Assembly (NCBI GenBank): GCA_051294375.1
Contig: JBJCIZ010000423.1
Location: 1 to 32,880 of the forward strand
Length of the DNA stretch: 32,880 bases
Source: Paraspadella gotoi
Taxonomy: Eukaryota; Animalia; Chaetognatha
Reading direction: 5' to 3'
Below, in pieces: positions 1-32,880 of the stretch (within the stretch, counting starts at the first letter, position 1; each line of letters begins with the position of its first letter). The notes beneath the pieces were generated by a model. That model searched no databases. It was not told where the DNA came from and saw nothing but the letters and a program-made list of their open reading frames with translations. The position numbers and the translations under genes were made by a program.

Positions 1-235
1 TGGGGATTTTTAGCGATTTTTTAGTTTTAAGAAAGAAACAAGGTTTTCAAATGTACTTCTCAATCTTCCAAAAGAACAAAGAAATAAACGAGTGTTTTCT
101 TATGGCGCCGCGAGTACTTGATCGTTGGTATAACTGTTTGATCTTTTTATCTCTTTGTCATTTTAAAGGCTAATAGCAAGGAAGGAAGGTAAGGTACCAT
201 AATAACTTTCATTAGCATTAATATCATACTTTAGC

Positions 236-264
236 AAGAGAGAGAGAGAGAGATAGGTGAAATT

Positions 265-287
<23 letters not shown>
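236..287. repeat. (GA)n microsatellite
   Basis: Runs of gagaga seen directly. Confidence 0.9.
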
Positions 288-295
<8 letters not shown>

Positions 296-383
296 ACCAA
301 CAAAGATTTGAGAAAAGGACACAGGTGAGCGGTGGAACAGGACCAGTTTTAGGCCAGATGGAGGGATAAATTTCTTTTTCAAA

Positions 384-480
384 CTCTCTCTTTCATGCTT
401 TCACTCTCTCTCTCATCTTTCTCTTTTCTCTTCTCTCTCTCTCTCTCTCTCTCTCTTTATTTTTCTCTCTCTCTCTCTCC
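384..480. repeat. (CT)n-rich microsatellite
   Basis: ctctct runs; these explain the spurious ERER-rich ORF 393-578. Confidence 0.9.
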
Positions 481-487
481 TGGAAAA

Positions 488-532
488 GTGCTGAAGAAGA
501 TTTGAAAAACAAGTCAAACACTGTTATCAGCA
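488..532 (+). ncRNA. Degenerate minimal type I hammerhead ribozyme (Penelope-like)
   Basis: CTGAAGA (491-497), extra A, stem II GATTTG/CAAGTC, then AAAC (G of GAAAC missing) and ACTGTT. Stem I is not well formed. Confidence 0.4.
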
Positions 533-809
533 GATCCGACTCTATAATTGACTTCTGTCGGTCTGTCTGTTCAATCAATCATTTATTTATTAATTAATTA
601 ATTATTTAATCAATCAATCAATTAAGTCAATCGTTATTGGCATTATGTCGTCGTCGCCATCGTCGTCGTAGTTGCTTTTTGTTATGGTCAGTGCGAAAAA
701 ATTTAAAAAACAAAACATTTGGATCAAAATAATAATTAATTGCCTAATTAATTAATTGCCTGAAACCTCTTGAGACCGATATTAAAGACGAGCGGAAAAT
801 GATCTTTCA

Positions 810-875
810 GTCTCTCTCTCTTCTCTCTCTCTCTCTCTCTCATTCTCTGTCTTTCTCTCTCTATCTCTCTCTCTT
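810..875. repeat. (CT)n microsatellite
   Basis: Seen directly. Confidence 0.9.
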
Positions 876-1548
876 AGTTTCCTCTTCTTACCAATACCAT
901 TGTTCCTGGTTATTATATAATAATATAGCAAGCGTAGTATATCTGGAAAAAAACAATAGCTAAAAATAAAGCCTCGATTTAGTGATAAAAAATATTCAGT
1001 TTGCTTCCATTTTGGAAAGCAATATCTCATCTTTGTCGACTACTTTTATATCTTTATCACTCTAATAAGGAAGAAAACATAACTGGTTGTTTTGTCATCA
1101 AGTTGTAAGGTGTTGTAGTTGTTGTAGTTGTCTGGGGTTATTGTTTAGAACCAATAAAGCGTATTGAATATGAAATTTATATGAAAACTTTAAACTTTAA
1201 ACTTTCTTAATCTACACTAGAGTAATAACGCCATATTCATTCATATTTATTAACATATTCTGACTCGTGTATGAAATAGAATCCAAATCTTATTTGCATC
1301 TTGCAGAATGAAATTTTATTTTTAAAAGTAGGGTTTTCAATATATATGTATGATAAAAGAGATACAAAACAAGTTTAAAAAATAATAATAATAAAAAAAA
1401 GAAACATGATAAAAAGAGCACCAAAAATTGTTATCTTTTTCTATATTTGGAATTAAATACTACTGTGCATTAATCTTTTAGTGACTGATAAAAGGGCAAC
1501 GTGAAATGGAGGTGGGTGGGATGCAGGCTTAGATCACAGCCATATTGT

Positions 1549-4500
1549 AAATCAGGCAGTGTGTATGAGATAGGCAGGAGAGGAAGGAGCATGGGCGTTA
1601 ACCTGGAGGTCTTTTTAGAATCAGGCAGTGTGTATGAGATAGCAGGGAGAGGAAGGAGCAGGGCGTTAACCTGGAGGTCTTTTTAGAAAATCAGGCAGTG
1701 TGTATGAGATAGCAGGGAGAGGAAGGAGGCAGGGCGTTAACCTGGAGGTCTTTTAGAAAATCAGGCAGTGTGTATGAGATAGGCAGGGAGAGGAAGGAGC
1801 AGGGCGTTAACCTGGAGGTCTTTAGAAATCAGGCAGTGTGTATGAGATAGGCCAGGAGAGGAAGGAGCAGGGCGTTAACCTGGAGGTCTTTTTAGAAAAT
1901 CAGGCAGTGTGTATGAGATAGGCAGGGAGAGGAAGGAGCAGGGCGTTAACCTGGAGGTCTTTTAGAAAATCAGGCAGTGGTGTATGAGATAGGCAGGGAG
2001 AGGAAGGAGCAGGGCGTTACCTGGAGGTCTTTTTAGAAAATCAGGCAGTGTGTATGAGATAGGCAGGGAGAGAAGGAGCAGGGCGTTAACACTGGAGGTC
2101 TTTTTAGAAATCAGGACAGTGTGTATGAGATAGGCAGGAGGGAAGGAGCAGGGCGTTAACCTGGAGGTCTTTTAGAAAATCAGGCAGTGTGTATGAGATA
2201 GGCAGGGAGAGGAAGGAGCAGGGCGTTAACTGGAGGTCTTTTTAGAAAATAGGCAGTGTGTATGAGATAGGCAGGGAGAGGAAGGAGCAGGGCGTTAACC
2301 TGGAGGTCTTTTAGAAAATCAGGCAGTGTGTATGAGATAGGCAGGGAGAGAAAGGGCAGGGCGTTAACCTGGAGGTCTTTTTAGAAATCAGGCAGTGTGT
2401 ATGAGATAGGCAGGGAGGGAAGGAGCAGGGCGTTAACCTGGAGGTCTTTTTAGAAAATCAGGCGAGTGTGTATGAGATAGGCAGGAGAGGAAGGAGCAGG
2501 GCCAGTTAACCTGGAGGTCTTTTTAGAAAATCAGGGCAGTGTGTATGAGATAGGCAGGGAGAGGAAAGGAGCAGGCGTTAACCTGGAGGTCTTTTTAGAA
2601 AATCAGCAGTGTGTATGAGATAGGCAGGGAGAGGAAGGAGCAGGGCGTTTACCTGGAGGTCTTTTAGAAAATCAGGAGTGTGTATGAGTAGGCAGGGAGA
2701 GGAAGGAGCAGGGGTTTAACCTGGAGTTTTTTAGAAAATCAGGCAGTGTGTATGAGATAGGCAGGAGAGGAAGGGGCAGGGCGTTAACCTGGAGGTCTTT
2801 TTAGAAATCAGGGCAGTGTGTATGAGATAGGCAGGGAGAGGAAGGAGCAGGGCGTTAACCTGGAGGTCTTTTTAGAAAATCAGGCAGTGTGTATGAGAAT
2901 AGCAGGGAGAGAAGGAGCAGGGCGTTAACCTGGAGGTCTTTTTTAGAAATCAGGCAGTGTGTATGAGATAGCAGGGAGAGGAAGAGCAGGCGTTAACCTG
3001 GAGGTCTTTTTAGAAAATCAGGCAGTGTGTATGAGATAGGCAGGGAGAGGAAGGAGCAGGGCGTTAACCTGGAGGTCTTTTTAGAAAATCAGGCAGTGTG
3101 TATGAGATAAGGCAGGGAGAGGAAGGAGCAGGCGTTAACTGGAGGTCTTTTTAGAAAATCAGGCAGTGTGTATGAGATAGGCAGGGAGAGGAAGGAGCAG
3201 GGGTTAACCTGGGTCTTTTAGAAAATCAGGCAGTGTGTTGAGATAGCAGGGAGAGGAAGGAGCAGGGCCGTTAACCTGGAGGTCTTTTTAGAAAATCAGG
3301 CAGTGTGTATGAGATAGGCAGGGAGAGGAAGGAGCAGGGCGTTTACCTGGGAGGTCTTTTTAGAAAATCAGGCAGTGGTGTATGAGATAGGCAGGGAGAG
3401 GAAGGAGCAGGGCGTTAACCTGGAGGTCTTTTAAAATCAGGCAGTGGTGTATGAGATAGGCAGGGAGAGGAAGGAGCAGGGCGTTAACCTGGAGTCTTTT
3501 TAGAAAATCAGGCAGTGTGTATGAGATAGGCAGGAAGGAAGGAGCAGGCGTTAACCTGGGTCTTTTTAGAAAATCAGGCAGTGTGTATGAGATAGGCAGG
3601 GAGAGGAAGGAGCAGGGCGTTACCTGGAGGTCTTTTTAGAAAATCAGGCAGTGTGTATGAGATAGGCAGGGAGAGGAAGGAGCAGGGCGTTAACCTGGAG
3701 GTCTTTTTAGAAAATCAGGCAGTGTGATATGAGATAGGCCAGGGAGAGGAAGGAGCAGGGCGTTAACCTGGAGGTCTTTTTAGAAATCAGGCAGTGTGTA
3801 TGAGATAGGCAGGGAGAGGAAGGAGCAGGGCGTTAACCTGGAGGTCTTTTAGAAAATCAGGCAGTGTGTATGAGATAGGCAGGGAGAGGAAGTAGCAGGG
3901 CGTTAACCTGGAGGTCTTTTTAGAAAATCAGGCAGTGTGTTAGATAGGCAGGGAGAGGAAGGAGCAGGGCGTTAACTGGAGTCTTTTTAGAAAATAGGCA
4001 GTGTGTATGAGATAGGCAGGGAGAGGAAGGAGCAGGGCGTTAACCTGGAGGTCTTTTTAGAAAAATGCAGGCAGTTTGTGTATGAGATAGGCAGTGAGAG
4101 GAAGGAGCAGGGCGTTAACCTGGAGGTCTTTTAGAAAATCAGGCAGTGTGTAGAATAGGCAGGGAGAGGAAGGAGCAGGGCGTTAACCTGGAGGTCTTTT
4201 TAGAAAATCAGGCAGTGTGTATGAGATAGGCAGGGAGAGAAGGAGCAGGGCGTTAACCTGGAGGTCTTTTTAGAAAATCAGGCAGTTGTGTATGAGATAG
4301 GCAGGGAGAGGAAGGAGCAGGCGTTAACCTGGAGGTCTTTTTAGAAAATCAGGCAGTGTGTATGAAGATAGGCAGGGAGAGGAAGGAGCAGGGCGTTAAC
4401 CTGGAGGTCTTTTTAGAAAATCAGGCAGTGTGTATGAGATAGGCAGGGAGAGGAAGGAGCAGGGCGTTAACCTGGAGGTCTTTTTAGAAAATCAGGCAGT

Positions 4501-6324
4501 GTGTATGAGATAGGCAGGGAGAGGAAGGAGCAGGCGTTAACCTGGAGGTCTTTTAGAAAATCAGGCAGTGTGTATGAGATAGGCAGGGAGAGGAAGGAAG
4601 CAGGGGCGTTAACCTGGAGGTCTTTTTAGAAAATCAGGCAGTGTGTATGAGATAGGCAGGGAGAGGAAGGAGCAGGGCGTTAACCTGGAGGTTTTTTAGA
4701 AACAGCAGTGTGTATGAGAAGGCAGAAGAAGGAGCAGGGCGTTAACCGGAGGTCTTTTTAGAAAATCAGGCAGTGTGTATGAGATAGGCAGGGAGAGGAA
4801 GGAGCAGGGCGTTAACCTGGAGGTCTTTTTAGAAAATCAGGCAGTGTGTATGAGATAGGCAGGGAGAGGAAGGAGCAGGCGTTAACCTGGAGGTCTTTTT
4901 AGAAATCAGGCAGTGTGTATGAGATAGGCAGGAGAGGAAGGAGCAGGGCGTTAACCTGGAGGTCTTTTTAGAAATCAGGCAGTGTGTATGAGATAGGCAG
5001 GGAGAGGAGGAGCAGGGCGTTAACCTGGAGGTCTTTTTAGAAAATCAGGCAGTGTGTATGAGATAGCAGGGAGAGGAAGGAGCAGGGCGTTAACCTGGAG
5101 GTCTTTTTAGAAAATCAGGCAGTGGTGTATGAGATAGGCAGGGAGAGGAAGGAGCAGGGCGTTAACCTGGAGGTCTTTTTAGAAAAATCAGGCAGTGTGT
5201 ATGAGATAGGCAGGGAGAGGAAGGAGCAGGGCGTTAAACCTGGAGGTCTTTTTAGAAAATCAGGCAGTGTGTATGAGATAGGCAGGGAGAGGAAGGAGCC
5301 AGGGCGTTAACCTGGAGGTCTTTTTAGAAAATCAGGCAGTGTGTATGAGATAGGCAGGGAGAGGAAGGAGCAGGGCGTTAACCTGGAGGTCTTTTAGAAA
5401 ATCAGGCAGTGTGTATGAGATAGGCAGGGAGAGGAAGGAGCAGGGCGTTAACCTGGAGTCTTTTTAGAAAATCAGGCAGTGTGTATGAAGATAGGCAGGG
5501 AGAGGAAGGAGCGGCAGGGGCGTTAACCTGGAGGTCTTTTAGAAAATCAGGCAGTGTGTATGAGATAGGCAGGGAGAGGAAGGAGCAGGGCGTTAACCTG
5601 GAGGTCTTTTTAGAAAATCAGGCAGTGTGTATGAGATAGGCAGGAGAGGAAGGAGCAGGGCGTTAACCTGGAGGTCTTTTAGAAAATCAGGCAGTGTGTA
5701 TGAGATAGGCAGGGAGAGGAAGGAGCAGGGCGTTAACCTGGAGGTCTTTTTAGAAAATCAGGCAGTGTGTATGAGATAGGCAGGGAGAGGAAGGAGCAGG
5801 GCGTTAACCTGGAGTCTTTTTAGAAAATCAGGCAGTGTGTATGAGATAGGCAGGAGAGGAAGGAGCAGGGCGTTAACCTGGAGGTCTTTTAGAAAATCAG
5901 GCAGTGTGTATGAGATAGGCAGGGAGAGGAAGGAGCAGGGCGTTAACCTGGAGGTCTTTTTAGAAAATCAGGCAGTGTGTATGAGATAGGCAGGGAGAGG
6001 AAGGAGCAGGGCGTTAACCTGGAGGTCTTTTTAGAAATCAGGCAGTGTGTATGAGATAGGCAGGGAGAGGAAGGAGCAGGGCGTTAACCTGGAGGTCTTT
6101 TTAGAAAATCAGGCAGTGTGTATGAGATAGCAGGGAGAGAAGGAGCAGGGCGTTAACCTGGAGGTCTTTTTAGAAATCAGGCAGTGTGTATGAATAGGCA
6201 GGGAGAGGAAGGAGCAGGGCGTTACCTGAGGTCTTTTTAAAAAATCAGCATGTGTATGAGATAGGCAGGGAGAGGAAGGAGCAGGCGTTAACCTGGAGGT
6301 CTTTTTAGAAAATCAGGCAGTGTG
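1549..6324. repeat. Tandem satellite, 71-bp unit, about 68 copies
   Basis: Consensus AAAATCAGGCAGTGTGTATGAGATAGGCAGGGAGAGGAAGGAGCAGGGCGTTAACCTGGAGGTCTTTTTAG repeated head-to-tail; differences between copies are almost all 1-nt indels. Confidence 0.98.
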
Positions 6325-6720
6325 GCGGGGTGGGGGAAACGAATTGAGGTGTCAAATTGGCCTCTTTAATAATCAGTAAATTAATAAGGAAGACTCATTA
6401 CAATGTTATATACGCATAGGAAATGCCAAACCGAGACATTCTAATCCGACTATCAGTAATTTATATAAATTTTACAGTTGCATAGATATACTTGGTCAAG
6501 GTCAGTCTTCTTGTCGCAAGTCGTAGATGTTTGCCGCTTACATATATATTAGTATTATTAAATTATAATTAAATGAATGAGTTTGCTTAAATCCTTCTCC
6601 AAGTATTAATTCGGTTTATATATTAAAAGTTTTTTACCGCTGACAGTGGAGAGCTATGGTAGTCGTTATCCAATTGTTAGTAAACTATAATTAAATTATA
6701 AGACGGTGTCAGAATTTGAG

Positions 6721-7030
6721 TCCATCTGTCTCAAATTGAGACAGTGGATTCAATACAAAATGGTCCAAGTATGGCCAACAGCTGGGTTGCCTGTGATGCC
6801 CATTGGGATGGGGCATCTCACTGTTGGCTTTGGGGGCTTCCGACCCTCAGTGACGCCTCCAGTCACTGGCGCGGTTACCCTAGGACGGTCTCGCTTTGCC
6901 AACGCAGAGGGAAGTCGTTAGGACTGTGGATGGAACACTACGCCTGGGATGGTGTGTTCCCCCTCTGAGCCAATGGATTTGGCTGACGATGGTGTGGACG
7001 TGAGGCGGTGTGAATATACCGCCACAAAGT
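6721..7030 (-). mobile_element. Highly structured GC-rich short element carrying a twister ribozyme
   Basis: GC-rich island in AT-rich DNA with many hairpins. Minus strand has A-box-like TGGCTCAGAGG and B-box-like GTTCCATCC upstream of the twister. Boundaries are approximate. Confidence 0.55.
6823..6903 (-). ncRNA. Twister ribozyme, P5-type permutation
   Basis: Minus strand reads GUUGGC-AAA-GCGA-GA-CCG-UCCUAGGG-U^AA-CCGC-GC-CAGUGAC-UGGAGGC-GUCACUG-AGGG-U-CGG-AA-GC-CCCC-AAA-GCCAAC. P5 6 bp, P2 3/4, P3 7 bp, P4 3/4. Pseudoknots T1 CCG/CGG and T2 GC/GC are perfect. Catalytic GA and U^AA present; predicted cut between 6877 and 6876. Confidence 0.85.
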
Positions 7031-9186
7031 ATTTATATCCTACAATCGGATCATCGACACGGGCTCGTTTCCCGATGACATGGCATGGTCCGTTTCGAAA
7101 ATGATTTATCCAATCAGTCCTCGGCGGATTTCATTCGTTTTCTATTTGGCCCGGAACGAGGATTTCGGTTTTTACCGTCGATATCCGTCGGACTAATGAT
7201 TAGTACTACGTAGTTCAAATCTTATGTTAGCCCACTTTTTCGCTCGTTAAGGGACCAGTGATAAAATGATATCATAAGCTTAAGGGTCTATCATTAAAGG
7301 AATTCGAATGGTGATAGTCATTAATTTTTTCTTCGCGCGGGAAAGTGGAGAAAAAATTCCCATCTCCTTGTTGCAATTCGAACAGGACGAGATATTTATT
7401 GGAAAATTTTTTAATTGATCTCCCCTAAATACTGATACCCTCCATTCTCTTTACTTTCACTTGGGAAGTCATTTTTCCATGAATTCGAATTTTTATTTTT
7501 TAATGCAGAAAGCTGAATTCTTGGGTCTGGGCCTCCTCTGATAAAGGATTTTAATAGTGATATCATCTCCTTCATACACGCACAGGAAAGGACAGAAAAA
7601 AAAGGTCAAATCCCTCTTAAAATTCAAACAAGGATGTTCATTTCATTTGGTAAACATTTCTCATGCCCTATGTGATATCTTTCCGTTTCGTTGACTGTAG
7701 TTTGCAACAGATTTAATTTTAGGAGAGATAAAGAGCGCTTCCCTTCTTCTCATACTTGTATTAATGTTGGAGGTTACGTTTCTATCCAATTAGTGAATTG
7801 ATTTGAAAATAAAAATGATTTAAAATTTATCCTTACCATAATTTTTTAACTATTCCCAATTTTTTTCCTTTTTTTATTTTTTGAAGAAAAAAAAATAATC
7901 AGCGTACGAGGTGGCCCCGACGGAAAGTGATGAACTCAACATCGTACGGAAAAGACTGGACTAATTCCAACAATAAAATGGAGATATTGATGCTAAAATC
8001 TTATTATAAAGTTAGTAAATAGTGAATGAATAAAATTTAACTCTTAACCAATATTTTTAACAGAAATAGAAGACGACCAGCAAAATACGTCTGCGAGGCT
8101 AATGAATTTCAAAATCAAATTTATAATAAAATTGAAAATGCATATTGGTTCATTATATTTTTTTTCCTTTCTCTCTCATTTCTATCTCACTCGTTTGTAA
8201 TAAAATTTCTAATAAAAAGAATTCAATGACAAAGTGTTCGCCGTCGTTCTTCATCTTTTCGTCATCGGTTTGAGAGAGAGAGAGAGAGTGAGTTGGTTTT
8301 GTCTTCGTCTTCACAGTCAGTTTTCATCGTGTCGTTTTCACGATTTCTTTTCTAAAATTCTTTCCGAATAGGAGTCTACGTCGTTTCTTAGAAATCGAGG
8401 AAGACTTTTTCAATGGAGATTTTTGTTAAAATCTGACTACCAAATAATGTCAACGCCCCTGGGAAAAATTCAGATGAAAAATAGATGTTAAAAACACTCG
8501 ATTCCGATCCTGTTACATCTCAAGGGCTCGCATTTTTTTCTCTGACAAATAACCATCATTTTGACATCAAACCATCCGATTCAAATGGACTGGTCCGCTC
8601 GGGAAAATATTTTTGACGCAATTTTTATATATAAAATAAAGGGATTTCTCAACTTCAATACAATGTCAACGCATTTAAGGTATGTTGTCATTTTACAATA
8701 AACTTCAAATTCAGGAATCCAATAGCCATATGTCTGAAGGGCTCTCAAAATTTTTCTTTACATTTCATTTGGTTATTTTAATATGATACGATCATGGTAA
8801 AGTGAATTAGTCCATTTTTGGTAATTTTTTATTTAAAGTAAAAGTAAAAGAGGAGCTAACGATCGGAATTCTAAGAGTTTTCAACCGGGAGTTTAGATCG
8901 GAAAAAATCTTAATATGGGCGAAAATCTTCCAAAGAAGGGGTGGATTTTCCAAAGATTTGGTTAATATTTTCTATATTTATGGTCGGATTTTTTTGAAAC
9001 TTAAAAATAGCAATATTGCCATCATTCTACATTGGCCGGTCAAAGATATATTAAAAAAACCTCTGACTTTGTTCGTCAGAGCTTAGTCCTATTCGAATCT
9101 AAAAAAAAAACCAAATTTAGAAAATATTGGAAGACCCGGTAAATCCAGTGATTATTCTATGAAAGTTCGTTCAATTTAAACGATGA

Positions 9187-9228
9187 CTCTCTCTCTTTCT
9201 CTCTCTCTCTCTGTCTCTCTCCTCTCTT
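9187..9228. repeat. (CT)n microsatellite
   Basis: Seen directly. Confidence 0.85.
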
Positions 9229-9242
9229 TAACTTACACACAG

Positions 9243-9537
9243 TTTCGTCGTCGTCGTCTTCACCGTCGTCGTCATTATCACCGTCATTTTCGTCGTCGTT
9301 TTCGTCGTCGTTTTCACCGTCATTTTCGTCGTCGTTTTTGTCATCTTTTTCGTCGTCGTTTTCGTCGTAATTTTCGTCGTCATCGTTGTCTTCGTCGTCA
9401 TCGTTGTCTTCGTCGTCATCTTACGTTGTTTTTGTCGTCGTCTTCATCGTTTTCGTTGTCGTTTTCGTCGTCGTCTTCGTCATTGTTTTCTTTGTCGTTT
9501 TCGTCGTCGTTTTCATCGTTTCGTTGTCGTTTTCGTT
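9243..9537. repeat. (CGT)n/TTTTCGTCGTCG compound microsatellite
   Basis: Seen directly; explains ORFs 9183-9710 and 9228-9419. Confidence 0.9.
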
Positions 9538-9591
9538 ATAATAAATTTATAGGCAATTTGGTTTCAGTTTACAACAAATTTTTATTTCAAA

Positions 9592-9642
9592 GAAACGTTT
9601 CAAAACGTTTCGGCTTTGAAATGCAAGCCTTCATCAGCGTAG
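9592..9642 (-). ncRNA. Minimal type I hammerhead ribozyme motif (Penelope-like)
   Basis: Minus strand ACG-CTGATGA-A-GGCTT-GCATTTCA-AAGCC-GAAACGTT. Core and 5-bp stem II intact, palindromic ACGT stem III; stem I poor. Confidence 0.6.
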
Positions 9643-9714
9643 ATATGCAAGTATCTTCGCCGTTCGTGGCAATTTTCTTATATATTTTTATATCGATCGA
9701 TAGGAAATGATGTC

Positions 9715-9945
9715 AATATTCGCATTGCAAAATTTCAAGTCAATCGGTCAACGCGTTTAGAAATCGGCAGGCACAAAACCCGCCGTTTTTTCATCCCCTC
9801 TTCGCAAAACAGATTCGCCGATTCGAAAAATAATTTTTTTGGTTCTCACTAAACGTTTGAACTAGCGCTCGCTTCGTAGTTCTTTTTATTTAAGCGCGAG
9901 CGATCGAAGCGGCAGAGGCGGTAAACTAAAAAATGCGCGTTTGGG
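9715..9945. mobile_element. Probable non-autonomous Helitron/HINE (DINE-like) remnant
   Basis: AAATTTCAAGTCAATCGGTCAACGCGTTTAG motif and the inverted pair GCGCTCGCTTCG / GCGCGAGCGATCGAAGCG resemble such elements; recognised by pattern only. Confidence 0.35.
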
Positions 9946-10579
9946 TCCTTAATTATATTTTTTTGCTTTTTAAAGAATTATAAATAAATGAATTTGAAGA
10001 TCAAATAAGAGGAAAACTCAACTTAAATTAACTCTCCACTCAAATTAAACTAATAAATAAGCATGTGAATGGGAATGGGAATTAAAGTATAAAACATATT
10101 TTGTAGATCCTCGTCACAAATAATAGAATTCTTTTCTTATTGTAGAACTTACCCGAATCGCAACAAAATTATCATAAATTCGGTCATTTTCCTCTCTCTC
10201 TCAATCGCGCCGTTTTCTCTTTTCCCTCCCTCAATCAAACTTACCCTAATAATTCACGCGGTTTCATCTCTCAGGTCATCGTCATATTCATATGAAGATT
10301 CATGATCGTTTTATGCTCAGCAAGAGATAGTCGCCGATATCAACCAGTTTTTCTACAAAACAAAACGTAGGTACGTTACATAAACCCAAAACAATAATAA
10401 ATATAACAATATTAAAAGCAGATTATTAATTGATTATGACGTGAAAGGAAATGAGAGAAAAACAAATATTTTTGTTTTTAATTTAAAATTTGGATGATCC
10501 GCCGGAAACAAAATACGAGTCTCTGATTGGTCGAATTGTAGTCGGGCATTGCATATATAAGCATGACACCTTCAGTCGT

Positions 10580-10870
10580 GACCCGGTGGCTCATCGAGTA
10601 AAGCCATCAGCTCATGACCACTAGGTACCGGGTTCAATCCCAACCCGGTACCTACCCTGTGGGATGCGTGAGGACGGCCGGAAGCTGCCTTGGGGGCGTG
10701 GAAAACCCTCAAGCCTGGTTCAAAGCCCAGGACCCGTTCCTTGGCTGCTAGAGGGGGTTAAAGAAGTTCTTCAGCCCCACTTAGCGCTTTATCCACAGAA
10801 CAACCAATGGAACAGGCCTGTGGAGAATGCCCTTACCTCTGATTCCATTGTATAAATAGCCAACGTTTTT
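10580..10870 (+). mobile_element. tRNA-derived SINE-like element with internal twister ribozyme
   Basis: A box TGGCTCATCGAG (10587-10598), CT-CAT-GA anticodon-like loop, B box GGTTCAATCCC (10631-10641), twister fold, 3' hairpin CAATGGAA/TTCCATTG, T5 run at 10866-10870. Confidence 0.75.
10659..10737 (+). ncRNA. Twister ribozyme, P5-type (partly degenerate)
   Basis: P3 CUUGGGGG/CCCUCAAG, P4 CCUGG/CCAGG, L4 U-UCA-AA-GC. T2 GC(10687-88)/GC(10725-26), T1 UGA(10669-71)/UCA(10720-22), P5 GUGGG/CCCGU. The conserved A of GA is missing, P2 is imperfect and the cut site reads G^AA. Confidence 0.7.
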
Positions 10871-11706
10871 GTATTGTTTCACTGACACCGTCCATGCTTT
10901 CTCTATCAAAAAGGCGAAAACCGCCAATGACTGAAGCTTCACTATAGTGGGTTGATAGGTTATTTAAGATATTTGTTGTATCTGCTTATGAGCAGATTTC
11001 GGCTCTATAATTCACCTGGTCGGTCTTTCGCTCCCCCTCGGTAAGTTACTTATATCATCTCTGAACATCGAATTATCAAAAATTATGCAAAGCAAAAGAT
11101 GTCCATCCCCCCTCAGCTTAAAGTGTTAATAATTAATTACTGATGATTAGAATGGACGATTTACTCGAAGTTTATTGATTGGGATAAAAGTTAGGAGATA
11201 CAGCTGGAAAACGAATTTTGATGAAATCGTGAAAGTGGAAATAAGTTTAAATGATAAAGATACATTTCACTATTTCATTTTCCTTTTTTCTCTTTTATAT
11301 GGAAAGAAGTTACAACTATTTATTAATTTGTTAAATATTTGATTAATTAATTAATCATGCATATTGTTTATTTTTAATTATATATGAGCAAACGGAAAAA
11401 CATAATAAAATGGAGAGAAAAAAAACAAAAACAGTTAATTAAATAAAATTAATTAATTAAAAATTGTTATTTTGTAAAAAAAGGAACAAGTTAATGCAAG
11501 ATATATGTTACGCCGCAAACTCACGAAGCTGTTTCCCTTCTACGGCCGGATGGATTCGGAGACTTGGTTTGACAAACGGCAAACTATGTTTGAATGTATG
11601 AAGCAACGTTTTGCCAAATGAATTTGATATGAAAAATCTTAAAAGTATAGTGATCTCGCCAGACCTTACTATCAAAGAAAATTAATGAAAAAGTACTATA
11701 ATCTAA

Positions 11707-12072
11707 TTTGCAAGTTGAAAAAATTATGCAAGTTTAAAAATTATACAAATTGAAAAATTATGCAAGTTGAAAAAATTATGCAAATTAAAAAAATATCAAG
11801 TTAAAAAAATTATGCAAGTTGAAAAATTATGCATTAAAAAATTATACAAGTTTAAAAAATTATGCAAGTTTAAAAAATTATGCAAGTTAAAAAATTATGC
11901 AAGTTGAAAAAATATGCAAGTTGAAAAAATAATGCAAGTTGAAAAAATTATGCAAATTGAAAAAAATTATGCAAGTTAAAAAATATGCAATTGAAAATTA
12001 TGCAATTAAAAAATTATGAAATTAAAAAATTATGCAAGTTAAAAAAATTATACAAGTTAAAAAAATTATACA
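11707..12072. repeat. AT-rich minisatellite, ~18-19 bp unit AAAAAATTATGCAAGTTG, about 20 copies
   Basis: Seen directly. Confidence 0.92.
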
Positions 12073-12389
12073 ATATTATATACTGCAATATGTAAATTAG
12101 ATTAAAGCATTTCTATATACTAATTTGGATATTATAATGAGTACTATAATTCATTTGCATATTGCAATAAATCATAATGAAGTGGAAATTCAAACAAAAA
12201 ATACTTAAATCCAAATGTAATAAGAAAATATCAAAGCTATTTAAGATGAGAAGCCATATCTAAATTTTTAACTTACTTTTGCACACTTTTGTAAAATTTA
12301 TCATAATTCATAATAATTTTTATTTTAAAAAAAATGGTAAGTCACAGCCAAACCTATAAAAGCATAGTAGATTTTATATAAAAACAGCG

Positions 12390-12590
12390 TGACGACGACA
12401 ACGACAACGTCACAAAGAAGCTCACCCGAAACAAAATCAAGCCTGAACCGACTTCGCCGGTCATGGCTCGATAAAAATGCAAAATTACTTGTTTCACTAC
12501 TATCTTTATTTAAATATATTATTATTTAAAGGTATGGGAGAAAAGACGGACAGACAGACAGATGGACAGACAGATGGACAGACAAATGTT
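12390..12590. mobile_element. Possible HINE/DINE-like remnant
   Basis: Hairpin ACCG-ACTTCGC-CGGT near 12447-12461 and (GACA/GATG)n tetranucleotide tract at 12545-12585. Confidence 0.3.
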
Positions 12591-13356
12591 TAAAGTTTTT
12601 GATATCAAACGACAGCTTAAACAAAGGAGATTCTGACTGCATTGTTTTTTAAGAGATATGTTGTTCACATATTATCGAATAAACCAATCTTTTTAGTTTG
12701 AATTCTGACGGCATTTATGTATTTAACTGTATCTTGAGAGCATTAAAAGATTTTGCATTAATTTTTATACATAACATTCACGGAGTAATGACCTAGGATG
12801 AGAAACAATAAAAAATGAAAAAATCAATAATGAATTTTTTTTTAACTGCATAGTTTATTCTACGAGACTGTACATCGCGTCATATCGGCATTCGAGGCGT
12901 CGTCCGTCCCTTGAATGTGTAACATAGGCTCTTTATGAATGTAAGCTGAATGATGGCGAAATTGATGAATAAAAAGTGGGGAAGAACATTTACAAACTTT
13001 ATTTTTAGTATTAATATCCATAAACAATCCCGTAAAACTCGTTGAGGACGGGCGATGCTATTTAGAAATTGGCAAAACAACGTACTAAATGTTTATCCTT
13101 AGTCTCGCCAAATTACAACTCAGAGAAAGACAGAATATCGACAAAGACCAACAAAAGACTGGTAAACGTATTGGCCGAATTCGTGAGGACAAATTAATAA
13201 CGATCAAAACTAAGAAATAACCGAGCCGAGGCATAATATTTGTCAACCGGTTTAGATAATCGTTTAGTAAAAACCCAATTGCATTGATAAATTTAAAAAT
13301 AACTTTGTACCATCTTTATAACGGTTGACTGTCTAATAAACATTTATTTTACTAAG

Positions 13357-13537
13357 CAATTTATGATAACATTTTCTTTGTTTCCACAAAGAATTTTTAA
13401 TGGAAAAATCACAGACATGTTTTGGTCTTAAATTAAATCATCAGTGTGATGAAGGTCTGAAATTTAAGGCAGAAACATGTCCGATTTTTTCATAAAAACT
13501 TCGTTGTGAAAACGAACAACTTTTCTTATATCAAATT
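13357..13537. mobile_element. Inverted pair of Penelope-like pseudo-LTR fragments, each with a degenerate hammerhead
   Basis: Diverged ~85-bp inverted arms centred near 13445. Minus arm CTGATGA..AAGACC-AAAACATGTC; plus arm GTGATGA-AGGTCT..AAGGCA-GAAACATGTC. Confidence 0.6.
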
Positions 13538-13852
13538 CTGAAACCAACGAAAAAGAAAAATATACTAATTTACGAAGCAAATATATTTTTATTTATTAAC
13601 CTCTAAATACAATTACATGGATGGCATTAAATAAAAATTTTCATACTTAATTTTATAAAAAAATTTATATAAATTGTTAGTTTAAGATGCAAACGGTTAA
13701 AGCGGATTGAAAAAACTACTAAAAAAAACTACATATAATGTCATAATTTTTCACAACAAAATCCATTGTATTAAACCTTTCTTTTGTTGTTTGTTGAGAT
13801 TAATTAAAAACGAAAATTTTTGTGGAACAACAATAAAGTTTTTTATTAACTT

Positions 13853-13891
13853 TGGACATGTTTCGGCTCACAACTCAAGCCTTCATCAACA
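13853..13891 (-). ncRNA. Minimal hammerhead ribozyme motif with C3-to-U change
   Basis: Minus strand TG-TTGATGA-A-GGCTT-GAGTTGT-GAGCC-GAAAC-AT-GTC-CA: stem II 5 bp, palindromic ACATGT stem III, GUC triplet, 2-bp stem I, followed by AATAAA. Confidence 0.6.
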
Positions 13892-14439
13892 TCCATATTT
13901 TTATAAAATAAGTCTGGGGCGACTTTAAATATCGAATTTTAATGACAATCACAAGAAATATTATAAGGATTGAAAATTCTAATACTTCATTAACGTCATG
14001 AAATCTTTGATTCTAGAAATCGGCTGCTCTGACACAAATTAACTTTTCTTGGACAAAGAGAAACAATAAATGTTTGTGCCTCTGTAGTTTTGATCACGTT
14101 GGCTGACTTTAGTTCTTATTTAAATAACGTTCAGTTTTTGGAACAGGTTGGCGAGTTTATTTATCAACAAACAATTTGGCGACGAGGAACGGAGATAAAA
14201 TGTTTGTTTCATAAAAATGAGGTGTGAAATTAATTCTTTAATTTCGAGATTAAAAATATAAAAACGTGAGTATAAAATCAATTAAAAATAAACCCCAACG
14301 GCGAGTTAAAAACGTTAAACGTTCTAGAGGCAACGACTTTCTCTCTCTCTAAAACATTGCTAAAGTTAAAAATAAGACGGATACCAATTGTCCCCCTTTT
14401 TCCCCCCCTTTTCTTCGCGACTGAATCAGTTGTAAAACT

Positions 14440-14576
14440 TTTCCCTATTATTTGGGCCGTCTCGATCGCGATTTCGTCCGCCGGTGACTCCGCGGACGTT
14501 GAACTTTCATTCCGCGCGGGAACGCACGCGTCGGCCGCCACGAGCGTCAAAACAATAAATATTTTCAATTTTGCAT
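14440..14576 (-). CDS. Possible first exon of a secreted protein (signal-peptide-like)
   Basis: ATG at 14576 plus one indel gives MQ.LKIFIVLTLVAADACVPARNESSTSAESPADEIAIETAQII; GC-rich coding-like composition. Confidence 0.35.
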
Positions 14577-14603
14577 TTTGTTTTAAAAAAATTGCAAACC
14601 ATT

Positions 14604-15185
14604 TTAAATGTAAGATTCGCAGTCAATTGTGATGTAACTGTATGAGGTTAGCTTTTTTAAATGCTCATTAGTCAATTCTTTACGTGTTGTCATGAGCGTT
14701 GAGACGGAATATTTTGTCCGTGTCGCTGATCCGAAACAGAACGTCTTCACGGCCTGCCCCCAAGACGACGTCCCGCAGCGGAGGACGACGAACCCTTTTG
14801 TCGGCCTCGTGTTTGTTGAAGACGTCGGGATCCGCGATAGAGAGCTGCGTGGCTTCATCATCGTCTGCAGGCTGTGGAGCGTCGCGGCGGACGAGAGCAA
14901 AACGGTAACTTTGGAGGCCGTCTGGCATGTCCCGTCGACTGGTCGCAGGGCATCCATCTCGCGCCGCAGGGCTTGAAGCAGTGCATCGAGATCGGGCGGC
15001 AGCACGCCGTCCGGGACAAATTTGGCGGGTTGTTGAGAAAGAAGTCCCGTATCTTCCGTGCCACTTCTTCATTCAAGGGCGTGACAACATGGCGATTAGA
15101 CCTTGCCAGAAAATTTAAAGTTTTTGATATAGCTCCTCAGTGAGTCCTCACTAATGACCATATTTTTTATAATAATCCTCATTGA
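14604..15185 (-). CDS. Frameshifted, intron-containing gene or pseudogene with a Gypsy Gag-like N-terminal segment
   Basis: Joining frames gives SNRHVVTPLNEEVARKIRDFFLNNPP..LPPDLDALLQALRREMDALRPVDG..MPDGLQSYRFALV..REDVLFRISDTDKIFRLNAHDNT|YITIDCESYI*. A 46-nt GT-AG intron at 14683-14638 with a CTAAC branch motif keeps the frame. Confidence 0.55.
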
Positions 15186-16125
15186 AAAAAATTTACAGAA
15201 AATACTGAAAAACTGAAAAATTAGGGTATTTCTTTCATATCTTAAATAGTATTAATGATATATGAAGGTAGGGGTAGCCCAACTCAATGGGAAAAGTTAA
15301 AAATTTAGAGCGAGTACATGCTCAAACGAATATTTAAAAATTTTTAAGAATACTTTCAATGGACAAAAAATTTTTAATTTGGCTTTATACTTTAGTAATT
15401 AGTTTTTTAATATTTATTTATAGATAGAAAAGGCCAAAAAATTTTTTATAATTTTTAAATTTTAAGACCAGATTCAGATAGTTCATAAAAAGTATAAAGT
15501 ATAATTCTTTTTAAATATTTTTATAAGTGTGTCAAAAATAAGAAAAACCGTAAAAATCATCATCTTTCAATGATTTTATCAGTTTTTTTATATTTTCACT
15601 TAGAAAATGTAAGAATTTTTAAAAGCTGTAATTATATTTCTTGTTTAACTTTTTATGCTCTATCAGAATTCATCAAAAAATTTTAGGATTTATACAGACT
15701 ATAGTATATAGTAATATAATATTTTTAATTAAGCGAGTACCCTCAGAAGAAAGTATTTTTGACAAAAAATATTTGAATACCATAATCTATGGTCATGATA
15801 GAGTATTTTAACGCTGTATACATTAGCAATTAAATTTCTTCGGCTATGTCTAATGAAGGAAACCAGTTTTAATCTTTAAAGCATCAAAAACTGTACATGT
15901 TAGATATCTTACTTGATGAAATGGAGACTAAATATGGATGGATGTCTTGCATTTAATTTATATTTTATTTTTAAAAAAATTTTAAAAATATAGATTAAAA
16001 CATTGTAGTTTCATTATCTAATCTTTATTCTTATGTTTGGAAAAAACAGTAAGAAACAAAAATGATAAATTTTGAGAAAAATTTTTTTATTAATTGCTAT
16101 TATTTTATGGTGGATTAAAATCCAC

Positions 16126-16325
16126 GAACCGTTCATCAGTGGCCATTGGTGCCGGAGGCAAGTCATTCGCCTCCCAACCCAAAGGTCCGGGATTCTAGCC
16201 CTGTGGCCGCCTAGCAGTTTAGAGGGATGGGGCGCTTAACCCGCCTGTAACACGGTGTTACAGCCTGATCCGAAGATCAGGGACTGCTTATATTGAACGG
16301 TTCTATCACTAACTCATAACAATAA
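16126..16325 (+). mobile_element. tRNA-derived SINE-like element with internal twister ribozyme
   Basis: Cloverleaf remnant 16141-16209: GGCCAT/GTGGCC acceptor, A box TGGTGCCGGAGG, CT-CCC-AA loop, degenerate B box GGATTCTAGCCC. The twister follows immediately, then a short CTAA/CATAA/CAATAA tail. Confidence 0.75.
16213..16288 (+). ncRNA. Twister ribozyme, P5-type
   Basis: AGCAGU-UUA-GAGG-GA-UGG-GGCGCU-U^AA-CCC-GC-CUGUAAC-ACGGU-GUUACAG-CCUGA-U-CCG-AA-GA-UCAGG-G-ACUGCU. P5, P3 and P4 perfect; T1 UGG/CCG. P2 is one nt short and T2 has a C-to-A mismatch. Predicted cut 16237/16238. Confidence 0.8.
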
Positions 16326-16785
16326 TTACTGTCTCTTCAATTTCTTACTATGACGTCAATTTATTTTTTTTGTTATGCGCTTGAAAAATAGGCTAAACCC
16401 AATAGAATCGGAATAATTGCATGACTACCATATATTTATTTGACATATACAGTAAATACAGCAAAATAAAAAAAATTCAAAAAGAATTATGACTAAGCGC
16501 TGCATTTATTTTCAGTATTTTTTAATCAAGAACCTTTATGGATTTTCTTGGTTCCGGCTGCATTGGATAGCCCAAACGATTCAGTTTCAGCAACCATCCA
16601 TGGTCTTGTAATATTTACTGCACTACTGGTGCAAAAATTGCTAAGAACCAAAACTATCAAAAAACCACTTCGTTCTTTCGGTTTTTTTCTAAGAGCGGAG
16701 TAACATACCTAACGTAACAAGAGATCGGCGTTGTTCGTCCAAAAGTTGGGGAGCTTGACTCACCCCATTGAGTGTGGTTACCCCT

Positions 16786-17295
16786 ATCTAAGTAGACGAA
16801 AATGACGGGGAGGCCCCGACAGACCGAATCCATGAGGCGATGGAAAGCTTGAGCGCCGTTCTTCAGGCCAAACGGCACCCGCAGGTACTCTATGAACCAA
16901 AAGGAGTGATTATTGCCGTCTTCGGGATGTCCGCCGGCGCCACCGGTATCTGATGATACCCTTTGAGAAGGTCGATCATTGGTCATGCCCGCCAAATCGG
17001 CAGAGAAATCGTGGAGGTGTTTAACCGGGTAGCGGTCATCCGTCGTCACTGCGTTAAGGCGGTGGTAATCACCACAGGCGCGGAAACCGCCATCGGACTT
17101 GGAGAGGCGACGCCCATGGACATGACAACGGGCGGTCGATGCCAAGCCGCTTCAATTCGGCGGACTCGGCCTTCGCCACCGCCAGCTTCTCCGTCGTGCC
17201 CTCGCGAAAACCGGGTGGCCTTGAGTCGGGATGTGATGAACCACGCCGTGCCCCAGCGCGGTGGAAGAGAACGTGGGCATCGTGAGCTCCGGACA
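16786..17295 (-). mobile_element. Ty3/Gypsy LTR retrotransposon pol fragment (reverse transcriptase), frameshifted and truncated
   Basis: Motifs across frames: [93 protein letters not shown] (cut at the YxDD motif). Confidence 0.93.
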
Positions 17296-17599
17296 ATCTG
17301 TCAAATCGGGCTCACCATTAAAGGAGCACTTATTATTGAAAACGTAAAGTTTACTATCTGGTAATAAACATGAGCGACAATTGAAAATTACAGAATTTAT
17401 ATATATCGCGATCGGACCTGATCGATCGATCCGGTTGTTTGTTTAAATGTACTAACTTACATTTAACAATTGGCTAAATGCAGTAAACCCTTACAATATA
17501 CATATTGAACGAAAGGTAGCACTGAGCAGTTTCTAACAATACAATGATAAATATTGTACATTAAATATTTCAAACGTAAATACTAAAAACGTATCAAAT

Positions 17600-17935
17600 T
17601 CATATGAAAAACAAAATCTGTGCTTTTAGTCCGATTTCCTCGGCTCGGCCAATGAGCTCTGAGGTGGAATATTTTTCCCTTGTCGTTGATCCGAATGAGA
17701 TGACGTCTTCACGAGCAGAAAAATGATTTTTTTTTTTAAACATGGTCCGGTCTGGAACAGATTCTGGACTCACAATCATAATCTTAAAAAAAAAATAACA
17801 AAAAAACACGTGGCGAGCAATTTCCACGGCAACCGTGGTTTGGAGGGAACATGGGCTGCTGCTGCTTACGCCGCTGGAGCAGCAGTACGCTGCTACTGAT
17901 AGAAAAGTGATATTGAGACACGATAACACGAAAAA
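17600..17935 (-). pseudogene. Paralogous fragment of the 14.4-15.2 kb gene region
   Basis: 17713-17652 encodes REDV.LIRINDKGKIFHLRAH versus REDVLFRISDTDKIFRLNAH at ~14750-14692. 17930-17810 encodes ITFLSVAAYCCSS..VAVEIAR, weakly like the 14.5-kb signal-peptide ORF. Confidence 0.5.
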
Positions 17936-18249
17936 TTATTTTGGTTTGATCGAGGACCCTGATCACAGCATTAGATGATTAGGGCGGTGTAAGAATTCTC
18001 GAGAGCGACTAGTACGCGACGAGCGAGCAAGTAGCGAAAACAGCGAAAACAGCGAAAAACAACCAAACCAGCTCATGTAAAAATAAACGTTTCACGATGA
18101 AACCATTGAAAACTAGACGGCCTTTGTCCCAGATTTGAAAAAGTTCAGACACTGAACTATCAAAATATCAATAATAAGGTAATGTTAACGTCGTCTTCAA
18201 AGGCAAATTAAAAGCCTCTAGTCATAAAAAGTTGGTTGTGGTTTTAGGG

Positions 18250-18580
18250 ACTGTGTTTAATGAGATAATTTAGCACAGCGAAATACAGCTTAGCCGCTTG
18301 GCAAACACTTAAACAAATATAATGTGATAGTTGTGAACGAAGTTCTCTTTGAGTATCACGCTAGACGAGGGACAGTTAAACTTGACATAAATTCTTAGAA
18401 ATGCTATGTATTATGTTTTCTATGGCTTTGATTTCAATATGCAAGACCTATATACCAATCGTTTCTTTGTTCCCTGGGCATAAGGAAGAATACCTAGTGC
18501 GACTGTAGAGGTTGAAATAGCTAATAACAGCTTTTAATTTATTTGTTGGGATCAGGTGCAAAAATAATTGGTAAATATAA
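18250..18580 (-). mobile_element. Possible very degenerate LINE (CR1/L2/Jockey-like) ORF2 C-terminal fragment
   Basis: Broken motifs EIKAIENI..AFLRI..YSKR..KRL..KII resemble the post-RT region; many stops. Confidence 0.25.
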
Positions 18581-20296
18581 GCAATGAACGGAACCATTTT
18601 CGAGTAGAGGACCGGTTATCTAGAAATGCTTAATATTGTCGCACCACGGACCATTATTTATAGGTCCTTTTTTGCATGTAGAAATGGAGTTCAACGATAG
18701 TCTCTAGCAGTAGGAAACCTGTACAACATAATTTATAAAAAATATTCGGCTTAGTATTACAGTAAAAACAAAAAAAGACAAATCAAGAGGAAACCGCTCG
18801 TGGAGTAATCGTTTTAGAATAGTCTTTAAATAACCTAACTAAACTAATTATATGAGAATTTATGTATGTTCTAGCCGATTTTACGATAACTAAAAACCAA
18901 TGATGAACGTAATCCAAAAACCAATTGTAGTTGGGGCAAGTATATTAATAAGCGCTACTGCGTGCAACTTTCGTGCGAGTGAAACCAAAACAAAGCTGGA
19001 AAAAATTTCGATCGCAGTCGAAATTTTTTTCTTCGCGAAGCGACATATCTACCTTGAATATTTCAGATACTTTGAATATATTTTGACTAAATTAATTATA
19101 AAACCAAAAAATAAAATTAATTTAAAAATTTATAAATCATTATGTAGGTCTCGTCTCGGAGTATCTTAGAAGCAAAAAGATAGGCAACCGTTCAATTAAT
19201 AACTGCGCTACGAGCAAATATTGTAAAAAATATTTTTAGGGTGCTGAGCGCAATTTTTTTGAATTTTTAAAAAATCCGTCCAATGGGGACACAAACTAAC
19301 TTCCCTGCATCTATTACTCAATAGTGAGCTGATTCAACTCCATTTGAAGATATCCGCTGCACTCCATTTTATTCGAGTAAAGAAAAAGTTACTGAAAAGA
19401 AAATATAAAATCATTTTTAAAAGTATTTTCCATAAGTGGTTAAAAATAAAAAAAACATATTAAATAGGGATTAGCAGTAATTTCGACGGAAATTTTTTAA
19501 TTTTCTATCGGCCGAAAAATAATAGGGAATTTGATTCCAAAAACAAAGCTTTTTGAAATATTACTGTATGGAAAATACTAAAGAAAGAAAATTTTATTTT
19601 TTAAATATAAGTAATGGTAAGGGGTAATCTAATAAAAATCGAAAAAAATCTTCAAAATAAGAAAAATATTGGAATATATAGAAAGCAATATTTCTTGTAT
19701 TGTTGCCCGGCAAAAAACTAGGCATTTCCTCGCAAACATGCTCGTTACAGGAGAAATAAAATGATTCTCTCAACAAATTGGGATCATTAATTATTCCCAA
19801 AAATGATGCGCAAAAATTCCGCCAGCAGCAGTTCTGCGATAGTCATTTTATATCAACTCCTAGTTCGATATTAAGGCCTATGAACATCATGTGTAGAAAC
19901 TGATATAAATATATTTATTATGAATCTTAAAAAATATCAGCCTTTTTTCTGCCTACGAAACATTTTTCTCCTTTGCTAAATAACATGATTACCAAAGTTA
20001 TTAATACAAGGTAATATCTTTAATTATAGCTTTTTTTTAACTAAGTTCAAATATATAACCTATAAAACCATTCGTTGATCCACAATTTCTGATACTTAAT
20101 ACAATGGTCCCACTGAATTTAACGTGTGTATTCTTTGTTTTTTTTTTAAATCAAGTGATTTAGATTATTTTCGGTATGCTTTTTCTTTGATTTAAAGAAC
20201 AAAACCGAAAAAATAATCGACTTAGAATCGGAAATTTGTATAAAAACTAAAAGAGAAAGGAAAAGGAGAAAATGGAAAGAGACTGAGGCGATAAGT

Positions 20297-21028
20297 GGCG
20301 AGTTTTACGTCAATTACGTGCCATTCTACCAAAGGATCTTAACTTAATAGCTTATTGGAAAATGAAAAAAAGTTTTTACGCCACAAAATAAATGATATTA
20401 ATATGTTTTCTGTTCTTTTACGCATCCATTCTAAAACGCCAAACCTGTATAAAAAAGGCCGAAAAATATTTAAATCAACTTAACTGTGTAGTTTTTATAG
20501 AAAATAACAAAGTCTTTACGCCACAGAATAGATATATATTTATATCATGTTTTTTTCTTTTCATTTTACGCCATTCTACGCCACATCTGTAAAAAAAGGC
20601 GGTAAATCTTAAAAACCACTAACCTGATATGACGTTTTACTAAAGAATAATCGGAAAGTCTTACGGCGCCACACATGATATCATATAAACGGTTTACTAC
20701 ATTAATTTCACGCCATTTTACCCACAATTGCTTTTCTCAAATTAAATATAAAACATTACACTTATTTAACATACTATATATTTTAAAAACTTTTTTTTAA
20801 ATCATTAACCGCCAACATATGTAACTAGGAAATAATCATTTTGGCTACTTTTTAAAAGCCACCACGCCAAACAAACCACGTAAAAAAAAAGAAAAAATCA
20901 AATCTGAACCAATACTATATGTATTCTTTAATTAAACAAAAAGCGTTTCAAAAAATGTTGTTAATACCTTGACAGCAGTAAGGAGACAGAAACGTACTCC
21001 AAATTGACGTAAAATCATTGGCGTAATC
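20297..21028. mobile_element. MITE-like element with internal ~145-bp tandem units
   Basis: Inverted TTTTACGTCAATT (20303-20315) / AATTGACGTAAAA (21002-21014); recurring TTTTACGCCA motifs in about three diverged units. Confidence 0.5.
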
Positions 21029-21344
21029 ATAATCCTTAAAAGTTATAAAACTTGAAATTAACGATTAATAATACACTCATTAGGCTTAATATAAGGTTTA
21101 AAACCATCGAATGAGAAAAATCAGTATTTTTAAATTTGTGCAACACGCTATTTAATATATATAAAATTAATTTTCAGCTTAAAATACTAGCCTTTTTCTA
21201 ATTTGACCACTTAATGAACGGGAATATTTTCAAAAAGAAGTTATATTTCTTTGTCAACTTTTATGACGGAATCAATATCTGCAAAAAAATCTTAGAAAAA
21301 AACCTCTTTTGAGAATTTTAACATGTATTGGGTTTATACTATAT

Positions 21345-23750
21345 AACAATTTAAGAAGCCCCATAAATACCAATGCATTTTAGAAAAGTCTCCTGATACC
21401 TGCAAGTTTCTTGTTGCCAAATTTAGTGGAGAAAACGAATACACAATAACAAATTTCCCCGAGGCTCTTTTGGATTTTCCCACGCCAGTTTTGCGTCGTA
21501 CCACTTCCGGTTTTAAAAATTCAAAATTGTTTAGAAAAAAATGAGCTGTTATTCAGCCACAGTACTTAAATTAATCAAAATAAAGTTATTAATAACCCTT
21601 AATGCCTCATTTATTGTTGTGGTGTTATAAAGTAAGGTTAAAAATTATTATTAAACAAAAGACTTAAAATTAGAATTATTCAGTTTTTTTTTAAGCCAAA
21701 TCGTGCCTGACTGGTGGGAATGATTCCTGGAGGGTTTCCTCATTTCGTGAGAAACATTGTTGAGCAGCTGCTAATTTCGACTTAATATTAAACTCAATTC
21801 ATATAAATCAAAAGATAAAATAGAATATGACTTTAATTAGTTTTCAATATCCCATAATCATTGCGAAAGACGTGCATCAGAATGACATGAGAGCTAATAA
21901 CGCAGCAACAATAGCAGTAGAACCGAATGCCAGCAACAGTAGCACAGAGCCAAAGCAAGCAACCATAGCAGCAGAAGCCACACGCAGCCGACAGCTCAAC
22001 TACATAAAAAGCCATAAGAATTAATTTACCATACACTTCAACTAATTTCACAAATATCATTAATACCTTGATGGTCTCAGAGGCAATCTCCGAAAAATTA
22101 AGATTTACATCTCCCTTTTTATATACAAGGACACGAATTAATTGACAACCAATGAGAAGAGATTCACATTTTAAGAATAAGATCAAAACATTCTACCTAT
22201 TATTATTATACCAATGTAGAGAACCAGATAATCAAATTCAAGTATAAATTCAACCAATAGAGACATTAACAGAAGTATTGGAGTCATCAATTAAAACTTT
22301 AAACCAGATTATTTAGAACATTAAAAAATAAAGGTCAGGGCTCAAACTTCAGAACAAAAGCTTTATAAACTCTTTAAACTGACCAAATTCAATAAGATTG
22401 TTAAGAAAAGTTAGATTTGGTATACAATAAACTCTCTAAGGGATTTAAATTATAAATACTTAAGCCAATAATTGGCCTTCTAAAGTTTGCCAATGAAGCA
22501 AAAAGAAAGTAGCTAATTAGATAAAAGGCTTAGCCTTGGGCTAGCAACCTCGCACTCAAACAACACCCAGTCACCCTTAACCCCTCCCCCACACCTAAAC
22601 ACTTAGCTCATCCTTTATGTCATTGCAACCTCAACCCTTATCTTAATGTTCCCAGGTACAAGATAGAACCATAAGCTAACACAAAATATAATTTGCCAGG
22701 TTTCCTAGTGATTAAGTGCAATATGGAACCAGCTCAGAAAAAGATAAAAGCTTGTTAAGTTAGGGAAGCTATTGGAGGAAGAAATTAAGATTAAATGTTT
22801 AGCCTTAATTTAATGCCAGGAGGCAGGGATCCTGAGTTGAGGCTCAGAGGTGAAAACACTCAGCGGATGAAGGTGTTGTGGAAAGTCTCTTAAGTGATGC
22901 AGGGTTAGGTTCTGCATGATATAAAAAGGAGCCTAGGTTAGGGTTAGGGCTAAGGAAGTGGCTCTCTGCAGATGTACAAGCAGGAACTGTAACGAGTTTG
23001 GATCCAGGGACTGGTTTGGGGTTGAAGGGTTCAGCAGGAAGTAACCTAGCTTGGGTTAAGGTTAGGGGAAAGGTTGCTCGGTAAGATTCAGACTTGGGTC
23101 GAGACAGAAAAGTTCACAGTAGGGTTTAAGGGCCTAGGTTAGGTAGATATCCAAGCTAGGTTTGTTTAGGGCCGGTTTAGGGTGAGGTTAGTGAGAGGCT
23201 TGCTAGCTGCCAAAGAGGCCGAATTCGCCTTCCATCTTATTCGTCTACTATTAATTTTGCTCAACTTGTAAACTTTTTTAAAGGTCAATATCTTGTTTAA
23301 AAAGATTAAAGATTGTAAAATCCCTTGACAGTTCTATTGTGTTAAACCAGATAGTAAAAATTTTGTATTAAAAATTAGTGAGTAGTTTGATTCAGGCCAT
23401 TTGCGCTTAAAAAATTATAAATTTTAACTTGAAGCCTTTTGTAATGAATATTTATAACCTAATTTAATATAGAAACTAAAGACAAAGAAATGTAATATAA
23501 GGTATTGGTAACTTTTACTTTTGATTAATTTAAAGTTCATGCTGGCTGAAACAGCTCATTTTTTTCCAAAAACCTAATTAAACCGCGAAGTGGTACGCAA
23601 AAACAGCGTGGAGATCCATAATGAGCGTGCCAGAATAAAAATTTTAGTTGGGTGATTTCGATTTTCTCGCACTGAAAATTGGCACACAAGAAACTTTGCC
23701 AGGTATCAGGAACTTTCATAAAATGATGATCATTTGGGAGGTCTATAAAT
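21345..23750. mobile_element. Element bounded by diverged ~370-bp inverted repeats (foldback/DNA-transposon-like)
   Basis: 21345-21712 is the diverged reverse complement of 23390-23750, e.g. TCCTGATACCTG, AAAAAAATGAGCTGTT, TAAATTAATCAAAA, GTACCACTTC. Confidence 0.7.
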
Positions 23751-24234
23751 ATGGCCTACTGCGGTAAAATTGTATAAGTTATGCGTATAATGTTTTTATA
23801 CATTAATGTTCATTAGTATAACGTGTTCGTTCCTCACTTGTTAGAATTTTAATTAAAGTTAAATTTAGAATTTTACTGACGCCTTATTATATAATGATTC
23901 AAGAAAAAGAGAAGGAAGACAACGACTGAAACGACGACGATGATTCATTCAATCCCATAATTTCCTGTTCTGTCTCCTGTCCTGTCCTCTCTCTCTCTCT
24001 CAAAAAAAAATCCAGATGCGAGAGTCTACTCATTAACAAATAAAATATGAGAAGTAAATTAAATCGAAAGAAATAGATAAATTAAGTATACCTCAATTCT
24101 AACGATATACCTAATCAAGCAATAAATTATAAAATGAAATCGGAATCGAAAGATCAAAACAATAATGAGAAAGTCTGAAAATCTTATTAATTTCTAAAAA
24201 ACCTGAATATGAACCTCAAATTCATAAAACAGTA

Positions 24235-24412
24235 CGTAAATTTCTGAATCTTGCCCAACCTGAAAATCCTGAACTCTCCTGACTGTGGATCCTTGACCCT
24301 CGGGCTTATCGTCCAACACTCGCCGAACATCGCGCCCGATCAGAATGCAACAGTGAAATCGCAAGAGATGTATTCGGAGTTGCACACCTTATCTGGCGGT
24401 TCGTTCCCTTTA
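24235..24412 (-). CDS. Candidate internal exon of an unknown gene
   Basis: Pyrimidine tract and TTTCAG acceptor, then KGNEPPDKVCNSEYISCDFTVAF*SGAMFGECWTISPRVKDPQSGEFRIFRLGKIQKF and a possible GT donor; one in-frame TGA. Confidence 0.35.
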
Positions 24413-25099
24413 CTGAAATTTGGTAAGGTGGGGGGAGAGAAATGAGAAGGGAAAGAGTGAAGGAAATCCCCTCATTATTCGTATCATCTTTAGGGGTCGT
24501 TTTTCTGTTCTCGTCTCTATGTGCTCGGCCCTTTTGGAGCCGTCATTTTCTTGTGCACCTTGACTTTCATAATTTTTTGTGATCGACTTTTTCAGTCGTC
24601 TTTTTAGAACCGACATCCTTGAAACCTTGCTCGTCTGGAAACCGTTATTTTACGAGGTTTTCGCGACTTATTTTTTTGTCACGTTATAGTCACTATTTCC
24701 CACGGTCTGTCACCTGAAATAAACTTTAGACTTTTGGTAAATTCTCGTTTGACACTCAAGCGCAGATAAAGTCGGGAGAATCTTGTCAAACAATTTTTTG
24801 GACGAGCGACTCTGCTAAAACGAAACGCCCGACCGCGCAAGCATGTCGAGACAGAAGTTCTCTACTAAGAAGACAAATAAAGGAACTATGTTTTTTCCAA
24901 GAGTCTGTAAAAAAATCAACTAATCCGAAATTTAAAATAAATGGGGCATCTGGAAAATGAGGCGGACAGTGGGTGAAAGCAAATAAATTCTTGATAAGAG
25001 ATTCAATAAAGTCTGTTGAGTAATTTTATGTAGCTCTATATTTATGCGAATCTTTTGTTATTCTCCTCATTAAATTTTTATTAAAAAAAATACGTTAAG

Positions 25100-25850
25100 A
25101 CTTAATTGCGTCATTGATGAAAATGAAATTCCCAAAGCATTAATTATCTTTCGAGGCACTCCTGGAACAATTATCTTTGAATAATGTAATGTCTCTAAGC
25201 TCCCGAAATATTTTTTTTTGACTGGAACAGGAAAGAAAAAAGGGTTTTTTAATTTAACTAGCGCGAAAAGTGTAAAACAAGTTTCTGCTTATTCAACTTT
25301 GGGGAGGAATTCAAACTTCTGCATCAATAATTAAGAAAAGAGCCCCATTTCAGAAATCTTTTAGATTTCATAAGGATAGTATTATATATTAAATATTAAT
25401 ATAAATATAGTAATTGAAGAGAGAAAGAATTAGAGGGAGAGAGAAAAAGAGGGAGATGAAGGGAAGGGGGATGAAACAGAGAACAAATAGACAAAAACAT
25501 AAAAATTAACAAATTAATAATAATAACAGCAGAAAAATATAGTCAAAAGATGTCTTGTTTTTAATAATAGTGTGGGAAATTAGGGTATACTTAAAATAAT
25601 ACATGCTTATTAAGTATCGGGCTGATTTTATAACTATAAAACATGAAAAAAATTTACTATTTTATCTATAGAATCAAGAATACTGGAGTCTTAAATTGCG
25701 CATTCCTCGAAACTATTCATTAGTTTTCAAAACCACTCCTCGGAGCAATTAACTTTAAGCCAATTAAAATTTAAGCTGCAGATTATTCGACGTTGAAGAA
25801 AAAAATGTTTTAATTACTGCGAAAACTGTAAAACGAATTTTTTCGCCTAA
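25100..25850. repeat. Diverged direct repeat pair (~25100-25290 and ~25690-25850)
   Basis: Shared CTTAA(A)TTGCG, CACTCCT(C)GGA.CAATTA and GCGAAAA.TGTAAAAC in the same order. Confidence 0.55.
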
Positions 25851-25869
25851 TCGGTAGTTGCTTGTTTAT

Positions 25870-27080
25870 GGAATTGTAGGAAGTTGAGAGAAGGGAGAGA
25901 CAATGTGGACGGAGAGAGAGAGAGAGAAGAGAGGGAGGGTAGTAGAGAGAGAGAGATGAGAGAAGAGAGAGTAGTTGCTGGTTTAGTAAATGTGGAATGG
26001 AGAAAAATGGAGAAGACAGTGAGAAAGATGGAGAAGGAGAGAGAGATAGTTCTGGTTTCGTAATTGTGGAATTGAGTGAATGAGAGACAGTGGAGAGAGA
26101 GAGAGAAGAAGAGAGAGAGAGAGAGAGAGAAAGAAGGGAGGGAGAGAGAGAGAGAAAGAAAGAGAGAGGAGATAGTTGCTGGTTTAGTAATGTGGAATTC
26201 GATAGAATGAGAGACAGTGGGAGAGTAGAGAGAGAGAGAGAGAGAGAGAGTAAAAAGAGAGGGAGGAGAGAGAGAGAAAGAGAGAAAGAGAAGAAAGAGA
26301 AAAGAGAGAAGATAGTTCTGTTTAGTAATTGGGGGGAATTGGAAGAGAAGGAGAAGACAGTGGAGAGAGAGAGAGAGAGAGATGAGAGAGAGAGAGGATA
26401 GTTGCTGGTTTAGAGTAACATTGTGAATCTGCAGCAGAATCGGAGAGACAGTGGAGAGAGGAGAGAGATGAGAGTAGAGAGAGGAGATAGTTGCTGTTTA
26501 GTAATTGTGGAATTGAGAGAAGGAGAGAACAGATGGAGAAGAGAGAGAGAGAGAGAGAGAGAAGAAGAGAGAGAGATAGTTTGCGGGTTTTTAGTAAATG
26601 TGTGAATTGAGAGAATGGAGAGACAGTGGAGGGAGAGAGAGAGGAGAGAAATAGTAGAGGGATGGGAGAGAGAGAGAGAAAGAGAAGATGAGAGAAGAGA
26701 GCTTAGTTGCTGGTTTAGTAATGTGGAATTGGAGAATGGAGAGACGTGGAGAGAGAAGATGAGAAGAGAAGAGAATAGTTGCTGGTGTTATAAATTGGTG
26801 AATTGAAAGATGGAGACAGTGGAGAGAAGAGAGAGAGAGAGGAGAGAGATAGTTGCTGGTTTACGTAATTTTGGAATTGAGTAGGAATGGAGAGACAAGT
26901 GGAGGGGCAGAGAGAGAGATAGAGAGAGAGGAGAAGAGAGAGAGGAGAGAGAAGAGTAGTTGCCTGTTTTAGTAATTGTGGGAGTTGATTAGTATTGGAT
27001 GCGACCAGTTTGGCAGAGAGAGATAGAGAAGTAGAGAGAGCAGTACGAGAGAAAGAGAGAGAGAGAGGAGATGAGAGAGC
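25870..27080. repeat. Composite satellite: ~50-bp core alternating with variable (GA)n, about 11 units
   Basis: Core TAGTTGCTGGTTTAGTAATTGTGGAATTGAGAGAATGGAGAGACAGTGG recurs every ~75-140 bp. Confidence 0.9.
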
Positions 27081-30000
27081 GGACTGCTTACCTACCCAAA
27101 TTCAAAAAGCGAAGTTATCTAAAGGCGTTTTCCGATATCTTTTCTGAATAATAATTTGGTCATGTTTATCCCTCTCTGATCCCAAGTGACATGTTTGCTG
27201 TGTATTGTCATCACGATGCCGACTAAGATTCCCGCGTCGCACGTGCAAAGCCGTATCCAGCCTACTCCCGGTCTCCTCTCTGCTTCTCATTCTCGCTCGA
27301 TTATCTGGCCCAGGGAAAGAAGATCACACTAAAGAAAGAGATGAGCAGCACCACGCCAGAGGAGCGTAGAGTATTGAGAAGTAGAGATTGAGAGCAGACC
27401 GACACTCAGGCACACAACTACAACATTCAAATATGTTTTCTTTCAAAATTTAATTCATATATTTAACTTTCGCATAATTCGTTTACTCAAGTCGTCTTTG
27501 CACCTCATCTTACCGATTGAACCTCCCCACTATTTATCCACACATACTCACATCTCGCCTCACTCACGAGAGAGCGTCTCACAGCTCCTGCACGGACTGC
27601 AGTGCGCCCAGAATATACTTGCTCTCCATCTTCTCCGTATCGCCACATCTTTTAACTTCCGCTGATCGAATTAACATTCCACAACAAACCATAAATGTCA
27701 ATAGATACAATAAGATTAATAAATATATATCATTTTTAAAGAGTTACCAATCAATATGAAGGGTGAACTTTCATCTATCTTTAGAAAGACAATAAATCTA
27801 TAAATTATGGTCAACACGATATGTTCCTATTTAATGATGCAATATATTAAACATCTATTAGTCTAAGAGCAACAGATAATTAATTCGATATAAATATTTT
27901 ATTTAATCTAGAGAGATGATAATTATAGCTCACTTCCTACTTGTGACTCTATTAATTAATGTATTATGCTAACAGTAACAAATATATCTCAATCCTACGC
28001 TCTACAAAAACATATCACTGAGAGATCCGCCCTAATGATAATTCCCATTCTTGCGAACAAAATGTAGTACCTGCACCAAAAACTAATAGCTAAGCTCGCG
28101 GTCCTTCCCCACGCTGGCCTAACATAACCCGAATTCGCTCACAAATCGGGTCCCACCACCACAGACAAACCTCCCTGCCTATCTTCTCCTTTCATACTCC
28201 ATGAACCTACTATCCGTCCACACAGTGCCCCATCAACACTGTTTCACAACTCCCGCCACCTGTGCAGTACAAGAAAGAAAGCCTCACAGAAAGTTGGGTC
28301 AGCTGAAGCTTCGGGACACGACTGTCGTCTCCCCACATGTGCAATGTCTGCTGTTGGTGCTGTCTCGGTCGTTCTTTAGTTGCGCGCCGTTTGTACTCGC
28401 GACACTCTCACTTAGTCACTCTGGTTGTTTTCGTCGTCGTCGTATATCTCTGCTTCGTCCGGTCTTGTCCAACTTACATTAAATACCTGCCATAGAATTC
28501 CCTCCTATATGATTTATCTCCGCTATTTTGTTCAGACAGGAAAAAACCCTAATCCTTAAGGGACTGCTATGGCTCCGCCCTTCAAGAAATTCTAAAACTA
28601 TTACCACAACACACACCAAGATTGTTATTCTCATTGCAGTGTGTGTCTTAGAAGTTTCTCCGTAGTCCATGTAGTGCATTGCGTCATGTTACAACTCAGT
28701 ATGCTCAATCAGACAATATTACACTCGCTCACTAAGGGCAGGTTACTTGCGGTCCGCAAAACACAGCTCAAACCCCTCATTTGATAATAATGCTTTCTGG
28801 TCGCCCACAATTTGACTAAAAAGCTACCATTGCAATACTATTTGCCTTGCTCCTCCTCTGTATATCGTTTCCGGGAATTTCTACTGTTCGCGTCCGCTTC
28901 TGCTTCCATCTTTAACTTGTTTCTCATTGCACTTCTTCTCTCATTGTCTCGTTACTATCTCTTCCCGTCCGTTTTTGTTTGTAGTATGTCCGGTTAAACT
29001 TCTATGAAATTGGTACCACACTCCATATATTAAAAATCAACCAGTCTTTTAATAAGAAACTCAAGCCTTATCTTGTCATTAGCAGTTTAGACCATCCAAT
29101 TGCAGAGAAAGTTCTATTTCCCTCTCTTTCTCACCAGGCTGAAGGCTACTATATCTTCGCATACTCATGACTGGCTAACTCGTGCGGCATCGCGTCGATT
29201 TTCACTCTTGCCTCTTGTGACCACAGCGAATTTTGATTATATTTGTAAGTATCTAATCCTCGTAGACGAGCTCGGCCCGAGGGACGGACTAAGGTAATGC
29301 ATGGCAGGAGGCCAGGAAGAGCGAGTGACTCGTTCTGAATCACTCTAACCGGCATTTCTCTTTTTATATTCAGTTTTTTTTTTATTTGTTTCACGACATT
29401 TATACCTCTTTCGACATATTGACTATTTTTTTCTTAGTTACCCTATCATTCACTGTTTGTTTCACCTTACACTCCATCTTAACATATATGTACATATCTC
29501 AGAGTCAGGCATTTTGTCTCATATCCATCGACAAGCATTCATCGAATTACACACTAAAATTCCCAAAGCTCAGAAGATTTACTACAAATAAAACATAATC
29601 CACACAGCAAGTAACACTTTACTCCTAATAGCTTTACATCTTTAGATTAATTACACTTCATAACATAGTCGAGGTAACGAACATATCTTTTACTTACTTT
29701 CACACACACCATGTGAGATAACCCAAATTTATCAACTAATATTACACTCTAAACGTCAGCTAACGTCCCAATATTATACTAGTCTCAAACCTAATCCATG
29801 TCTATATATACTCTCAACACTTTCATGCAAGATTTTAAGCAGATAATTGACTCGCTCACACAAAGTTACTAAAGAAGAATACAACTTCTTTCGAAAACAC
29901 TCTCTCTCCATTATAGTGGCGTCAAAATTAGAAAATACACACCTATATTTCACATGAACATTCTATGAAATAAACTCTATCATATTTCTAAATATCACGT

Positions 30001-31399
30001 TTTTTCAATTTTTAAGCAGCCACCTACAGAACATAATGTTCTTACCACTCCACTTATACTCTCCTCTCTAATCAACTGTTGACGAGCAATCAAAATTACA
30101 CGAAAAGCGTTTTCATGATAATTTCGATTTATAAGAGTAGTACTGATATATATCAATATAGCCTACTGCACAACACTAAAAAACATTACAAATTATTTTT
30201 CCTCTCTAACAAATGTTAAACTTACTTCACCATGCACAACTTGTGTTCACTTAATTATCTTTTCTAAGAATTTTTCGTCACTAACTTTCAACCTACGGCT
30301 TAACATCAACAAGTAGCTACCAAAGCACACAATCTATATATATTATATAATCACAAAACATGTATATCCCGAGCAGATCTATATATTACGACATATACAG
30401 ATACTCTCCTCTAGCAATTACATTGCTAACTCTTTCTAACTGGCAGCGAACATCTTTTGAAATGTTAAATCTCAATCACTTTAAATCAATTTTACTTAAA
30501 CCTTACACTCTTTAATCTCTAATCGCTTAATATGTCACACTCTCTTCAATAATCTTCTTTAAGCACGTGAAACCTAACCTTCACACCTTGCCAAAGCGCT
30601 ATCCTTTCGAGTTATTTCGCTCGTAAGCCGATATACGACCGAAGCTTCTTTCAAGTGTCTAATCAATCTGCTTGGAAAAGCCTGAAAGGCCTCAACTATC
30701 AATTGTCTCTCATACCCACTCTCCTCCAACAGTGTCTCATCTCCACCATTTCTCTCTAATTTCCACGACATGAAAAGAAGACAGAGAACTTTGTTTTCTA
30801 TTGTTATGTGTTATAAATTTGATCTTTCCAGTTAGACTTTCAATATCCTATTCGATAAATCTGCTTGACATTTTATAACATTACTACGCTATATAGGAAG
30901 CAATTCAAATCGCAAAGTTTTCTTAGGCGGAGTACTTTTTTTTCTCACATTTAACAAAGCTAGACAATTTTTCTTAACGGTACTGATTATTTAAACATTA
31001 ACTATTCTGTACGTCCTTTCTCTCTAGCAAGTTTCATTTTGATCAGTCACAGTGTAATTACACGGAAAATTAATTGTACATGGAATTATCAGTTCAAGGA
31101 AGTATCATTATTCTTAGCTTCACTTAAATCACAATCAATAAATCGAGACGATTCTTCTTAACCATACGATTTTCAATCGCGTGATATTTATGAACCTAAC
31201 TAAATAGCTCCCATGAAAAAAAAGATAGTGCTGTGAACATTTTAGTTCTATCTCGTCATTCGAGAAGGTCGCGAAAAAGACCAAAAAAAATGCAATATGA
31301 ATCAAATCTTGATTACATTTATTCTTTTTCTCACTTTGCGACAAGACAAAATTCCGAAGTTAAGTAAATTAAAAAATAAAAGTCAGTGGAACGCATCTG

Positions 31400-31741
31400 C
31401 AAGAGGAATCTAGACCCGAAGTCGAAATGGAATCGGCGAAGCGAGCAACTCCGCCCGGAAGTAAAGGAATGGAACATTCTCATTGGTGTGAAAAAAAATG
31501 GGCATCGGCTTCAATGGCCAGATGGGCTTCTTTCGCGCGGTGAAGACATTTTTTTTTTTTTCTTTTATCCATTGCCGCTAGCAAGAAATCCGATGATCCG
31601 ATGCAGGTATAAAATAGGAACTCACAGACTTGTATTTGATTCACTCTGCAATAAATTGTATTGACACGAGTCTTGTTATTATTGTCTTAATTCCCACTGA
31701 AAGAAAAAAAATGAAAAAATCCCCACTATTTTGGTGTTTCG
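31400..31741 (+). mobile_element. Putative 5' LTR and primer-binding site of a Gypsy element
   Basis: TATAAAA 31608-31614, AATAAA 31650-31655, then CA..TTTTGGTG at ~31724-31736 just upstream of gag-like sequence; left boundary uncertain. Confidence 0.4.
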
Positions 31742-31829
31742 TCCCTAGAAATCCCTGTCTATTTACTTAAATGGGTCCGAAACAGGAGTGGTAATTTCGA
31801 TACAACCACGAGTCTCCAACGAAAGAAAC

Positions 31830-32745
31830 CAAGCTCTACGCCCCAAAAGAACCACGCCACCCTTCAAGACGAATGATTCAGCCTCGCCCCAACGATCCGA
31901 CCTGCAAACCAGGATGGAGAAAGGGAGAGCGTAGACGACGCCATCACAGTGCGCCGCGCCAACACAAAGACGGTAGCAGCAGCGCTGCGACATCGAAGTT
32001 CCACACATTCGAACTCACGCGACTACTTGCAGAAGCACACTGCCATCAGCAACACACAGCAGAGCTCACCCTCACCAAATGCTCAAAAGATCCATACAAC
32101 GATGTCATTACACAACAGGCAAGAGGGCTGTCCTCAAAGCTCGCGTCAAGGACTGTGAGGGCCCCGGCCTGGAATCTAAACATGTGACGATCTCGCGACA
32201 GATGAAAGAATTGATATGAGCCAAGTCAGCCAGCAACAGCCAACGAGACTTAATGAAAGACGTCAGGCAGTATGGCCAAAACCACGACCTCCCAAAGAAT
32301 CTACCACCTTACGGCGACGCCGCCCGCCATGATGCAACCCAAGAACCCTTCTCAGACAACCCACGACCAAAACTTTGCCAGAATGTTCCGCGTTAGGAAA
32401 CACCATCGAGAGTGGAATGGAGCGACCCACCCTCATATTCCCGTCTGAGGCAGCCAATAAGAACCGAGAAAGAGGAGCCGACGAAATCTCCGGCCGAAAT
32501 TCCTGCAGGAGTTTTTACGAAAGCCTTCAATGGTGGGGAGGACTCACCGACACCAGAGTAAGTGGTCAAGCAACGCGCGCCCTTTCTCGCCAGGAGACCA
32601 AAGTCCGCGCAGCCGATACGTCGAGCCTATAATGCCAATCTAATGTGTGCTGGGGCTAAGGGCATTCTGCGAGGGTTCCACCATAAGCATTACCGAGGCC
32701 CCTCCCGAGGCGAAAAATCGAAGGTCGACCCTGCAGATTCACGCA
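31830..32745 (+). mobile_element. Gypsy gag, heavily corrupted by read errors
   Basis: Motifs in the expected order across frames: PPF, VAAAL..RDYL, KDPY, RQMKEL, W..R(L)P, and a GIC..FHHKHY..EAKN..PCRF knuckle at 32661-32740. Confidence 0.6.
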
Positions 32746-32880
32746 AATATGGCCTGGCCGCTGTCATATGCCGCCAGGAGAATTTCGAGGCAGTTCAAGG
32801 GAAAAAGATAGGTTCCATCCTGACTGTCGCACAAATGCTCGTGAAGCCCTGAACCCTAACGTGCCCTGAATCCAACGTCG

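Follow-up and report, generated by a model that had tools for sequence, protein, structure and literature searches.

What kind of element places a self-cleaving ribozyme directly behind a tRNA-like sequence? The question is raised by contig JBJCIZ010000423.1 of the chaetognath Paraspadella gotoi (assembly GCA_051294375.1), of which we analysed a stretch of 32,880 nt, hereafter the window (33 kb). The original prediction held that three short GC-rich elements fold as type-P5 twister ribozymes, a class that reportedly goes back to Roth et al. in 2014, and that they belong to tRNA-headed SINEs. The observation of the folds and of two heads largely holds, and the elements are putative rather than established SINEs.

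Exactly three sites in the window match a descriptor of the type-P5 twister: E1 (6903-6823, minus strand), E2 (about 10659-10740, plus strand), and E3 (16213-16288, plus strand). Both descriptors used were composed after these sites had been seen and were compared with local shuffles. The first, which required P3 and P5, gave two strict and three relaxed matches, against shuffle means of 0.03-0.06 and 0.19-0.22, and the window counts were reached in 0 of 150 shuffles with either block size. The second gave three matches against a shuffle mean of 0.34 (three were found in 0 of 120 shuffles). Stripped of P3 and P5, the core does not reach significance (shuffle means of 1.2 strict and 4.4 relaxed). 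All three folds have their termini in P5 (5-7 bp), a P4 of 3-5 bp, and a P2 with 3/4, 2/3, and 2/3 positions paired in E1, E2, and E3. They share the catalytic G and the following A, the N^AA cut site, and the U-NNN-AA-G loop, E2 doing so in the re-read register given below. The pseudoknots form 5/5 pairs in E1 and 4/5 in both E2 and E3, and none of the three ribozyme copies is free of flaws. MAFFT failed to align them, and P3, P4, and P5 differ in sequence while remaining paired, as had been proposed. The retention of the loop, also proposed, is borne out in all three, with an A-U instead of a G-C closing pair in E3.

Rfam twister models gave no match at the gathering score in scans of the whole window and of the local regions. 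The best was a partial twister-P1 match on E1 only, scoring 15.2 bits where the gathering score is 67.2. The lack of significant hits to these models had been named beforehand as grounds for rejection, and none was significant. We do not take this as fatal, because the descriptors match more often in the window than in shuffles, and published tails of Naiad retrotransposons preserve this layout as well; the form found here would then be one that current Rfam models miss. A reference set of P5 twisters gathered from viral contigs (32 loci) was abandoned, as most loci looked like chance by eye and the real ones were too few for a model. The failed Rfam search, the post hoc descriptors, and the non-significant core would all fit chance folds in GC-rich islands. 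We regard this explanation as highly improbable, given that none of the 150 and 120 locally shuffled windows gave three matches and that the ranking of tRNA matches and the enrichment in palindromes, both described below, are independent of the fit to the fold. Three predicted type-P5 twister folds are confirmed in the window by these comparisons.

The ribozyme of E1 (minus strand) has P5 of 6 bp, P2 of 3/4, P3 of 7 bp, P4 of 3 bp, a loop at 6843-6836, catalytic G6890 and A6889, a predicted cut at T6877^A6876, and both pseudoknots fully paired (3/3 in the 3-bp and 2/2 in the 2-bp one). Upstream of it lies an array of hairpins (6905..7030, fold z -4.8) that is not tRNA-like and has no Rfam match; the tRNA covariance model and the A/B-box test found no tRNA head in E1. 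The segment further upstream (7030..7129) has a CCAAT-like box at 7117-7110 and a TATA-like box at 7037-7030. Three short motifs of this segment are collinear with the upstream part of E2, with a chain score reached by 17 of 2000 shuffles. In the 3' region of E1 (6702..6822), a helix (6828-6820 / 6782-6774) competes with P5, the first T4 run is at 6760, a hairpin spans about 6716-6753, and the tail motifs 6760-6751 and 6712-6702 are common to E2. The minimum-energy fold of the E1 monomer lacks the ribozyme core (z -0.8).

In E2 (plus strand), an upstream segment (10497..10579) with a CCAAT-like (10523-10530) and a TATA-like motif (about 10553-10560) precedes a tRNA-derived head (10580..10653). 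The A box of this head (at 10587) has two mismatches and its B box (at 10631) fits the consensus exactly. Its present fold consists of two long hairpins, one of them a perfect 13-bp stem (10622-10654). The twister that follows has P5 of 5-6 bp, P2 of 2/3, P3 of 8 bp, and P4 of 5 bp. The original prediction had a covarying 3-bp pseudoknot in all three elements; this stands for E1 and E3 (3/3 each), but the UGA/UCA pairing given for E2 requires that the conserved A after the catalytic G be missing. We prefer a register 2 nt downstream that keeps both residues (G10670 and A10671), with a predicted cut at G10681^A10682, GGA/UCA in the 3-bp pseudoknot (2/3, with one A.G), and 2/2 in the 2-bp pseudoknot. 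A.G is a better-tolerated type of mismatch in twister pseudoknots. The 3' hairpins of E2 (10741..10892) include the first T-run at 10866 and the tail motifs shared with E1 (10867-10876 and 10882-10892). The monomer's minimum-energy fold lacks the ribozyme core (z +1.2). A candidate long terminal repeat in E2 was unconvincing (135 of 3000 shuffles were as good), and a tRNA-Ser called by ARAGORN at a lowered threshold (10663-10740) is the E2 twister itself.

The head of E3 (16139..16212, plus strand) has CCC in the anticodon position, is Gly-like, and carries one mismatch in its A box and two in its B box. The ribozyme has P5 of 7 bp, P2 of 2/3, P3 of 8 bp, P4 of 5 bp, catalytic G16226 and A16227, and a predicted cut at T16237^A16238. 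Its 2-bp pseudoknot forms only one of two pairs; this is the mismatch-sensitive pseudoknot of twisters, and the E3 ribozyme is likely to be impaired. The element is flanked (16126..16307) by a 10-bp inverted repeat (16126-16135 / 16294-16303). It can equally be read as a direct repeat of 14 nt, imperfect and not significant as a target-site duplication.

Are the heads truly tRNA-derived? A covariance model built from 60 tRNAs of viral contigs and run with filters off gave nine matches in the 33 kb, and the best two abut E3 (14.2 bits, E 0.0056) and E2 (9.9 bits, E 0.21) on the same strand. A sequence-only profile placed the same two heads on top in reversed order (E 0.14 and 2.4). The gap between head and P5 is 0 nt in E3 and 5-7 nt in E2, in line with the claimed adjacency of tRNA and twister. 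Rfam and default ARAGORN made no tRNA calls in the window. At lowered thresholds ARAGORN called the E3 head, yet it made 2-124 calls in all and cannot discriminate; A/B-box matching alone is also weak, since 11 sites fit at the stringency of E3. Neither E2 nor E3 has a T4 run ahead of the tail (first T-runs at 10866 and 16364), and Pfam found no match in frames overlapping them, which indicates short, non-coding elements. The covariance model and the profile confirm these heads as real but weak. The pairing of a tRNA head with a P5 twister had been thought undescribed, and our literature search likewise found no description of it. The twister fragment might also be an inert passenger or a middle body, carried either by ordinary SINEs that LINEs mobilise or by one-off chimeras. 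The flaws in every ribozyme copy, in E3 at the mismatch-sensitive pseudoknot, and head scores of just 10-14 bits would suit this explanation. We nevertheless consider it improbable, because three unrelated sequences have all kept the catalytic G, the A that follows it, and base pairing in P3, P4, and P5, and two different tRNA heads lie at almost equal distances from the twister.

A further feature, absent from the original prediction, concerns P1. In all three it is a fully self-complementary linker of 6-8 nt (E1, 6878..6885, minus strand; E2, 10675-10680; E3, 16231-16236), against 1 of 41 shuffle matches of the second descriptor, which did not require self-complementarity; the E2 register was picked after its palindrome had been noticed. 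Duplexes between the linkers of two copies have predicted energies of -8.3 to -11.0 kcal/mol, the latter for E1, where 8/8 positions pair. The linkers form no predicted hairpin in isolation, and closure of a linker on itself over a 4-nt loop would allow two pairs in E1 and one each in E2 and E3. In a pseudoknot-free model, E2 is the only element whose minimum-energy dimer pairs via the linker; those of E1 and E3 do not. That P1 is palindromic nevertheless points to two copies cleaving together. Penelope hammerheads, which have a short palindromic helix, are likewise proposed to act as dimers (PMC4209133). P1 is dispensable in tested twisters. In natural ones, P1 flaws do not lower cleavage (PMC11662667), and monomers may cut well despite a short P1.

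This last point bears on the mechanism first proposed for these elements, in which Pol III SINEs carry a twister that cuts as a monomer and detaches the tRNA head at a point 25-28 nt beyond it, leaving ends suited to RtcB ligation or circles. It draws on the abutment of heads and ribozymes, on the tolerance of natural twisters to P1 flaws, on animal retrozyme RNA circularised by RtcB (PMC7229834), and on Sm-alpha singles described as losing their promoter. Yet after cleavage by a single ribozyme one fragment bears the 2',3'-cyclic phosphate and the other the 5'-OH, and no tandem arrangement is present at E1-E3 (0 of 40 tandem-repeat rows overlap them). One twister per copy parts the two reactive ends, and a lone copy therefore cannot circularise, contrary to what had been proposed. 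All three copies also still hold the sequence 5' of the predicted cut site, and the inserted form was therefore uncut there. Monomer cleavage leaves the retained heads and the palindromic linkers (3/3) unexplained, and we judge it unlikely.

How, then, might such elements have moved? The little primary similarity noted at the outset applies to the three ribozymes but less so to the ends of E1 and E2, which have collinear motifs in common (0 of 600 shuffles overall). Their tail chain was matched by 0 of 2000 shuffles, for segments selected after the matches were seen, and plain local alignment of the tails by 36 of 3000; E3 does not clearly have this tail (56 of 2000). The shared motifs precede the head and follow the T-run, and they would fall outside a simple Pol III transcript. 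No second copy of any element was found in the 33-kb window or in pattern scans. The tail pattern and two head patterns had no matches in viral sequences. The E2 pattern had two metagenome matches, both in unrelated GC-rich sequence without similarity to the window, and one head pattern had seven genome-contig matches, of which the three tested resembled the window in nothing but the motif. Candidate target-site duplications are unconvincing: among 3000 random pairs, 299-922 equalled the score of the flanking direct repeats (10-15 nt, imperfect), which do not exceed chance. Three minimal hammerhead cores of the Penelope type occur in the stretches between E1, E2, and E3, which themselves contain no type I hammerhead, and these cores suggest that Penelope-like elements were formerly active in this genome. 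Pfam searches of 140 frames found no remnant of a Naiad or Penelope protein, the only retroelement match being an RT fragment, and six short motifs had no informative match to published Naiad consensuses.

The tails of Naiads, a group of Penelope-like elements, offer a parallel. Examined by eye, 8 of the 54 tails listed in the supplement of Craig et al. 2021 (PMC8557442) showed the P5 twister layout in five, namely in 5/5 bivalve tails and in 0/3 of the others. In the bivalve tails the order of elements is that of E1-E3, P2 has three positions, P3 runs directly into P4, and two self-complementary stretches occupy the position of P1; in three mussel-type records P2 consists of two pairs and a mismatch, as in E2 and E3. 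None of the five has a tRNA directly ahead of the twister. That study reports Naiads without canonical hammerheads and does not mention twisters. It also describes Naiad insertions as frequently 5'-truncated. E1-E3 might accordingly be pseudo-LTRs, the 5'-truncated ends left by autonomous retrotransposons of Naiad type, with an internal tRNA-type promoter in some, rather than separate SINE families. Such truncation, the position of the twister layout near the 3' ends of bivalve Naiads, and the E1/E2 CCAAT/TATA-like and tail motifs outside the span from tRNA to T-run all agree with this possibility. The absence of a Penelope RT or GIY-YIG remnant beside any element, and of a tRNA directly before the twister in those bivalve tails, makes it rather unlikely.

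We favour, with evenly balanced confidence, the reading that E1-E3 are decayed, short, non-autonomous retroelements that depended on Naiads or other Penelope-like elements, took their twister from a Naiad tail, and cut mainly as dimers. The tRNA head would act as Pol III promoter, transcription would stop at the first T-run, and two copies would jointly build P1 in a domain-swapped dimer of the kind described for minimal Penelope hammerheads. An RNA on its own would retain its promoter and return to the genome intact, presumably through the Naiad reverse transcriptase and endonuclease, and tandem or paired RNAs would be cut into units whose 5'-OH and cyclic-phosphate termini RtcB could ligate. 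Part of this reading, and an even call as well, is that the elements are the twister counterpart of schistosome Sm-alpha. The stronger statement, that several families of tRNA-headed SINEs were moved by Naiads and not by LINEs, with a dimer-gated twister sparing the promoter of lone transcripts, is only tentative.

If this stronger statement is true, these would be the first natural twisters under dimerisation control, and the ribozyme reported missing from Naiads would be supplied. A twister in the place of a hammerhead, with the same substitution of a palindrome for a helix, argues for a selected need for dimer-dependent cleavage that is independent of ribozyme class. This contrasts with the conclusion of Craig et al. 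2021 (PMC8557442) that hammerheads might be no more than parasites of Penelope-like elements. A tRNA head fused to such a twister would mean that SINEs carry ribozymes of a second class, and would strengthen the case for Penelope-type enzymes as their partners.

Theta ribozymes sit beside intact tRNAs. Among described systems, theta ribozymes (PMC10879173) resemble E2 and E3 in adjoining a tRNA and differ in being HDV-like and in residing in gut phages. Type-P5 twisters (PMC5408937, PMC10085705) agree with E1-E3 in element order, catalytic G and A, N^AA cut, double pseudoknot, and U-NNN-AA-G loop; E1-E3 differ by their 6-8-nt self-complementary linker as P1, by a P2 of three rather than four positions in E2 and E3, and by escaping Rfam models. 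The T-variant twisters of Perere-3 (PMC8501958) also lie in an animal retroelement and have a relaxed P1, but they are P1-type, at the extreme 5' end of an autonomous LINE with a target duplication beside the cut, whereas the twister here is P5-type, internal, and, in E2 and E3, behind a head. Sm-alpha is a tRNA-derived, hammerhead-bearing, SINE-like element. In Sm-alpha and Sj-alpha of Schistosoma (PMC2770079, PMC6765202), as in E2 and E3, a Pol III head of tRNA origin precedes a self-cleaving ribozyme, which is a predicted twister here instead of a hammerhead, in single copies instead of a tandem array. Naiads (PMC8557442) share the P5 twister layout, with palindromes replacing P1 in the five bivalve consensus tails as judged by eye; unlike E1-E3, they are autonomous and 3.4-4.4 kb long, with two palindromes against one and no adjoining tRNA seen. 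Finally, the minimal hammerheads of Penelope elements and the non-LTR retrozymes of animals (PMC4209133, PMC7229834, bioRxiv 10.64898/2026.07.22.740005) belong to another ribozyme class, and the retrozymes form tandem arrays and produce circles, neither being shown for E1-E3; they resemble E1-E3 in being small non-coding units with extensive base pairing, in their derivation from Penelope terminal repeats, proposed here for E1-E3, and in a short palindromic helix that implies dimeric cleavage.

Our analysis upheld the three type-P5 twister folds of the window, E1 (6823-6903, minus strand), E2 (about 10659-10740, plus strand) and E3 (16213-16288, plus strand), which are real. The search with Rfam twister models put forward in the original prediction gave nothing passing: there was no twister on the whole window, nor around E2 and E3, and the best result came from E1, where the twister-P1 model matched in part (15.2 bits, E 2.3, versus a gathering score of 67.2). 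We therefore wrote descriptors of P5 twisters, taking the layout from Table 1 of PMC8501958. With the core alone, the descriptor was not significant against shuffles. When P3 and P5 were required, it found two strict and three relaxed sites in the window, where shuffled sequence gave on average 0.03-0.06 strict and about 0.2 relaxed sites. A second descriptor, in which the catalytic G-A was obligatory and a total of one pseudoknot mismatch was tolerated, matched E1, E2, E3 and nothing else in the window, and 41 times altogether in 120 shuffles. The observed counts were equalled in 0/150 shuffles by the first descriptor and in 0/120 by the second, figures that are somewhat flattering because both descriptors postdate inspection of the elements. 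All sequence tests used one copy of each element.

The original prediction overlooked the linker, a segment that takes the place of P1 and is entirely self-complementary in all three elements (8/8, 6/6 and 6/6 positions in E1, E2 and E3, G.U allowed), as against one of the 41 shuffle matches. In the mechanism we favour, the element would be transcribed by Pol III from a tRNA head to a T-run, P1 would be made between two RNAs, and mobilisation would depend on an enzyme of the type encoded by Naiads, the Penelope-like elements of Craig et al. 2021. A twister active as a monomer would remove the head, and this mechanism would account for its presence in inserted copies. Against this proposal, tested twisters can do without P1, the linker is used in the predicted dimers of E2 only, and we found no Naiad ORF nearby. 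Permuted twisters that look genuine by eye, with longer P1 segments, also occur in three viral contigs (L007, L016 and L020).

The copies differ in condition. In E1 the two pseudoknots are complete, with one A.C mismatch each at the end of P2 and the end of P4. For E2, the pseudoknot originally predicted does form three pairs, but at the expense of the conserved A; we prefer an alternative register, in which both G10670 and A10671 are retained and a single A.G stands in the pseudoknot. The short pseudoknot of E3 has one of two pairs, and its loop is closed by A-U. In a study that tested natural twisters at scale (PMC11662667), flaws in P1, P2 and most of P4 were without effect, A.G was among the better-tolerated mismatches of a 3-bp pseudoknot, and one flaw in a 2-bp pseudoknot reduced mean cleavage from 0.76 to 0.53. 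Judged by this tolerance, E1 is most likely the copy with the best chance of being active, and E3 the one with the poorest. A downstream 9-bp helix in E1 (6828-6820 with 6782-6774, minus strand) rivals P5, whose 3' strand it is able to take, and could silence the ribozyme when the RNA is full length. Some flaws may not be biological: a 70-bp satellite that stops about 400 nt short of E1 (1549-6324, 68 copies, 94% matches) has numerous 1-base indels, which suggests imperfect polishing of the assembly, and 1-base flaws are therefore possibly sequencing errors. The window past about 26 kb has an error-rich appearance.

The tRNA heads predicted for E2 and E3 are upheld, though weak. Neither ARAGORN nor Rfam called a tRNA. 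Of 98 non-redundant tRNAs from fetched contigs, 60 went into a covariance model; run with filters off, it placed 16139-16212 (E 0.0056) first and 10580-10653 (E 0.21) second among nine matches, both full length, with weak and roughly calibrated scores. The same two came out on top with a 115-sequence profile, and each adjoins a twister, E3 and E2 respectively, on the same strand. The E2 head has lost its cloverleaf and now forms two long hairpins (fold z -6.9); E1 has hairpins where a head would be (fold z -4.8). The P4/L4 loop of E2 (10717-10727) is an exact match, one of two in the window, to the B-box motif; it could have arisen by chance or could serve as an additional Pol III box. A bacterial metagenome-assembled genome also has, in three of its contigs (L157, L159 and L163), mutually similar tRNA-headed sequences resembling animal SINE heads, which suggests that the assembly contains host contamination.

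E1 and E2 have tails that begin at the first T-run and have in common an exact 10-nt and an exact 11-nt motif in the same order (0/2000 shuffles equal), three motifs upstream (17/2000) and a whole-length motif chain (0/600), in segments picked after the matches were seen. E3 showed no clear membership when compared with the E1/E2 chains (84/600 and 19/600 shuffles). The common motifs of E1 and E2 continue past the limits of a simple Pol III transcript; this argues against the proposed mechanism and would suit a pseudo-LTR fragment just as well. Imperfect direct repeats beside all three elements are at chance level, no second copy was found in the window or in the public contigs scanned, and SINE membership of E1, E2 and E3 is not established. 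The originally predicted formation of circles from cleaved RNA does not agree with these single, non-tandem copies: as in retrozymes, circularisation requires two ribozymes per RNA, and each copy has one. We also rejected retrozyme identity, on tandem structure and ribozyme class.

The window is rich in AT and dense in repeats that suggest animal DNA, including microsatellites, one RT fragment, an 18-bp tandem array (11705-12073) and a degenerate GA-rich array with a 72-74-bp unit (25900-27080). At 22500-23230 there are many TTAGG/TTAGGG-like words on both strands, in no regular array. E3 is flanked on both sides by decayed, frameshifted retroelement coding fragments (14600-15140 and 16657-17311, minus strand), presumably Ty3/gypsy-like; the RT piece matches Pfam RVT_1 weakly (E 0.0059) and also RT clusters in the Atlas. 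There are also three minimal hammerhead cores of type I (9637-9604, minus; 13446-13481, plus; 13889-13855, minus), which are related to one another and have a palindromic stem III. They resemble those reported from Penelope terminal repeats, and in two of them the first core base is altered.

Literature searches, judged mostly from titles and abstract openings and with few subscription papers covered, turned up no account of a tRNA-plus-twister SINE, of a twister in Penelope-like elements or of a palindromic dimeric twister; such sequences could already be present in the alignments of Roth et al. 2014 or in preprint supplements. Craig et al. 2021 (PMC8557442) list 54 Naiad consensuses in their supplement, and we examined the tails of 8 of these by eye. 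All five bivalve tails among the 8 (Naiad_Scon, Mmer, Bpla, Mphi and the record preceding Bpla, which is Mgal by list order) have the same P5 twister layout, unannotated there, with two self-complementary stretches replacing P1; it was not seen in the other three (Plae, the record preceding it and the incomplete Dcar). In three mussel-type records P2 consists of two pairs and a mismatch, like E3 and the preferred register of E2. The words "twister" and "SINE" occur nowhere in that article, which describes Naiads as being without canonical hammerheads. Penelope hammerheads, according to PMC4209133, have a short palindromic helix, proposed dimers and low activity in vitro. The elements of the window would, by analogy, work like Sm-alpha, the schistosome tRNA-hammerhead SINE-like element, or like a retrozyme, with the ribozyme class exchanged.
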